Below, in pieces: positions 1-64,000 of a stretch of DNA of 64,000 nucleotides (positions are counted from its first letter, which is position 1; each line of letters starts with the position of its first letter). The stretch covers positions 7,648,001-7,712,000 of the forward strand of contig OZ244207.1 of assembly GCA_965216875.1 (NCBI GenBank), given 5' to 3'. The translations under genes and the position numbers were made by a program. The notes below the pieces were generated by a model. The model saw only the letters and a program-made list of their open reading frames with translations. It had not been told where the DNA came from and did no database searches. This DNA is from Rubripirellula sp. (GTDB taxonomy: Bacteria; Planctomycetota; Planctomycetia; Pirellulales; Pirellulaceae).

Positions 1-94
1 TGCTGTCGACGCCACCAGAAAACGCGACCACCACGCGCGGGTGTTGATCGATCCACCGGATCAGTCGAAGTGCGTTCTCTTGCTGTCGGCTCAT
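1..94 (-). CDS. larE: PP-loop ATP-dependent sulfur transferase, LarE-like (N-terminus only, truncated by window edge)
   Basis: Manual translation gives MSRQQENALRLIRWIDQHPRVVVAFSGGVDS, with the PP-loop AFSGGVDS about 25 aa from the start as in LarE. Other PP-loop families are not excluded. Confidence 0.6.
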   Translation of the reverse strand, partial: MSRQQENALRLIRWIDQHPRVVVAFSGGVDS

Positions 95-145
95 GCGAGC
101 GTTCGGGTCTCGGTGTGCGTCGTTGGTGAGGATGACTCGCCGACC

Positions 146-1012
146 TTAGCCGGCGCGTTCTACCCGGACGAAAAAGCCAGCATCGAGCGATCGGCCGGTG
201 GAATCCTCTAATTGTGACCGCCCCGATTGGATACGCAAACGGCCAGCCTGATCGGCCTGTTGAATTAAACGGGATTGAGTCAAGTATTTACACACCTCCG
301 TGGCACCAACTTCCTCAGAATGCCCGGTAATCAGCAGTCGAAAACGGTCGGGATCGAGGATTTCGAGGCAGTTTTCCAGCAGCGGCCAAAGATCACGCTC
401 GAGACGCCAGGCCTTGCCTTTGGGGGAGTGGCCGTAGGCGGGTGGGTCGAGCACGATCGTGTGGTAGATGCGTTTACGACGCACTTCGCGAGCCGCAAAT
501 TTCGCCGCATCGTCGACGATGTAGCGAATCGGACGGTCGTCGAATTGGTTCAGCTCTGCCGCCTGTTTGGCCGATTGCACGTTCGGTTTGGCGGCGTCAA
601 CGTGTACCACACTCAGTCCCGCATTCGACATCGCCATACTGCTGGCACCGGTGTAGCCAAACAGGTTCAAGCCGTTTGCCGTGTATGCTTCCTCACTTTC
701 ACTGGCGGTCGTGCCGAGCCAGCGCCAGTTGTCGCCTTGTTCGGGAAAGAGCCCGATGTGACCAAATGGGGTTGGACGCAGCGGCATCCGAAAGCTCCCA
801 CAATCGACTGCCAGGTCATTTGGCCAAGGTTGGTGGTGCTTCCACGTTTTGGTGGCTCGATCAAAGACAGCATCGGCCGATGCCCAGCGTTCGGGACAAC
901 GTCGCCTCGCACCTTCGGCTGATGGTGAAGGACGATCGACGAGGTGGCCGCCAAGAGATTCCAGTTTTCGACCTCCGCCAAAGTCGATCAACTGATAACG
1001 ATCGTCAGACAA
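146..1012 (-). CDS. Class I SAM-dependent methyltransferase (RlmI/RlmK-like)
   Basis: LNLFGYTG SAM-binding motif, VHVDA, IVLDPPAY, HIGLFPEQ. Confidence 0.85.
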   Translation of the reverse strand: MSDDRYQLIDFGGGRKLESLGGHLVDRPSPSAEGARRRCPERWASADAVFDRATKTWKHHQPWPNDLAVDCGSFRMPLRPTPFGHIGLFPEQGDNWRWLGTTASESEEAYTANGLNLFGYTGASSMAMSNAGLSVVHVDAAKPNVQSAKQAAELNQFDDRPIRYIVDDAAKFAAREVRRKRIYHTIVLDPPAYGHSPKGKAWRLERDLWPLLENCLEILDPDRFRLLITGHSEEVGATEVCKYLTQSRLIQQADQAGRLRIQSGRSQLEDSTGRSLDAGFFVRVERAG

Positions 1013-1036
1013 ACAAATGGGCCCAGCTTGATTGGG

Positions 1037-1921
1037 TTAGCGTTGCAGGTTCGGTTCTTCCGAAGCGTCCGCGATTTCGGTGCCCTCTTCCACTGAAGAA
1101 GTTTCCTCGGCAATCTCGGACTCGGGAACGCCGATCATGTCGGTGCTGACCCCTCCATGATCAAAGATGGGCCAGCCCTGTTGGAATCGAGTTTCGGCAG
1201 TGTAGTCGACGGGAGGCCGATCGAAAAACTGGGCTGGTGAACCGGTGGCGCTCTTAGCCCCAAACTTGAATTGGCTACCAGCGAGTTTGGTTTGTTCGCG
1301 AATGGTTCCGCCCTGGAAGGGGCCGACGCCCATGACCCAAGTGTCACGTGCCGTCGCCAGTGAATGGTTCACGCCTGATTGCCAAATCGGACGTCGCGAT
1401 TGTCGGTCGTAGGCAAAGCAAGCAATTTTGGCGGCCGCTTCACGAGCCTGACGCCGAGCGACCGCAATCTCGGGAATGGATGGGATGTTAGGAGCACCGG
1501 GGATCAAGGACGCGGTACTGGAGATCGCATTGTTTTCGGGAACGCCAAAGGTCACCCGATGGTCGTCCGATCCGAGCGTTCCGATCCGAGCCTCGATGAT
1601 CACGTCGGCTTCTTGATTGGCGTCCTGCAGCAAGCAACCTGCAGCGACGATCTGCTGCCTGAGTGCGCTGGTGACATATTCGCTGTTCACGAATCCCTGG
1701 CCCTTCACGTGCCGCAAATAGCTCGTGTCGAGGTAGACCTTTCGTCCAGCGAGCGGGCGGAAATCGAGACTGCCGATGCTGCGGTCGACCGCGTCGCTCA
1801 TCACAAGCTGTTCGGTCGCGTGATATTCCCGTGTTGTCCCGCATCCAACCACACCGATCGCGCATACGCCAGCCAAGATGGCAAGCATGAAACGTTCGAT
1901 GGTGCGAGGCGAGTGGCGCAT
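1037..1921 (-). CDS. Planctomycete lipoprotein (DUF6655-like)
   Basis: Signal peptide with lipobox VVGC, followed by ATEQLVMSDAVDR and KVYLDT segments. Confidence 0.7.
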   Translation of the reverse strand: MRHSPRTIERFMLAILAGVCAIGVVGCGTTREYHATEQLVMSDAVDRSIGSLDFRPLAGRKVYLDTSYLRHVKGQGFVNSEYVTSALRQQIVAAGCLLQDANQEADVIIEARIGTLGSDDHRVTFGVPENNAISSTASLIPGAPNIPSIPEIAVARRQAREAAAKIACFAYDRQSRRPIWQSGVNHSLATARDTWVMGVGPFQGGTIREQTKLAGSQFKFGAKSATGSPAQFFDRPPVDYTAETRFQQGWPIFDHGGVSTDMIGVPESEIAEETSSVEEGTEIADASEEPNLQR

Positions 1922-2097
1922 CGTCTGGCGGAAGGAGGGAGAATTCGTATACGAAGGTTGCCCGTGCGGGAGCGACCCGCATGCTTTTTGATGTAGCCCG
2001 CCGAATCGAATCGGGGCAAGGCCATTGAAGAAGTTTTCTTAAAGTCGCGTGAAACGTGGAGCCGTGAAACGTTGTGAGCCCTGTTAACGCCCGCCTC

Positions 2098-2178
2098 CGT
2101 GAGCCGCACGCGCTAGCGTCGGGCCTTGCTCGCTCTTGCCCATCTTGCTACGCCCGACGCTAGCGCGTGCGGCTCACG
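2098..2178. repeat. REP-like family D: perfect 27-bp inverted repeat pair
   Basis: cgtgagccgcacgcgctagcgtcgggc ... gcccgacgctagcgcgtgcggctcacg; a single arm recurs at 59999-60024. Confidence 0.9.
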
Positions 2179-2190
2179 AAGGGACCTCAA

Positions 2191-2222
2191 GAAGATTCCG
2201 GCTAAAGCTCGGTACTACAAAC
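2191..2222 (-). repeat. REP-like family A copy
   Basis: gaagattccggctaaagctcggtactacaaac, the reverse complement of GTAGTACCGAGCTTTAGCCGGAATC. Confidence 0.9.
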
Positions 2223-2234
2223 GATGCGCACAAA

Positions 2235-2291
2235 AAGAGCCGCAAACCGATCACAGCGTTTTCCCACGGCCGCTGTGATCGGCTGCGACTC
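2235..2291. terminator. Long hairpin, possible terminator downstream of the DUF1501 gene
   Basis: Stem ccgatcacagcg / cgctgtgatcgg with extended flanking pairing; aaaaa on the left gives a U-tract on the minus strand. Confidence 0.5.
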
Positions 2292-2479
2292 AATAATGTT
2301 GGTTCGGCGAGAGGTCGTTCGCCGCGCCCGACTTCTGCTCAAATCGGGCTTACTGGCTGGGCTCAGAGATTTGCTTGTACGGGCGCGCTACCAAAAGGGT
2401 TTTCGAAAAATAGGGAAATGGTCTCTACATCCCTGTCGTACGAGCAATCCGTGATTCTTCTCTTGCCACCTTCCACTTC

Positions 2480-2507
2480 ATTCGTGCGATTCGAGTGATT
2501 CGTGGTT
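2480..2507. repeat. Repeat family J (attcgtg..attcg..tcgtggtt)
   Basis: Similar copy at 8731-8757 and a partial copy near 59643. Confidence 0.6.
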
Positions 2508-2530
2508 CTCCTCTACCGCCTTCCTCGCGA

Positions 2531-3838
2531 TTAAACCAACAACGCCTCGATTGGTTCCCCTTCGCTTCGTTTGATGGGACGGCCAATGGGCGTATCGAGC
2601 TCTTCGTCAAACTCGACCCCCAAAGCCTTGAGAGCGGTGGCATGGACGTCCTCGATTGTCACCGGTTTGGATAGATCATTGACTTCTTTGCCACGCTCAA
2701 GCTTTGGATCGGCCGCCGTTGCTCCGTGCACGGCACCACGGCGAATGCCACAGCCAGCCATCAAGATCGAAAAGCCATGCGGCCAGTGATCGCGACCGCC
2801 GCCAGGATTGATCTGAGGCGTGCGGCCGAATTCACCACCGCAAATGACCAGCGTGGAATCAAGTTGGTCACGTTCCTCGAGTCGAGCGAGCAATGCAGCC
2901 AGCGCGGGATCGAGTTTTTCACACGCCGACGATTGCAACGAATGGTTGTTGATGTGTGAGTCCCATCCGCCGAGCGTCACTTCGACACACCGCGTTCCGA
3001 CTTCGATCAGACGCGATGCGGCCAAACATCCGCGCCCAAACACGCTGTCACCGAATGCTTCCAGGACCGCTTTGGGTTCTTCGTTGACGTCAAACGCCCC
3101 GAGTTGATCGCTATCCATCATCAATAGCGCCGAATCGGTTGCCGTCTTATGAAGCGTTCGCTCCTTTTCCAAGTTAGCGAGCCGGCCGCGACGAAACTCG
3201 GCTTCGACCACTTCGTACAGGTCATCGATCCGTTTGTTGTAGCGATCCTTTTCGATCGGGCGATTGATATCGGGAACTGGCCCGGCGGGGTCACCGATTT
3301 TGAAGGCATCGAACTTGGCACCCAGGTAGCCGCCGCGGCCCGGCGAGTTGCCAGGTGCAATGGAGATATGTCGCGGGATATCGCCGCCAGCGTCGTCGGC
3401 TTCACAGAGGACGGCGCCCATTGATGGATGCGTCAGTGTGGGGTCGGGACGATAACCCGTTTTGACGTTGTAGATGGCGCGAGCGTGATCGCCCTCTTTG
3501 CTGGTTACTGCGCGCAGCAATGACGCCAAATGCATCTGCTCGGCTGTCCGAGGCATGGTGTCGGAAAGCTGAATGCCCTTTGCCGATGAGTCGATCGCCT
3601 TGGAATCACCGCCGATCGAGCCACCTGGATGAGGGTCGAACGTTTCGAGCTGACTGGGGCCGCCTTCAAGCCAAAGCAGGATGACGCTCTTGGGTTGGGC
3701 TTTGTCGGTCAAGCCAAGTTCGTCCGCCCGAGCCAACGTGCGGGCGAGCGTTGACATCATCAACGCACCGCCGCCGGCACCAAGCAAAGTGCGTCGCGAC
3801 AGGTGAGCGCTGCGGTTGCAGAGTGGAAGTGGATTCAT
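2531..3838 (-). CDS. DUF1501 family protein with Tat-like signal
   Basis: SRRTLL, LEGGPSQLETFDPHP, GWDSH, GEFGRTP, GRDHW. Confidence 0.92.
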   Translation of the reverse strand: MNPLPLCNRSAHLSRRTLLGAGGGALMMSTLARTLARADELGLTDKAQPKSVILLWLEGGPSQLETFDPHPGGSIGGDSKAIDSSAKGIQLSDTMPRTAEQMHLASLLRAVTSKEGDHARAIYNVKTGYRPDPTLTHPSMGAVLCEADDAGGDIPRHISIAPGNSPGRGGYLGAKFDAFKIGDPAGPVPDINRPIEKDRYNKRIDDLYEVVEAEFRRGRLANLEKERTLHKTATDSALLMMDSDQLGAFDVNEEPKAVLEAFGDSVFGRGCLAASRLIEVGTRCVEVTLGGWDSHINNHSLQSSACEKLDPALAALLARLEERDQLDSTLVICGGEFGRTPQINPGGGRDHWPHGFSILMAGCGIRRGAVHGATAADPKLERGKEVNDLSKPVTIEDVHATALKALGVEFDEELDTPIGRPIKRSEGEPIEALLV

Positions 3839-3864
3839 GAGGTTTCAGCTCCGCCGAGGAGACG

Positions 3865-5568
3865 TCAATGGTTGGTGGCCAATTCGCTGCTGTTGAGCAG
3901 CACCCAGAATAGGTCTTCGATCGCATCGTCACGGTTGACCGCTTCGCCCATTCGTTGAACGAAATGAGCTTTTTCGACTTCACTTGGGTAGCGGTTGAGA
4001 GCACACAGGTAGACGGTTTCAACGGCGTGCGCGTCGTCACCCGTAAACATGTTGATGTGTCCGGTCGAATTGAGCACAGGGTTACCGTTGATCAATTCTC
4101 CGAGCATGTTGCCATTCATCATCAAAAGGCGTTGGGTGATCGTGACGTTGTCGGTGGTGAATTCGTCTTCGCCGATGTCACCGTAGCTGGTCACAAAGTC
4201 GTTGGCTCCGGCAAACGTTTGCAATTGCAGGAAGACCGATGATTCGCGGTCCGTCTTTTTGATGCGGGCGGCTTGAATGATCGATCCCGCGACTTGCTCG
4301 GGGCGGAGTCGCACCAATGGAAAGACGGCGTGCGAGTATTCGTGTTTGGGCAAGACTTCGAATTTGTCAGTGCGGCTGTTGACCCGAAAGGCTGACGAGC
4401 GGGCGATCAGCGAAATCAAACGTCGCACGTCAAAACCGTTGTTCACAAAGTCGTCAGCCAAGACGTCAATCATCGGATTGACCGATTCGTCCAACGGCAA
4501 ATTGTCGACCGCTTCGCCAAACGGGCGTCCGTACATCAGTGCCCACACGTGGCTGACCGCAGCGCGCGCAGCTTGCGAGTTTTCTGGATGCGTGACCCAA
4601 CGGGCTAGACGCTCACGTGGATCACCCTCTTCGGGCAGCAATTCGGGATAGAACGGGACGCTTGCTTCGACGGCCGTCTCTTCGGTGTCATCCAAATACT
4701 TGTAGTTGTATTCAACATCGCCATTCTTGACGCCTTGCAAACCATTCATCTTGGCGCTGGTGTAAAACGCGGCGAGTTGATGGAAATCGGTTTGCAGACC
4801 TTCACGTGGTTCGTCGACGTCGCCCAAATTGACGTTGCCTAGGAAGTCATCGTGGCATTGAAGGCAATCGATTCGCAGTCCGAGAAAGGCTCGCGACGTT
4901 CTGGCTGCCAAGCGAATCGGATCCGGTTTGCCGTCGTTGCTGTCGAAGGTTGCCGTCAAGAAATTGACTTCGGGTTGGTCGGTCCACAATCCCTTCGCTG
5001 TGATCAATTGCTGCACAAACTCGTCGTAGGGTTTGTTGGATGCAAAGACATCGGTCAACCAAATTCGAAATCGACGGCGGCGGTAGGTTACAAACTGGCC
5101 TTCGTCGGTTCCGACCAGGTACCGCGCCCAGCGTTCTGCCCAATAGTGGTGGAATCGCGGGTCCTCGAGCAGGTCCTCAAGGTGTTTCTGCTCGCGTTCC
5201 GATTCTGGCAACGATTCAAGTCGACGAATCTCTTCGAGGGAAAGGCCACTGCCAACCAGCGAGAGTGACATACGACGACACACGGTCAACCAATCCGCCC
5301 GGTCGGCCGATTCGAACCCTTTGTCGGCGAGCGTTTGTGTCCATTGTTGATCAACCAATTTGATCGTCGATGTCAGTGAATCGGTCGCTTCGGCAACTGG
5401 ATTCGTTTTTGCCAGGTCGTCGACGGCGACGCGCTGTTGCGGAACGTCGGAAAGGCCGGAGGCGAGATAGCCAAACGCCACCAAGACCAGCGTGGCGAAC
5501 CATCCCCAGCGGATCGCCTGACGCCCAAGCCGGCGCATGGTTGACGGTTGAGGGTGATTGGCCGTCAT
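3865..5568 (-). CDS. DUF1549/DUF1553 (PSCyt2/PSD1) heme-motif protein
   Basis: RRMSLSLVG, WAERW, FLGLRIDCLQCHD (CxxCH), RLRPEQ, WVLLNSSE. Start set at ATG 5568 (ORF open to 5652). Confidence 0.9.
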   Translation of the reverse strand: MTANHPQPSTMRRLGRQAIRWGWFATLVLVAFGYLASGLSDVPQQRVAVDDLAKTNPVAEATDSLTSTIKLVDQQWTQTLADKGFESADRADWLTVCRRMSLSLVGSGLSLEEIRRLESLPESEREQKHLEDLLEDPRFHHYWAERWARYLVGTDEGQFVTYRRRRFRIWLTDVFASNKPYDEFVQQLITAKGLWTDQPEVNFLTATFDSNDGKPDPIRLAARTSRAFLGLRIDCLQCHDDFLGNVNLGDVDEPREGLQTDFHQLAAFYTSAKMNGLQGVKNGDVEYNYKYLDDTEETAVEASVPFYPELLPEEGDPRERLARWVTHPENSQAARAAVSHVWALMYGRPFGEAVDNLPLDESVNPMIDVLADDFVNNGFDVRRLISLIARSSAFRVNSRTDKFEVLPKHEYSHAVFPLVRLRPEQVAGSIIQAARIKKTDRESSVFLQLQTFAGANDFVTSYGDIGEDEFTTDNVTITQRLLMMNGNMLGELINGNPVLNSTGHINMFTGDDAHAVETVYLCALNRYPSEVEKAHFVQRMGEAVNRDDAIEDLFWVLLNSSELATNH

Positions 5569-5968
5569 GACGTGATCGCCTCGCTTACGGGCTTTTTGAT
5601 CGACGGAGTTTTGGCCATGATGAAGCTCGGCGGGAAGCAGAAAAGAGACCAAAAAGGTTGGGTAACGTGATGGATTCGTCGACTCTAGCGTAATCTTGGC
5701 TTTGCGGAAGGAAAAAAACGCCTGCCGAACGTGCCCGCTTGGTGACGCAAGTCACAGAATCACCGTGATTGCCGATGATTCACGGCTTTTCGGCGAGCTA
5801 CCGGACTCCGGTTTGTCGCGCCAAAACATGCTCCAATTCAGGCCTAAAAGAGTGGAAGCAAGGGTACGATAACGATGATTCGCGGCGCAATCGTAAGCGG
5901 CAAGACGCTGGCTGCCGGTTCATCAGCAAACTTCGCCGCGAGTGATTCTTGCGGCCGCCCAGAACAAC

Positions 5969-7006
5969 ATGCAACAGACGGAAACATCACAGGAACGATT
6001 GGCGGACGCTCCGCACGACTTTCGGCAATGGCTTGCCGAGCGGTCAGCGAAGCTGATGTTTTCGTTGTCGTTGGTGTTTCTCTTTTGTCAGGCTGTGCTC
6101 GTTGTCCTTTGGGCAGACGTGCCGATGCTGATCGAAAATGCGCGCGCATCGGTTTCTGGCAGCCACGTATTGCTTGATCTTGGCGAAGTCTCGTCGGCCA
6201 CTTTGCTGCAATCGAGTTTTCAAACACTGGTGCTGGTGGTGATGATGCTGATCTGGCCCATCGTCATCGCCGAAGCCGTTTTCCATTGGGTGACCCGTCC
6301 GTGGAATGCCGAGATGCGACGCCAGCACTTCTTGGGGTTTCTGTGTTGCGTCTGCCCTTCGTTGCGCTTGTGCGCTCGAAATCCTGAGATGGGAAATCGA
6401 CTTTGGTTGCCGGGTCTTGGCTGGCGAGTGCCAAACAAACGATTGCGAAAACGTCTCGAGAAACGTTTCAGCCTGCCGATGATCATGATCGCGCTTTTGA
6501 TCATGCCAGTGTTGATCGTCGAGTTCTTTATGAAAACGCAGGTGGCTCGCTACGACTGGCTGCGATTGTCGCTGCACGTCAGCACCGGAGTCATCTGGTT
6601 TGCGTTTGCAGGTGAGTTCATCTTGATGTTCTCGATCGCGGAAAAGAAGATCGAGTATTGCAAGAAGCATTGGATTGATTTGGCGATCATTCTGCTGCCG
6701 TTCGTTTCGTTCCTGCGATCGATGCGTATCCTGCGCGCCTCGCGCGCCGCCAAACTCGTTCAGGTTTCGCAGCTTTCGAAATTTGCTCGCATGTATCGTT
6801 TGCGTGGCACTGCGGCAAAGGCGCTCCGAGCACTCGTGCTGCTTGACCTCGTCCAACGCATGCTCGGTGGCCCCGAGAAGTCGATTCAGCGGCTTGAGAA
6901 ACGGTTGTCCGACGTCGAAGACGAAGCCAAGGATCTGCGCCGACGTATCAATCGCTTGCAACGTCAGCAACGCGAGAAAGCGGAATCGGACACCGCCGAG
7001 GCGTAA
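5969..7006 (+). CDS. Membrane protein with voltage-sensor-like (Ion_trans S1-S4) domain, no pore, C-terminal coiled coil
   Basis: IWFAFAGEF (S2), HWIDLAIILLPF (S3), LRSMRILRASR (S4); no TVGYG or other pore segment. Confidence 0.75.
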   Translation: MQQTETSQERLADAPHDFRQWLAERSAKLMFSLSLVFLFCQAVLVVLWADVPMLIENARASVSGSHVLLDLGEVSSATLLQSSFQTLVLVVMMLIWPIVIAEAVFHWVTRPWNAEMRRQHFLGFLCCVCPSLRLCARNPEMGNRLWLPGLGWRVPNKRLRKRLEKRFSLPMIMIALLIMPVLIVEFFMKTQVARYDWLRLSLHVSTGVIWFAFAGEFILMFSIAEKKIEYCKKHWIDLAIILLPFVSFLRSMRILRASRAAKLVQVSQLSKFARMYRLRGTAAKALRALVLLDLVQRMLGGPEKSIQRLEKRLSDVEDEAKDLRRRINRLQRQQREKAESDTAEA

Positions 7007-7085
7007 CCTTTGAGGGGCGACTGCTATACTCAGTGGTCCCACCAACGCGTTCTCGCCCGCGAAATCTCCCATTCAGCTTCGCATC

Positions 7086-8528
7086 ATGACATTCCGACTC
7101 TTTTCCCTTTGCGTCGTCACGCTGTCGCTCGTTGCTTCTTCAGCATCGGTTCACGCCACCGACCATCCCAACATCGTTTTCATTCTTGTCGACGACATGG
7201 GGTACGGCGATCCGACTTGCTACAACGCCAATTCCAAGACACCCACGCCAAACATCGATTCGTTGGCTCGCGACGGCATGCGATTCACTGATGCCCATGC
7301 CTCGGGACCGCTGTGCCACATGTCACGTTATGGGTTGCTGACAGGGCGGTATCCTTTTCGCACCAACGTCAACTTGTGGCGAAAACAACCACTGATCAAA
7401 GCAGGCGAAGCCACGATTGCCACGGTGCTCAAATCGGCGGGCTATCGAACGGCGATGGTCGGCAAGTGGCACTTAGGATTCGATGAATCAAAGGGCTACG
7501 ACCACCCGCTGCCGGGCGGTCCCGTTGACTGTGGGTTCGATTCGTTCTTCGGAATCCGTGCTTCGACCGACATTCCGCCCTACTTTTACATTCGAGACGA
7601 TCGCGCCGTCGCACCGCCTTCGAACCAGATCGAGGCTCGCAACACCGAGGGTTGGACCAACATTCAAGGTGAGTTTTGGCGTGCTGGCGGCATCGCTCCC
7701 GAGCTTGAACTGAAGAATGTGCTACCGCGGTTTACCGACGAAGCGATCGCCGTGATCGACGATCATGCGACGAGTACGTCGGAACAACCACTGATGCTCT
7801 ATCTCGCTTACCCCGCGCCTCACACACCTTGGTTGCCGTCAAAGGAATTCCAAGGCAAGAGCGGCGCGAGCATGTATGGCGATTTCGTGATGATGGTTGA
7901 CCACATGATTGGGCGTGTGCTCAGCGCCCTCGACAAGGCTGGAATGACCGACGACACGCTCGTCATCTTTTCCTCGGACAACGGTCCCGTTTGGTACGAA
8001 CATGATGTTGATCGGTTTGACCACGATTCATCGGGTGGACTGCGCGGCATGAAAGCGGACGCCTGGGAGTGTGGACATCGGATGCCATTTTTGGCACGTT
8101 GGCCCGGCAGAGTCCCTGCGGCGACCACCAGCGATCAAACGATTTGTTTCACCGACATGCTGGCCACGTTTGCTTCGATCGTCGACCAACCACTGAGTGC
8201 CGCAGATGGTCCTGATAGTTTTGACGTCTCGCCTGCGTTTTTTGGCAAGGATGATGGCCCGATCCGTGACGCATTGGTCATTCGGTCTGGCTCAAAACAC
8301 ATGACGATCCGCATGGGGGATTGGAAGATGATTACCGCACTGGGAAGCGGCGGCTTCTCGAAGCCCAACCGTATCAAGCCTGCCCAAGGTGACCCCGCCG
8401 GCCAGCTCTACCATTTGGGACGTGACCTCGGCGAAACAAGCAATCGCTACCTGCAAGAACCGGCGGTCGTTGAGCGGCTCAAGAAACGGTTGGCTGAAAT
8501 CGAAGCAGGGCCTCATCGCGAACGATGA
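7086..8528 (+). CDS. Secreted sulfatase (S1 family)
   Basis: Signal peptide; PNIVFILVDDMGYGD, CHMSRYGLLTGRY, GKWHLG, SSDNG, WECGHRMP. Confidence 0.93.
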   Translation: MTFRLFSLCVVTLSLVASSASVHATDHPNIVFILVDDMGYGDPTCYNANSKTPTPNIDSLARDGMRFTDAHASGPLCHMSRYGLLTGRYPFRTNVNLWRKQPLIKAGEATIATVLKSAGYRTAMVGKWHLGFDESKGYDHPLPGGPVDCGFDSFFGIRASTDIPPYFYIRDDRAVAPPSNQIEARNTEGWTNIQGEFWRAGGIAPELELKNVLPRFTDEAIAVIDDHATSTSEQPLMLYLAYPAPHTPWLPSKEFQGKSGASMYGDFVMMVDHMIGRVLSALDKAGMTDDTLVIFSSDNGPVWYEHDVDRFDHDSSGGLRGMKADAWECGHRMPFLARWPGRVPAATTSDQTICFTDMLATFASIVDQPLSAADGPDSFDVSPAFFGKDDGPIRDALVIRSGSKHMTIRMGDWKMITALGSGGFSKPNRIKPAQGDPAGQLYHLGRDLGETSNRYLQEPAVVERLKKRLAEIEAGPHRER

Positions 8529-8559
8529 GCCGTGTTGCGATTTGAGGGTGTTGTTTCAA

Positions 8560-8667
8560 CACTCTCCCTTGGGAGAGTCGGGCTCTAAGGCCCGGAGAGG
8601 GTTTGTTAGGTAACGATCATCCCCTCCCCGGACTTTAGCGTCCGACCCTCCCGCAAGCGGTAGGGTG
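8560..8667. repeat. Repeat family C (~100-bp multi-hairpin element)
   Basis: cactctcccttgggagagtcgggctctaaggcccggagaggg ... ccctcccgcaagcgg(t/g)agggtg; further copies at 38765-38853 and 59757-59859. Confidence 0.92.
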
Positions 8668-8773
8668 ATTGCTGGTTCGCAGGTTTGCTTGGGCAAGCGT
8701 TTCTTAAGCCGCTCACGAAGCGTCTTACTCATTCGTGTGATTCGTTAGACTCGTGGTTTCTTCTTTCCCACAC

Positions 8774-9748
8774 TCAGATCTGAAAGTTCAGGTCGTGATC
8801 GAGTACTTCGGGGTCGCCTTCGCCGCCTCGAACCCGGAGTTGAGGTTTCTCGAGCAAGACGGTCGTGTTCGGTGAAACGGTCTTTGTGATCCACACGCTC
8901 GAACCGATCACCGAGTCGTGGCCGATCACCGTGCGTCCGCCGAGGATCGTTGCGTTGGCGTAAACAACCACGCGGTCTTCAATCGTTGGGTGCCGCTTCG
9001 TGCCACGAATCAATTGCCCTTCGGAATCGGTCGGGAAGCTCAATGCACCCAGTGTCACGCCTTGGTACAGCTTGACGTGTTCGCCGATTTCGCAGGTTTC
9101 GCCGATGACAACACCGGTCCCGTGATCAATGAAGAAATAGTCGCCGATCGTCGCACCGGGGTGAATGTCGATGCCGGTTTGTTTGTGTGCCCACTCGGTC
9201 ATCATTCGCGGGATGAAGGGAACACCGAGTTGAGTCAGTTCATGGGCGATTCGATAAACCGTGACCGCTTCAATACCGGGATAGCAGAAAACGACTTCAT
9301 CGGTGGTTTGGCACGCCGGGTCGCCGTCGTAGGCTGCTTGGACATCGGTGCCGAGTGTTCGACGCAGTTCGGGAATCCGTTTTAGAAGCTCGATGGCCAT
9401 CGCCTGGCCCTTGGCTTCGTAGTCGACTTCGCTGTCGCAATCACCAAGCTGTTTCTGAACGCGGTCTTCGTGTCGCAGCGCGCGGGCGATCTGTGTCGTC
9501 AATTGATCGTGTAGCGAGTCGATCAGTCCACCGACGTGGTATCGAATGTTGCCTTGATGCAGCCCCACCTTGCGGCGATACCCCGGATAAAGAATGTCCT
9601 TGAGTTCAAGCAAGATTTCGGCCACCACCGTGTAACTTGGCAGTGCACAGTGTCCCAGGTGATTGATCGCATCATCGGGCGTGTAGGTGGCGACGATTTC
9701 TTCGGTCAACTCAGGAAGTTGTTCTTTCAGGCGAAAGTCGGATGCCAC
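8774..9748 (-). CDS. cysE: Serine O-acetyltransferase (CysE/EpsC type)
   Basis: [41 protein letters not shown]. Confidence 0.93.
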
Positions 9749-9940
9749 GGGACGGCTCCCCCACTTGATTTCGAATGGTCAGCAAAGTGTGTGTGTTCGG
9801 ACGAGCATTCACGGATGGTTTTGCGACCGATGTCGTGCTGTCAATCAATGACCATTCTCGCGATCGCCCGGTTCGCTGAACAGTGCTTCAATTTCTGGTT
9901 GGGTGGCAACGGTCTCACCCAGCTACCGCTGAAACGCAAA

Positions 9941-9985
9941 CGACCAGTGAGGCTGCCTTTTCCCCACTGGTCGCGTCGTTTTTCA
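9941..9985. terminator. Hairpin between the Cys-rich gene and cysE
   Basis: cgaccagtg ... cactggtcg stem flanked by A-rich and T-rich tracts. Confidence 0.45.
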
Positions 9986-10036
9986 TGATTTCCAAGACGA
10001 AAATTGCCTCAGGAAACATGGATGCGGTGATTTACC

Positions 10037-10480
10037 TTATCGGCCAATCGATGGTGGGTTTTCCGCAAGGAAGTCGCGCGGCCCACGATGCGAGTAGTAG
10101 GGGTACGCGGTCTGAGCGGTCGGTGGTCCCGGTGTGAAAGGCTGGGCGTTGAAGTGCGACGCAGCTTTGTGGCCCAGCATGCCGGGGCCGAGGTGCGAGC
10201 TGTAGTTCAATCCGCCTTGTTGCCATCCCAGAGGTCCTGCGACGCAACCGGTGCGACAACCGCCGTTGCAGCCAATCCCACATGCGCTGCCGAGGCGACC
10301 GAGGATGCCAGAGCTTTCGCAACAGCCGCTGTTGCATCCGCCACAGGCTCCCGTTTCGCAACCGGTTTCACAAACGTCTGATGGGCAAGTGCTGCAACCA
10401 CCGCGAGTGTTGTGGTGCAAACAACCGGTCGAGGCGATCATGAGACCAGCAAGCGACCCAATCAATAACCAACGATTCAT
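10037..10480 (-). CDS. Cys/Gly-rich putative lipoprotein
   Basis: MNRWLLIGSLAGLMIASTGC lipobox, repeated CxxC/CxxGC units, C-terminal YPYYSHRGPRDFLAENPPSIG. Start set at ATG 10480. Confidence 0.8.
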   Translation of the reverse strand: MNRWLLIGSLAGLMIASTGCLHHNTRGGCSTCPSDVCETGCETGACGGCNSGCCESSGILGRLGSACGIGCNGGCRTGCVAGPLGWQQGGLNYSSHLGPGMLGHKAASHFNAQPFTPGPPTAQTAYPYYSHRGPRDFLAENPPSIGR

Positions 10481-10853
10481 CGCCGAATCCTTCCGAACGT
10501 CACGCCGCTTGCCGCAGCGATGGTAGTGTCTGCTTTTGTTTAATTGGAACAACCAACTTGAATCGGTCGAGTGTTCCGCGGTCAGCCGTATCCATCCTGG
10601 AACTTCGGCACCGTATGTCTCTTCGTCCTCCCCGCGGCTCGGGTGCACACAATCGGTGCGACCGTGCCAGACAGAATGGAATCGTGGCGAAAAGGTTTCT
10701 GTAACCCTCCTATTTTCAACCGTTGGTCAGTTTCACGGTTAGTTTCAGTCCTTGAGCTTCCTAACTTTGCGTCTCGGCTTGCTTTGGCAGGCCGCGGATT
10801 GGTATGCGGAAGACATCTCACTTTGCAGAATCACTTCCGACAAGGAATGAATC

Positions 10854-11228
10854 ATGTCGCGCCGCGCCGTTTGCGTTGTTTTTACCCTGTTCGCTGTCGC
10901 CTTGAGTGCCAATCAAGCCGATGCGCAAATCACTGCTCCACGCGTACTCTCAGGGTCACAACAACAGGTTGCGACACTTCAAGAACAGCTCAACAATCAG
11001 TTGCGAGCAACCACCGAACAACAACGTGCCTACGTTGCCTATTTGGTTCAGCAAGTTCGTAAGGGACGACTCGACTTGCGGCTCTTGATCGCCGTGAAAA
11101 AGAAGGCGGTCCTCAAGAATCGCTACTACCCCTTCCCGTTCTTCGAGCGAGCGATTCGCTTTGAAGCGGCCAAACGAAACGTCACCCTGCTCACCTCCAA
11201 GCAACTCGCCGCCCAACAGCAGATCTAA
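10854..11228 (+). CDS. Secreted hypothetical protein
   Basis: Signal peptide ending ADA-Q; aagga RBS-like sequence upstream. Confidence 0.75.
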   Translation: MSRRAVCVVFTLFAVALSANQADAQITAPRVLSGSQQQVATLQEQLNNQLRATTEQQRAYVAYLVQQVRKGRLDLRLLIAVKKKAVLKNRYYPFPFFERAIRFEAAKRNVTLLTSKQLAAQQQI

Positions 11229-11280
11229 AAACTTTTGCCTTTTGTGCGTGTATGCGCGTGCTACCGCAATCACGTCTTCC

Positions 11281-11360
11281 GTAGAGTGCGTGCTTGCACG
11301 CACCAAGTGCGCCGACAACGGTTTGGAGTTAGAGGTGGTGCATGCAAGCACACACCCTAC
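11281..11360. repeat. REP-like family L inverted pair between convergent genes
   Basis: gtagagtgcgtgcttgcacgcacc ... ggtgcatgcaagcacacaccctac; third arm at 57825-57848. Confidence 0.85.
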
Positions 11361-11361
11361 A

Positions 11362-12600
11362 TTAGTTGGCGAAGTCTTCTTCGATGGTTTCGGCCATCTC
11401 TCTTGTGCCCAGGGCACCCCAAAGACCGTACGGGCTCGGCGAGCTGCTGATCGATCCTCGATGCGAGTTGTTGGTCGCCGAGTCGTTGCGTACTGTGGGG
11501 TGACGCGAGTCGCCAGCATCAATGGAATCGGACAGGAAAATCACCGCTCCGTCACCCATGAGGACATGACAGCCACCGGGATGCCGACTGCTAGGTGGCA
11601 GGACACCATTGTCAAAATCACCATCACCACCGATGCAGACTTCACGGTTGGGCGGCAAGATTGTGGTGACGCTCGTGTAGATCGGGCTCGAGTCGGCCCA
11701 ACGATAACCGCGGCGCCAACCTTCACTGCCCAATCCAGGATTGGTGGAACCGGTTGCAATTGACGGATGCCAATGCCGGGGGCGGGCGGGGTCGATGGTG
11801 TTGGCGCGGTCCGCACATGCACTTGGGTTGGTATGAATCTCTTCCCAGCCGATTCCGAACAACGGGTCGACTGTGGTTTCTCGGTTGCCGATCCCAGTTG
11901 CGATTTCGGCCGCCGCGATCGTTGAGGCTTGTCCGTCTTTGATGTCTGCAAACTTCATTTGACGCCGATTGTAGAAGTAGCCGCGGTTGGCGGCGTCGGC
12001 ATCGTACAGATGGTCCTGGTCCCAGCGGTCGTTGAACCAACGCCAGTTGCCGTGATTGACCCAATGTGTTCCGTCACCCAAACAGGCGGCATAGTTGGTG
12101 CGACCGAGGGCGGGAGCGCCGTTGCCGGGGTCGCTTGGGCAACGGAAGGTCGGGATGTTCGTCGCCCAAGGATCGTATTCCGCAGCCCAAGGTCGAGGAC
12201 CCATTTGAGGCCAATCGATCGTGCCATCACCATCGTCATCCCACCACTGCGAAATCGTTTCCCAGAGTGCTTGTTGTTCGACATAGGGCGTGATGGCGAC
12301 AAGCCAACTGAGGCGAAAACGATTGTTGTCACCGCGGCCGTTGTCATAGCCGCCCCGACTCGGGTCCCAGTGGTTATAGGTACCGCCAGCCTGCATCGGC
12401 AGCGCTTTGTACCCGGTGTGGTAGTTGTGAAGGGCGATACCGATCTGTTTGAAATTGTTGCTGCAGCTCATCCGACGCGCCGCCTCGCGGGCTGCCGAAA
12501 CAGCGGGGAGCAACAGACCGATCAAGACGCCGATAATGGCAATGACGACCAACAATTCGACAAGCGTAAATCCGAGTCTGCGGTGTGAGCGTAAACGCAT
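11362..12600 (-). CDS. DUF1559 prepilin-type N-terminal cleavage/methylation domain protein
   Basis: [54 protein letters not shown] (H-X9-DG). Confidence 0.95.
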
Positions 12601-12746
12601 CGGCCTTCCTCAAACGATTCCATCTATTCATAAAGTTGCGACATTATGGCCGATCCGAAGTCGGGTCACAAACATCCCAAACGGCGCATCAAATCAATAC
12701 GCCCTTGCCTTGCATGTGATGCAATCTGTTACAAACGGTGAGGACA

Positions 12747-12935
12747 CTAGTTCTGCGCTGAGTCGTTCAGTGACGATCCCATCGTTTGACGCTCGTATTC
12801 CTTTTCTTCTGCATCGGTCATGACGGGACGTTCATCGGGGGGCAAAACCCCCGTGTTGGAGCCACAACCTCCCAAGAAGAAGGTGGCTGAGACGAACAAC
12901 CAGGACCTAATGCGTTTTGGTGTTGAGACAGTCAT
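12747..12935 (-). CDS. Small lipoprotein upstream of the DUF1559 gene
   Basis: 62 aa: MTVSTPKRIRSWLFVSATFFLGGC (lipobox) followed by a polar/acidic tail. Confidence 0.65.
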   Translation of the reverse strand: MTVSTPKRIRSWLFVSATFFLGGCGSNTGVLPPDERPVMTDAEEKEYERQTMGSSLNDSAQN

Positions 12936-13263
12936 TGGCTCTGCCGTGAGTGCGTGAGGCGTGCTGAAAGCGGGGAGTTTTGCGGGGGAAGTGGCGATTC
13001 CTGTGCGCCGCCCGAAATCGGACGACAAATTCAAAATCGGAACCGAAGGGTTGGGTGCCAAGTCGAACAGTTTAGCGTTTCCCAAAAGGGGTGCGTGAAC
13101 CTGTGAATCGCCCGTTTCAGTGCCAAGAATGTGAAACCTTGCCACGGCAAGAAAAGTATTCACGGGTAACAACTGGGCCAAATCGCGATGGCTGTGGAAA
13201 GCAGCAGTAGCTATCGTGCTGGAACGAGATTTCTTCCTAACTGGGGATGTTTTAGTGACCAAG

Positions 13264-15210
13264 ATGTCAACTCGCTGTGCAGCAACCTTTTTGAGCATGA
13301 TCGCGTGTTGGGTGGGCACCCTGCCTGGCAACACATCGGCAGCGTCATTGGACCTGAAGCCAATATCACTTGAGTCGATCGGTTTGGTCGATTACCGCGG
13401 TCGCACTTGGGAGATGCAGGACTTTCAAGACGATTCCGTTTTGATCGTCGCGTTTCTGGGAACGGAATGTCCGTTGGCGAAATTGTATGCCGTTCGTCTG
13501 AACGAAATCGCCCAAGAATACAAAGAGCGCAAAGTGCGAGTCATTGCGGTGATGAGTAACCGTCAAGACTCGCTCGAAGAGATCGCTTCTTTTGCGTCAC
13601 GGCAAGGAATTGAGTTTCCAGTTCTCAAAGATGCGGGCAACAAGTTTGCCGATCAGCTTGACGCCGAACGTACACCCGAAATCTTTGTTTTCGATGCGCA
13701 AAGAAAGCTGCGTTACCGCGGTCGCGTTGATGATCAATACGGCATTGGTTATGTCCGCGATGAACCGCGACGCAAGGACTTGCGGATCGCACTTGACGAG
13801 TTGCTTCGCGGTGCCGACGTGTCGCTCAAACGCACCGCTGCTGTTGGGTGCATCATCGGACGGACCAAGAAAACGGTTGACGACGCGCATGTGACTTTCG
13901 GCGGTGAAGTCTCAAAGATCCTGACCAAGCGCTGCGTGGAATGTCATCGTGACGGCGAAATTGCGCCCTTCTCGTTGACCGACTACGACGAAGTCGCAGG
14001 TTGGTCCGACATGATTGCGGAAGTTGTCCGTGACGGACGCATGCCGCCTTGGCACGCAACGGACGAGCACGAGACGTTTTCGAATGATCGAAGTTTGACC
14101 GAACAGGAGAAAGAGATCCTTTATGCGTGGGCCGATGCCGGGGCGCCCGCGGGAGACCTTTCTGACTTGCCGCCACTCCCCGAAAAGGTCGAAGGTTGGA
14201 TGCTTCCGCGCGAACCGGATCAAGTCGTCAACGTTAGCCCCGAGCCCTTTGAAGTGCCTGCGGAAGGGGCGGTGAGCTATAAGTACTTCCGATCGGACTT
14301 CACTTTTGAAAAAGAAACCTGGTTGCACGCGGCGGAGCTCAAGCCGGGCAACCGTGAAGTGGTGCACCACATCCTGGCTTTTGCCGTCCCCAAAGGAAGC
14401 CGAAAGATTGATGGCGCGAGGGGATTCTTGGTTGGCTATGTCCCGGGTGCACGCGTTGAGGTTCCGCCAAAGGGGTATGCCAAACGCATCCCGGCCGGAA
14501 GCGAACTGATCTTCCAAATGCACTACACGCCTGTCGGAACGCCGCAGTTGGACCAATCGCAACTTGGCTTGGTTTTCATCGAGCCCGAAGAGGTGACCCA
14601 TGAAATTGTCACCACAAGTGCGTTGCAAACAAAGCTTAGAATCCCGCCGAACGAGGCGAACCATGAAACGTATGCAAGTAGCCCAGAGTTTCCTGCTCAA
14701 GCGACATTGCTGAGTATGAGTCCGCACATGCATGTGCGCGGAAAATCGTATCGATACGACCTAGAATTCCCAAGCGGCAAAAAGGAGACGATCCTTGACA
14801 TTCCCGCTTACGATTTCAATTGGCAGACGACCTACGCATTGGCCAAGCCGCGCAGCATTCCAGAGGGGAGTCGTTTCTTGTGCAAGGCTGTGTTCGATAA
14901 CAGCGAAGACAACCTCAACAACCCCGATCCTTCAAAGACCGTTCGTTGGGGCGATCAAACGTGGGAAGAGATGATGATCGGCTACTATCACTATGCAGTG
15001 CCGGTAGGCGAAGAGGATGGAGTGCCCTCGAGGCGTGAACGTGCAGCCAAGATCGTCAGTAAGCGTTTTGTGTTGGGGATCCTCGATCGGAACAAGACCG
15101 ATTCGCTGGTTCGTAAGAACATTCCCGCACGGTGGCACAAGGGATTTGACCAATGGGACCAAAACGGTGATGGCGTCCTGACGCGCAAGGAAGTTGAATT
15201 GGCCCCGTGA
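13264..15210 (+). CDS. Redoxin + cytochrome c + copper type II monooxygenase-like + EF-hand fusion protein
   Basis: FLGTECPLA...RTPE...YRGRVDDQY (redoxin), CVECH, MPPW, VVHH, QMHY, PHMH, EEMM, DQNGDGVLTRKE. Start set at ATG 13264. Confidence 0.85.
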   Translation: MSTRCAATFLSMIACWVGTLPGNTSAASLDLKPISLESIGLVDYRGRTWEMQDFQDDSVLIVAFLGTECPLAKLYAVRLNEIAQEYKERKVRVIAVMSNRQDSLEEIASFASRQGIEFPVLKDAGNKFADQLDAERTPEIFVFDAQRKLRYRGRVDDQYGIGYVRDEPRRKDLRIALDELLRGADVSLKRTAAVGCIIGRTKKTVDDAHVTFGGEVSKILTKRCVECHRDGEIAPFSLTDYDEVAGWSDMIAEVVRDGRMPPWHATDEHETFSNDRSLTEQEKEILYAWADAGAPAGDLSDLPPLPEKVEGWMLPREPDQVVNVSPEPFEVPAEGAVSYKYFRSDFTFEKETWLHAAELKPGNREVVHHILAFAVPKGSRKIDGARGFLVGYVPGARVEVPPKGYAKRIPAGSELIFQMHYTPVGTPQLDQSQLGLVFIEPEEVTHEIVTTSALQTKLRIPPNEANHETYASSPEFPAQATLLSMSPHMHVRGKSYRYDLEFPSGKKETILDIPAYDFNWQTTYALAKPRSIPEGSRFLCKAVFDNSEDNLNNPDPSKTVRWGDQTWEEMMIGYYHYAVPVGEEDGVPSRRERAAKIVSKRFVLGILDRNKTDSLVRKNIPARWHKGFDQWDQNGDGVLTRKEVELAP

Positions 15211-15240
15211 GGCCCGGCCGCTTACGCGATCGCGGCTCAC
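15210..15240 (-). repeat. REP-like family F copy
   Basis: aggcccggccgcttacgcgatcgcggctcac; partial inverted copy at 27654-27676. Confidence 0.75.
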
Positions 15241-15278
15241 AGGTGAGTCGCAAGGCGCTGTCTGTCTGCCGTCGGTGT

Positions 15279-15316
15279 TTTGATGAGCCGTTGAGAGTTT
15301 GATGAGCCGTTGAGAG
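15279..15316 (+). repeat. Perfect 19-bp tandem duplication
   Basis: tttgatgagccgttgagag x2, followed by gagtac/gagcac/gagtag hexamer units. Confidence 0.9.
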
Positions 15317-15575
15317 TACGAGCACGAGTAGGAGTAGGATTGACTTGGCAGCCGATTGCTTGAGTTTGAATGTGGTATGTGTTGTCGGTTGCGTACCACC
15401 GCACCACACTCTGGAGTGGCGATAAAGTCGCGTACCCCGATTGGTGAGCAAACACGCGACGTGCGAGTTTTTTGCAGTACGACAAACCATCGGATCGTCT
15501 ATGCTCTTACCCGGGCGCGAGTGACCGCCCCGACGGGCTAACTCAGCCTCGACGACTCCTCATAGACTCGATCCG

Positions 15576-16262
15576 ATGTCCGGCGATGTGCGTGATGACT
15601 GGACAGCCGAGCTGGACCAACCGATCAGCGAGGCGCGACAGAAAGAGCTGGCTGACCAGCTTGTGGAGCGATTGCGCTCGGGTGACGACCGAGCCCTCGG
15701 GCAACTCTTTGAGCTTTACGAAGATCGCCTCTACCGGTTGATCGACTTTCGTCTCGACCGCTCGCTCCATTCGCGTGTGGATCCTGATGACATCTTGCAA
15801 GATGCTTACATCGATGCCAGTAAGCGAATCGAGCATTTCCTCTCGCGCGAGGATGCAACGATTTCCGTATGGCTCCGCTTGATCGTGATGCAGCGATTGC
15901 AGCTTGCAGTTCGCCATCACTTGTTGACCGACAAGCGGGATGTTCGCAAAGAGGTTTCGATGGAACCTCCGAGCGACTGCAGCGCACACCAGGCTGGCCT
16001 GGCTCAGTTGCTTGCCGATTCGATCACTTCACCGAGTGCCGCGGTCGCGCGCAGCGAGGCTGTTGGGATGATCGAACAGATGCTGGATGCCATGTCGGAA
16101 ACAGATCGCGAGGTCTTGGTGCTCAGGCACTTTGAACTCGTTCCAAACGACGAAGTCGCCGAAATCTTGGGCATCAGCGTGAAGGCAGCAAGCAATCGCT
16201 ATGTCCGTGCGCTGACGCGGCTGAAGGACCTGATTCAACGCATGGAAGGTCAGGGCGGGTAA
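15576..16262 (+). CDS. ECF sigma-70 factor, planctomycete type
   Basis: RVDPDDILQD, VWLR, DREVLVLRHFE..EVAEILGIS..RYVRALTRL. Confidence 0.93.
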   Translation: MSGDVRDDWTAELDQPISEARQKELADQLVERLRSGDDRALGQLFELYEDRLYRLIDFRLDRSLHSRVDPDDILQDAYIDASKRIEHFLSREDATISVWLRLIVMQRLQLAVRHHLLTDKRDVRKEVSMEPPSDCSAHQAGLAQLLADSITSPSAAVARSEAVGMIEQMLDAMSETDREVLVLRHFELVPNDEVAEILGISVKAASNRYVRALTRLKDLIQRMEGQGG

Positions 16263-16283
16263 AGAAGTTAAGGGGTGTGTCGC

Positions 16284-19064
16284 ATGTCGGTGAGTGGTTC
16301 GTCTGCCGAAAATGCTTCGATCGAGCGTTTGGCCAACGAGGTCAGCGGTCAAGTTCGGCATGGGAAACGTCCCGACGCCAGTGACTTGAAAGATCGATAC
16401 CCCGAGTTGTCCGGTGACGTTGACGGGCTTGTCGACACCGTTTCCTTTCTCGAGGAAGCAAGCTTTCGGCGTCGTGGTCGCCGATCCCGCGGATTTGTCA
16501 TCGATGCTCGCGGTCGCCGTCAAAAAACGCTAGGCGGCTTTCGGTTGATCAGAGAGATCAGTCGCGGTGGAATGGGAATCGTCTACGAGGCTCAACAGCA
16601 GTCGCTCAATCGACGTGTTGCAGTCAAGGTGCTGCCGCCGAGTCCGTTGTTGACCGATGTTGAAAGAACCCGTTTCGAACGGGAGGGGACAGCGGTCGCT
16701 CGATTGCACCACTCGAACATCGTCCCGATTTTTGGGACGGGAGTCGAGCATGGTGTGCAGTACTGCGTGATGCAGTATATCGACGGCAGTAGTCTGAACA
16801 CGCTGGTGGCAACGGTGCGTCGCAAGCTCGGGCTTCCCTTGCAATCGGCGGGCGGTGAAGCGGCAGCAGCTGATCGCTATATCGATTCCGGATCGCGTGT
16901 TGTTGGCCACCTTCTTGGTACCAGCAAGCAACGGTTTTTTGATCGTTCGTTGGGTGCGCCATCTGAGCAAGCCAACGACAACGCCTTGGGCGAATCGATC
17001 CATCGAGAACAACTAAACGAAATTCCGGCCGACTATTGGCGAAACGTGGCACGTGTGATTCGAGACGTTGCTGACGCCTTGCGTCACGCGCATGGACAAG
17101 GTGTGTTGCACCGCGATATCAAACCAGGCAACCTCATTCTTGATTGTCAGGGGCACGTGTGGGTCGCCGATTTTGGGCTGGCCAAACTACATGACAACGA
17201 AAGTTTGACCGCAGGCGGCAACGTTGTCGGAACGTTGCGTTACTCATCGCCCGAACAGTTACACGGCGATGCCGATGAACGAAGCGATCTCTATTCGCTC
17301 GGTATCACCCTTTATGAGTTATGTACTCTCGAACGTGCGTTTCGCGCGACAGACCAACGCGAATTGGTCCACCAAATCGTCAACGAGACGCCCACGCCGC
17401 CACGGCAAATTCAGAGCCGTCTGCCGCGCGATTTGGAAACGATCATCCTGAAGGCGATTGCGGCCGAACCGGAGCAACGCTACCAGACGGCCACCGAGTT
17501 CGCCCAGGATCTGGACAACTTCCTGGAGGATCGATTGCTTGTTGCTCGCAGGCAACCCGTTTGGAAACGCATTGCGCGTTGGTGTCGGCGTCACCGAGTG
17601 GAAACGGCCTTGGCTGCGGTTGCCTGTGCGATGTTGTTTTTTTCTGCGATCGGAGCATCGGTCGCCTATTTTCGCGAATCGAGGTTGCGGCATGAAGCGA
17701 CCGAGACGACGTACCGAACACGCGAGGCGATCGACCGAGTTTATGAGTCGTACCTGCCGAACTGGACAACGTCATCGACCGTGTCGGTTCATGGTGCGAC
17801 CAACGTCTCGCCGGCATCGGCTCAGCTTCTTGAGGAGCTTGCCGAGTTCTACCAAGAACTGGCGGATCGGCCGGGGCAAGGTCCCGAAGCCATTTTGGAA
17901 AGCGCCGCAGCACGCCGACGAATCGGTTTGATTTATCACCGGTTGGGCGAGTTCGAAAAATCACGCCAGGCGTACGAGTACGCCAAAGAACGGCTGAATC
18001 AACAATACCGTCAGCACCCCAGTGACCAACTGCGGTTGGAATACGCTCGCGTTTGCAACGAGATCGGTTGCCTCTATTGGACGCAGCGGAAATTCCCGGA
18101 ATCACTGCGAAGCCACCAAATCGCGATCACGTTCTTGCGAGGGATTCCGGATCGTTCCGTCGATCGATCCAAAGTTCAATTTGAACTTGCCCGAACGCTT
18201 TTCTTTAGCGGACGACGAGCACGCGGTTTGGCTGGAGGCATTGTGAGCGATTTCGTTGTCGACGCGAACAATGTGGATTCGACGATTCGGGCCGGCCAAC
18301 GCGAGTCCGCCGTCCGTCATGCAATCAGCATTTTGGAGGCGTTGTCTGACGACGAGCCAACCAATATGGAGTTTCGATTGCTACTCGCTCTGTGTTACCG
18401 CGAAACGGCGGAACTGCAGGCCGACGAAGAAGGCTTTCCGGCCGACACCGCCATGCGCCAAGCTTTGGAAGCGCTCGAAGATCTCCATTATCTGGCCCCA
18501 GAACATCCGGGGTACCAATACGAGTTGTGCACCACATTGCGGTGGATCAACTTGGAGATGCACCCGGATCCCGTCGCGTGGCAACGGACCATCAAACGTT
18601 TGGAACGTTCGGTAGACTTGGCCGAGCAGCTCTGTGAACGCCGGCCGGATGAATGGATCTATTCGGCAGCTCGGGTGGAGAGTTTGCTCAAACTGGCGAC
18701 TGTCTACCAACGCAATCGGGCCTTCGAACAGGCGCTCGTGCCGGCCCAACAAGCGACGGAATTGGCAACGGAGATTGCCCGAGCGAACCCTCAAATCGAT
18801 GTGTTCCGGCATTGGATTGGGCATTCCTATCGGCGGCAGGGCGAGTTTCTTGTCAATCTCGAACGTCCTGAGGAAGCGATCGTTTTTCTCGATCGAGCGG
18901 TGACGGAATTCGAGGCGGTGCTGGACCAGCGTTCCATTCACAACCTCTCCGTTCCTGAACAATTGCACCGAATCCACGAGGCCCGAGTGCGAGCCTATGA
19001 AAAACTTGGTGAGCCCAAAAAAGCTCAACGAGCCTGGCGCGCGGCCCAGAAATACGTGGATTGA
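16284..19064 (+). CDS. Hanks-type Ser/Thr protein kinase with TM segment and TPR-like C-terminus
   Basis: RGGMGIVY, VAVKVL, HRDIKPGN, DFGLA, GTLRYSSPE, SDLYSLG; hydrophobic segment followed by helical repeats. Confidence 0.95.
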   Translation: MSVSGSSAENASIERLANEVSGQVRHGKRPDASDLKDRYPELSGDVDGLVDTVSFLEEASFRRRGRRSRGFVIDARGRRQKTLGGFRLIREISRGGMGIVYEAQQQSLNRRVAVKVLPPSPLLTDVERTRFEREGTAVARLHHSNIVPIFGTGVEHGVQYCVMQYIDGSSLNTLVATVRRKLGLPLQSAGGEAAAADRYIDSGSRVVGHLLGTSKQRFFDRSLGAPSEQANDNALGESIHREQLNEIPADYWRNVARVIRDVADALRHAHGQGVLHRDIKPGNLILDCQGHVWVADFGLAKLHDNESLTAGGNVVGTLRYSSPEQLHGDADERSDLYSLGITLYELCTLERAFRATDQRELVHQIVNETPTPPRQIQSRLPRDLETIILKAIAAEPEQRYQTATEFAQDLDNFLEDRLLVARRQPVWKRIARWCRRHRVETALAAVACAMLFFSAIGASVAYFRESRLRHEATETTYRTREAIDRVYESYLPNWTTSSTVSVHGATNVSPASAQLLEELAEFYQELADRPGQGPEAILESAAARRRIGLIYHRLGEFEKSRQAYEYAKERLNQQYRQHPSDQLRLEYARVCNEIGCLYWTQRKFPESLRSHQIAITFLRGIPDRSVDRSKVQFELARTLFFSGRRARGLAGGIVSDFVVDANNVDSTIRAGQRESAVRHAISILEALSDDEPTNMEFRLLLALCYRETAELQADEEGFPADTAMRQALEALEDLHYLAPEHPGYQYELCTTLRWINLEMHPDPVAWQRTIKRLERSVDLAEQLCERRPDEWIYSAARVESLLKLATVYQRNRAFEQALVPAQQATELATEIARANPQIDVFRHWIGHSYRRQGEFLVNLERPEEAIVFLDRAVTEFEAVLDQRSIHNLSVPEQLHRIHEARVRAYEKLGEPKKAQRAWRAAQKYVD

Positions 19065-19252
19065 TTTTTTTGTGCAACGCAATCAGAATCATCCTGCTCT
19101 GCCCACATGTAGGTGTGCGTGGAGTATCCCTCCGCCACCATCACTGCTTCTGAGATGTGCTGCCGTCACTTTCGACGTGTGATGCCAGCTGCAACCACAG
19201 CCCCTTCCCGGCAACGTCGACTTTCTCTGGTAAGCAAAACGTTTGGTATTCG

Positions 19253-20632
19253 ATGGTTGGAACCTCCCTAAAGCGTCGTCAATTCCTTTCTCATTCAACC
19301 GCGTTGGCTGCAGCGACTTCGATCGCGGCTCACCGTACCGCCTCGGCGATGGTTGTTTCACAGGCGGCAACGGAACGACCAAACCTTGGTTTGATTGGTG
19401 CCGGTCGTATGGGCCACAACCACATGCGATTCGCTGCTGGCATGTGCGATGTGGTGGCAGTTTGTGACGTTGATCGCAATCATCGTGAAAAGGCGATCGC
19501 CAAAGTTAGCAAAGGCAAGGCCGACGGTTACGTCGACTACCGAGCCATCCTTGATCGCAAAGATGTGGATGTTGTTTACATTGCGACGCCCGATCATTGG
19601 CACGCAAAAATCTTGATCGAGGCGATGCACGCCGGCAAAGACGTTTACTGCGAGAAGCCACTGACGTTGACGATCGACGAAGGCAAACAGATTCGCAAAG
19701 TTCAAAAGCAGACTGGACGCGTTGTTCAGGTCGGGACGATGCAACGCAGCTACTTGCGTCTGTTCGTCAAAGCGATTGCGATGGTTGAGTCGGGGCGACT
19801 CGGCAAGCTCCATCGGGTGTCCGCGTCGATTGGTGGTTCGGGCGGCAGCGGTCCTCTTCCCGCGGTGAAGGTTCCCGATTGGTTGGATTGGAATCAGTGG
19901 CTTGGGCCAGCGCCGAAGGCACCGTTCCGATTGCTTGAAGATGCATCGAGCAAGGATGAGTGGAGCATCGGCAAGACGAACGCTCATCAGAACTTTCGTT
20001 GGTGGCTCGACTACAGCGGTGGCAAGATGACCGACTGGGGCGCTCACCATGTCGACATCGCTTGCTGGGCACTACGAGCCGCCGGTCAATCCGATACATT
20101 GCTTTCGATTGGTGGCGATTCGAAAACGCCCGTTCCGTTCAAGGATGGATTCCCGACGGTGGAAGACGCCTACAACACCCCGCACCAATTTCGTCTTGTT
20201 GGAAAGATGGAAGGGGGCGCCGAGCTCGTCATTCAATCCCAAGGACGTAACGGTTGCTTGATTGAAGGGGATCGCGGGCGCATTTTTGTCAGTCGCGGTG
20301 ACCTGACTGGCAAGCCGGTCGAGGATCTCAAGGACAACCCACTTCCGGACGATGCGATCGCCAAAGCGTACAAGGGTTTGCCGACTCCGTTTGATCAGCA
20401 TAAGAATCATTGGGCTAACTTCTTTCATTGCTGCCGCGAGCGTATCGAGCCGATCTCGGACGTGACCAGTCACTTGCGAGCAATCGATATTTGCCACTTG
20501 GCAAACATTAGTGCTCGTTTTGGACGCGCTCTCCAATGGGACGATGCGACAGAAACGATCGTTGGCGACGACCAAGCCAACGGACTCCTAGCGCGAAGCT
20601 ACCGTAAGGGTTTCGAAATCGAGACCGCCTAG
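19253..20632 (+). CDS. Gfo/Idh/MocA oxidoreductase with Tat signal
   Basis: KRRQFL, IGAGRMG, ATPDHWH, YCEKP, DWGAHHVD. Start set at ATG 19253. Confidence 0.93.
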   Translation: MVGTSLKRRQFLSHSTALAAATSIAAHRTASAMVVSQAATERPNLGLIGAGRMGHNHMRFAAGMCDVVAVCDVDRNHREKAIAKVSKGKADGYVDYRAILDRKDVDVVYIATPDHWHAKILIEAMHAGKDVYCEKPLTLTIDEGKQIRKVQKQTGRVVQVGTMQRSYLRLFVKAIAMVESGRLGKLHRVSASIGGSGGSGPLPAVKVPDWLDWNQWLGPAPKAPFRLLEDASSKDEWSIGKTNAHQNFRWWLDYSGGKMTDWGAHHVDIACWALRAAGQSDTLLSIGGDSKTPVPFKDGFPTVEDAYNTPHQFRLVGKMEGGAELVIQSQGRNGCLIEGDRGRIFVSRGDLTGKPVEDLKDNPLPDDAIAKAYKGLPTPFDQHKNHWANFFHCCRERIEPISDVTSHLRAIDICHLANISARFGRALQWDDATETIVGDDQANGLLARSYRKGFEIETA

Positions 20633-20639
20633 ACATCAC

Positions 20640-20851
20640 GTTTGTAGTCCCGAGCTTTAGCCGGAATCTTCTCGCATTCCGCCTGAAGGCGGGACTACGA
20701 ACCGTAGTGGACGAGGCCACGAGTCCCCTCGAGCAGCCTTATTGGCGCGTCTTGCCCGTTTGTAGTCCCGAGCTTTAGCCGGAATCTTCTCGCATTTCCG
20801 CCTGAAGGCGGTACTACGAACAGGAGGGGACTCGTTGCCTCGTCCACTACG
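20640..20851. repeat. Composite/nested REP cluster (A dimer, then B-left, A dimer, B-right)
   Basis: A dimers at 20640-20702 and 20758-20821; B arms at 20703-20730 and 20824-20851 (28 bp, 1 mismatch). Confidence 0.92.
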
Positions 20852-20920
20852 TTCAGGTTCGGCGTCGGCATTCTTTTTGCACTCCGTAACGGTGTTCTTT
20901 TTACGGGGAGTAAATGTGCG

Positions 20921-21037
20921 ATGTTGACTTCAATGAACGAATTCCACCGACGTCACGAAACGCTTTGGTGGATCATGCTCGAGGTCTTGGCGGTGGTCGC
21001 GGTATGTCTGTTCGCTGGAACGCTGAACGGCTTCTAG
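20921..21037 (+). CDS. Putative small membrane protein (38 aa)
   Basis: MLTSMNEFHRRHETLWWIMLEVLAVVAVCLFAGTLNGF; ggggag 10 nt upstream. Confidence 0.35.
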   Translation: MLTSMNEFHRRHETLWWIMLEVLAVVAVCLFAGTLNGF

Positions 21038-21225
21038 GAGAGCACCAAGCTACCTCTTCGGTCTTTTGATGAGCCGATGAAACGGATCGACATGCGGCTC
21101 GATCGCCGTGGCGGTGAGTGTGATCGTTCTTGCCGCTGCCGTGATCTCTTGCTCTTTTGTGCCCCTACGCACGGCGATCTGTGCTGATAAGCGCGCTGCG
21201 GCCAAAGACGCTTGCGTTTTTCAAT

Positions 21226-21241
21226 TGGCACGGCGAATGCA
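21226..21241 (+). promoter_or_regulatory. Candidate sigma-54 (-24/-12) promoter
   Basis: TGGCACGGCGAATGCA versus consensus TGGCACG-N4-TTGC(A/T), about 115 nt upstream of the USP gene. Confidence 0.6.
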
Positions 21242-21356
21242 TTCACTCTTTGTTGACCGAGCGTCTGCGGCAGATGGCCAATGACATTCAGATTGACCTG
21301 TCGACGGAGCTCGCCTGACTTGCCAGTGATCACACCGGTTTTGGGAGGTTCGAACG

Positions 21357-22277
21357 ATGAGAATCCTACTTGCAACGGATGGTTCGGCTTGCGCCGAAGA
21401 GGCTGCTTGGCTGTTGTCGCATCTGCCACATCGCGAAAAGATCGACTTGACCGTTCTGACGGTGGTGCATCTTCCGCCGGTCCGCTTTTCACAGCCGACA
21501 AAAAGGTGGATGTCGGTCTGTGTCGGCAAGGAAAGGGCCTTTGCAGCGGATGCCTTCGAACGCGTTGAGGTGATGTTCCAAGGCGCCAACGCAAATATTC
21601 GTCATTTGATTTGCGAAGGCAATCCAGGTGAAACGATCGTCGAACAGGCGAAAGAAATCAACGCGGACCTGATCGTGGTGGGCGCACGTGGTCACTCGAC
21701 CGTGGATCGCATACTGCTTGGCAGCACGAGCGACTTTGTGGCGACCCACGCCGATCGATCGGTTCTGATCGTGCGTCCCACAGGACTGCGTGATCAACCA
21801 GAGCGTGCACTTTATGCGGCATTTGCTTATGACGATTCAGGTCCCTCGGAAGCCGCGATTGATCAATTCAGTGAGTTCTCGTGGGGTACGAACACGAACG
21901 TGTATGCCGTCTCGGTAGTCTCGTACGTCTCGTCGTTCCTGAACGAAGTGATCGTCAATTCGGAAGAGACCAAGGATGCTGCTGCCGAAGCACTTGAGCA
22001 AGCAGCCGAGCGATTGAAGAAGGTTGCACCCAACACGGAGAGCAAGCTGATCGAATGTGATCATATCGGCGAAGGGATCACGCAGTTTGTGGAAGACCAC
22101 CAATTCGACTTGGTGGTGATGGGCGATCCCTGTCGAACGGCGCTGGGCCGATTTGTCCTTGGCAGTGTCCCGCACTACGTTTTGCGACACGCTCCCTGCT
22201 CGATCTGGATCACTCGCAATCGTGTGATCGAGGAACCGGTCACCGAGAAGAAACTGGCCGCTACCACGGCCGGTTAG
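21357..22277 (+). CDS. Universal stress protein, tandem USP domains
   Basis: RILLATDGS, DLIVVGARGH..RILLGSTS, DLVVMG..RFVLGSV..HAPCS. Confidence 0.95.
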   Translation: MRILLATDGSACAEEAAWLLSHLPHREKIDLTVLTVVHLPPVRFSQPTKRWMSVCVGKERAFAADAFERVEVMFQGANANIRHLICEGNPGETIVEQAKEINADLIVVGARGHSTVDRILLGSTSDFVATHADRSVLIVRPTGLRDQPERALYAAFAYDDSGPSEAAIDQFSEFSWGTNTNVYAVSVVSYVSSFLNEVIVNSEETKDAAAEALEQAAERLKKVAPNTESKLIECDHIGEGITQFVEDHQFDLVVMGDPCRTALGRFVLGSVPHYVLRHAPCSIWITRNRVIEEPVTEKKLAATTAG

Positions 22278-22281
22278 CCCC

Positions 22282-22312
22282 GTTCGTAGTCCCGAGCTTT
22301 AGCCGGAATCTT
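22282..22312 (+). repeat. REP-like family A copy
   Basis: gttcgtagtcccgagctttagccggaatctt. Confidence 0.9.
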
Positions 22313-22370
22313 CAGCGCAGCGGCGGGATTCAAATGCCGGATCTGTGTCGCTGTCGCTCCTTGATCCGGC

Positions 22371-23573
22371 CTACCTTACTGCGTCGCCCTCGGCTTCGGC
22401 GAGCCGTTTTTCGGTTCGGCGAGCAACGTTGGCGATCACGGTGACAAAATCGTTTCGCGTCGATTCTTTAATCTGCGGCAAACGTTGGGCAACGTCGATC
22501 AGTGCGGATGGATTACGCTCGGACGCCTGCGAAACTTGCGAAATGAACCGTGCGGTTTCCGAGAAGTTGTGATCGGCGGAACGGCCAATCAGTCCGCTGA
22601 GAGTTCGAGCGATCAGGTCGGCGCCCAGGCTGTCGAATTGAATGAAACAGTCCAGCGTCCCGGTCACGGTTGTTGCGCCCGATGCCGTCGGAGCGTATTT
22701 GCTGTGCAGTACGAAAACCGCTTTGCCTCGAATCGGCTTGGCGACCAACTTTCCGTCGTAGAACCCATCCGCGACGAAGATGTGCGTCTTGGAGTCGCCG
22801 TAGACAAGGTCAACCGTGCAGTGCGTCCCCGTGCCATCTTCAGCCTCGAGTTGATACGGGCCGGTACGCTCGGTTTGCACTTTGGTGATGCCCATCAAAT
22901 CCCACATCCCAACCAGAACTTCGGGGTTGCGGGTAAGGAACAGGAACATCTCGCGATCGGAATTGATCGCTTGGGTGGGTAGCCGACGGTAAATCGTGGG
23001 CGACTCCGCGATCGACAGAATGTTCTGTTGGGCCTTTCGCGTCAGACGCTCCATCGGCAAGCTGTCGATCACCGCCTTCCGCTGCTTGTAGCTGCTGCCA
23101 AAGCCAAGTGCGGGCTTGGCCGAGCGTTGTTTGCCCGAGCCTTGTTTGGCGGCGCTATGATTTGTGGCGCGGTTCGAATTCGCGGTACGGCTTGGATTCG
23201 CGGTACGACTTGGATTCGCGGTACGGCTTGGCGGCGCGGCCGAGAGGTTCACGCAGCAGGTGGCTGACGCGATCGCAAAAAGCGCGCACGCACAGCTACG
23301 TTTGACGATCTTTTCGATCGATCCCACCGCCACCGGCGTCCCCCTGCAAGTCAACGATTTGCCCGTCAAATCCGTCCCACCACCAGGGACTGTCTGCGGA
23401 AACGCCAACTTCGGAGTCTGCCGAAACGGGCGCTTGTGATGATTTTTCGGTCCGATGGGGGTGTTCAGTTGAGAAAATCCGCAGCTTGCAACGGGTGGTC
23501 GCCCCACCATCATGGCCCGGCTATGGGAACGATCTGCCCAGCAGGGATGCCCCGTTTTTTGCGTACTCGACAC
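22371..23573 (-). CDS. Secreted hypothetical protein (true start probably downstream, ~23300-23360)
   Basis: Signal-like CALFAIASATCCVNLSAA, low-complexity linker, then a globular region (FLTRNPEVLVGMWDLMG). Confidence 0.75.
   Translation of the reverse strand: MSSTQKTGHPCWADRSHSRAMMVGRPPVASCGFSQLNTPIGPKNHHKRPFRQTPKLAFPQTVPGGGTDLTGKSLTCRGTPVAVGSIEKIVKRSCACALFAIASATCCVNLSAAPPSRTANPSRTANPSRTANSNRATNHSAAKQGSGKQRSAKPALGFGSSYKQRKAVIDSLPMERLTRKAQQNILSIAESPTIYRRLPTQAINSDREMFLFLTRNPEVLVGMWDLMGITKVQTERTGPYQLEAEDGTGTHCTVDLVYGDSKTHIFVADGFYDGKLVAKPIRGKAVFVLHSKYAPTASGATTVTGTLDCFIQFDSLGADLIARTLSGLIGRSADHNFSETARFISQVSQASERNPSALIDVAQRLPQIKESTRNDFVTVIANVARRTEKRLAEAEGDAVR
23178..23231. repeat. In-frame 18-bp tandem repeat x3 (PSRTAN)
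   Basis: attcgcggtacg(g/a)cttgg x3. Confidence 0.92.
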
Positions 23574-23663
23574 CCGCCCTGGTTTGCCGATAATCCCTTA
23601 CACAGACAACAAGTAGAACTCACCCCCTCCCCTCTGCTGAGCGATCCTTAGGAAGGAATAGAA

Positions 23664-24851
23664 GTGGCAAAAAAATCGATCGACCAAGTTGATGTTGCTG
23701 GCAAAACAGTCCTGATGCGTGTGGATTTCAACGTCCCACTCGATAAATCGCTAGCAATTACCGACGATCGCCGAATCCAAATGGCTTTGCCCAGTATCAA
23801 AAGCGTGATCGATCGCGGCGGCAAATTGATCCTGATGAGCCACCTTGGTCGGCCCGAGGGCAACGGCTACGAGGAAAAGTTCAGCTTGGCTCCGGCAGCC
23901 ACTCGACTTGGCGAATTGCTTGGCAAGTCGGTTGCGATGGCCAAGGACACCGTCGATGAAGACGCCCAAGCCAAAGCAGCCGCTCTCACTGATGGCGACG
24001 TTCTCGTTCTCGAGAACCTGCGTTTCAACGCAGGTGAAAAGAAGGGCTGTGATGAGTTCGCTGGCAAGCTTGCCGCGATGGCCGACGCCTACTGCAACGA
24101 TGCATTCGGAACGTGTCACCGTACCGACGCCTCGATGGTTGCTGTGCCGAGGGCGATGGAAGGCAAACCACGCGTCGTTGGCCACTTGGTCGCCAAAGAG
24201 ATTCAATACCTTAGCGATGCGATCGGAAACCCTGGTCGTCCCTTTGTGGCGATCCTTGGCGGTGCCAAAGTTAGCGACAAGATTAACGTGATCAACAACC
24301 TGCTTGGCATCTGTGACGCAGTCCTGATCGGCGGCGCGATGGCCTACACCTTTTCGTTGGCCAAAGGTGGTAGCGTCGGAAAGAGTCTTGTTGAATCCGA
24401 CAAAGTGGAGTTGGCCGGCGAATTGATCGCCAAAGGTGGCGACAAGTTGCATCTACCTGTCGACACACATTGTGGGGACGACTTTAACGGCGATTGCAAC
24501 AAGCAAGTTGTTGCGGCCGGCGAGATCCCTGAGGGTTGGGAAGGACTTGATATCGGCCCTGAAACGGCCAAGAAGTACGCTGAAGTGATTGCATCGGCCA
24601 AGACGGTCGTTTGGAACGGACCGATGGGCGTCTTCGAAATGCCACCTTTTGACGAAGGAACCAAAGCGGTCGCACAAGCGGTTGCTGATAGCGACTCGAC
24701 CAGCATCATCGGTGGCGGTGATAGTGCTGCCGCTTGTGACCAACTCGGATTTGCGGACAAGGTGAGTCACGTGAGTACCGGCGGCGGTGCGAGCCTGGCG
24801 ATGCTCGAGGGCAAAGCGTTCGCTGCCGTTGATTTGCTGGACGAAGCCTAA
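23664..24851 (+). CDS. pgk: Phosphoglycerate kinase
   Basis: [52 protein letters not shown]. Confidence 0.98.
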
Positions 24852-27562
24852 TGGCGGCCGAGGAAACGCGTCTTGCAGAGAGCGCTGCCCGCAAAAAGAA
24901 CTGGCAGCGCTGGGGGCCCTATTTGTCGGAGCGGCAATGGGGCACCGTTCGTGAGGACTACAGCGAAGGTGGCGACGCCACGTGGAGCTATTTTCCACAC
25001 GACCACGCTCGCAGCCGCGCCTATCGTTGGGGCGAAGATGGGCTGCTTGGCGTTTGTGACCGCCAATGCCGACTCTGTTTTTCTGTCGGGTTGTGGAATG
25101 GTCGCGACGCGATTCTGAAAGAGCGTTTGTTTGGGGTGACCGGCCCAGAGGGCAATCACGGCGAGGACGTGAAGGAGTGCTACTACTACCTCGATAGCTC
25201 GCCGTCACACAGCTACATGAAGGCTTTGTACAAGTACCCGCAAAGCCGCTACCCGTACGAAGAGCTCGTGGAAGTTGGTCGCAGTCGCGATCGTACTGAG
25301 CCTGAATACGAACTCGCCGACACATCGGCATTTGATGGTTCGCGTTACTTTGATGTCGTTGCCGAATACGCCAAGGCCGGCCCCAACGACTTGTTGATCA
25401 AATTGACGATCACCAACCGAGGTCCCGCGCCGGCTGTCTTGCACGTTTTGCCACAGCTGTTCTTTCGCAACACGTGGACGTGGCACTGCACCGATGAAGG
25501 TTGCACGACCCGTCCGTCGATGTCGCTCGACAACAATGTTGTCACGACGATGCACGAATCGCTCGGTGAGTTTTGGTTCGCCTGCGACGGTATGGGCACG
25601 CCCGAGCAATGGACGTGGTTGTTTACCGACAATGAAACCAACGTTCGCCGGCATCACGGATTGCCGTGTGAGTCGGATTATTACAAAGACGCCCTCAATA
25701 ACTACATCGTGCTGGGCGACACGCACGCGGTGAATCCCAAGCAAAGCGGCACCAAATGCGGTTCCTACGGGCTGATGATGATTGGTCCAGGCCAAACCAA
25801 TACGGTGCGTCTGCGGCTTTCGCATGTCGACGAACCGATCGTGGCCGAAGCGAGCAACGGTGAAACAACGAATTATCATTCCGCTGCGTTTGGTGAATCG
25901 TTCGATAAGTGCTTCGAAGATCGTAAGCGTGAGACGGACGAGTTCTACGCGACTCGAATTCCCGAGTCCGTCAGTGATGATCGCAAGGCAATCATGCGTC
26001 AATCGTACGCCGGGTTGCTGTGGACCAAGCAGTTCTATCACTACTCGGTTGCAACGTGGCTTGATGGTGACCCCAGTGGCGTGGTCGGCAATCCGAGTCG
26101 CAAAGAGGGACGCAACAGCGATTGGCGTCACCTGTTTAATCGAGACGTCATTTCAATGCCCGACAAGTGGGAATACCCTTGGTACGCGGCGTGGGATCTG
26201 GCGTTCCACATGGTGCCGATGGCAACCCTCGATTCACACTTTGCAAAAGAGCAGATGATTCTGTTCCTGCGCGAATGGTACATGCATCCAAGTGGTCAGA
26301 TCCCAGCCTATGAGTGGCAACTCGGCGATGTGAACCCGCCGGTCCACGCGTGGGGCGTGTGGCAGGTCTACAAAGCGACCGGACCACCACAGCAACGCGA
26401 CAAAGTCTTTCTGGCACGCGCGTTCCAGAAGTTGTTGATCAACTTCACTTGGTGGGTGAATCGAAAAGACCCTCGCGGCAAGAACATCTTTGCGGGCGGG
26501 TTCCTTGGGCTCGACAACATCGGAGTCTTCGATCGCAGCAAGCCGTTGCCACTCGGGCATCTCGAGCAGGCCGACGGTACGGCTTGGATGGCGTTCTACT
26601 GTGGCACGATGTTGCGGATGGCCATCGAGTTGGCCGAAGACCATCAAGCCTATGGCGACATGGCCAGCAAGTTCTTTGAGCACTATGTCGCGATCGCCGA
26701 AGCGATGAACTCAATGGACGGCACAGGCCTTTGGGATGAAAGTGACGGGTTCTACTACGATCATTTGTTTGTGCACGGTGAATCGATCCCAATCCGCGTT
26801 CGTTCGCTCGTCGGCCTGTTGCCGTTGATGACGAGTGTGATTTTAGAAGATGAGATCATCGACAAGCTTCCCGGCTTCAAACGTCGCATGAGTTGGTTCC
26901 TGGATAACCGTGACGATCTTGGGCAACACATGACGTATATGGAACACGAGGATCCCAAGTCGGGCACGCCCTGCCGCCGGTTGCTCGCGATTCCATCGCA
27001 AGATCGTTTTCGCAAACTGATTTCGGTCATGCTCGATGAGAAAGAGTTCTTGTCGCCCTACGGCATCCGCAGTCTTTCCGCAGCCCATCGTGACGACCCG
27101 CTCGAATTTGATTTTGGCGGCCAGCATCACGAAGTCCACTACGTGCCTGGCGAAAGTGAAAGCGGCATGTTCGGTGGCAACAGCAATTGGCGCGGCCCGA
27201 TTTGGTTCCCAACCAACTTTTTGTTGATTCAGTCATTGAAACGTTACCACGTGTTCTATGGCGACGACTTCAAGGTCGAATGCCCGACCGGCAGCGGCAA
27301 CATGATGACGTTGATTGAAGTCGCGCATGAGCTTGAACGACGCATGATTTCGTTGTTTGAACGCGTCGAAGACGGAAGCCGACCGGCTCACGGGGAAGAC
27401 ACAAAGTACCGGGACGACGATGCTTGGAAAGAACTGATTCTGTTCTACGAGTATTTTCACGCGGACAATGGCAAAGGCCTCGGAGCGAGCCACCAAACTG
27501 GCTGGACTTCGCTCGTCGCATCAATGATTCGCAGCCAAATGAATGTGAAAAGTTGGCAGTGA
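24851..27562 (+). CDS. GH63 / MGH1-like glycoside hydrolase
   Basis: WGPYLSERQWGTVREDYS, MPDKWEYPWYAAWDLAFH, GLDN, NWRGPIW, GASHQTGWT. Confidence 0.92.
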   Translation: MAAEETRLAESAARKKNWQRWGPYLSERQWGTVREDYSEGGDATWSYFPHDHARSRAYRWGEDGLLGVCDRQCRLCFSVGLWNGRDAILKERLFGVTGPEGNHGEDVKECYYYLDSSPSHSYMKALYKYPQSRYPYEELVEVGRSRDRTEPEYELADTSAFDGSRYFDVVAEYAKAGPNDLLIKLTITNRGPAPAVLHVLPQLFFRNTWTWHCTDEGCTTRPSMSLDNNVVTTMHESLGEFWFACDGMGTPEQWTWLFTDNETNVRRHHGLPCESDYYKDALNNYIVLGDTHAVNPKQSGTKCGSYGLMMIGPGQTNTVRLRLSHVDEPIVAEASNGETTNYHSAAFGESFDKCFEDRKRETDEFYATRIPESVSDDRKAIMRQSYAGLLWTKQFYHYSVATWLDGDPSGVVGNPSRKEGRNSDWRHLFNRDVISMPDKWEYPWYAAWDLAFHMVPMATLDSHFAKEQMILFLREWYMHPSGQIPAYEWQLGDVNPPVHAWGVWQVYKATGPPQQRDKVFLARAFQKLLINFTWWVNRKDPRGKNIFAGGFLGLDNIGVFDRSKPLPLGHLEQADGTAWMAFYCGTMLRMAIELAEDHQAYGDMASKFFEHYVAIAEAMNSMDGTGLWDESDGFYYDHLFVHGESIPIRVRSLVGLLPLMTSVILEDEIIDKLPGFKRRMSWFLDNRDDLGQHMTYMEHEDPKSGTPCRRLLAIPSQDRFRKLISVMLDEKEFLSPYGIRSLSAAHRDDPLEFDFGGQHHEVHYVPGESESGMFGGNSNWRGPIWFPTNFLLIQSLKRYHVFYGDDFKVECPTGSGNMMTLIEVAHELERRMISLFERVEDGSRPAHGEDTKYRDDDAWKELILFYEYFHADNGKGLGASHQTGWTSLVASMIRSQMNVKSWQ

Positions 27563-27572
27563 AACCTCCATC

Positions 27573-27933
27573 CTCGTTACCACGCTCTGCGTGGTAACGC
27601 ACTCTCGGACGCTCCGCGTCCTCTCGTAGGTCATGCTTCGCATTACACGCGTTCGATCGCGTAAGCGGCCGGGCCTTAGTCGTCTTCACATTAGCTGCGC
27701 GTCGGCAAGGGCCCGAGGCCTGACGGTCAGCGGCTCACGGGCACTGCCCAGGCTGCGCAAGAGGAGGGAACGAGTACCGCTTTGCTGAGTACGAGCACGG
27801 GTCACTCGCCAACTTTTCGTTTGCTCCGCGCGGTGCGCGATTGTTTGGGCGGAAGGAGGGAAGATTCCGGCTAAAGCTCGGTACTACGAACAAGCACCTC
27901 TGTGATCTCTGCGCCCTCTGTGGCTTACCCAAT
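27573..27933. repeat. Mosaic cluster of six repeat families
   Basis: G 27573-27621 (cgttaccacgctctgcgtggtaacg), F 27654-27676, E 27704-27741, H 27771-27826, A 27860-27891, I 27904-27933. Confidence 0.85.
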
Positions 27934-27965
27934 CCGATTGGCTGCAAGTGGGCGCAGCCCGCACT

Positions 27966-28079
27966 TCAATCGTCGAATTCATCATCCATTGGTGGAGCAT
28001 TTCGCATCAGCAAAACGACGACCACAGTGCTCAGGGCGCACCCGAGCACCAAGACGACGGCAGCGGTTAGTAGCCACAT
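27966..28079 (-). CDS. Putative small single-TM protein (37 aa)
   Basis: MWLLTAAVVLVLGCALSTVVVVLLMRNAPPMDDEFDD. Confidence 0.45.
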   Translation of the reverse strand: MWLLTAAVVLVLGCALSTVVVVLLMRNAPPMDDEFDD

Positions 28080-28406
28080 TGCAGCCACCCACAGGGCGAG
28101 TCACAAGGCGAAATCGCGTCATCTGTTTTCCAGAATCAACGCCTGTTTCGCATCAACAACCGCGTGCTGTACCCGAGGCCTGGTAACCATACCTCTCCCA
28201 GGCCGTATCCAAACTCTACCTTACAAATCGGCCGGAGGCGCACGGATTCTGGGCATTGATCGCGCGTAGGCTGTTTGCCGCTTTCTCGGACTTTGAGCTC
28301 AGGTGGCGCGCGGAGATGCGGTTTGTGCGTCCAGAAAATGCGTAGACAGCCTCTCGGCGATGCTCCAGAATGAAATTCGACTCTCTTGCCCAAATGGAGG
28401 AATCTC

Positions 28407-29117
28407 ATGAACTTGCGACTCTTCGCGTTCGTCTCGCTCTTCGGTTGTTTTGGCGTTTCCACTCTCCATGCCGATCGATTGCAACTTGCCAACGGCGACG
28501 AGGTCGAAGGCGAGCTGCTTGAGATGTCGGGTGGGAATGTCAAGTTTCGCCATCCCGTGCTGGGTGAATTCACAGTGCCGCGAACGCAGGTTCACGCGAT
28601 TGAATTGGGGAAACAACGTGGTGGCAATCGGCTGATGGCAGATGGCACCGAAGCGCCCCCCGAGACGCCCGAAGAAGTGATCGACCGGTTAGTCAACCCG
28701 GAGCTTGATCGCAATGCGATCAGGAAACTCGAGAAGGGAAAGAAACGCCATCAGACGGCCGAGGGTGCGATCGAACAACTGATACGCGAAGGAGTCGACG
28801 CGAAGATGATGAGCCAGTTGCACGGGATGTTGCCAGGTTTCGGCAGCCCCGTCGTGCAAGACCATTTTCATGATCGTGTTACCGGCTTGATGAACGGTTC
28901 GCTGACGATCAACGACATTCGCGAAGAAGCGATCGACACGCGGGCTCAGCTCAAAGAACTGATGGACGACCTCGGTCCAAGTGGCCAAGCGTTACAGGGC
29001 TACTATGGAATCTTGGATGGGTTCATCAAAAAGACGGACCCCAAAAAACCACAGGCCCCGCCCGGTATCCTGCCGCTCGCTCCAGCCCCGATTGCTCCGC
29101 AATCAAAAACGGAGTGA
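28407..29117 (+). CDS. Secreted hypothetical protein
   Basis: ggagg RBS, signal peptide ending LHA-D, beta-rich DRLQLANGDEVEG N-domain followed by a helical domain. Confidence 0.8.
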   Translation: MNLRLFAFVSLFGCFGVSTLHADRLQLANGDEVEGELLEMSGGNVKFRHPVLGEFTVPRTQVHAIELGKQRGGNRLMADGTEAPPETPEEVIDRLVNPELDRNAIRKLEKGKKRHQTAEGAIEQLIREGVDAKMMSQLHGMLPGFGSPVVQDHFHDRVTGLMNGSLTINDIREEAIDTRAQLKELMDDLGPSGQALQGYYGILDGFIKKTDPKKPQAPPGILPLAPAPIAPQSKTE

Positions 29118-29138
29118 GTTTTCAACCTTTGGCTGCAA

Positions 29139-29320
29139 GTGAGCCGCTGGGCGTCAGGCCTCGGGCTTTGACTCTTACGCTTGTGATTTCTGAATGTCGC
29201 CTTTCGCTCCGCGAAAGTAGCGGCGGCAAACGTAACTCTTGCGGCGCACAAGGCGGCTATGTCGAAGGTCGACTGCAAAAAATCACAGCCTCTCGCTACG
29301 CTCTGGCGAGCGTAGCGACG
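29139..29320. repeat. Repeat cluster between convergent genes
   Basis: E 29139-29166, K 29195-29222 (gtcgcctttcgctccgcgaaag), palindrome tcgctacgctctggcgagcgtagcga at 29293-29318 (related copy 38604-38628). Confidence 0.8.
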
Positions 29321-29332
29321 TTCACGAAATCA

Positions 29333-32326
29333 CTACTGGGCGTCTTTTCCAAAGAACAGCACGCGTGACGAACCGGACGAGCCTTGGTTGTAGGTGTAAC
29401 CCGCTTCCAAAGCGCGATCGATTCGTTCTTTCGACTCGGTCAAGTGAGCCTTGGTGTAGGCGTCCATCTTGTCACCACACTTTGCCAAGCTGCTGCTGAT
29501 TCGCTCGGACAGCGTTCGAAGTTCCATACGGGCCAAGTTCGAGATCGGCTTGTAGGCGGCAGTGCTGCTGCTGGTCTTGAGGACCAAGTCCATTAGCCGC
29601 TGCAGGTGTTCGCGTTGCAGGTTGCGACGCAGCGACGAAATCATCGGCTTGCGATCGTTGCGATCCTCTGGGCATTCCTTATCGATTTCCGTCCAGACCG
29701 ACTTGTTGACCGTGTCGAGTAGTTCGGGCAACGTCAATGCATCTTCCTCTTCAGGGAGACGAAGTTCGTTGTCATAAACGCGTCGCAAAGTGGTTGGGTT
29801 CATCAGCAGTGTTAGCGCCGATGCTTGGACGCCGAGGATTCGATCGTGAATGGGCCACGCTGCTTCGCTGCTCATCGAGTGGAATCCGCCACCGTCGAGC
29901 CATTTGTCGACGCTCATTCGCTCGAGCAACTCGGGGGTCAAGCCGTAAGCTTCGTCGTAGAACGTGGTGTCGATCACGAACTTCAACGCTTTGCGTTGTT
30001 GATCGGCAGGAACGACTTTGACAGGCGGTCGATCGCCGGGGTCGCCCTTTTTGTCACGATTGACAAAGGCACCGCCGATCCAGTTGGCCATCATACTGCC
30101 GCTACGGGTTTGCAATCCGAGGGTCAGTTCGTAGCCGCGACGAGCTTTGGCCCAGCTGTCACCTTCTTTGACGAACTTGTCCAAAATGCGTTCGCGATAC
30201 AGTTTGACCAATCGCATCTGCTCTTCGGCGAAATCGAGTGGATCCGCTGCAAAGTCGTAGCGTCGCGCGAGCGGGTCGGGGCCGCTGGTGTCTTCGTCGG
30301 TTGCGTATTGCAACTCAGGCTCGCTGCAGCGTTTGAGGATTTCAGGCAACTTCTTGTCGTCAAAGGTGTAGCCGTATTCGATCGCCCAGTAATCGTAGGG
30401 ACCGATGTCGATCATCGCGTAGTCGCCTTGGATTTCACCAGCTTCGTAACGCAGGTTGATTGGAATGTAGTCCATCACCGAGGAAGCGAACGGCTTGCTG
30501 CCTTTGACATCCTTGCTGTTGATCTGCTCGAGCGTCATGTGCGAGGACGCTTTGAAGTTGTGGCGAAGTCCGAGGGTGTGACCCACTTCGTGAGCGACGA
30601 GGTCGGCAAGCAGTGGGCCGACGAACCATTCGGGCATGCCGTCTAGCAGGTCAACGTTGTCTGCTGGCTTGTCGCCTTTCTTTTCGTCGTCCTTCTTATC
30701 GTCTGACTCTTTCTCGTCTTTGTCTTCCTTGTCCTCTTCGTCATCGCCTTCCTTGTCGTCACTTTCTTTTTCTTCTTTGTCGGCGGCTTCTTCGTCCTTG
30801 TCTTCGTCGCCTTTCTTCTCTTCTTCCTCTTTCTTTTTCTTCTCGGCTTCTTCAGCAGCCAGCAGGGTCATTGCCCAGTTCATACGTGCCAAAGCGAGGT
30901 CCATGCTGCGTGCGCCAGCGGCCATGCACAGGCCGTTCTTTTGGCTCACTCGCCCATACAGGCCATCAAATTCGTCGTCGCCGAGAATCGAAGGGTTGGC
31001 TTGAGCCATCGAGAAGCCAGCCATTGGCTGGTGAGCTTGTCGTGCAAACTTTTCACGCAAGTAGTTGTGCTGTTCGGCGGGTGCCAAGCGAATACGGGGG
31101 TCCCAATTTGGGTTTTCGCCGAGCCAAGCGAGGGTTTCGGGGCTTGCCCCTTCCATCGCAATCTGTGGCATCAGGTCTTCGTAGTTGAAGTTGAAGTGGC
31201 GAATCCAGCCATCGGTCAGGACCACATCGGCGTCAAGGATTTCACCTGTCATGGGATGAACACGTGAAGGGCCGATTGCCGTGCCAACATCGTTGTTCAA
31301 CCAGCGGATGAAGTTGTACCGAATGTCTTCGGGGTCTTTTTCCATGTGAGCGCCAGGAGAGCCGGCGTCTTGGTAGATGACGACGATCGCGTCATCGATC
31401 CCCACTTTTCGGAACGCGTCGTTCCAGTATTCGATGCCCGCTTTAATCCATCGACGGTAGCGGACAGGAGTTGTGTGTTCGACGTAGAACTCGATCGGTT
31501 TCTTCGGCGGGCTGAGCTTCAACTTGGAATCGCGTTTTTGCAAATTCCAACGATTGATGTAGCGGATGGTGGTTTCGTCGTCCTTGTACTTGCCCAGGTC
31601 CGAATAGGTCGTCGTGAAATATCCAATGCGTTCGTCGGCCTTACGTGGCTTGAAGCCTGGTGATGCGACGGGGACTTCGCTGAACGAGTAGTGCAGCGTT
31701 TGGAACTTGCCGCTCAAGCCGACGATTTCGAATGCGACTTCGACGTTCTTTGGAAAGACCTTCGCCGACTTGATCGACTTGATTCGCGTGTTGGTTACGC
31801 GAACGGGCGGGTTCATGCCGTAGGGGTCATTACTAAAGAACTGACTTGCGTTATTGATCAGCAGTGAATCGAGATCGATCACAGGACCGCCCGACGGTCC
31901 TGTCGCGACGATTGGGATGTCCAAGATCACGCGGTCGGTGAACAGGTTTTTGACCGAAGCTTTTGATTCGGCATCGCCACTGGCACGGATGGTCAGGTTG
32001 GGGCTGATCAACGCCAGACGCTCGTCGTACTTGCGCCACTGGACGACCCAGTCACCGGATTGCAAACCAGCGTACCGAGCACCGCTTCCGATCGTCAGCG
32101 CGATGAAGTAATTCTTGCCGGCAAAGTTCTTCGGCAGCTCGCACAGAATCTGAGCATCCTTGTCGCGTTTCCAGAGGTTGAAAAAACCCTTGGAAGCATC
32201 GGGCACCGAAACATTGATTTTCGTGTATCCCTCGGAGACCTTATCAAATGGCGGCAGCACGGCCGAAGCCTTCTGGGCCGAGGTGAGGGCGACGATAGCA
32301 GCGACAATCAGATGGGTGTATTTCAT
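29333..32326 (-). CDS. Secreted zinc metalloprotease (metzincin, EcxA/DUF4953-DUF5117-like)
   Basis: HEVGHTLGLRHNF, Met-turn SVMDY, DERIGYF, GPYDYWAIEYGY. Start set at ATG 32326. Confidence 0.92.
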   Translation of the reverse strand: MKYTHLIVAAIVALTSAQKASAVLPPFDKVSEGYTKINVSVPDASKGFFNLWKRDKDAQILCELPKNFAGKNYFIALTIGSGARYAGLQSGDWVVQWRKYDERLALISPNLTIRASGDAESKASVKNLFTDRVILDIPIVATGPSGGPVIDLDSLLINNASQFFSNDPYGMNPPVRVTNTRIKSIKSAKVFPKNVEVAFEIVGLSGKFQTLHYSFSEVPVASPGFKPRKADERIGYFTTTYSDLGKYKDDETTIRYINRWNLQKRDSKLKLSPPKKPIEFYVEHTTPVRYRRWIKAGIEYWNDAFRKVGIDDAIVVIYQDAGSPGAHMEKDPEDIRYNFIRWLNNDVGTAIGPSRVHPMTGEILDADVVLTDGWIRHFNFNYEDLMPQIAMEGASPETLAWLGENPNWDPRIRLAPAEQHNYLREKFARQAHQPMAGFSMAQANPSILGDDEFDGLYGRVSQKNGLCMAAGARSMDLALARMNWAMTLLAAEEAEKKKKEEEEKKGDEDKDEEAADKEEKESDDKEGDDEEDKEDKDEKESDDKKDDEKKGDKPADNVDLLDGMPEWFVGPLLADLVAHEVGHTLGLRHNFKASSHMTLEQINSKDVKGSKPFASSVMDYIPINLRYEAGEIQGDYAMIDIGPYDYWAIEYGYTFDDKKLPEILKRCSEPELQYATDEDTSGPDPLARRYDFAADPLDFAEEQMRLVKLYRERILDKFVKEGDSWAKARRGYELTLGLQTRSGSMMANWIGGAFVNRDKKGDPGDRPPVKVVPADQQRKALKFVIDTTFYDEAYGLTPELLERMSVDKWLDGGGFHSMSSEAAWPIHDRILGVQASALTLLMNPTTLRRVYDNELRLPEEEDALTLPELLDTVNKSVWTEIDKECPEDRNDRKPMISSLRRNLQREHLQRLMDLVLKTSSSTAAYKPISNLARMELRTLSERISSSLAKCGDKMDAYTKAHLTESKERIDRALEAGYTYNQGSSGSSRVLFFGKDAQ

Positions 32327-32895
32327 TCCGAACACTCGGTATTTCAAGGAATTGGTCCCTTAAGGTTAGGTCACACCAGCCGGCCCAATGGGCCGAAAAC
32401 TGCGAATTTGCGATGGGTTCGATTGGGCGATTGCCCGCATTTTGGCTTGGCGACGCAGCGGGCCCCCATTCCAGAAACCCTGCTGGCAACCGGTATGGAC
32501 CACGCAGCAAGTATTTTGGGCTCTTTGTGTTGCCCTGCAGGTGGGAAAACGCAGGTCGTCAGCAGTCGAATCGGGCGGGAATCAGGGGCCAGGGTTGTGG
32601 TTGGCAACCTCCCATCACCCTGTCGTTTTAGCCGATATATCCCTCCCTATCCAAACATCTCCTCCATCATAGTCCTTTTGACCAGGCTTCGGTTGCCAAG
32701 TTCCCTTGCGGGTTCTCGCTGACGGTTTTCCGTTGGCTGCGACGGAAAGTCACCGCAACGTTCGGGCGGGGCCGGCCGCCGTCCATTGACGGTTGTTGAT
32801 CTCGGGCTGACAATTCGGTTCAAAAGAGCAAACGCACCTGCGTCCGTCCGCGCAGATGCCCCTTTCACGTGCCTCATCCACCGATTGAAAGCTGA

Positions 32896-34161
32896 ATGAA
32901 CCCGCTGCAAGAGCAAGACCCTGACATCTGGCAAGCGATCCAAGCCGAAGCCCAACGCCAGCAGGACGGGCTCGAGTTGATCGCGAGTGAAAACTACACC
33001 TCGTTGGCCGTGATGCAGGCAGGTGGGAGTGTCCTGACCAACAAATACGCTGAGGGGTATCCCGGTCGCCGCTATTACGGTGGGTGTGAACACGTCGACG
33101 TGGTCGAGAACATCGCAATCGCACGAGCTAAAGAGCTGTTTGGGGCCGAAGCCGCAAACGTTCAACCGCACAGCGGTTCGCAAGCCAACACGGCGGTCTA
33201 CCTGTCGTGCCTCGAGCCGGGCGACAACGTTCTCGGCCTCGACCTGGCTCAAGGCGGTCACCTGACGCACGGGATGCGACTGAACATCAGCGGCAAGCTG
33301 TACAACTTCATCAGCTACGGCGTCGACAAAGAAACGCATCGGCTCGATTTTGATCAAATCGCAAGTTTGGCTCGCGAGCACAAACCCAAGTTGATCGTGG
33401 CCGGTGCCAGCGCATACCCGCGTGAGATCCCGCACGACAAGTTCGCCGAAATTGCGGCCGATGTTGGCGCGCTGCTGATGGTCGACATGGCACACTACGC
33501 GGGGCTCGTCGCCGCTGGTTTGCACAATAGCCCCGTTCCTCATGCCGACTTTGTCACCACCACAACCCACAAAACGCTGCGTGGACCACGTGCCGGTTTG
33601 GTGATGTGCAAGGAGCAGTACCTCAAGGACGTCAACCGTAGCGTCTTTCCTGGGATCCAGGGTGGGCCACTGATGCACATGGTCGCGGCGAAGGCGGTTT
33701 GCTTCGCCGAAGCGCTGACCGAGGATTACAAGACTTACGGTCAAGCGATCATCGACAACGCGAAAGCACTCGCCGATTCGCTGATGTCGTCTGGCCTACG
33801 ATTGGTCAGTGGCGGTACCGACAATCACTTGATGATGGTCGATGTCACTGCCGTTGGTCTTGGCGGCAAGAAAGCGGAAGCCGTTTTGGATGAGTGTGGG
33901 ATCACCGTCAACATGAACATGATTCCGTTTGATACTCGCAAGCCAATGGACCCGTCCGGAGTCCGTATCGGAACGCCTGCATTGACCACACGCGGTATGG
34001 GTACGGATGAGATGACTCGTGTCGGTCAGTGGATCTACAAGGCGCTTGCCAATGCGGACGATGCGTCGCTTCATCAAACGATTCGTGAAGAGGTGCGAAC
34101 GCTTTGCGAAAGTTTCCCCGTGCCAGCGGGACAAACAAGCGCACCGGTACCTGCAAGCTAA
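32896..34161 (+). CDS. glyA: Serine hydroxymethyltransferase
   Basis: [40 protein letters not shown]. Confidence 0.98.
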
Positions 34162-34255
34162 GCGGTGTACCTGTAAGCTAAGAAAGTAGCAATGATAGTG
34201 CCGAGTGGGTTCGACCGCAGACCACTCGGCCCAAATGCCGCGGGGAACTGCTCTG

Positions 34256-34711
34256 ATGAATCGAATCCTGATCGCCGACGATAACGACGCCAACCGTGAA
34301 TTGCTGGAAGCCTATTTGGTTTCCGTCGATTGCGAGATCGAAACGTCGGTTGATGGGCAAGACACGCTCGACAAGGTTGCGTCCTTCAAGCCTGATCTGG
34401 TGTTGCTTGACGTGATGATGCCCAAGCTGAGCGGTTTCGAAGTCTGCAAGCAACTCAAGGACGACCCCGAAACGGCGCGCGTGATGGTGCTGATGGTCAC
34501 CGCGCTGAATGAGCTCGGCGATATCGAGCGTGCCGTCAACGCCGGCACGGACGACTTTCTGAGCAAGCCGGTCAATAAGATCGAGTTGCTCAAGCGAGTC
34601 GACAACATGCTCAAGCTCAAGGGCACCGGTGACGAGCTGGAGCGGCTCCGCCAATACATCAAAGAGATGGAAGACGACCACAATTCTCGTGGTTCCGACG
34701 ACGAAGAGTAG
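34256..34711 (+). CDS. Single-domain response regulator with short coiled-coil tail
   Basis: ILIADD, LLDVMMP, VTAL, DFLSKP. Confidence 0.93.
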   Translation: MNRILIADDNDANRELLEAYLVSVDCEIETSVDGQDTLDKVASFKPDLVLLDVMMPKLSGFEVCKQLKDDPETARVMVLMVTALNELGDIERAVNAGTDDFLSKPVNKIELLKRVDNMLKLKGTGDELERLRQYIKEMEDDHNSRGSDDEE

Positions 34712-34912
34712 TCTGTATCGGTTCGTATCCCTGTTCCCCGTTCTTGGCGGCTGACCAGAACGTGTCGGCCATTGGGAACAGACGATCACCAATCACGCGA
34801 ATCGATTTGCGTCGTGTTCATGCCGATCTCGGTATGGCGAACCGCTGGCTGCTAGAATTGACCTCCCCTGGGGCGCTCCCTCCTGCCTCCCTCCAAACCC
34901 CTCGAGGTCACG

Positions 34913-35461
34913 ATGAAGTTTCGATCGATCGCTGCGCTCACACTGTCCGCTCTGATGGTTTCCCCAGCTCTTGCTGATGATGAAGCGAAGGCAAAGAAGA
35001 AGAACAAGCAACGCAATCGCCAGTCGGCATCTGCCCAACTGGTGAAACAGCTCAAATCCGTCGGCCTCACCGACGATCAAGTCGCCAAGATCAAAGAGTT
35101 GGGCGCCAAAGCAACGGACGAAATGAATTCGATCCGAGAGTCCGCCGGCATCACGGCAGAGCTTCAAAAGAAGCGGATCGCGATCCAAAAGAAGCTTCGC
35201 GAATCTGACAAGAAGGGCAAAGAACTGATCGCGGCGATCAACAAAGAGGCTGGCTTTACCGAAGCGCACGCGGCCGCTCAAAAGAAAGCCAACGCGGTAC
35301 GCATGAAGCTTCATCACGATGCCTTGGCTCTACTGACAGACGAACAGAAAGCGAAGTTGCCTGAACGCTTGCAACGTGTTCTGAAGGCTGCGGAAAAGAA
35401 GAGCAAGCAGTCGGATGGTGACAAACCAGCCAAGAAGAAAAAGAAGAAGTCGGAAGGCTAG
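34913..35461 (+). CDS. Secreted Lys-rich helical protein (Spy/CpxP-like)
   Basis: Signal peptide; LTDDQ, FTEAH and LTDEQ resemble LTXXQ motifs. Confidence 0.75.
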   Translation: MKFRSIAALTLSALMVSPALADDEAKAKKKNKQRNRQSASAQLVKQLKSVGLTDDQVAKIKELGAKATDEMNSIRESAGITAELQKKRIAIQKKLRESDKKGKELIAAINKEAGFTEAHAAAQKKANAVRMKLHHDALALLTDEQKAKLPERLQRVLKAAEKKSKQSDGDKPAKKKKKKSEG

Positions 35462-35502
35462 GACTGGCAGCTGGCGTATGACGACAACGCTCGAATGACC
35501 GC

Positions 35503-36777
35503 ATGAAGCAAGAAAACAAACGCCCTTGGTACCGGCGCATCGGCCCTGGCTTGATCACCGCATGCGTGGTGATCGGGCCTGGCAGCATCATGACCAGCAG
35601 CAAAGTCGGGGCAAGCGATGGCTACTCGATGCTTTGGGTGGTGGCGATTTCTGCCTTCTTCATGCTCGTGTATATGAAGTTGGGAGCCAAGCTCGGGGTT
35701 GCAACGAACCAATCGCCCTGTGATCTGCTGCGAGCCAAAGTTGGGCGTTGGCTTGCCGTTGCGGTCGGGCTGGGCATCTTTTTTATTGCTGCGGCGTTTC
35801 AGTCAGGAAACAACATCGGTGTCGCTGCGGCATTTGAAGCGTTCGTCGAACGCAAGGATGTGGTGGCTATCCTGGTCGTCCTCTTCAACGCGGTGGCGAT
35901 CGCGTTCTTGTACGTTTTTAAAGACATGTACAAGATGCTCGAGCGACTGATGATGTGTTTCGTTGCAATCATGCTGCTCAGCTTTGCCGTCAACCTGGTG
36001 ATGCTCAAACCTGATCTCGCCGAAATGGGGCGCGGGTTTGTCCCGTCACTTGGCAAGTCGGGAGAGTGGCTTCCTGTGTTGGGGTTGGTGGGCACCACGT
36101 TCGTGAGCGCAGCCGCCTTTTATCAAGCCTATTTGGTCAAACAAAAGGGATGGTCAGAAGACGATCTCGAGAGCGGGATGATCGATGCGAGAATCGGGAC
36201 GGCGATCATGTTCCTGATCACGCTGGTCTTGATGTCGACCGCAGCAGCGGGATTGGGTTCGGATGGCTCGGCCAAATTGGAGAATCCCGTTGATGTGGCG
36301 ATTTCGCTTGAACGCACTTTTGGTGCTTCGGCAAAGGCGATTTTCTGTCTCGGGCTTTTCTCAGCTGCGTATTCCTCGTTCTTGGTCAACTCGATGGTGG
36401 GTGGCTTCTTGGCCGCCGATGGATTGGGTTTCCCATGCGGGGCGGGTGATCGCGCCCCCAAAGTCTTGACGACCTTGGCACTCGTCCTCGGCATGCTCGT
36501 CGCATTGGCCGTGCTCAAATGGGACTTTGACCGAACACCGACGATCGTGGCCGCACAAGCCGTCACCGTCGTCGTCGCGCCGTTGATCGCTGGCGTGCTT
36601 TGGTGGTTGACCAGTTCACGCGCGGTGATGGGTAATCGTGCCAATTCATTGGTGACCAATTGCGTTGCTGCCGTGGGGTTCGTGATTCTGTTGGCGATTG
36701 CCGCTCGAACCGCACTGATCACGCTGCCCCAGAAAGTACAAGATTACCGCCAAGCCGATGTGACGCAGCCTCAGTAG
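35503..36777 (+). CDS. Nramp-like transporter
   Basis: IGPGLITACVVIGPGSI, FQSGN, LVGTT, AAYSS; about 11 hydrophobic segments. Confidence 0.88.
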   Translation: MKQENKRPWYRRIGPGLITACVVIGPGSIMTSSKVGASDGYSMLWVVAISAFFMLVYMKLGAKLGVATNQSPCDLLRAKVGRWLAVAVGLGIFFIAAAFQSGNNIGVAAAFEAFVERKDVVAILVVLFNAVAIAFLYVFKDMYKMLERLMMCFVAIMLLSFAVNLVMLKPDLAEMGRGFVPSLGKSGEWLPVLGLVGTTFVSAAAFYQAYLVKQKGWSEDDLESGMIDARIGTAIMFLITLVLMSTAAAGLGSDGSAKLENPVDVAISLERTFGASAKAIFCLGLFSAAYSSFLVNSMVGGFLAADGLGFPCGAGDRAPKVLTTLALVLGMLVALAVLKWDFDRTPTIVAAQAVTVVVAPLIAGVLWWLTSSRAVMGNRANSLVTNCVAAVGFVILLAIAARTALITLPQKVQDYRQADVTQPQ

Positions 36778-36870
36778 CCATTTCACGGTCGGTGACCACG
36801 TCGAGGCGACGTCTTCGGGCTGCTACAATCGTTCCCACATTGGGGTCGGACGGGGTAGGTCAACAGCGAT

Positions 36871-37311
36871 ATGAAGATCGAATACTTAACGATTCGCGAA
36901 GGTCGAATTGTTCTCGAGAAGTGGCAGGGAACCGTGAGCCATCATGGGTTGCTTGAGCACGAACACGCGCAGCTTCAAGATACCCGTATTCAATCGGGAG
37001 CGGTCTGTTTGGCCGACTGTAGAGACGCCGTGTTCCCCGAATCCAATGTCCAGAACATTCACGAGTTGGCCGATCTGCATTCTCGACCCGACAACAAAAT
37101 CACGATTGCGAAAATCGCGGTGCTGGTTTCAGACAGCAACGATTGGGTGACCGGCAAACAACTCGAAGTCGACAGCATGGTCAATCGGTTCACGGTCATC
37201 CTGTTCAATTCAATCAGCGTTGCATGCACTTGGCTTGGTGTCGAAGAGGATGAGGTCGAAGAGCATTTGGCCGTGTTGAAAGAACGACTCGAAGCTGGCG
37301 ATTCGGCCTAA
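36871..37311 (+). CDS. Hypothetical protein, STAS/SEC14 (SpoIIAA)-like
   Basis: LADCRDA, KIAVLV, F...A..WL pattern. Confidence 0.6.
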   Translation: MKIEYLTIREGRIVLEKWQGTVSHHGLLEHEHAQLQDTRIQSGAVCLADCRDAVFPESNVQNIHELADLHSRPDNKITIAKIAVLVSDSNDWVTGKQLEVDSMVNRFTVILFNSISVACTWLGVEEDEVEEHLAVLKERLEAGDSA

Positions 37312-37321
37312 ACGAAATTCA

Positions 37322-38593
37322 ATGGGACTTATGCAGAACACACACACGCTAACCGCTCGCCTTGTCGCTGCGCTCCTGCTGGTAACGACCGTTTGTTCCA
37401 CTGGGACGGCCGACGATGCCGCTCATCGAGCCGAGTGGAACTCGCAACATCAAACGCCGCCCAGTGACTTGGCGGCTTACTTTCAACCGACGCTGAAGTA
37501 CTGGGGCGACCTCGGCAAGTTCCCATCGCCATTGGTCTTTGACGACGGTGCGAAAGTCGAGACGGCCGATCAGTGGGCCAAGCGGCGTGCGGAAATCGCA
37601 GCCAAGTGGCACGGGGCGATGGGCAAGTGGCCACCCCTGATCGAATCGCCGCGTGTGGATGTCGTGCAAACGACCAAACGAGAGAACGTTACACAGCATC
37701 AAGTGAAAGTCGAAATCGGCGTCGGTCGCCAAATGGTCGACGGCTTCTTGTTGGTGCCCGATGGCGAGGGCCCCTTTGCTGCAGTCGTTGTTCCCTATTA
37801 CGACGCTCAAACCGGCGCTGGGCTGGGGACCGAGTTGCGTGACTTTGGTTGGCAACTCGCAAAGCGAGGCTTCGTGACCCTATCGATCGGAAAACCGAAC
37901 TCAGGTATCAACCTAAACGACTCGCGCGAAGCGGGGCGTCGTGGGCGATACTACGGCGACACCAGCGGGCCAATCGAGTTGCAGCCACTTTCGGCGCTCG
38001 CCTACGCAGCGGCAAACGCTCACACCGTTCTGGCAAGTCGCGATGATGTGCTTCCCGAACGAATTGGGATTGTGGGGCATTCCTTTGGCGGCAAGTGGGC
38101 CATGTTTGCATCATGCCTTTACGACAAGTTCGCATGTGCCGCCTGGTCGGATCCAGGGATCGTGTTTGATGAACGCGATCGAAGAAAAGAAAACCCGGGT
38201 GGCAGCGTCAACTATTGGGATCGGTGGTACCTCGGATTTGAATTGGGCAGCACGGTGGACGGTTCGACGTCGAGTAAGTTCCGTGCCTTGCCGAGCGATT
38301 CTCAGCCGCGGACTGGGTCCTACAAGAAACTCATTGGGTCGGGATCGGACCTGACCGAGCTTCATGCTCTGATGGCGCCGCGCCCCTTCTTGGTCTCGGG
38401 TGGAACTGCCGACATGCCCGAACGCTGGCCAGCGCTCAATCATGCGATCGCCGTCAACTCTGTTCTTGGCCTCGATCTTCGGGTCATGATGACCAACCGC
38501 GACAGCCACGCTCCGACGAAGGAATCGAACGAAACGATCTATCGCTTCTGCGAGTGGTGGCTGCAAGAAAAAATCCTCGATCCAAGCGAATGA
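37322..38593 (+). CDS. Secreted alpha/beta hydrolase (esterase-like)
   Basis: RIGIVGHSFGGK nucleophile elbow, LHALMAPRPFL, C-terminal His. Confidence 0.88.
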   Translation: MGLMQNTHTLTARLVAALLLVTTVCSTGTADDAAHRAEWNSQHQTPPSDLAAYFQPTLKYWGDLGKFPSPLVFDDGAKVETADQWAKRRAEIAAKWHGAMGKWPPLIESPRVDVVQTTKRENVTQHQVKVEIGVGRQMVDGFLLVPDGEGPFAAVVVPYYDAQTGAGLGTELRDFGWQLAKRGFVTLSIGKPNSGINLNDSREAGRRGRYYGDTSGPIELQPLSALAYAAANAHTVLASRDDVLPERIGIVGHSFGGKWAMFASCLYDKFACAAWSDPGIVFDERDRRKENPGGSVNYWDRWYLGFELGSTVDGSTSSKFRALPSDSQPRTGSYKKLIGSGSDLTELHALMAPRPFLVSGGTADMPERWPALNHAIAVNSVLGLDLRVMMTNRDSHAPTKESNETIYRFCEWWLQEKILDPSE

Positions 38594-38764
38594 CTCGATG
38601 TGTCGTTGCTACGCGCGCCAGAGTGTAGGTAACTGCGGCCCGTGAGTAACGAGATTTGCTTGCAATTCGATTGGGTGCGGCGCTGGCCAGGTTTATGTGA
38701 GCCGAACGCTAGTGCCACAGGTTCCAATTGCGCTTCCACTAAGCTTCAAAACCTCGCGTATTAG

Positions 38765-38853
38765 CACTCTCCCTTGGGAGAGTCGGGCTCTAAGGCGCGG
38801 AGAGGGTCCGCTGCCCGGACTTTGCGTCCGGCCCTCCCGCAAGCGGGAGGGTG
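38765..38853. repeat. Repeat family C copy flanked by degenerate GTGAGCCG-type arms
   Basis: Matches 8560-8667; flanking arms near 38697 and 38866-38883. Confidence 0.88.
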
Positions 38854-39008
38854 ATTTCTGGAGCACACTAACGCGTGCGGCTTGCGGTAACGCCAAGCGT
38901 GCGATGGGTGGAATTGGGGTCGGTCGTTTTTGGCAAAGGCGTTACGCTTTTAGCTTCTACGCTCGAAATGGAATTCCTTCCTTCCCGCAAATCAAGGATG
39001 AATGAGTC

Positions 39009-39797
39009 ATGTGGATGCAGAATAACTACGTCCGAACGGCAGCTGGAATCGCGTTGGCAGCCTTGTTGTTGGTGGCGGTGACGTCACAACCGAGTTCGGC
39101 TGATAACTCGGGCACTCAAGAAGCGAGTGCTCCGCAACAGTGTGACGCGAACTGCCCCAACGCGGCACGGACTTTTTCCAACCAGCGTGCGTCGTTGGCG
39201 AATGATCAACCGGCCACGTTACGTGATGTCCAACGTCGTCAACTGACGCAGGCTTATCCGTCGCCTTGGGCTGGACCAGCCTACAGTCAACCCACTGGAT
39301 TTGTTCAACCGGCAAGCGTGCCTGCGCGTTCTCCCTATCCGCAACCACCCGTGACACGGCCTCCCTTTCCACAGTCGGGATTGCCCAGTGGAACTTGGAC
39401 CAATGAAACACCATTGGGCAAGGTGACGATGACAACCAATGGCAACAAGATTTCGATCGAAGTCGATGGTTCGGGTGAGTTCGCGATGTTCAGTCCTTCG
39501 GTTCGCGGCGAATACTCGATTGCATCCGATGGAACGATTTATGGCATCGTCCACAGTGTTGACCTTGGCATCGACGCGGCTGCTGCCCAAGAGATGGGCG
39601 AGGAAATGATGTTCTTAAGTGGCCTGAGCGACATCCCCTTCACGATGCGCGCCTATTCGGAACCGGGCGTACTGGCAATCAAGCAAGTCACGTTTGGCAT
39701 TCCGATGCAGGCGATGATCGCGACCGACGGCGAATTCTCGGAGGTTTCGGTTTACGCTCAATCGATGCTCGCTGGCCAATACGAATTGGTTGATTGA
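39009..39797 (+). CDS. Secreted hypothetical protein with Pro/Gln-rich linker
   Basis: Signal peptide, low-complexity region, then a beta-rich domain. Confidence 0.8.
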   Translation: MWMQNNYVRTAAGIALAALLLVAVTSQPSSADNSGTQEASAPQQCDANCPNAARTFSNQRASLANDQPATLRDVQRRQLTQAYPSPWAGPAYSQPTGFVQPASVPARSPYPQPPVTRPPFPQSGLPSGTWTNETPLGKVTMTTNGNKISIEVDGSGEFAMFSPSVRGEYSIASDGTIYGIVHSVDLGIDAAAAQEMGEEMMFLSGLSDIPFTMRAYSEPGVLAIKQVTFGIPMQAMIATDGEFSEVSVYAQSMLAGQYELVD

Positions 39798-39893
39798 ACG
39801 CGTGTTCTGAATCACGAACGTTGAACCGTCATTGACTCTGCCGGGTCGAATGATTGATTGGCGACGAACACGCTCGCGTCGGGCCTACTTCGA

Positions 39894-40184
39894 ATTGGGT
39901 GGGCCATAGAGGGCGTGTTCGTAGTACCGAGCTTTAGCCGGAATCTTCTCGCATTCCGACTGGAGGAGGGACGACAAACGCGCAATCGCTAAGAGTGAGC
40001 AAAAGGTTGACGAGTGATTCGTACTCGTACTCAGCATAGCGGTACTCGTACTCGTTTTTCCAAAGGCTCATCAAAACACCAGCGCCCGGGCCTTCTTCGT
40101 ATTGGGTGAGCCACAGAGGGCACGGAGATCGTGTTCGTAGTGCCGAGCTTTAGCATCGTCGCCTTTTGCTCCGCAAAAGTTGCG
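39894..40184. repeat. Mosaic repeat cluster
   Basis: I near 39894, A 39917-39979, H 39997-40054, I 40101-40130, truncated A 40133-40154, K 40158-40184. Confidence 0.85.
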
Positions 40185-40197
40185 TTCTCGGCCCAGA

Positions 40198-41871
40198 CTA
40201 TTCAGGTGCAACCGTCAACCAAAGTTGATCGAGCATCACCAGCGGTCGCAGTGTGAAGGTCGCCGTTTGCTCTGCGTCACGTTGGCTACCATCCTCTTCG
40301 AGCGGCACGGCAACGACTTGAAACGGTTGGTTGACCGCGATCGATTCCTTGGCCTCAAATTTCAATTTGACGGACTTGGCACTTTCACCTTTGGTCTCAG
40401 AAACCACCGCATCGACTTTAATCCCGTCGGGAAGTCCTCGGGCTTCGATTCGCAGCTTCTTTGCAAATCCATCGAAGCGGAGAATCGTGACGGTGACCTC
40501 GGCCGATTTCCCCGCCACCACTTTGAAGTGGTCGGCTGCGACCGTTGCCCCGAAGCTCGGTGCGGGTTCCTCGACGAGGACCGAGTACGCGACTCGTGGA
40601 CCATGGCCGTCAAGTTTGTCAGCGACAAGTATTTCGACGTCGGTGGCTTCCTTGGCAGTAAAGGCCAGGGAGGCATCGTATTTGTCGCGTGACTGATCAA
40701 TCGATCTGGCGAGATCTCTGGTCGAGACGTCGTCATTGCTGGCCAGGACTTTTCCAGAGGCATCGACGAGCTTCAAGCTGGAGTCGAATGGAAATCCGAA
40801 TCCGCGGGCAAAGACCGTCGCGCGTACTCGCTGACCCTTCTGAACCGAGAATGCCAGTCGGTCCGTTTCGCCGCGCGAACTGATATGGCCTGAAAAGACG
40901 ATCGGCGTTTCCAGTTGCGCGGGATCAGAGGGCTCGTCGTCAAATGCGAATTGGGCGTTCGCGATCGACTTGCACCATTGCCAACCAGGAAGGGACGCGG
41001 CAGTCAGGGTGGTGGGCGAGAATTCGGAAACGGAGTGATACCCCGACTTCGTCTTCTGTTCGGTTCCGGGGGCCAAATTCCAGCAGCTCAATCGCGGCGT
41101 TGGCTGCGGCTGGGAAGCGACGATCAATGGCAAAGCATGATCAAGCAAAGCATCGGTCGTCAGTTGCAGTGAGTAAAGGTACGACGCGGATCCCGAAAAC
41201 CCAATCGTGCTGTTGGGCGTTTCGGGGAATGCGAATAATCGAACGATCACGTCGGTGTCCGTTTCGGAACGGTAGACAATTTGGGGATCGAGTCCGATCT
41301 CGTCATCGGATTGCGTGAGCACGTTGCCACGCAGGTCACAGACCTGCATCACCGTATCCATTGGTGATTTGAAGACGCGATTGGCCGTGACGGATGCGAC
41401 GAGAGATTTCCCTGCGTTGATGTGAACTCGGAACGAATCGACTTCACCCGACCGATGAAGCTTGCCACAAATGACTGACGGCATCTCAACGACATTTGCG
41501 TCGTCGATCTTGTTGTTCGGTTCACTTTCTTGTTGGACGTCGAGATTGGAGACCACGATGGGCACAAGTGCTGACGCAGACTTGTCGTCGTGCAGGCGAA
41601 CCCAAGCCGTTCCCGACGCAGTGTTGGGCAAAACGCTGACCGAGAGCTTTCCCGATTCTTTCTGCGGTTCAACGGACACGCCAGGATGATCAACGACAAC
41701 CTTGGGCGGCCAATTGGGAAACTTGCCTTCGGCTGTCACGGTTGATTCGCTGGCTGCCTTGACGACCGGTGGGAAGAGCCGGTCGAACGTGACTTGAGCG
41801 TCCACGGTTGTGATGCCGCTGAAGATGATCAGAAAGGTGGCGCTGCAGAGACGGACTGAGAATCGTTTCAC
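40198..41871 (-). CDS. Secreted PPC (pre-peptidase C-terminal)-domain protein, partner of DUF1501/DUF1553
   Basis: ESEPNN, GEVDSF, SPMD, DPQI, GETDRLAF repeats; no catalytic protease motif seen. Confidence 0.82.
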   Translation of the reverse strand: MKRFSVRLCSATFLIIFSGITTVDAQVTFDRLFPPVVKAASESTVTAEGKFPNWPPKVVVDHPGVSVEPQKESGKLSVSVLPNTASGTAWVRLHDDKSASALVPIVVSNLDVQQESEPNNKIDDANVVEMPSVICGKLHRSGEVDSFRVHINAGKSLVASVTANRVFKSPMDTVMQVCDLRGNVLTQSDDEIGLDPQIVYRSETDTDVIVRLFAFPETPNSTIGFSGSASYLYSLQLTTDALLDHALPLIVASQPQPTPRLSCWNLAPGTEQKTKSGYHSVSEFSPTTLTAASLPGWQWCKSIANAQFAFDDEPSDPAQLETPIVFSGHISSRGETDRLAFSVQKGQRVRATVFARGFGFPFDSSLKLVDASGKVLASNDDVSTRDLARSIDQSRDKYDASLAFTAKEATDVEILVADKLDGHGPRVAYSVLVEEPAPSFGATVAADHFKVVAGKSAEVTVTILRFDGFAKKLRIEARGLPDGIKVDAVVSETKGESAKSVKLKFEAKESIAVNQPFQVVAVPLEEDGSQRDAEQTATFTLRPLVMLDQLWLTVAPE

Positions 41872-41877
41872 CAGTGG

Positions 41878-43212
41878 TTAGCCCATCAACTCGGAAATTG
41901 GCGTCGCGTCGCTGACCAAGTGAGTCGGCCTGCCTTCGGGGGTGTAAACGATCTTGCTGGGATCGATACCAAGTTTTCGATAGATCGTTGCAACAAAGTT
42001 CTCGGGGGAAAGAACACGTTCGACCGCGGCGTAGCCTTGGCGATCGGTTGCACCGATCACTTGGCCACCGCGAGTGTTGCCGCCAGCAAACATCACCGAC
42101 ATCGCGTTGGACCAATGGTCGCGGCCACCACGGTCATTGATCTTTGGAGTGCGTCCGAATTCGCCGAGCACGACGACCAGAGTACGCTCAAGCATTCCCT
42201 TCGCTTTCAAGTCCTCGATCAACGCGGCAACCGTTGCATCGACCGGTGGCATCTTCTTGTCAAACGACTTGAAGATGTCAGTGTGGTGGTCCCAGCCGCC
42301 ATGATAGAGCGTCACAAAGGGAACGCCGGCGCTGACCAAACGCCGGGCGAGCAACGCGCGTTGGCCGAATGGATGGCGTCCATACGCCGTTCGGATTTCG
42401 CCCGGTTCGCGGCTGATGTCAAACGCTTGCTGCGCCGTCGGGCTACTGATCAGTTGAAGTCCCTGCGCAAAAAAGTCGTCCGCAGCGACTGCCGGATCGC
42501 CCGCGGCGGCGTCGGTGATGCGCAGCATTTTGTCAATCTTGCTGCGGATCTTCTGTCGATCTTCAAACCGTGCATCCGTCAGTCCCGATGGGATGGTCAC
42601 GTCGCGAACTTGGAAGCTTGATCGGTTGGGATCATCGGGAACCACGAACGGGGCGTGGCGGGCGCCCAAAAAGTTGGGGCCGCCGCTGCGTGACATGCTC
42701 GGCATTGAAAAGTAGGCGGGAATGCCTTCCGGGGCACCCACTTCACTTGAGACAACGCTGCCGAGGCTGGGGTGGAAACTGACAAAGGCGCCACACCCGA
42801 CGGGGATCCGCGGCGGCGCACCGGTCATCATGTAATGGTTGCCGGCGCCGTGGTTGCCTTGGTCGTGGCGAATCGATCGAACGATCGCAAGTTCATCCGA
42901 GATGGCAGCGAGCCGTTTCATCGGCTGCGAAAAGTGAATGCCGGGTGTTTGCGTTGCGATCGCCGAAAACTCGCCGCGGATTTCAGCGGGTGCTTCCGGT
43001 TTGGGATCGAAGGTTTCGTAGTGGCTTGGTCCGCCATCGAGCCAAACCAGGATGCACGCATCGGCTTGCTTTTTGACGCTGCCAGTGGCCGACGTTGTCG
43101 CCGCCGAGGCTCGCAGTGCGCCCGACAATCCGCCTGAGACCAATCCGCCGAGACCGAGACGGAGTCCGTCACGTCGACTGATGCCTTCACAATTGAGTCG
43201 TTTTCTTCCCAC
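41878..43212 (-). CDS. DUF1501 family protein
   Basis: CEGISRRDGL, DGGPSHYETFDPKP, GWDHH, GEFGRTP, GRDHW. Start set at GTG 43212 to avoid overlap with the upstream gene. Confidence 0.92.
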   Translation of the reverse strand: MGRKRLNCEGISRRDGLRLGLGGLVSGGLSGALRASAATTSATGSVKKQADACILVWLDGGPSHYETFDPKPEAPAEIRGEFSAIATQTPGIHFSQPMKRLAAISDELAIVRSIRHDQGNHGAGNHYMMTGAPPRIPVGCGAFVSFHPSLGSVVSSEVGAPEGIPAYFSMPSMSRSGGPNFLGARHAPFVVPDDPNRSSFQVRDVTIPSGLTDARFEDRQKIRSKIDKMLRITDAAAGDPAVAADDFFAQGLQLISSPTAQQAFDISREPGEIRTAYGRHPFGQRALLARRLVSAGVPFVTLYHGGWDHHTDIFKSFDKKMPPVDATVAALIEDLKAKGMLERTLVVVLGEFGRTPKINDRGGRDHWSNAMSVMFAGGNTRGGQVIGATDRQGYAAVERVLSPENFVATIYRKLGIDPSKIVYTPEGRPTHLVSDATPISELMG

Positions 43213-43220
43213 AGGACCGC

Positions 43221-45455
43221 CTAGTTCTGGATGGAGAATTCGGGTGAATTGATCATTGCCCACATTAAGTCTTCGATCGCAACTCGGCGCTGGTCCACCG
43301 GTTCGATCAGGGCCGTTGCATATTCAAGTTCGACGTCGCTGGGACGCCGAGAAAAGACCAACAAGTAAACCTGTTCGACGATTTCGTTCGGCGGCATTTC
43401 GCTCGATGCAAGCTTTGCCGCCTTTCCTTTGTCACTTCGCAAGCGACGATCAAGCTCACTTGAATTCATCAAGTGCAACGCTTGTGTCACTGTCGAGTCG
43501 GGTGTCCGCTCACACGGCGGGTCTTGGTTTTCATTTGGACGCCCGAAGGTGTCGAGGAAAAGAGAATCAACTCGATGTGTCCAGACTTGATTCGCTCGTG
43601 ATTCAGGCGGCATCCCTTGAAGGGAGACGTTGGTCTCGGTCACATCCGCGATGGCATCCATCAACACTTCGGCTCGCAACCGATGGCGATAATGCCGCGA
43701 GTAGTTGATCCGATCGGAAACGTTCGAGGGAGTCGTTTCGCTACTGTGCGAGTAGACCCGCGAGAGCGTGATCGTTTTGAGCAGATGCTTTAGGTCGTAG
43801 TCGGATTCTTGGAACTCGCGTGCAAGTTCGGCCAAGAGTTTCGGGTTGCTGGGAGGGTTGGTGCTCCGCAAGTCATCGACCGGTTCCACGATTCCGCGAC
43901 CCATCAACGTCGCCCAAAGACGATTGACCTGAACCATCGCAAAGTATTCGTTGTCAGGTGACACCATCCACTCGGCAAGTCCCTGGCGCGGGTCGTTCGA
44001 CAGGTCTGTGGCATCACCAAAAAGTGGTCGCGGCGGCAGGACGGCGCCCGTGATGGGGTGCCTTACGTCGCCCTTTTCCGACGTGTAGATGCGTTCTTCG
44101 CCGCCCGAAATCGGCGGCGATAGTCCAGTTCCCTTCCGGCCCACTTTGGCAAAGAAAGCTGCAAAGGAGTAGAAGTCGTCTTGGCTCCATCGTTCAAAGG
44201 GATGATGGTGACACTTTGCACAATCAAGCCGAATGCCTAGGAACAGTTGGCTGACCATGGTGGCGACTTCATCAGGGCTGCGACGGTCTCGATAAAGAGT
44301 TGCGGCACCTGTTGTCCACGTACTTCCTTTGGCCGTGACAAGTTGGCGGACGAATTCGTCGTAGGGTACGTTTCGACGAAACTGATCACGGATCCAATTG
44401 TCGTAATTCAGGACGGCCTTGATACCGACGCGGTAGGGATTTGGACGCAAAAGATCGGCCCAATAGCCTGCCCAATGATCGGCGTATTCAGGGCGGTTGA
44501 GCAGCTCGTCAACGAGCAGTTCCTTCTTGTTCGGGTCGCTGCTGTCGATAAATGATGCTGCCTCCGAAGGTGTTGGCAGTCGACCGATCAAGTCAAGGTA
44601 GACCCGCCGCATGAAGACCGCGTCGGAGACGACGGGCGATGGAGCAATATCGAGCTTTTGAAGTTTGGCGTAGACCAAGTCATCGATAAAAGAATGTCGC
44701 GGCAGGTTTTCGAAGAGTTTGTCGGGAAGCGACTCGGGTTGCGGGATGACGACTTCGGCGACACAAATCTGATTCATGTACCGTGCCATCACAGCGGTTT
44801 CGCCACTGAGTTTGCCTGCAGTCAATTGCCCCGCGGCGTCAACGGCGACCACCGATTGGTCGTTCGAAAGGTAGGTGGTGAGCTTGGTGACATCTCGGAC
44901 ACTGCCGTCGCTGTAGTGCGCTGAAACTTGCAACGGCTGTGATTGGCCTGAGTTGAGCGAAAACTCGCTGCGTTCAAGCACGACCCGATCGAGTGTGGGT
45001 TCATCAGGAATCCGACGCGGTGCCCCCTGCTCGATCCACGACAACAGCACCTGATACGGCCCACTGTTGATTTCGATTTTCCGACCGCCGCCGTGCGGGT
45101 CTTGGGCCGTTGCTTTGCGAAGCAACAAGCTCTCTTCGGGAGAAGCAAAAAAGAGACGCCGGCCACGCGCGTCACCAATCACCGCGCGATGGTCAAAGTC
45201 AGAATCAAACGCGAGCAGGGAAAGTTGAAAGCCGTTTTGGCCACGCTGCTTGCCATGGCAGGGGCCCGAGTTGCAGCCGTGAGCGGTCAGGATGGGTTGG
45301 ACATCTAGCTCGAAGCTGATCGGGGCGTCATTGGAAGCGGGAGGCCCGGAGGGGGAAGCGGCATCGGTCGCCCGACTCGGCAAAACGCCAAGGACGCAAA
45401 GAAGCAACGGAAGGTAGGCGGGAAGGTTCCAGCGGGCGCAGTGCATCGCGAGCAA
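43221..45455 (-). CDS. DUF1549/DUF1553 protein with N-terminal CX4CH cytochrome-like and Ig-like domains
   Basis: SFELDVQPIL..GCNSGPCHG, SLLLRKAT..HGGG, RRVYLDLIGRLP, CAKCHHHP, RLRAEVL. Confidence 0.92.
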   Translation of the reverse strand: MLAMHCARWNLPAYLPLLLCVLGVLPSRATDAASPSGPPASNDAPISFELDVQPILTAHGCNSGPCHGKQRGQNGFQLSLLAFDSDFDHRAVIGDARGRRLFFASPEESLLLRKATAQDPHGGGRKIEINSGPYQVLLSWIEQGAPRRIPDEPTLDRVVLERSEFSLNSGQSQPLQVSAHYSDGSVRDVTKLTTYLSNDQSVVAVDAAGQLTAGKLSGETAVMARYMNQICVAEVVIPQPESLPDKLFENLPRHSFIDDLVYAKLQKLDIAPSPVVSDAVFMRRVYLDLIGRLPTPSEAASFIDSSDPNKKELLVDELLNRPEYADHWAGYWADLLRPNPYRVGIKAVLNYDNWIRDQFRRNVPYDEFVRQLVTAKGSTWTTGAATLYRDRRSPDEVATMVSQLFLGIRLDCAKCHHHPFERWSQDDFYSFAAFFAKVGRKGTGLSPPISGGEERIYTSEKGDVRHPITGAVLPPRPLFGDATDLSNDPRQGLAEWMVSPDNEYFAMVQVNRLWATLMGRGIVEPVDDLRSTNPPSNPKLLAELAREFQESDYDLKHLLKTITLSRVYSHSSETTPSNVSDRINYSRHYRHRLRAEVLMDAIADVTETNVSLQGMPPESRANQVWTHRVDSLFLDTFGRPNENQDPPCERTPDSTVTQALHLMNSSELDRRLRSDKGKAAKLASSEMPPNEIVEQVYLLVFSRRPSDVELEYATALIEPVDQRRVAIEDLMWAMINSPEFSIQN

Positions 45456-45606
45456 GGCGGCTGTGCAATGGGGAGGGAAGGATGGAGGGACCGAACCGGT
45501 TGGATTTGGTTCAGCCCTGCCATTCTAGCCATCCGCCAAGCGACGTGCCGTGCCCAAATTACGTGAATCAGGGCTCATTCAACGCAAAATGCTCGATTTT
45601 TCCGCG

Positions 45607-46311
45607 TTATTGGCCCGAGATCGCGTTTCGCTGCAGCTCGGTCAGTTCTCGAATGCCCTTTTTGGCAAGCTTCAAGAGTCCAGCCAGTTCGTCGTCATCA
45701 AACGTGGCTTCTTCGCCGGTCCCTTGGATTTCAACGAATCGACCGCCGCCGGTCATGATGACGTTCATGTCAACGTCCGCGGCAACATCCAGTTCGTAAT
45801 CAAGGTCGAGCTTGAGTTCGCCTTTGATGAGGCCAACGCTGATTGCGGCGACCGAGTCACTGAGTGGTCCGTCGCCCACGGTTGATCCTGGGACGGCGGC
45901 AGCGACCGCATCGGCCAGCGCGATGAATCCGCCAGTGATCGCGGCCGTGCGCGTTCCGCCGTCGGCTTGAAGCACATCGCAGTCGACCGTGATCATGTGT
46001 TCGCCCAACGCTTCCAGGTCGATCGTTGCACGCAGGCTACGACCGATCAAACGTTGGATCTCGGTCGTGCGACCATCGATCTTGCCACCGCGATCGCGCC
46101 GCTTTCGCGGGCTCGTGCTGCCGGGAAGCATGTTGTATTCCGCTGTGACCCAGCCTTTGCCTTTTCCTTCAAGCCATGGCGGCACTTTGGCTTCGAGCGA
46201 AGCGGTGCAGAGGACCATCGTGTTTCCACAACGGTACAACACACTGTGCGGGTTAGAGCTTAAGAAACCACGCTTGATTTCGACGTCACGAAGTTGGTCC
46301 GAGGCACGCAT
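45607..46311 (-). CDS. rph: Ribonuclease PH
   Basis: GWVTAEYNMLP, GRTTEIQRLIGRSLR, DCDVLQADGGTRTA, EIQGTGE. Confidence 0.97.
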   Translation of the reverse strand: MRASDQLRDVEIKRGFLSSNPHSVLYRCGNTMVLCTASLEAKVPPWLEGKGKGWVTAEYNMLPGSTSPRKRRDRGGKIDGRTTEIQRLIGRSLRATIDLEALGEHMITVDCDVLQADGGTRTAAITGGFIALADAVAAAVPGSTVGDGPLSDSVAAISVGLIKGELKLDLDYELDVAADVDMNVIMTGGGRFVEIQGTGEEATFDDDELAGLLKLAKKGIRELTELQRNAISGQ

Positions 46312-46361
46312 GCAATCGCTTTGACTTGTTGGAAAAGAGTCCTGGCACGTTTTCGCTGAAC

Positions 46362-47303
46362 TTAACTGGCGGCGACGTTTTCGTCGATCCACGATGGATT
46401 CAGCATCCAAACGAGCAGCCCCTTTTGGGCGTGCATGCGGTTGCCAGCTTGCGAGATGATGTCGCTTTGGTCACTGTCGATCACTTCATCGGTGATCTCT
46501 TCACCACGAACGGCGGGCAGACAATGCAGCACGCGCGCGGTCGAAGGAGCGGCGTCCATCAATGCTTGGTTGACTTGATAATCGGCGAACGCCTTTTTGC
46601 GCTCGGCCATTTCCGATTCCTGCCCCATGCTGGTCCAGACGTCGGTATAGATCGCATCGGCGTCGGCGACAGCAGCAGTGGCATCGCTGGTTTGCGCGAT
46701 TGCCGCACTGGGATAGTGCTGCTTCACACGTGCGATCCAATCGGCATCCATTTCGTAGCCATCGGGACAAGCGAGCGTGAAACGCATTTCGAGCATCGCG
46801 CAGATCAAGGCTAGTGAATGCGCGACGTTGTTTCCGTCGCCGACGAAAACCAAATGCCTGCCTTCAATGCTTCCAAACGCTTCTTGAATGGTCAGGACAT
46901 CGGCCATCGCTTGGCAAGGATGGCAAAGATCCGTTAGTCCATTGATGACGGGCAACGCATCGAAGGAGGCAAGTTGTTCGACGCGTGAGTGCGCTTTTGC
47001 GCGGCAAACGACGCCATCAACGAACTCGCCCAGCACGTTGGTGAAGTCAGAAGGTGATTCGCGTTTTCCCCAGCCGACATCTTCGCCCAAGAAAAGGCTC
47101 GAACCGCCCAGTTGCGCCATCCCCGTTTCGAAACTCACTCGCGTTCGCAGGCTCGGCTTTTCGAACAGCAACGCCAGTACTTGACGCTCAAGCACTGGCG
47201 GACGGTCGCCGTTGGCCAAACGTTGTTTCAAATGCGCAGCGGTCGCCAAGATGCTTCGCAGGTCGTCAGGTGTGATATCGAACAATGTCAACAGATGTTG
47301 CAT
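46362..47303 (-). CDS. argF: Ornithine carbamoyltransferase
   Basis: [33 protein letters not shown]. Confidence 0.96.
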
Positions 47304-47452
47304 GCGATCAACCTCGCTTTCACTTCAGATGTGCCCAGACCATCGTGCAATCGGGTGCAGTTCAACAGAAACACCACCGTCAATACGCTTCAGGGTCACG
47401 CTCTCACTTACAAACTCAATTTAAAACTGAAACCAAATCCAAAACCAACCGC

Positions 47453-49210
47453 CTATCGGCTCAACTGTGCGGCGAGCCGTTCGATGTATTCCATTGCCTC
47501 GCCAAGTGCCTGCAAGACGGCATCGCGATCATCATCCGTGACCCGCGCGGGGATCTGCATTTGCAAACCGGTCTCGCCCGCCGCTTCGATTCGCAAGGCC
47601 CGCTTCGCTGCGGTGGCGACGAGTTCGACTGACGAGATGTCGGTTTCAATCCCAATGATGCTGCCGAGCACATGGACGTCGCGAACGAACTGAAATCCTC
47701 CGACCAATTCCGCTAACGCGACGGCAAAGTCTTGCATGTCTTCTTGTGCTGCGCTTGGCAGGTTCGCCTCGATCATTTCTTCGATCGTTGCCAGGGCGAT
47801 AGACGTTTGCAAAGGATGCGTCGCCGTGTCAACAACGTGGCCGCCGGCGAAGCGATCCTTGGCCAGTACGATGCCGCCCGCTGTGCCGCCGAAAAGGCCG
47901 GCCGACAAAACGACTGCGTCGACATCGATATCGCAGATCGACGCAAACGATAACGGGTGACCCGAGAGTCCAAGCCCAAGTCGTGTTTCGTCAATGATCA
48001 AGGCGGCGTTGTGCTTGTTACAAAGCTCTCGTGCCGCGCTCAGGAATTCAGGTTCGACCCGTCGGCAGGAGTCCTGGAAATCGACCGGCGAAAACATCAC
48101 CGCGGCGGTTTGGTCATCGATGCTCGCTTTAAGTGCATCGATGTCGCCGGCGGGGATATGGATGAATCCCGCCATCATCGGGCCATAGTCTTCCTGCAAT
48201 TCCGGTCTTCCGCTGGCAGTGCGGCCGACACCGGTTCGGCCGTGATCGCTTCCCACAAACGTGATCGTGCGATAGGCCGATTTGTGATTGCATGCCCGTG
48301 CGAAGTAGATTGCCGCTTCGATCGCGGCATCGGCCGAGTCGGTCACAACGATCGATTCGGCCTGAAAGGATCCCCGTCCGGCGAGCATGCGATTGATTGC
48401 GGCGAGCAGATCGCTGGGCCCGTCCACTTGGCGTTTGCCCAAGCCGGCCGAATCACCGAGGTAGTTTTGAGCGACTTGTGTGATCGCATCGGACACTGCG
48501 GGCGAAGAGAACCCAAGAGCCGAGACACGCCCGGCGAGTGCGTCGATGATTTCGTATCGGTCATCGCTGGGGCGTCGAATGCCAACGGGAGGACCGGCCA
48601 TCGGTTTCAAGACCGGTTCGATCTCGGCCAACTCTTCGAGGATGTCCGCCTCCGGCTGGATGACTTCTTCGGTGGCGTCGGAATCGGGCTTCGAAGATTG
48701 GTCGAGAGTTGCGACCTCGGGTAGCGGTTCGTCTTCGGAGTGGCTCTCGGATTGTTCGGCGGTGCTTGCTTCGTCATCCGTGCCGAGTTCACTCTCTTCG
48801 CTTTCGGCGCTGGGTGCTTCATCGAGTTCGTCGTCGAGCTCCTCGTCCTCGTCGAACTCTTCGTCGTCCTCTTCGTCGAATTCCTCGTCATCCGCTTCTG
48901 AGTCGAGGTCGACTGCTTCGTCGAGGTCGTCTACGTGCTCTTCTGTCTCGTCGTGCTCTTCCGTCTCGTCTTCGGCGAGTACTTCGTCTACTTCGTCGTC
49001 GACTTCTTCTTCGTACTCGTCGCTCTCGTCTTGTTCCTCTTCGTCTTCATCCCAGTCGTCCTCTTCTTCGTCGTCTGACTGGCCAACAACGTCTGCATCT
49101 TCTTCAGCGAGTTCTTCTTCGTACTCTTCGTCGTCTTCCCACTCTTGTTCTTCAACAGAGTCGTCGGATTCGTCTTCGAGTTCGTCGATGGGTTCTTCGT
49201 GATCGGTCAT
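47453..49210 (-). CDS. Degenerate class III aminotransferase (ArgD-like) with long acidic N-terminal extension; catalytic Lys absent
   Basis: HGRT, TAAV, LIIDE recognisable; AKGLGGG is replaced by SAGLFGG; lies between argB and argF. Confidence 0.85.
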   Translation of the reverse strand: MTDHEEPIDELEDESDDSVEEQEWEDDEEYEEELAEEDADVVGQSDDEEEDDWDEDEEEQDESDEYEEEVDDEVDEVLAEDETEEHDETEEHVDDLDEAVDLDSEADDEEFDEEDDEEFDEDEELDDELDEAPSAESEESELGTDDEASTAEQSESHSEDEPLPEVATLDQSSKPDSDATEEVIQPEADILEELAEIEPVLKPMAGPPVGIRRPSDDRYEIIDALAGRVSALGFSSPAVSDAITQVAQNYLGDSAGLGKRQVDGPSDLLAAINRMLAGRGSFQAESIVVTDSADAAIEAAIYFARACNHKSAYRTITFVGSDHGRTGVGRTASGRPELQEDYGPMMAGFIHIPAGDIDALKASIDDQTAAVMFSPVDFQDSCRRVEPEFLSAARELCNKHNAALIIDETRLGLGLSGHPLSFASICDIDVDAVVLSAGLFGGTAGGIVLAKDRFAGGHVVDTATHPLQTSIALATIEEMIEANLPSAAQEDMQDFAVALAELVGGFQFVRDVHVLGSIIGIETDISSVELVATAAKRALRIEAAGETGLQMQIPARVTDDDRDAVLQALGEAMEYIERLAAQLSR

Positions 49211-49291
49211 GTGGGTACCAGGATCCCGGAAAAGAACAAGAGTGGTGGAATGCGAGGCAAAGGTTCGCGCGATTGCTTGGGCGAATTGAAA

Positions 49292-50200
49292 TCAGCTATG
49301 GATTTCAGTGCCAACACCTTGGGTCGTGAAGACTTCGAGCAATAGTGAATGTCGCAATCGGCCATCGATGATGTGGATTTTGCGAACACCTCGGCCGAGC
49401 GTTTCGAGACAGGCTTCGACTTTGGGGATCATTCCTGAAGCGATGACGCCTTCTTCGATCAATTGTCTCGCTTCCTTCGAATCGAGCGAATGAATGATCG
49501 TCGAAGCATCCTCTTTGTCGCGGCGGACACCATTGACGTCGGAGAGGAAGACCAGCTTCTCTGCACCGAGGGCCTGGGCCACTGCCATTGCTGCTGTGTC
49601 GGCATTGACGTTGTAGAGCTGGCCGGCTTCGTCTTGGCACATCGAGGGGATCACGGGAACCTGGTCGGTATAGGTCAGCCCCTCGATCACTTGCCGTTCC
49701 ACTCGGGTCACGTGGCCAACGAAACCGAGATCATCTTCGGTCGGTAGCTTCTCGCCGTACAGCACGCCGGTGGTGTGGAAGGAGAGGTTCATCGCGCGAC
49801 CTCCAAGCCGCTCGATTTCTTCGGTAAGAAATTCGTTCAGCTCTCCTGCCAAGACGCGATTGACGACATCGAGGGTCTTGTCGTCCGTCACTCGGCGACC
49901 ACGAATGAAATTGGGCTCGATGCCAGCCTGTTCCATGGCTCGGCTAATCGCTTTGCCACCGCCGTGAACAATGACCGGTTTCATGCCGACCGATTCCATG
50001 AAGATGACATCAAGCAGGATGTGCATCAGCGCTTCCTCGTCATCCAGGACGCTGCCGCCAAGCTTGATCACGGTCGTCGTCCCCCTGAATCGCCGAATCC
50101 AACCCATCGCTTCAATCAAGGTATTGGCTTTGGCGATCGCTTCATCCACGCTCAGGTCTCCTAAGGCGCTGGCAAGCCCGGCCACGTCGGTCAATTGCAT
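49292..50200 (-). CDS. argB: Acetylglutamate kinase
   Basis: [41 protein letters not shown]. Start uncertain. Confidence 0.96.
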
Positions 50201-50424
50201 ACTTGATCTGGTCCGGGTGCGAGAACTTATTTTGGGGTGCAAACGCCGCAAAAACGCCGATTGGCAGCCCGCTTTTCGGGAACGGAAAAACCGATCAATT
50301 TAGAGAGGCCCGCTGATAGGGTCAATTGAAGTCACGATTTCCTGGCGATTCAGTCATCAATCGGACTTCAGCTAAGATGAATATTTGGTGAATTGAGACT
50401 TCGGAACACTGGGAAACGCCTCGG

Positions 50425-51228
50425 ATGAGCGACAGAAAACTGGCTGTGATTGGTGGTGGTCAAATGGGCCGAGCGTTGGTCGGCGGCATGTTGGCCAAGC
50501 AAGTTGTCGCTCAAGAGTGCGTCCAAATCGTCGATCCCGACCCAAATTGCCATCAGTGGTGGGGGCAGCAGTATCCCAAAATCACCGCATCCGACGACTT
50601 TTCCGGTGCGGTCGCCGCTTCCGACACCGTGCTGCTGGCAGTCAAGCCGAACATTTTGCCCCAGGTTTGCAGTCAGCCTTCCCAAACATGGTCGGGCAAA
50701 TTGATCCTTTCGATCGCAGCTGGCGTCAGTCTCGAATCACTTTGCGGATGGATCGGACACGAGCGTGTCGTTCGCGTGATGCCCAACACGCCCTCGCTGG
50801 TTGGTGAGGGGGCAAGTGCTTTTTGCGTTGCCGGCGACGTCGATGCCGCAGACCAAGATGCCATCGAAGCGATGCTCTCGAGCGTCGGCATCGCGCTCAA
50901 GGTCGACGAGAAACAAATGGATGCCGTCACGGGGTTAAGCGGAAGCGGTCCGGCCTACGTTTGCATGGTCATTGAAGCTCTGGCCGATGGTGGCGTCCTC
51001 GCGGGATTGCCGCGACCGATCGCCATGCAACTCGCAACCCAAACGGTTTTGGGTACGGCAAAGATGGTTGCCGAGACGGGCCAACATCCCGGTCAACTCA
51101 AGGATGCCGTTGCTTCGCCCGGAGGAACAACCATTGCCGCAATTAGCGAACTGGAACAAAATGGTTTGCGAGGAGCACTGATCCGAGCGGTCGCCGCGTC
51201 GGCAAACCGAAGCAAAGAACTCGGTTAG
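50425..51228 (+). CDS. proC: Pyrroline-5-carboxylate reductase
   Basis: IGGGQMG, LAVKP, RVMPNTP, GSGPAY, SPGGTT. Confidence 0.97.
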   Translation: MSDRKLAVIGGGQMGRALVGGMLAKQVVAQECVQIVDPDPNCHQWWGQQYPKITASDDFSGAVAASDTVLLAVKPNILPQVCSQPSQTWSGKLILSIAAGVSLESLCGWIGHERVVRVMPNTPSLVGEGASAFCVAGDVDAADQDAIEAMLSSVGIALKVDEKQMDAVTGLSGSGPAYVCMVIEALADGGVLAGLPRPIAMQLATQTVLGTAKMVAETGQHPGQLKDAVASPGGTTIAAISELEQNGLRGALIRAVAASANRSKELG

Positions 51229-51287
51229 CGATTGGGCTTGGGATCACTTCCACCACTTTCACAACGCAACCATCAGGCACTGCCCAA

Positions 51288-51524
51288 ATGGACTCGCCCC
51301 TGATCCTGATCGACGACAAGCACGTTCCCTTGTTCCGCATTGTGTGGGTCAGTGACGTTCCGCATTTCTGTGGCGAAGACGATTGCATGCACGAGGGCGA
51401 CTACGAGATTCGACTCGATGTCGATGACTCAATCTGGACCAATGGCAACGGACGCGACGAAGTGATTCAGGCGTTGAATCGATGGTACAGCGACCCGCGT
51501 GAAAACGATAACGAGCAGTGGTGA
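51288..51524 (+). CDS. Small hypothetical protein
   Basis: 78 aa, natural composition, PHFCGEDDCMHEG motif. Confidence 0.75.
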   Translation: MDSPLILIDDKHVPLFRIVWVSDVPHFCGEDDCMHEGDYEIRLDVDDSIWTNGNGRDEVIQALNRWYSDPRENDNEQW

Positions 51525-51530
51525 AACGGG

Positions 51531-51800
51531 TTATTCGTTGCCAGCGTCCAGCACGGACAAGTCAAATGCTTGATCGACGATCATCGTCGTGATTTCGTTT
51601 CGTATGGGATAGAGCCGATCACGATCGGCGGTCACGAGGCCTGCATCGATGGGCTGTGAAACAACTTGGCCTGCGGCATCACGCATCTGACCTTCGGCGA
51701 TTGCACGGTTCACGCGATCGACAAGAGCTTGCTCGACAAGTTCAAGCTCGCCACCGGACGCGGGGCATCGCAGCATCGATAGCAATTTCGGATCAATCAT
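51531..51800 (-). CDS. Trm112/YcaR-like protein
   Basis: MIDPKLLSMLRCP ... YPIRNEI..M. Confidence 0.85.
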   Translation of the reverse strand: MIDPKLLSMLRCPASGGELELVEQALVDRVNRAIAEGQMRDAAGQVVSQPIDAGLVTADRDRLYPIRNEITTMIVDQAFDLSVLDAGNE

Positions 51801-52002
51801 CACTTTTGATTCAACTTGTGGGTTTGGTTTATTTTCACAGGTTTGATTCAGCATCCATGGGCTGAACACCCGAACATTGAGTTATGGCTGTGGGGGGCCA
51901 CTGCACGTTTGCGCGCCTACGTGCTAGGCCACTGCAAAGTTCTCTCCACTGCTATGACGTGAATTGACAACCATCCATCCGGTCACAGGGCGAGGGATTG
52001 CC

Positions 52003-52773
52003 ATGAGCATTCGGATCTTTTCTCAGGTTGTGTGCCGAGCAGCATGTTATGCCGCTCTTACGGCAACGACTTTCTTCTTTGCCTCAAACGCGGAAGCGCA
52101 GACTCAACCGGGATACGTTACCGATCCCAACACAGGCATTGTTTACCGACAATCGATGCGGACTGTCGAGCGGCCTGTGGTCGAAACGCAGGTGGAAACT
52201 CGTCAACAGACGGTTTACCGCCCCAAGACAGTGACCGAGAATCGTCCCGAAACGCGGACGTACTACACCCCTGTGGTCGAATACCAGTGGACTCCAAAAG
52301 TCCATGGACGTTGGAATCCCTTTCGCAAACCGACCGTGGCCTACCACCATGTTCCAGTGACCAGTTGGGAACGGCGCGATGATGTGGTCAATCGCACGAC
52401 CACGCGAACCCAGTGGGTCGCCGAAAACCGAACAGTCGAAGTGCCACGCCGCGTTGTTCGGATGGAACATGTTCCCCAAGTCGATCTGGAACCGGTTGGC
52501 AATGTTGCGCCCAACAGTCCTTCTTCGGCAATCGCGTCACGCATGCGCCCACTCAGCTCAAGCGAGCAAGTCGTCCCGTTGACTCAGGGGCCAACGACGC
52601 AAATCGCAAGCACCGTTGGCCGGTTGAGCAGTGATCCGCCGCGTCGTTCGGCCAGCCAGTCGGGAATGCGGTCGACCGACCTCGCGCCAAATCCGCCGGT
52701 TTATTCGCAACCGCTGCCACCAGCATCAAGCGGCATTGGCGTCGCGATGCCATCACTACCGTTCCTGCGGTAG
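52003..52773 (+). CDS. Secreted hypothetical protein, Thr/Val/Pro/Arg-rich
   Basis: Signal peptide ending AEA-Q, extended-strand-like repeats, GRWNPF motif. Confidence 0.78.
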   Translation: MSIRIFSQVVCRAACYAALTATTFFFASNAEAQTQPGYVTDPNTGIVYRQSMRTVERPVVETQVETRQQTVYRPKTVTENRPETRTYYTPVVEYQWTPKVHGRWNPFRKPTVAYHHVPVTSWERRDDVVNRTTTRTQWVAENRTVEVPRRVVRMEHVPQVDLEPVGNVAPNSPSSAIASRMRPLSSSEQVVPLTQGPTTQIASTVGRLSSDPPRRSASQSGMRSTDLAPNPPVYSQPLPPASSGIGVAMPSLPFLR

Positions 52774-52798
52774 GTCACGCGGCATGACAATGACACCC

Positions 52799-52962
52799 GT
52801 TTGTAGTACCGAGCTTTAGCCGGAGTTCTTTGGGCACTATCGCCCCAAGGCTTCAAAGAACGGTACTACAAACTCCTGCGTGAACTGACCCTGGTTGAGC
52901 GCAGAAGGTCAGAGCATGGTCACTGGGTGTGAAGATTCCGGCTAAAGCTCGGTACGACGAAC
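52799..52962. repeat. REP-like family A copies
   Basis: 52799-52873 (arm plus degenerate inverted arm) and 52931-52962. Confidence 0.88.
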
Positions 52963-53013
52963 TGGCCAGCGCCCCGGATCCGATTTGATCTTGGGCGACA
53001 CGCAAGTCACGGC

Positions 53014-54339
53014 TCACCAACTGCGGTAGTTGACCTTCTGCAACAACTGGTTGGCTTCGGCGTCGTCGACGATCTGCTCGGCATCGGCGTCCCAAGCAAG
53101 CGGACGTCCCAAGGCTTGTGAGACATACCCGAGATGCCCCGGCGTAATCGATCGATGTGCTGTTTCGGCCGGCGCGACGGTCGCTTGTCGTGCCTTCACG
53201 CAATCGATGAAATTCTGAACGTGATCATCGGACCGCTCGACGTTGGTGTCATCGAACTGAAAGTCAGACTGTAACCATCTTGAGTCGGACGCTTCGATAA
53301 CGCCCCGCCTCACGTAGACCCAACCCTCGTCACCGATCACCTTCAACCCTTGCTTGTTGCGGCTGGAGATCATGCTTTTGATGCCGCCTGGATAGCTGCA
53401 TCGAATCGCGTAGTGGTGTGGCGAGTCATAAACGTCCGTGTTGGGAAACGACCAATCAGTCGCTTCGACCGTGAGCGGCCCACTCTGGTCGAGATCGAGC
53501 GCCCAGTGAGCGATATCGTTGTGATGGCCGATCCAATCCATCAACACTCCGCCACCGTAGGCTCGGTGGCCTCGCCACCATCGATGATGGCGTGCTCGCA
53601 TGTAGGGCAATTGTGGTGATGGGCCACACCAAAGGTTGTAGTCGAGTGAATCGGGCGGCGCGGTGATTGTTGTGTCGCCTTGCGGTTTTTCGTATCCGGC
53701 GGGCAACCCGACTTCGACACGTTGAACTTTGCCAACCAGCCCCGATCGTACGATTTCGACGGCGCGACGAAACTTTTCATCGGAACGCTGTTGAGATCCG
53801 GTTTGAAAGACACTCTTGGCCTTGGCAACCGCACGGTAAACCTGCTGACCCTCGGCAAACAGATGCGTTACCGGTTTTTCGCAGTAGACATCTTTGCCCT
53901 TCGCGATTGCATCGAGAGTGATCTGGGCGTGCCAGTGATCAGGGGTCGCGACGACCACGACATCAATGTCGTCGCGAGCGATCAAGTCGCGGTAGTTGCG
54001 GTAGGTCGCGATTCCTTTTGCGGGTGTCGCCGACTTGGCATTGGCGAGCGCTTTTGTCACCCGTTCCTTGGCAGGTTGTAGTCCGTAGCGCGGACCTTTG
54101 CCCCAAGGACGGTCGCGATAGTGGGCCTGGTCGACATCACAGAGCGCAACGATCTGAGAATCAGCGTTTGCCAGAAACGCATCGAGCAAGTTGTAGCCGC
54201 GCGAGCCAAGGCCGATCACGCCGACGGTCAATCGGTCCGAAGGGGCGGCCGCGAACGTGTTATTGCAAGCGGCAAGTGAAGCCGTCCCGACAGCCAAAGT
54301 CTTCATAGCGGCGCGGCGATTGACTCGACGTGTTGTCAT
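53014..54339 (-). CDS. Gfo/Idh/MocA oxidoreductase with Tat signal
   Basis: NRRAAM, IGLGSRG, ATPDHWH, YCEKP, QTGSQQRS, DWIGHHND. Confidence 0.93.
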   Translation of the reverse strand: MTTRRVNRRAAMKTLAVGTASLAACNNTFAAAPSDRLTVGVIGLGSRGYNLLDAFLANADSQIVALCDVDQAHYRDRPWGKGPRYGLQPAKERVTKALANAKSATPAKGIATYRNYRDLIARDDIDVVVVATPDHWHAQITLDAIAKGKDVYCEKPVTHLFAEGQQVYRAVAKAKSVFQTGSQQRSDEKFRRAVEIVRSGLVGKVQRVEVGLPAGYEKPQGDTTITAPPDSLDYNLWCGPSPQLPYMRARHHRWWRGHRAYGGGVLMDWIGHHNDIAHWALDLDQSGPLTVEATDWSFPNTDVYDSPHHYAIRCSYPGGIKSMISSRNKQGLKVIGDEGWVYVRRGVIEASDSRWLQSDFQFDDTNVERSDDHVQNFIDCVKARQATVAPAETAHRSITPGHLGYVSQALGRPLAWDADAEQIVDDAEANQLLQKVNYRSW

Positions 54340-54374
54340 CTTTGTTCTCTCTTGATCGCAATCTTCGGGTGGGC

Positions 54375-56300
54375 TCAGTCGATGTACAGGAATTCGCTTG
54401 TGTTGAGCAGCGCGCGGCAGAGGTCGACCAATGCTGCATCGTGCGGCGCGGAGTGTCCTTCGCTATGAAGTAAGGTCGATTGGCTCGCCAGAAAACGCTG
54501 CCAGTGATCAAGTTCGCTCGCGGACGCATCGCGACTGTAGAGACGCCGACAAAGCTCGACACAACGTTGGCTATTGGTCGCGTGGTCGCGTGAGACCGAT
54601 GCGGCGAGACGCTCTGCGGCATCCATCGTCAGCTCGGAGTTGAACAGAAGAAGCGATTGGACGGCTGTCGTCGACGGTTGTCGTGCCGCACAGCTACTGT
54701 TGGCCGCCGGGCGATCAAAGGTTGCGAAAAAGGGATAACGCAAGTTGCGACGAGCGAACAGGTAGATGCTGCGGCGATAGTGATCGGGAACATGAGGCGT
54801 TGTTTTCCATTGTCCCCGCTTGAGTGTTTGCAACATCTCGGTCGGAAGAGGCGGCTGGATTCCGACACCGCCACCTGATCGGTTAAGCGAATGGCCGACC
54901 GCTAACATTGCATCTCGCAGTGCTTCGGCCTCGAGCCGTCGACGCGGGAAACGTGCAAGCAGTTTGTTCTCGGGGTCAACCTCTTCGATGTTTCGCCAAA
55001 CCGGCAAGGCTGCTTCATCAGGGGCGCTGGCGGTGGTGAAAACCGAGGACAGAACAATCTCGCGATGTAAACGTTTCAGACTCCAGCCACCATGTATCAA
55101 CTGCCCAGCCAAGTAATCAAGCAGCTCAGGATGTGTTGGTTCATTCCCCATGACGCCAAAGTCGCTGGGGGTCGTCGAGAGACCTTTGCCAAAGTGATGT
55201 TGCCACACTCGATTGACGATGCTGCGCGCGGTGAGCGGGTTTCGCTCGGAAGTCAGCCAATTCGCCAAATCGCTTCGTCGGAGCGTGTCGGTATGGTTTG
55301 GCGAGTCTTCGAGGTCGGCAATGCGAGGGTATGCCGCGACGAGTTGCTGTCCCTTGCGGCGCCAATCACCACGAATCATCAAATGACTCACATGATTGGC
55401 GTCGGCATTGGCCTTAAGCGTGGAAACCGATCGGTCTCGCTTGACGGCGATGGCATCGTCAAAGAAAGCGCGCAGCCGATAAAAGTCGGCTTGGCTGATG
55501 GCGTCGTACATGTGGTCATGGCATTGCGCACAACCCATTTGCAAACTGAAAAAGACTGAACCAACCGTGGAAGTGATTTCGTTTAGCAGCACGTGCTCGC
55601 GTTCGTCTTGCGAGTTGATATCAGGCATGTCGGGGCCGGACAAACAAAACGCGGTCGCAGTGATTCCCTCGGCTCTTCGCTCGCTTGGTGCTAACAAGTC
55701 GCCCGCGATTTGCCACTCGACAAATTGGTCGTAGCGGAGGTCCTCGTTAAAGGCTTGGATGACCCAGTCGCGATATTTCCATGCCTCCGGCCGCACCTTG
55801 TCATGTTCGTAACCGTCGGTGTCGGCGTATCGCGCGAGGTCGAGCCAATATTGTCCCCAGCGTCGACCGTATTCGGGTGAGGCCAATACGCGGTCAACAA
55901 GCCGTCGATAGGCTTCCGGCCGCTCGTCACTCACGAACGCGTCAAGTTGTTCGGGCGTTGGCGGCAGGCCCGTCAGGTCAAAGGAGAGCCGGCGAATCAG
56001 CGTTGCGCGATCCGCGCGTTTGACAGGCTTGATGCCCTTTCGCACAAGCGGTGAAAGGATGAACGCATCGATCGGCGTTTCAATCCATGCTCGAGCAAAC
56101 TCGCGTTCGGACGAACGCTCCTTGCCAACCATCGGGATCGAAACGGGTTCGATCGGCAGGAAGGACCAGTGGTCGCGATCAAACTCATCGATCGGTGTTT
56201 CGATGTAGCCTGAATCCTCAGCGTCATCGGCGAGGGCTTGTGAGGAAAGCGTGCTGATGGCCGCGATCAATAGGAGCAAGAGATTTCGCGACGTCTTCAT
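54375..56300 (-). CDS. DUF1549/DUF1553 protein
   Basis: HWSF, RRLSFDLTGLPP, WLDLARYADT, CAQCHDH, RLEAEALRD. Confidence 0.93.
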   Translation of the reverse strand: MKTSRNLLLLLIAAISTLSSQALADDAEDSGYIETPIDEFDRDHWSFLPIEPVSIPMVGKERSSEREFARAWIETPIDAFILSPLVRKGIKPVKRADRATLIRRLSFDLTGLPPTPEQLDAFVSDERPEAYRRLVDRVLASPEYGRRWGQYWLDLARYADTDGYEHDKVRPEAWKYRDWVIQAFNEDLRYDQFVEWQIAGDLLAPSERRAEGITATAFCLSGPDMPDINSQDEREHVLLNEITSTVGSVFFSLQMGCAQCHDHMYDAISQADFYRLRAFFDDAIAVKRDRSVSTLKANADANHVSHLMIRGDWRRKGQQLVAAYPRIADLEDSPNHTDTLRRSDLANWLTSERNPLTARSIVNRVWQHHFGKGLSTTPSDFGVMGNEPTHPELLDYLAGQLIHGGWSLKRLHREIVLSSVFTTASAPDEAALPVWRNIEEVDPENKLLARFPRRRLEAEALRDAMLAVGHSLNRSGGGVGIQPPLPTEMLQTLKRGQWKTTPHVPDHYRRSIYLFARRNLRYPFFATFDRPAANSSCAARQPSTTAVQSLLLFNSELTMDAAERLAASVSRDHATNSQRCVELCRRLYSRDASASELDHWQRFLASQSTLLHSEGHSAPHDAALVDLCRALLNTSEFLYID

Positions 56301-57691
56301 GCCAACAGCCCTTCGACGATGTCAACTTCGGCCGGCCCGGTAAGACGTTCATCGAGTCCGTTGTGCGAATAGGTGAGTTCGCGATGGTCGAGACCAAGCA
56401 AATGCAGCAAGGTCGCGTGAAATTGATTGACGTGAACCTTGTCGACTTCGGCTCTCAGTCCGATCGGATCGGTCTCGCCGTAGGAGCGGCCACCTGAGAT
56501 GCCAGCACCCGCAAGCCAACCGCAATAGCCCCACGGATTGTGGTCGCGTCCTGTTCCCTGTTCGCTCATCGGCATCCGCCCAAACTCGCCGCACCAAACC
56601 ACCAGCGTGTCGTCGAGCATTCCGGTGCGTTTAAGGTCTTGAATCAAAGCGGCCACCGGCTTGTCCGTCTTGCGACAGTACTCGCCATGATTGCTGGCGA
56701 CGTCTTTGTGTGCGTCCCAGCCATTGGTGTCTCCCGAATAGACTTGCACGAACCGAACGCCGCGTTCGATCATTCGCCGAGCGAGCAGGCATCGCATGCC
56801 AAAGTCACGTGTCTCTTTTTCGTCAACGCCATACATCGAAAGGGTTTGCGGTGACTCTTCCGATAAATCGACAACTTCAGGGGCGGTCGACTGCATCCGA
56901 AACGCAAGCTCATAGGCGTCGATTCGCGCTGATAGCTCGTCGTTCATCATCCGGTCGCGACGATGCTGTTGGTTGAGTTGTTGTAGGAAGTCGAGTGTTG
57001 CCTTTTGTCGTGCGCCCGTGATCCCGTCCTGTTGTTGCAGGTTGAGGATGGGCGTTTTTCCAGGCCGCATGGTCGTGCCCTGGTAGGTTGCTGGCAGAAA
57101 ACCGCTGCCCCAAGCTGCCGGACCTCCTTTGAGTCCACCGCCGGGATCTGGCAAGACGACAAAGGCCGGCATGTTCTCGTTTTCCGATCCCAAGCCGTAC
57201 GCCAACCAACTCCCGAAACTCGGGTGCCCCATCAAGATGCTGCCGGTATTCATCTGGTAAACCGACTGAGGATGGTTGACGCTGTCGCCATGCAAGGATC
57301 GAACCACACAAATGTCGTCGGCGATCGTTGAGGTATGAGGTAGAAAGTCCGAGATCATCAGGCCCGATTCTCCGCGCGGGCGGAACGGCTTGATCGGTCC
57401 GAGCAACGGGTTGGTCGCCACTTTGCGACGAGTCATGATCTCGCCAAAGCTCTCGGGCACTTTGCCGCCGGCGTACTTCTTCAAGTCGGGCTTGGGGTCA
57501 AACAGATCGACATGGCTTGGACCGCCATGCATGAATAGCCAAATCATCCGTTTGGCGCGCGGTGGAAAGTGATGCGATAGGCTGCGCTGACCCGATACCG
57601 CGTCTTGAGCCAAGAGATGATTCAGGGCGATCGCGCCCATACCACCGCCGGCAGCGCGCAGCAGATCACGTCGAGAGGGAAGCAGCGACAT
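56297..57691 (-). CDS. DUF1501 family protein
   Basis: SRRDLL, HGGPSHVDLFDPKP, WDAH, GEFGRMP, GRDHNP; ATGA overlap with the downstream gene. Start set at ATG 57691. Confidence 0.93.
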   Translation of the reverse strand: MSLLPSRRDLLRAAGGGMGAIALNHLLAQDAVSGQRSLSHHFPPRAKRMIWLFMHGGPSHVDLFDPKPDLKKYAGGKVPESFGEIMTRRKVATNPLLGPIKPFRPRGESGLMISDFLPHTSTIADDICVVRSLHGDSVNHPQSVYQMNTGSILMGHPSFGSWLAYGLGSENENMPAFVVLPDPGGGLKGGPAAWGSGFLPATYQGTTMRPGKTPILNLQQQDGITGARQKATLDFLQQLNQQHRRDRMMNDELSARIDAYELAFRMQSTAPEVVDLSEESPQTLSMYGVDEKETRDFGMRCLLARRMIERGVRFVQVYSGDTNGWDAHKDVASNHGEYCRKTDKPVAALIQDLKRTGMLDDTLVVWCGEFGRMPMSEQGTGRDHNPWGYCGWLAGAGISGGRSYGETDPIGLRAEVDKVHVNQFHATLLHLLGLDHRELTYSHNGLDERLTGPAEVDIVEGLLA

Positions 57692-57745
57692 GGGCGGGAG
57701 TCGGTTGGAGGGATGGGGTGGGGACAATATTGTACCCGCACGCCA

Positions 57746-57909
57746 GTTCGTCGTACCGAGCTTTAGCCGGAATCTTCTCGCTCTTCTGCTCCGCGCTTCG
57801 CTGTATGTTGCTCAACATTGGCTCGTAGGGTGTGTGCTTGCACGCACCATTCATTGCAATTCAGGTTGCCAGGCAAGGGCCCGAGGCCTGACGGCCAGCG
57901 GCTCACGGG
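57746..57909. repeat. Mosaic repeat cluster (A, L, E)
   Basis: A 57746-57780, L 57825-57848, E 57872-57909. Confidence 0.85.
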
Positions 57910-57933
57910 ATATGGACGCAACTTGCAAACGGC

Positions 57934-58788
57934 TCAGGATCTGCTGAACCCGGTCTCGGCTAAGAACTTCGCGTCTCGACGAATCCTCTTTTTCACACGA
58001 ATCGGTTTGAAGGGCCATAGTTCCTGCCACGTCATGAGGTAAGCGCCTTTGATCGTGGGACGAAAGGCCGATTCGTTTGCCTCGCGTGGAGGTTGGTAGG
58101 GCGAAGGTTCACGCGGTTGCGGCGGCGGTCCGACTTGATCGAGTTTGAGGTAACCGATGTTAACGGCATGCTCGAACTCTTCGCGCATCCCGCCTGCGAT
58201 GTAGGCCGGAACGTTGCCGCCATGTTTCGAGTCAAGGTTCATCACGCGTTGCCGACCGCTGCGGTGCGTTTGCAAGACAGCGCGGTGCGCTTCGTACAGA
58301 ACGCTTGACGATTGGAGTTCGGGATGCAGCGTCGAGATACAGCCTTCGCGCACTGGAAAGGCTCCAGGCACATTCTGGTTGCCGGTATTGACCGTTGACC
58401 CGTCCGTAAAGGAAGTGCTGAATTCGACGTATTGGGTTTGGATCGACCATTGGTCACCCATCTGCGCGTACATCACCACGGGCATCGCGCCCGTCTTTGC
58501 GTCGCGGTCGACATAGAGTGCAAGCAGGGCGCGGACATTGGGTAACTGATTCGGCAAAAACAGCGTCCCAACATTCTCGAAGCCCAGTGGCGCAAGCTCT
58601 TCGTGGCATCGTGAAAAGTAGGATTGAACCTCGCCCGGCAAGGCTGTTTGAGGATCGACCAACTCGAGCTTCGGGTTGGCGTCCTGGCGGAACGTCAACA
58701 GAATCAGGATGGGAGGGATCAGCAAATAGGCCAGCGCGATACTGACCGCTGTCACCAGCACATACCCGCCGGTGGACGCAAGAAACAT
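57934..58788 (-). CDS. Hypothetical membrane-anchored protein
   Basis: N-terminal TM segment, globular remainder. Confidence 0.78.
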   Translation of the reverse strand: MFLASTGGYVLVTAVSIALAYLLIPPILILLTFRQDANPKLELVDPQTALPGEVQSYFSRCHEELAPLGFENVGTLFLPNQLPNVRALLALYVDRDAKTGAMPVVMYAQMGDQWSIQTQYVEFSTSFTDGSTVNTGNQNVPGAFPVREGCISTLHPELQSSSVLYEAHRAVLQTHRSGRQRVMNLDSKHGGNVPAYIAGGMREEFEHAVNIGYLKLDQVGPPPQPREPSPYQPPREANESAFRPTIKGAYLMTWQELWPFKPIRVKKRIRRDAKFLAETGFSRS

Positions 58789-58827
58789 ACATCGCCCTCG
58801 CTTTGGTGGATGCTCAGTTGGAAACGA

Positions 58828-59619
58828 CTACGGCTTTTCGTTAATGCGATACATTTCGCGCCACGGCAACTGAATGCCGCCGTCGATCGTCAGCGTGCTG
58901 CCGGTGATGTACTGGTTGGCTTCATCGCAAAGGAAAACCACACCGCGGCCAATCTCTTCGGGTTTGCCCAGTCGACCCCATGGAAGTTTTGCAGCTTCGC
59001 TGGCAAGGGTTTCTTCGGTAAAGAATTTGCGCTCGCCGGGGGTGTCGGTCCAGCCGGGATGGATGAGGTTGCAGCGGATGCGATGATGCGCCAATTCACA
59101 AGCGGCGGTCTTTGCCATTTGATCGTTGGCCGCTTTGGCCATGTTGTAGGCCATCGCGCCGGGGATCGCCATGTGCGCGTGCGGGCTGCTGATGACAACA
59201 ATGTTGCCGCCACCGCCGGCGTCGACCAGTTTTTGCGCACCGCAGCGAACGAGGTGGAAAGCGCCCCACATGCTGATGTCGATCGTCTTACGAAACTCAT
59301 CGAGGTCCGATTCAAGCATCAAGTGACGATCACTGTAGGCGGCGTTGCTGACCACGATGTCCAAGCCGCCCATTAGCGACACCGATTCGTCAACCAGTCG
59401 TTCGACTTCGGCTTGTTGCGCCAGGTCAGCTGCAACCTTGTGCGCCTTGCCACCGGCCTGGGTGCAAAGCTCGATCACCTCATCCGCCTCTTCAGGATGA
59501 CTGCGGTAGTTGATCACGACTTCGGCGCCAGCTTTGGCTAGCTCGACCGCAATGCCCCGACCGATCCCTCGTGAGGCGCCCGAAACGATCGCGCGCTTTC
59601 CTTCCAAATTGCTCATCAA
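58828..59619 (-). CDS. Short-chain dehydrogenase/reductase
   Basis: SGASRGIG, SNAA, YNMAK, PGWTDT, DGG. Confidence 0.95.
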   Translation of the reverse strand: MMSNLEGKRAIVSGASRGIGRGIAVELAKAGAEVVINYRSHPEEADEVIELCTQAGGKAHKVAADLAQQAEVERLVDESVSLMGGLDIVVSNAAYSDRHLMLESDLDEFRKTIDISMWGAFHLVRCGAQKLVDAGGGGNIVVISSPHAHMAIPGAMAYNMAKAANDQMAKTAACELAHHRIRCNLIHPGWTDTPGERKFFTEETLASEAAKLPWGRLGKPEEIGRGVVFLCDEANQYITGSTLTIDGGIQLPWREMYRINEKP

Positions 59620-59756
59620 ACTGCTGCTTTCAAAACTTTCGCATTCGTGTCATTCGCCCGAATAAAAATCTTCGCGAGCGAAGTCGTGAATCTATCACAT
59701 TGCGTCGTTGGGTCGGGCGTCTTGGTGGTCCGGGCGTCAGGGGCAGCGCGTTTTAT

Positions 59757-60024
59757 CACTCTCCCTGGGGAGAGTCGGGCTCTAAGGCCCGGAGAGGGGC
59801 TGGGAAAAATCCTTCCCTCCCCGGACTTTGCGTCCGACCCTCCCGCAAGCGGGAGGGTGGTTGATGGTGTGCAATTCAGCAAGCAGTTCGCCTCCAAAGA
59901 ACGAGCGTGTGGGACGCGAGGCCTCGTACGTACGTGTGGGGCAGGGCCCGAGGCCTCACGGCCAGCGGCTCACGGGGTGAAGAAACAAGGGCCCCGGCGC
60001 CCGACGCTAGCGCGTACGGCTCAC
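59757..60024. repeat. Mosaic repeat cluster (C, degenerate B, E, D)
   Basis: C 59757-59859, B-like near 59910-59934, E 59943-59976, D 59999-60024. Confidence 0.85.
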
Positions 60025-60070
60025 ATTGAGCGGGAATTCACACAGAAACGTCAGATTTCTACCACTGGGA

Positions 60071-60136
60071 AGATAAAAATCTTTCAAAATTCGTGTTGGG
60101 TGATTGATTTCTTTCATGAATGAGAGAAAACTTTCA
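60071..60136. promoter_or_regulatory. Candidate DeoR operator sites upstream of the BMC operon
   Basis: CTTTCA at 60081, 60111 and 60131; near-palindrome TGAGAG-aaaa-CTTTCA in an AT-rich patch. Confidence 0.5.
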
Positions 60137-60169
60137 TTGTGTTAATTTGCTCAGCCCAGGAGGTTTGCA

Positions 60170-60985
60170 GTGGCTAGCCCAACGACGACCGAAGCACGCC
60201 GGGACCGGCTCAGGGAGCTGGTGCAGTCGCGTGGGTTTGCCTCGCTCGGCGAGCTGGCCGACTCGTTGGAGGTGAGCGAGTCGACGATTCGCCGCGATTT
60301 GGAGCAGCTCGAACAGTCGGGTGAAGCGCGGCGGACGCATGGTGGTGCCTTTTGGACGGGCGAGACCGCGACGATGCGGATCTTCGAAACCCGTCGAGAC
60401 GATGCTTGGCCGGCAAAGTCTGCCATCGGCACGGCCGCCGCATCGTTGGTCGAGGATCACGACACGATCCTTCTTGACGGCGGAAGCACGACCTATGAGA
60501 TCGCACGGCACTTGGTTGGCCGGCCGTTACAGGTCGTCACCAACAGCTTGCCGGTTGCCCACCTGCTTAGCAGCAGTGACACGATCGACTTGGTGATGAT
60601 CGGCGGCTGCGTACGAGGCCGAACGGCGGTGGCAATTGGGCCGATGGCCGATTCGATGCTTCGCACCATCAACGTCGGCAAAGCCTTTCTGTCGGTCGCC
60701 GGGATCACCGAACGCGGCTACTTCAACAGCGACATGATGCTCGTCGAAAGCGAGAAAGCGATGTTGGCCGCGGCCGACCAAGCGATTGTTGTTGCCGATA
60801 GCAGCAAGTTCGGAAAAGTCAGCCTCTCGCGATTGTGCGGGTTGCAAGAAGTAAATGCCGTCGTGACCGATGGCAGCATTGATTCACAGTGGAAAGAGTG
60901 GCTGGAAACGGCCGGGGTGCAACTAGTCTTGGCATCAGGTCTTTCCGGTCAAAGTGACGCTGGCAGCGTCGCATCCAACACGTAA
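60170..60985 (+). CDS. DeoR/GlpR family regulator of the PV microcompartment locus
   Basis: VSESTIRRDL, RTHGGA, LDGGSTT, VTNSL, DSSKFG. Confidence 0.95.
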   Translation: MASPTTTEARRDRLRELVQSRGFASLGELADSLEVSESTIRRDLEQLEQSGEARRTHGGAFWTGETATMRIFETRRDDAWPAKSAIGTAAASLVEDHDTILLDGGSTTYEIARHLVGRPLQVVTNSLPVAHLLSSSDTIDLVMIGGCVRGRTAVAIGPMADSMLRTINVGKAFLSVAGITERGYFNSDMMLVESEKAMLAAADQAIVVADSSKFGKVSLSRLCGLQEVNAVVTDGSIDSQWKEWLETAGVQLVLASGLSGQSDAGSVASNT

Positions 60986-61009
60986 AACGCATTCTTGGGA
61001 AACACATCG

Positions 61010-61774
61010 ATGAACCAGGCGGCGATTGATCGCAACCATATCGAACAACTTGTCCGAGCGGCCGTGCGCGGTTCGCTTGGCAGTTCCCTAGGTGGCCATG
61101 GGCATTCGCAGGGTGGCCAAAGTGCACCCGCAACCAGCAAACCTTCCGCCAATGATCCGCCAGGTTGGGTCGATGGCAAACCGAACTTGCGCGTCAGTAT
61201 TTCGGCGCGCCACTGTCACTTGACCGACGAACATGTGGAAACGTTGTTTGGTCCAGGTGCGGTTTTGGAACCGGACAAAGACCTTTACCAGGACGGTTTC
61301 TATGCAGCCAAGCAAACCGTGATGGTGGTTGGGCCGCGCCGTCGTATGCTGCCCAACGTACGCGTGCTTGGTCCGACTCGCGGCGCGAGCCAAGTCGAGT
61401 TGGCGCTCACTGATTCGATTTCGCTTGGCATCGACGCACCGATTCGCCACAGCGGCAAGATTGACGGAACGCCCGGATGCGTTTTGGTTGGACCGGCCGG
61501 AACGGTACAGCTTAACCAAGGTGTGATTCGCGCGGCCCGCCACGTTCACATGAATTTTGACGATGCCGATTTCTATGGTGTCGCCGACGGTGACATGATG
61601 CAGCTGAAGATCGTCAGTCATGACTGCAGCGTCACCTTCGAAGATGTTTTGGTTCGCGCGGACAAAGCGGCCAAGCTTGAAGTCCATATCGATACCGACG
61701 AAGGCAACGCCTGCAACTTGGAATCGGCGACCGAAGTGATCCTCAAAAAGAGCGGCTGTGCCTGCTCGAAGTAA
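61010..61774 (+). CDS. pduL: Phosphate propanoyltransferase with N-terminal encapsulation peptide
   Basis: SARHCHL, VRVLGP, QVEL..TD, RHVHM, HIDTDEGNA. Confidence 0.95.
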   Translation: MNQAAIDRNHIEQLVRAAVRGSLGSSLGGHGHSQGGQSAPATSKPSANDPPGWVDGKPNLRVSISARHCHLTDEHVETLFGPGAVLEPDKDLYQDGFYAAKQTVMVVGPRRRMLPNVRVLGPTRGASQVELALTDSISLGIDAPIRHSGKIDGTPGCVLVGPAGTVQLNQGVIRAARHVHMNFDDADFYGVADGDMMQLKIVSHDCSVTFEDVLVRADKAAKLEVHIDTDEGNACNLESATEVILKKSGCACSK

Positions 61775-61860
61775 CCATTCAATTTCTGTTTCGAAACTGA
61801 CGGCGAATCTCGATTCGCCAATCCAATTCCCTTCCCCTTTTCAGTAAAGGTGATTATTCG

Positions 61861-62151
61861 ATGGCAAAGATCAGCGAAGCGCTCGGCATGATCGAAACCA
61901 AGGGCTTCATCGCTCTGGTGGAAGCGTCCGACGCAATGATGAAAGCAGCGAACGTCCAGTTCTTGGGCTGGGACAAGGTCGGTAGCGGTCTTGTTAGCGC
62001 GTTTGTGACCGGCGATGTCGCCGCAGTCAAAGCAGCAACTGACGCCGGCGCGTCGGCTGCAGGTCGTGTTGGCGAAGTGGTAAGCGTTCAGGTCATTCCG
62101 CGACCTCACGAAGACCTTTCCAAAGTCCTCAAGACTCCTGCAAAGAAATAG
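61861..62151 (+). CDS. BMC hexamer shell protein (BMC-H)
   Basis: [29 protein letters not shown]. Confidence 0.97.
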
Positions 62152-62214
62152 TTCGAAGCCTCAGGGCTTCGATTCAACAAACACAACCCATTCAATTCTG
62201 AAAAGAACAATCTC

Positions 62215-62484
62215 ATGAACGATGCAATCGGATTGATTGAAACCAAAGGTTTGCTCGCTCTCGTCGAAGCGACCGATGCGATGGCCAAAGCAGCCAACGT
62301 CCAAATCGTCAAGCGTGTGGACATCGGTGGTGGCTTGGTCACAACCGTCGTCAGCGGAGACGTTGGAAGCGTTCGCGCCGCAGTCGAAGCGGGTGCAACC
62401 GCAGCTTCGCAAGTCGGTGAACTGCTTAGCAGCCACATCATCCCACGACCTTCCGAAGGTCTGGCCAAAGCTTTTTTGGCGTAG
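62215..62484 (+). CDS. BMC hexamer shell protein (BMC-H)
   Basis: AIGLIETKG..DAMAKAANV..GDVGSV..IPRP. Confidence 0.97.
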   Translation: MNDAIGLIETKGLLALVEATDAMAKAANVQIVKRVDIGGGLVTTVVSGDVGSVRAAVEAGATAASQVGELLSSHIIPRPSEGLAKAFLA

Positions 62485-62606
62485 GGCCGACGTCTCAGGA
62501 GGCTCGCCCTGAATCATCAGCAGGCGAGATTCGCAGTAGCGACTTGGATGTCGGCGAGACGACTTCGTCAACCTTAACCCAGCAGCAATCACGAGCTGAC
62601 AATCAC

Positions 62607-63794
62607 GTGCTTGTCCTTGTAGTCAATCTCGGATCGACCAGCTTCAAGTATCGGTTGTTTGACATGACCGATGAACGTTGCCTCGCGCGCGGCGCGGTGG
62701 AACGCATCGGCGATGCAGAAAGCAACTGTACGGTCGAAATCGGCGATTGGAGCGACGAACAAGTGATGCCAGTGCCCGATCATGGCGTGGCGGTGGCAGC
62801 CTGTTTGAAGCAGCTGACCGATCCCGATCATGGCGTTTTGAAGGATGCGGCCGAAGTGGCGGCAATCGGATTCAAAGCCGTTCATGGCGGACGACTTTCG
62901 GGTGTGTACGTTGTTGATGACGAAGTGCTTGAAGCGATGGCGGAAATGAACGCGGCCGCGCCGGCCCATAACCCGCCTTACATCGCTGCGATGCGAACCT
63001 TGCGCGAGCGTTTTCCTGATTTGCCGCTCGTGGCTGCGTTTGAGACGGCGTTTCATCAAACGATCCCAGCCTCACGCCAGCAGTATGCGATCCCACGCAA
63101 ATGGGCTGATGGGTTGCACATTCGCAAGTACGGTTTTCATGGCGCGAGCCATCGTTACATCGCAACGCGAAGTGCAGAGCTTCTTGGCCGCGAAGACGCC
63201 AAAATCATCTCCTGTCATCTCGGTGGCAGCAGCTCTTTGACGGCGATCGATTCGGGCAAGAGCGTGATGACCACGATGGGGATGACACCGCAAACCGGTT
63301 TGCCACAGAACAACCGCGTTGGTGATTTTGATCCCTTTGCTTTGCCATTGATCATCGAAGCAACAGGTTTGTCACTAGACGACGTGTTGAAGGAACTTGC
63401 AAGTGGTGGCGGATTGCTAGGCATCAGCGATCGCAGCGGTGACGTGCGTGACCTCGAAGCCGGCGCAGCCGATGGAGATGCCGGTTCACAACTTGCCTTG
63501 GACGTGCTTGTCGAAGAAATACGGCGTCACCTTGGCGGCATGATTGTCGCTTTGGGCCGTGTCGACGCGATCGTCTTTACGGGAGGCATTGGCGAAAAGG
63601 GCGCTGCCATTCGAGCCGGTGTCTGTCGCGATCTTGAAGAGCTAGGCATCGTCGTGGATGCCGAAGCCAACGGCAACGTCAGCGGCGAAGCAACGTTTCA
63701 CGACAGCAGCAGTCGCACTCAGTTGATGGTGATTCCCACCAATGAAGAAGTGATCGTTGCCCGCCAAACCGTCGAACTCTTGGGGAAAGGCTAA
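62607..63794 (+). CDS. ackA: Acetate/propionate kinase (BMC-associated)
   Basis: NLGSTSFK, AHNP, FETAFH, YGFHGASH, HLGG, VFTGGIGE, TNEE. Start set at GTG 62607. Confidence 0.95.
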   Translation: MLVLVVNLGSTSFKYRLFDMTDERCLARGAVERIGDAESNCTVEIGDWSDEQVMPVPDHGVAVAACLKQLTDPDHGVLKDAAEVAAIGFKAVHGGRLSGVYVVDDEVLEAMAEMNAAAPAHNPPYIAAMRTLRERFPDLPLVAAFETAFHQTIPASRQQYAIPRKWADGLHIRKYGFHGASHRYIATRSAELLGREDAKIISCHLGGSSSLTAIDSGKSVMTTMGMTPQTGLPQNNRVGDFDPFALPLIIEATGLSLDDVLKELASGGGLLGISDRSGDVRDLEAGAADGDAGSQLALDVLVEEIRRHLGGMIVALGRVDAIVFTGGIGEKGAAIRAGVCRDLEELGIVVDAEANGNVSGEATFHDSSSRTQLMVIPTNEEVIVARQTVELLGKG

Positions 63795-63800
63795 CCAAAC

Positions 63801-64000
63801 ATGTTCATTGCACGTGTTACCGGATCGGTCGTCAGTACCCAGAAAGTGGGCTCGATGACCGGACACAAGTTGCTTGTTGTCGAACCCTATCGATTGGAAG
63901 GAGACAAGCGTGATTGCCTGGTCACGACCGGGCGCACCTTTATCGCCGTCGACACCCTCGGTGCAGGTGAAGACGACTACGTGCTGATCACGCAGGGAAG
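63801..64000 (+). CDS. BMC pentamer (EutN/CcmL family), truncated by window end
   Basis: MFIARVTGSVVSTQK...KLLVV...AVDTLGAG..VLITQGS. Confidence 0.93.
   Translation, partial: MFIARVTGSVVSTQKVGSMTGHKLLVVEPYRLEGDKRDCLVTTGRTFIAVDTLGAGEDDYVLITQG

Follow-up and report, generated by a model that had tools for sequence, protein, structure and literature searches.

A family of pore-less bacterial proteins that join a predicted voltage sensor to an S4-less duplicate and a coiled coil

An open reading frame (ORF) in a Rubripirellula genome raises the question of whether a bacterium can carry a voltage-sensing domain (VSD) with no pore attached, or whether such a protein is simply the remnant of a potassium channel. 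The ORF occupies positions 5969..7006 (+) of the window, the whole stretch of 64,000 nucleotides that was analyzed, and encodes 345 amino acids; all features of the protein described below lie on the same strand (+). Its start is uncertain and may be the GTG at 5942, which is in frame and adds 9 N-terminal residues, the ATG at 5969, or the conserved Met30. An earlier note on this DNA had read the protein as a pore-less voltage sensor, and all the motifs that it quoted are present in the 345-residue translation. Across 99 family loci, the mismatch rates at the three codon positions were 0.42, 0.25, and 0.59, with the third position the most variable. An antisense ORF of 342 aa that overlaps the gene (window 6044-7072, minus strand) was free of stops in only 8 of the 99 homologous loci and is a shadow frame. 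Given the codon-position pattern and the rarity of the open antisense frame, we concluded that ORF 5969-7006 is the coding frame. The stretch was found without differences in contigs of two DNA runs, which are possibly the source of this DNA. A promoter scan returned 0 sites, and searches of the full protein against Pfam and NCBIfam gave weak coiled-coil rows only. Hydropathy analysis in steps of 3 placed hydrophobic stretches at residues ~28 to 48, 85 to 108, 121 to 137 (weak), 166 to 187, 202 to 223, and 235 to 256; on the same scale, no 19-residue window beyond residue 260 exceeded 1.0.

We examined the C-terminal half for the elements of a voltage sensor. A basic S0 helix and S1 (residues 157 to 186; 6437..6526) contain an invariant P180 and an acidic residue at E185 (88% E, 7% D), and the acid of mid-S1 is absent. 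S2 (6557..6634) carries F213 and E216 of the charge-transfer center, each in 150 of 150 sequences, and the S2-S3 linker and S3a (6647..6700) carry Y230, W235, D237, and the invariant P244. Conservation of the charge-transfer center in these 150 diverse sequences was thus 100% for F213, 100% for E216, and 86% for D237, and the spacing from E216 to P244 was 28 in every one of them. At the outer counter-charge position of S2, the residue is Thr (T206, 70%); we take this position to correspond to Shaker E283.

In an HHalign comparison with a profile built from 21 VSDs of planctomycete channels, the C-terminal half gave a probability of 96.6% (E value, 5.7e-10) over S1 to S3. The reversed control against the VSD profile still reached 45.8%, over 17 columns, so part of the signal is compositional. 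When the VSD-only profile was searched against the PDB, 11 of the 12 matches at an E value of ≤10 were Kv1, Kv2, or Kv3 channels (Kv3.1, Kv2.1, and Kv1.2-2.1), all of them weak (E value, 0.09 to 0.7). Ion_trans (PF00520) was detected at an E value of ≤1 in 20 of 34 family members, one stop-containing row having been dropped, with a best value of 4e-6, below the range of the curated cutoff. The family HMM matched 6TM channels at about 1e-10, and all 10 of the weak matches in the phylum that we inspected were 6TM channels matched via their sensors. We concluded from the channel-VSD, Kv, and Ion_trans matches that the C-terminal half is, by sequence, a genuine VSD, and it appears to be one complete sensor of the K-channel type.

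Structure prediction was less decisive. AlphaFold2 returned an overall pLDDT of 86, with values of 52 to 71 over residues 251 to 290, and S4 was not placed as a clean fourth helix. Residues 159 to 255 of the model superimposed on Kv2.1 with the highest sequence identity in the list (Z, 6.8; root mean square deviation [rmsd], 2.7; 89 residues aligned; 25% identity) and on SLC9C1 (Z, 7.1; rmsd, 2.7; 87 aligned), both tied with unrelated helical bundles; the top row (Z, 8.1) was itself unrelated. The model of the N-terminal half had a pLDDT of 91 and matched a NavAb chimera (Z, 6.3; rmsd, 3.5; 94 aligned) and CatSper (Z, 6.2; rmsd, 3.9; 100 aligned), again among tied rows. Foldseek gave no match at an E value of ≤0.001 for either the full or the N-half model, and a further fold search included no VSD among the 50 matches listed. 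Prediction of a homodimer scored 0.02, which counts neither for nor against a dimer, and coevolution analysis on 150 rows was too shallow and noisy to be of use.

S4 is long (6701..6805), with R250, R253, R256, R259, K262, Q265, Q268, K271, R274, and R277 in i+3 register, followed by R279. The earlier note had seen a basic residue at every third position, which is correct, and had set a further basic stretch apart from S4, which is not: the i+3 register of RSMRILRASRAAK runs on through that stretch, and the two form one long S4. The spacing from P244 to R277 is 24, 27, 30, or 33 residues and is divisible by three in 221 of the 234 homologs that could be parsed (37 of 271 could not, and the anchor motif itself requires the last basic residue). 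On average, S4 in these 234 homologs has 6.9 basic residues that keep the register and 0.3 that fall outside it. The long forms have an S4 of 27 residues, more than one membrane crossing, and 155 of 233 homologs have Gln at position 268 of the ladder. HMMER aligns the lower half of the ladder to the S4 of Kv3.1.

Such a ladder need not mean that voltage is still sensed. The protein might be an exapted scaffold in which sensing has been lost, the helix with its Arg stripe serves to bind anionic lipids or to shape membranes, and the coiled coil is an assembly rod. Such a reading would accommodate the low confidence of S4 in the model, its capacity to exceed one crossing, its freedom to vary in length by up to three repeats, and the missing outer counter-charge. 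A surface helix is expected to show i+3/i+4 spacing. The strict i+3 register with indels in triplets departs from that pattern, F213, E216, and D237 have been kept, and we consider a scaffold improbable.

Downstream of S4 is a helix resembling an S4-S5 linker (G280..R/K284 x x R287 A L; 6806..6862), with no S5 after it; alignments of the family HMM with channels extend as far as profile position 133 to 134. A cytoplasmic coiled coil follows at residues 302 to 337 (6872..6979; pLDDT, 85 to 96). The C-terminal coiled coil proposed earlier was borne out by a conserved heptad pattern (I306/L309/L313/V316/A320/L323/I327/L330) and by coiled-coil matches in the PDB, which were among the matches listed (best 60 of 141) for phmmer and the full-length profile. 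The spacing from G280 to L309 is 29 to 31 in 148 of 150 sequences. Beyond R297 the tail has a median length of 60 residues and a maximum of 135, and our searches found no output or enzyme domain.

We asked whether a pore is missing from the whole family or from this gene alone, since truncation or misassembly of a potassium channel gene would produce the same outline. In this protein, S4 is not followed by the S5, pore helix, filter, and S6 of 6TM K+/Na+ channels. No K or Na filter motif was found in any of 271 homologous proteins or in any of 100 family-locus ORFs. The tail after R297 reached a maximum 19-residue hydropathy of 1.35 in 232 homologs, compared to 1.8 to 2.4 in five true channels; counted from G280, a single homolog of 233 exceeded 1.6 and was possibly membrane spanning. 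HHalign comparison with the pores of 21 planctomycete channels gave 0.2% for the C-terminal half and likewise 0.2% for the N-terminal half. As the earlier note had proposed should be checked, the homologs too lack a pore. We also considered a hidden or inverted pore helix at residues 121 to 137 and rejected it: the alignment of this segment with S3a continues as far as the proline, and the score against pores is 0.2%.

Two observations could be taken to favor a broken channel, namely, that databases name these proteins “potassium channel protein” and that three genome matches (in G334, G376, and G424) contain one internal stop. Family-wide conservation speaks against it. There are 446 homologs of similar length and 248 representatives at an E value of ≤1e-30, the filter motif and the hydrophobic tail are absent from the homologs examined, and the sequence agrees in two DNA runs. 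Because the filter motif and hydrophobic tail are missing family-wide, we concluded that this is a pore-less sensor rather than a truncation, and we rejected the broken-channel reading as very improbable. The stops are in frame and lie within the matched region (L102 in G334, L110 in G376, and one match in G424), and these matches are possibly pseudogenes or assembly errors.

The N-terminal half had been described earlier as a degenerate second sensor, with internal repeat detection suggested as a check. We compared the N-terminal half with the protein's own C-terminal half (S0 to S3a) by HHalign and obtained a probability of 94.7% (E value, 6e-8) over 87 columns. The reversed control gave 0.3%, and 15 column shuffles gave ≤3.0%; the internal repeat is thus well above its controls. 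The N-terminal half reached only 5.3% against a generic VSD profile. S0' and S1' of this pseudo-sensor (residues 17 to 48; 6017..6112) were placed by HHalign to the protein's own S0-S1 and by hydropathy. They are followed by an unconserved, variable outside loop (residues 49 to 84; 6113..6220) with 1 basic and 4 acidic residues, and the L38-E102 spacing ranges from 30 to 102 in 150 homologs. S2' (6221..6292) has the pattern W-P-x-[F]-x-x-E102 (E, 95%; F, 56%). A short S3a' (6329..6379) contains P130 (99%) and a stub helix with an invariant R133, which is all that occupies the place of S3b-S4.

After P130, only R133 (100%) and R137 (64%) remain before a WLPxLGW beta-hairpin (6398..6427), which is the signature of the family, and there is no second i+3 basic ladder. 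The distance from W152 to P170 is exactly 18 residues in 150 of 150 sequences; the intervals 130-146, 152-170, and 216-244 vary little or not at all. Of the tandem VSDs proposed earlier, the homology of the N-terminal half to S0-S3a holds; a second working sensor is not supported, as the repeat ends at the S3 proline without an S4. The protein is best described from these comparisons as one sensor plus an S4-less pseudo-sensor, apparently one and three-quarter scaffolds with one S4.

We then determined how widely the family is distributed. At an E value of ≤0.001 there were 446 homologs of 189 to 604 aa, which, where named, are called “potassium channel protein” or hypothetical, the automatic label that had been anticipated. 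Among the matches listed (446 homologs in total), 119 of 120 had no Pfam domain. A representative library gave 922 matches, including the 248 strong representatives mentioned above. Among the 80 of 138 genome matches retained, those with names are nearly all Planctomycetota, chiefly Pirellulaceae. Of 401 genomes in the phylum, 20 have a strong match, as do 6 of 41 closer relatives, this genome included, with one copy per genome; the distribution is therefore patchy. The commonest phylum in an Atlas cluster was Verrucomicrobiota, with the phylum known for 67 of 162 members, and the range of the family outside Planctomycetota rests on that cluster. Plasmids gave no family match. Among the shorter homologs (20 matches), 16 were on contigs of <3.1 kb. 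No longer, fused homologs were found at 742 to 2,115 aa, the range of the weak search, outside which 605 to 741 aa falls. A 54%-identical member lies on a contig labeled as a Nitrosopumilus metagenome-assembled genome (MAG) (L045), probably a misbinned planctomycete contig, and a 464-aa homolog (P0088) has a PF01253 domain at its N terminus, probably read-through from an upstream gene.

The gene is single copy in the 8.26-Mb genome and is flanked by a divergent DUF1549/DUF1553 gene on one side and a sulfatase gene on the other. Across 81 family loci we detected no conserved neighbor or operon partner. The best nonoverlapping neighbor cluster was present at 21 of the 81 loci and the next at 17, each including a window ORF; both resemble the common DUF1549/1553 and DUF1501 genes.

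A sensor with no pore of its own could act in trans, docking on a pore-only channel or coassembling with 6TM channels via the coiled coil and so tuning or lending voltage dependence. The retained S4-S5 linker helix is the part that couples to pores, and searches of the genome gave 3 Ion_trans matches, all ordinary channels, and 8 Ion_trans_2 matches, 5 of the latter with no Ion_trans match. Pore-only Kir2.1 and a phosphatase-derived VSD can coassemble, according to one report (PMC13755035). The genomic evidence argues the other way. An ORF with a T-x-G-[YFL]-G-D filter is absent from the flanks of 100 family loci, and the pore of the sister channels described below has no match in this genome at an E value of ≤0.01. 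We followed two proteins with an Ion_trans_2 and no Ion_trans match, L010 (G000:C1:1821796-1822224) and L007 (G000:C1:7230419-7231111), through 40 relatives, leaving out three RCK-type 2TM channels. These two pore proteins were present in 2 of 5 (same genus only) and 1 of 5 family-carrying relatives and do not track the family. We regard a trans-acting subunit as a doubtful explanation.

To place the family among channels, we built a sensor tree of 53 rows, comprising 25 family members and those 28 of 34 channel or fusion rows that scored >5 bits; the tree has an arbitrary root and contains no Hv1, VSP, or TMEM266 rows. Three 6TM channels with a TT[ML]G[ST] filter and a long S4 form a group with the family (support, 97/90), and monophyly of the family has support of 73/94; the three channels were picked by the family profile and are not an unbiased sample. 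Like the family, channels of this type (L112, L114, and L116; PF00520) have a “PM” start to S0-S1, I-W-x-x-F-x-x-[DE]-F in S2, Y..W before S3, a long i+3 S4, an S4-S5 linker, and a C-terminal tail resembling a coiled coil. The family differs in having no S5-P-S6, in its S0-S3a duplicate and WLPxLGW hairpin, and in keeping the S3 Asp that these channels lack. The simplest reading is that a long-S4 bacterial 6TM channel gave rise to the family by losing S5-P-S6 and duplicating S0-S3a, in one order or the other.

Other channels were observed during this survey. The nearest channel relatives of the family (L112, L114, L116, and L118) have a very long S4 and non-GYG filters (TTMGT, TTLGS, or TTMGS and then xYWP). 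In L004 (G000:C1:7747283-7747891), L113, L115, L117, and L119 to L121, which are 6TM proteins with RCK-like tails, LFAGEP, LQP, or TEP takes the place of the filter and there is no GYG; in L120 and L121, a long coiled insert also separates S5 from the pore helix. A separate planctomycete family (L149 to L153; G039, G056, and G041) of 1,300 to 1,500 aa has a VSD and two or three further hydrophobic stretches. Four of its loci were fetched, the three full ORFs parsed contained no filter motif, and tblastn gave no match in this genome.

Since Hv1 shares the outline of a VSD plus a coiled coil, the protein could instead be a VSD-only conduit, in which the path of ions or protons is the gating pore of the sensor, the S4-less N-terminal cradle, or the space between the two halves, and Q268 opposite F213 opens a leak. 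A neutral residue breaks the Arg ladder in 155 of 233 homologs; one source describes how a smaller residue in place of an S4 Arg opens gating-pore currents (PMC13095418), and another refers to the isolated Shaker VSD as a cation channel (PMC5092046). An acid in S1 and RxWRxxR in S4 are given as the two features for recognizing Hv channels in PMC10377628. Neither is present. At the mid-S1 position (E185-7), none of 217 homologs has an acid (I in 172, V in 40, M in 3, and T in 2), E185 being matched to Hv1 E119 by position; there is no acid among the common residues at 169 to 184, and S1 is hydrophobic throughout. RxWRxxR/K was found in S4 of 0 of 233 homologs, any S4 Trp in 10 of 233, and there is no re-entrant filter motif; the low score of the N-terminal half against the pore profile bears on the same point. 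We consider conduction unlikely. The likeness to Hv1 noted earlier is sound for the outline (no pore, coiled coil) and goes no further, given these absences and nearest relatives of the K-channel type, and we conclude that the protein, judged by its residues, is not Hv1.

We propose, with about even confidence, that the protein is a stand-alone, nonconducting sensor of membrane potential that would signal via its coiled coil. As the negative bacterial potential changes, the S4 Arg ladder would slide past F213, E216, and D237. The N-terminal pseudo-sensor may act as a static clamp, its buried E102 probably neutralized by the single invariant R133 (a presumed pairing), and together with the WLPxLGW hairpin it would give the mobile sensor the anchor that a pore domain otherwise provides. 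Q268, a polar residue in mid-S4, is a possible hinge like HCN1 S272. Movement would pass through the linker helix to the coiled coil of a putative oligomer, and there it may change coiled-coil packing or binding to a putative cytoplasmic or membrane partner. Several observations count against a sensor: the low pLDDT of S4, its excess over one membrane crossing in the long forms, the tied structural rows and negative Foldseek searches, the compositional part of the VSD-profile score, Thr at the outer counter-charge, and the lack of an output domain or conserved neighbor.

We also advance a bolder version, somewhat more tentatively. The protein may be a prokaryotic stand-alone voltage receptor derived from K-channel sensors, independently of Hv1, VSP, and TMEM266. 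It would be a pseudo-dimer in a single chain: a cradle lacking S4 would brace, or alternately take in, an extra-long S4 that resembles that of HCN channels and is tuned to the strongly negative bacterial potential. The coiled coil would be the output; in the boldest form, the pseudo-dimer itself would conduct ions.

All known prokaryotic voltage-sensing domains come with a pore, as stated by Chaves et al. in 2023 (PMC10377628), and Kulleperuma et al. describe bacterial sensors as always accompanied by one. Judged by sequence, the present family is a counterexample to that rule, concealed by the name “potassium channel.” It suggests that a 6TM channel lost its pore, as opposed to a free sensor having been the primordial state. 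A literature search of main texts, covering few subscription journals, found no prior description of the family. The combination of a putative pore-less sensor, an S4-less duplicate, and a coiled coil was not found in the sources searched; stand-alone sensors as a kind are already known. The protein is a small, testable candidate for reading bacterial membrane potential with no channel. The natural series of P244-R277 lengths (24, 27, 30, and 33) is a ready-made test of S4 length against gating charge and polarity and might also provide a scaffold for voltage indicators that work at bacterial potentials.

Among known systems, Hv1 resembles the family in its VSD and C-terminal coiled coil, its lack of a pore, and its F/E/D charge-transfer center; the family differs in having ~7 in-register basic residues versus the 3 of Hv1, a retained linker helix, and an extra pseudo-sensor. 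In Ci-VSP and TPTE, which also have a sensor and no pore, the S4 linker acts on a cytoplasmic part, whereas the family, with its short tail after R297 (≤135 residues), has no enzyme domain. HCN1 has an S4 that exceeds the usual length by two turns, and its polar breakpoint, S272, determines the polarity of gating (PMC6904216). An S4 longer than in depolarization-activated channels and a polar residue in the ladder are common to HCN1 and the family, purely by analogy. The sensors of HCN1 and SLC9C1 act on a pore or an exchanger belonging to their own chain, and their relation to the family is one of analogy, with no sequence relationship shown. TMEM266 (C15orf27) is described in two sources as a pore-less VSD plus a coiled coil that senses voltage and is apparently nonconducting (PMC6392501; PMC13095418). 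Compared by that description only, TMEM266 is a vertebrate protein of a Nav-related lineage with no pseudo-sensor repeat, and the family is nearest to Kv-type sensors. Both have a pore-less S1-S4 followed by a coiled coil and no effector domain, as far as those sources describe it, and by analogy it is TMEM266 that the family would most resemble in the way it works.

Follow-up and report, generated by a model that had tools for sequence, protein, structure and literature searches.

A branch of the family Pirellulaceae carries, between argB and argF, a conserved, misannotated gene whose product has the fold of the acetylornithine aminotransferase ArgD (AcOAT) and has lost its catalytic site. 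In our reading, to which we give a probability of roughly 0.58, this pseudo-ArgD is a PLP-free pseudoenzyme with a non-catalytic binding role in arginine metabolism, for example a regulatory one. The catalytic job of ArgD in this branch has probably passed to a different enzyme. The gene is a clade-wide bacterial pseudoenzyme in a core amino-acid operon, with active, dead and deleted states found within one family.

An intact gene in the argD slot

The gene was studied in a Rubripirellula sp. genome (G000), in a window that comprises the whole 64,000-nucleotide stretch analysed. As the first-pass annotation had stated, the open reading frame is intact and occupies the argD position: it runs from 49210 to 47453 on the minus strand, encodes 585 residues, and has argB on one side and argF on the other (Table 1). 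Among named families it scores best against TIGR00707 (argD), but its 135 bits fall below the curated threshold of 410; residues 220–572 match PF00202 (117.6 bits), which places the protein in the class III aminotransferase fold. One contig in each of two public runs from a single sample, possibly the source, is identical to the assembly over 4001 of 4001 bases. An assembly error is an unlikely cause of the Lys-less frame, because the contigs of the two runs agree letter for letter over this length. A promoter and terminator scan of the locus gave signal at chance level.

Table 1. Features of the arginine cluster and of the pseudo-argD gene (positions in the window).
Feature	Position	Strand	Basis
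pseudo-argD ORF, 585 aa (acidic tail and Lys-less class III aminotransferase fold)	47453..49210	-	ORF, NCBIfam, Pfam
N-terminal acidic tail, 200 codons, 111 D+E, 1 K, 0 R	48611..49210	-	Composition
AcOAT-like core, 385 aa	47453..48610	-	AF2 mean pLDDT 90.5; nearest solved folds are AcOATs
GCC codon, Ala437 (core 237), at the Schiff-base Lys position	47900..47902	-	Alignment
Ala293-Asp294 (core 93-94), replacing Gly-Thr/Ala of the PLP phosphate site	48329..48334	-	Alignment
Asp322 (core 122), replacing the PLP ring-stacking Phe	48245..48247	-	Asp in 68/69 clade rows
argB, acetylglutamate kinase; longest ORF, true start probably later	49292..50251	-	TIGR00761, over cut-off
argF, ornithine carbamoyltransferase; its Arg40 tracks the dead gene	46362..47303	-	TIGR00658, over cut-off
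rph, RNase PH; follows argF in many relatives	45607..46410	-	
proC, divergent; frequent neighbour in the clade	50425..51228	+	

Loss of the catalytic site

When pseudo-ArgD is aligned to the solved AcOATs of T. maritima and T. thermophilus, the alanine of its SAGLFGG motif (GCC, 47902-47900) falls on the Schiff-base lysine of AKGLGGG, in agreement with the substitution first proposed for this codon (47900-47902). The other motif losses proposed at that stage hold as well: EPIQGEGG has become SPVDFQDS, DEVQTG has become DETRLG, FHGRT has become DHGRT, and TFGGNP is lost. In the cofactor site, glycine gives way to Ala-Asp, the threonine motif is gone, the ring-stacking phenylalanine is aspartate and the glutamine is arginine; the pyridine-binding aspartate and the arginine of HGR are retained. 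Across a 69-row alignment of the clade, the Schiff-base site is Ala in 47 rows, Ser in 12, Gly in 10 and Lys in none.

The first-pass annotation had allowed that another lysine might occupy the PLP site. We found no conserved alternative in the 69 clade rows, where the most Lys-rich column reaches 23/69, position 210 is Lys in only 4/69, and none of the seven core lysines of pseudo-ArgD is conserved. By this alignment, another lysine near the predicted PLP site is absent. In a cyanobacterial AcOAT, the substitutions G114A, D239A, K268A and T296A each abolish activity (PMC13412850, cited in part). By motif alignment, pseudo-ArgD has Ala at the sites of G114 and K268, has no T296 motif, and keeps the Asp of D239. 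Measured against these published mutants, its sequence marks it as unable to transaminate, and it probably does not bind PLP.

Distribution and descent

A profile search of 301 Pirellulaceae genomes gave an argD-type match in 213 and none in 88. Sixty-seven of the 213 matches belong to the 13 genera that carry the Lys-less form, a classification made from locus sequence for 47 and from genus and score for the other 20. A canonical-type match is present in 146 genomes, the lysine having been seen directly in 28 canonical loci. Among the best 150 matches in 1.84 billion representatives, the site is Lys in 73 and another residue in 74, and 3 matches do not extend over it. Named members are found in Stieleria marina, Rubripirellula obstinata, Rhodopirellula europaea, R. 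sallentina and Allorhodopirellula solitaria. Those of R. europaea, R. sallentina, A. solitaria and R. obstinata are labelled as acetylornithine/ornithine aminotransferase, and metabolic models would be misled because dead members are annotated as active enzymes.

The argB–argF slot is occupied by a normal argD in genera g119, g11 and g65, and by slot and descent pseudo-ArgD is placed as an argD ortholog. In the ArgD trees, a single branch with support of 100 parts all Lys-less from all Lys-bearing rows, whereas the ArgB+ArgF tree groups g72 with the Lys-bearing g119 and g11. Because the trees disagree on g72, the lysine may have been lost once or twice, and long-branch joining could have affected the ArgD trees. 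Identity to the query is 35–54% for pseudo-ArgD and about 70–87% for ArgB and ArgF, a sign of much faster evolution that counts against our reading.

A candidate replacement beside astA

No second argD was found in G000. When a normal ArgD was used as query against 66 carrier genomes and 12 in-clade genomes that have lost the gene, no ortholog came up (best E 3e-66, at most 40% identity). This search covered 80 of 96 intended genomes, and its two controls scored 1e-280 and 1e-203. The earlier suggestion that pseudo-ArgD is the heterodimer partner of a true ArgD encoded elsewhere fails, since no second argD was found in G000 or in the 78 relatives.

G000 holds four PF00202 genes: BioA, a gene that we take to be HemL-like, an enzyme adjacent to astA, and pseudo-ArgD. 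The astA-adjacent enzyme (493 aa; G000:C1:6329657-6331135, L003:1465-2946, with astA at L003:361-1410) keeps SGA, FAGRT, EPIAGEGG, DEVQ, the lysine and QTFTG. An intact aminotransferase adjoins astA in all 12 loci checked, and the astA-linked enzyme is present in 191 of the 301 family genomes, at 51–78% identity among the matches listed. It occurs in 67/67 genomes of dead-ArgD genera with a match, in 80/88 genomes without an argD match and in 44/146 with a canonical-type match, counts that overstate the association because the genomes are kin rather than independent. argD dies or vanishes almost only where this enzyme, whose activity we infer, exists.

The astA-linked enzyme scores 93 bits against TIGR03246 (AstC), for which the cut-off is 610, and is thus outside that model and remote from E. 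coli AstC; in the NCBIfam scan it stays under each of the curated cut-offs shown. Its context is nevertheless that of an AstC-type enzyme, with intact motifs, a place beside astA, and astB and an astD-like gene in the same genome, which also has argC, argJ, argG and argH. It may therefore work like AstC without being a member of TIGR03246. In E. coli, AstC and ArgD are described as functionally interchangeable, so that a catabolic acyl-ornithine aminotransferase can replace ArgD (PMC3590144, cited in part). Both enzymes are active in E. coli; in the present case the catabolic one is a distant class III protein, and ArgD has either died or been deleted. From this context, we propose that the astA-linked enzyme probably took over the acetylornithine transaminase step; it is likely to be the enzyme that transaminates succinyl- and acetylornithine in these bacteria, and it appears to be uncharacterised. 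The finding predicts an acyl-ornithine aminotransferase with a dual role that has so far escaped characterisation. Against this stands the presence, in some relatives, of other class III enzymes 35–40% identical to ArgD that could do the step.

Some g97 genomes (G201 and G099, at L157 and L158; G161) have an additional class III aminotransferase with 38–39% identity to ArgD, which may be an ornithine or acetylornithine enzyme that was acquired. In G000, astB and the astD-like gene adjoin each other (L144, L145; G000:C1:7625577-7628322) some 20 kb ahead of the window. This pair lies far from astA, and the genes of the arginine succinyltransferase (AST) pathway are thus in separate places. A divergent M20 family peptidase (L053:13340-14497) stands beside the astA-linked aminotransferase and may act in the same pathway as this enzyme, as a desuccinylase or deacetylase.

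Fold and rewired pocket

The AF2 model of the core has a mean pLDDT of 90.5, and its best structural matches are AcOATs (TM 0.79–0.81); segment 127–135, which includes R130, is of low confidence. In the alignment, the core clade has lost 15 positions that are near-invariant in active enzymes and has gained 13 new ones conserved at 91–100%. R28, D94, D122, R130, F240 and Q352 are among the latter, each in 93–100% of the 69 rows. R28, R130, F240 and Q352 we presume to lie in the pocket. D94 and D122 map onto residues listed for the AcOAT pocket (PMC13412850, cited in part). Across the divergent subclades only D122 (8/9 rows) and R130 (9/9) hold; R28, D94, R125 and F240 are not kept in g85 and g94, which counts against our reading.

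A polyacidic tail that comes and goes

The first reading described the N-terminal 200 or so residues as extremely rich in Asp and Glu, and their composition bears this out: 111 of the first 200 (55%) are acidic, with one Lys and no Arg. The best 100-residue window of the tail, with 69 D/E, ranks second among the 29,575 stop-to-stop frames of at least 100 aa in the genome, five of which reach 60 D/E per 100 residues. The tail contains short imperfect tandem repeats of 9–24 bp. A relative in the same genus (G002) has only about 17 extra residues, and the long tail is thus not a constant of the family.

Of 71 homologs, 66 include the core start and 24 of these have an N-terminal extension of at least 100 aa; all 24 extensions are at least 35% Asp/Glu, many of these homologs being close kin. 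A 60-residue window of at least 50% Asp/Glu is found in 16/55 dead copies and 0/28 active ArgDs, and the same scan of the flanking ArgB and ArgF proteins found none. Within the arg cluster, acidic tails have been gained by the dead protein only. In g94 the tail is C-terminal, an architecture matching that of the named Rhodopirellula-type proteins, and the trait changes at least eight times on the ArgB+ArgF tree. Tail dN/dS in six g28 pairs is 0.20–0.40 with many Asp/Glu swaps, a value biased downwards by low-complexity alignment. Because polyacidic tails have arisen repeatedly, and on the dead form alone, this family is a clean test case for their role in bacteria.

Other G000 proteins carry acidic stretches: ScpB (L148:187-1392) has a C-terminal tail with 74 D/E per 100 residues, and FtsK (L152:78-3020) has an acidic linker. 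This genome makes acidic tails readily, given their presence on ScpB and FtsK. A frame of 184 residues (L151:192-743) is mostly acidic and has no Pfam match.

Selection, deletion and the alternatives

Core dN/dS (Nei-Gojobori) is 0.07–0.14 in nine distinct close pairs (eight in g28, one in g15), from which duplicate loci had been dropped; one pair with saturated dS was unusable. The same pairs give 0.04–0.08 for argF and 0.01–0.09 for argB, and the lone close pair of active argD gives 0.04. Pseudo-ArgD is constrained, but more loosely than its argB and argF neighbours, as these pairwise values indicate. Ten deeper pairs involving g72, g85 or g87 reach 0.28–0.59 with dS near saturation, which counts against our reading. 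Frameshifts occur in 2/18 loci of one set, and one of the two also has a frameshifted argB. The protein thus has the marks of a pseudoenzyme: a fold from which the essential catalytic residues are gone, an intact frame and purifying selection. The first-pass annotation had proposed a maintained non-catalytic protein and had set against it the possibility that close relatives keep the lysine, with decay in this strain only. The lysine proved to be lost clade-wide (0/69 rows) and the core to be under purifying selection in close pairs; this supports maintenance and rules out strain-specific decay.

The gene can nonetheless be lost. We searched 34 genomes without an argD match with ArgF, and 26 yielded a locus. 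In 23 of these 26, argB abuts argF and argD is cleanly absent (L116-L127, L129-L132, L134, L136-L141); of the other three, one carries a normal argD with a frameshift, and in two the gene upstream is unrelated. Twelve of the 23 deletions lie inside the Lys-less branch and account for all 12 in-clade genomes without a match, a point against our reading. Because of these clean deletions, the dead protein is dispensable. In genomes without argD between argB and argF, arginine synthesis would be scored as incomplete. In eight of the 34 genomes (G009, G130, G104, G163, G109, G124, G078, G108), ArgF had no match at E 1e-60; these may use another transcarbamylase type or lack the gene.

Such losses are what would be expected of slow decay, in which pseudo-ArgD is a functionless but expressed passenger of the operon, selected only against misfolding, given tails by codon slippage and eventually removed by clean deletion. 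Several independent clean deletions inside the clade, the long branches and relaxed dN/dS of the deep pairs, the tandem repeats in the tail and the similar tails of ScpB and FtsK all agree with it. We nonetheless regard this account as unlikely: recent pairs have dN/dS of 0.07–0.14, frames are intact in 13 genera with frameshifts confined to the two loci above, new near-invariant residues have appeared at pocket positions, and the tails sit on dead copies and on neither active ArgDs nor flanking ArgB and ArgF.

The new pocket could instead serve new chemistry, or PLP-independent binding unrelated to ArgB and ArgF, through Asp94, Asp122, His123, Arg125, Arg130 and Asp207. These polar residues are 93–100% conserved in the 69 core-clade rows, and the gene is lost regardless of an otherwise complete arginine pathway. 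The set varies across subclades g72, g85 and g94, however, the segment bearing R130 is modelled with low confidence, and in the loci read the gene has not left the arg cluster, all of which make this alternative distinctly improbable.

Fold-type I precedents raise a further option, that of an inactive subunit partnering the astA-linked aminotransferase and shifting it towards N-acetylornithine, the two genes occurring together in 67/67 genomes. LCB1 (SPTLC1) of serine palmitoyltransferase is likewise a fold-type I subunit that lacks the PLP lysine and is selectively kept; it heterodimerizes with an active paralog, whereas G000 has no active argD paralog and the gene is often deleted (PMC3794620, cited in part). 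A bacterial case is Ser4 of the SerTA aminotransferase, a truncated fold-type I protein that also lacks the lysine; it lies next to its active partner, to which it contributes a helix (PMC11726168, cited in part). Unlike Ser4, pseudo-ArgD is full length, has no adjacent aminotransferase and has an eroded donor loop. Lys-less fold-type I proteins are thus already known, and both of these work with an active paralog that is missing here (PMC3794620, PMC11726168, both cited in part); G000 has only a distant class III enzyme, and the threonine loop that would be donated is not kept. That loop is the most eroded part of pseudo-ArgD and variable in the clade, the astA-linked enzyme has a threonine motif of its own and is present in 80/88 genomes without an argD match, and the two proteins, which are encoded far from each other, hardly align (E 0.1). 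Such a partnership is very improbable.

It is scarcely credible that the protein is still an acetylornithine aminotransferase using another lysine, for the database names that say so look like automatic family labels and, although Asp207, Arg125 and the fold are retained, no lysine column is conserved (position 210 included) and the phosphate-site and ring-stacking residues are gone as well.

Relation to known proteins

Pseudo-ArgD resembles ArgD/AcOAT (TIGR00707; PDB 1vef, 2pb0, 2ord) in gene slot, tree position, fold (TM about 0.8), pyridine-binding Asp and HGR Arg. It differs in having no Schiff-base Lys, no phosphate-site Gly and Thr, no ring-stacking Phe and no Gln, in the absence of the EGG motif and the N-terminal arm, and in the long acidic tails that it may carry. 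A literature search found no description of a pseudo-ArgD family, as judged on listings and the openings of abstracts; subscription journals and supplements lay outside its scope.

A working model and the ArgF hint

Within our preferred reading of a PLP-free binding protein, we propose the following sequence of events. An argD ortholog turned into a pseudoenzyme, which, by its sequence, is unable to transaminate and probably does not bind PLP. A second, intact class III aminotransferase beside astA would serve both AST catabolism and N-acetylornithine synthesis, and argD would have been freed because this enzyme probably covers the N-acetylornithine step. As its distribution shows, the gene was cleanly deleted in many lineages and kept in 13 genera in a Lys-less, folded form under purifying selection. 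The pocket of the PLP-free dimer, with its new Asp94, Asp122, Arg28 and Arg130 and its retained Arg125 and Asp207 (core numbering), may bind ornithine, arginine or acyl-ornithine. The ligand-bound protein might tune a neighbouring enzyme, with ArgF the likeliest, and thereby curb a futile cycle in which arginine is made and then degraded by AST. ArgR was not found in G000, and a cell that runs synthesis and AST breakdown, probably through one shared transaminase and without ArgR, would need another brake on this cycle. The acidic tail would be an optional, easily expanding accessory rather than part of the core function.

We hold the specific version of this model, in which a PLP-free dimer binds a ligand and tunes its neighbour, most likely ArgF, as tentative. 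A working parallel is the epi-arginase control of yeast ornithine transcarbamylase (OTC), in which a protein that senses arginine and ornithine binds OTC and stops a futile cycle; the yeast binder is an active arginase, whereas here it would be a dead aminotransferase whose binding is hypothetical (PMC4569842, cited in part). Rather more doubtful is the fuller proposal, in which ArgD has become a sensor of ornithine and arginine. By binding ArgF (or ArgB), it would switch the cell between making arginine and breaking it down through AST, as a post-translational stand-in for ArgR, and the polyacidic tails that it has acquired repeatedly, at one end or the other, would tune binding or assembly.

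The sole sequence hint of a partner, and a suggestive one, is Arg40 of ArgF. Of 55 loci with the dead gene, 85% have Arg at this residue, and 11/12 in-clade loci that lost the gene have Asn; within genus g94 it is Arg in 4/4 carriers and Asn in 3/3 genomes that lost the gene. Exceptions are two g81 carriers with Asn, four g72 carriers with Gly, two other carriers with His and one genome with Arg that has lost the gene. The covariation is not significant (4 independent pairs, median p 0.5), the column having been chosen post hoc from about 600. The other roles put forward in the first-pass annotation, a scaffold or regulator for ArgB/ArgF or a polyanion that binds Arg, Orn or polyamines, may still apply, this covariation being the one weak lead. 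Arg183 of ArgB was rejected as a similar candidate, as g94 carriers do not have it (median p 1). A complex prediction for ArgF and the pseudo-ArgD core scored 0.00 and was counted neither for nor against.

Elsewhere in the window, a frame at 51964-52773 on the plus strand encodes 269 residues with a signal-peptide-like start, a repetitive region rich in V, T and R, and no Pfam match. The minus-strand regions 40198-45455 and 54375-56300 hold a 557-aa secreted-looking protein without a Pfam match, together with DUF1549/DUF1553 and DUF1501 genes typical of planctomycetes.
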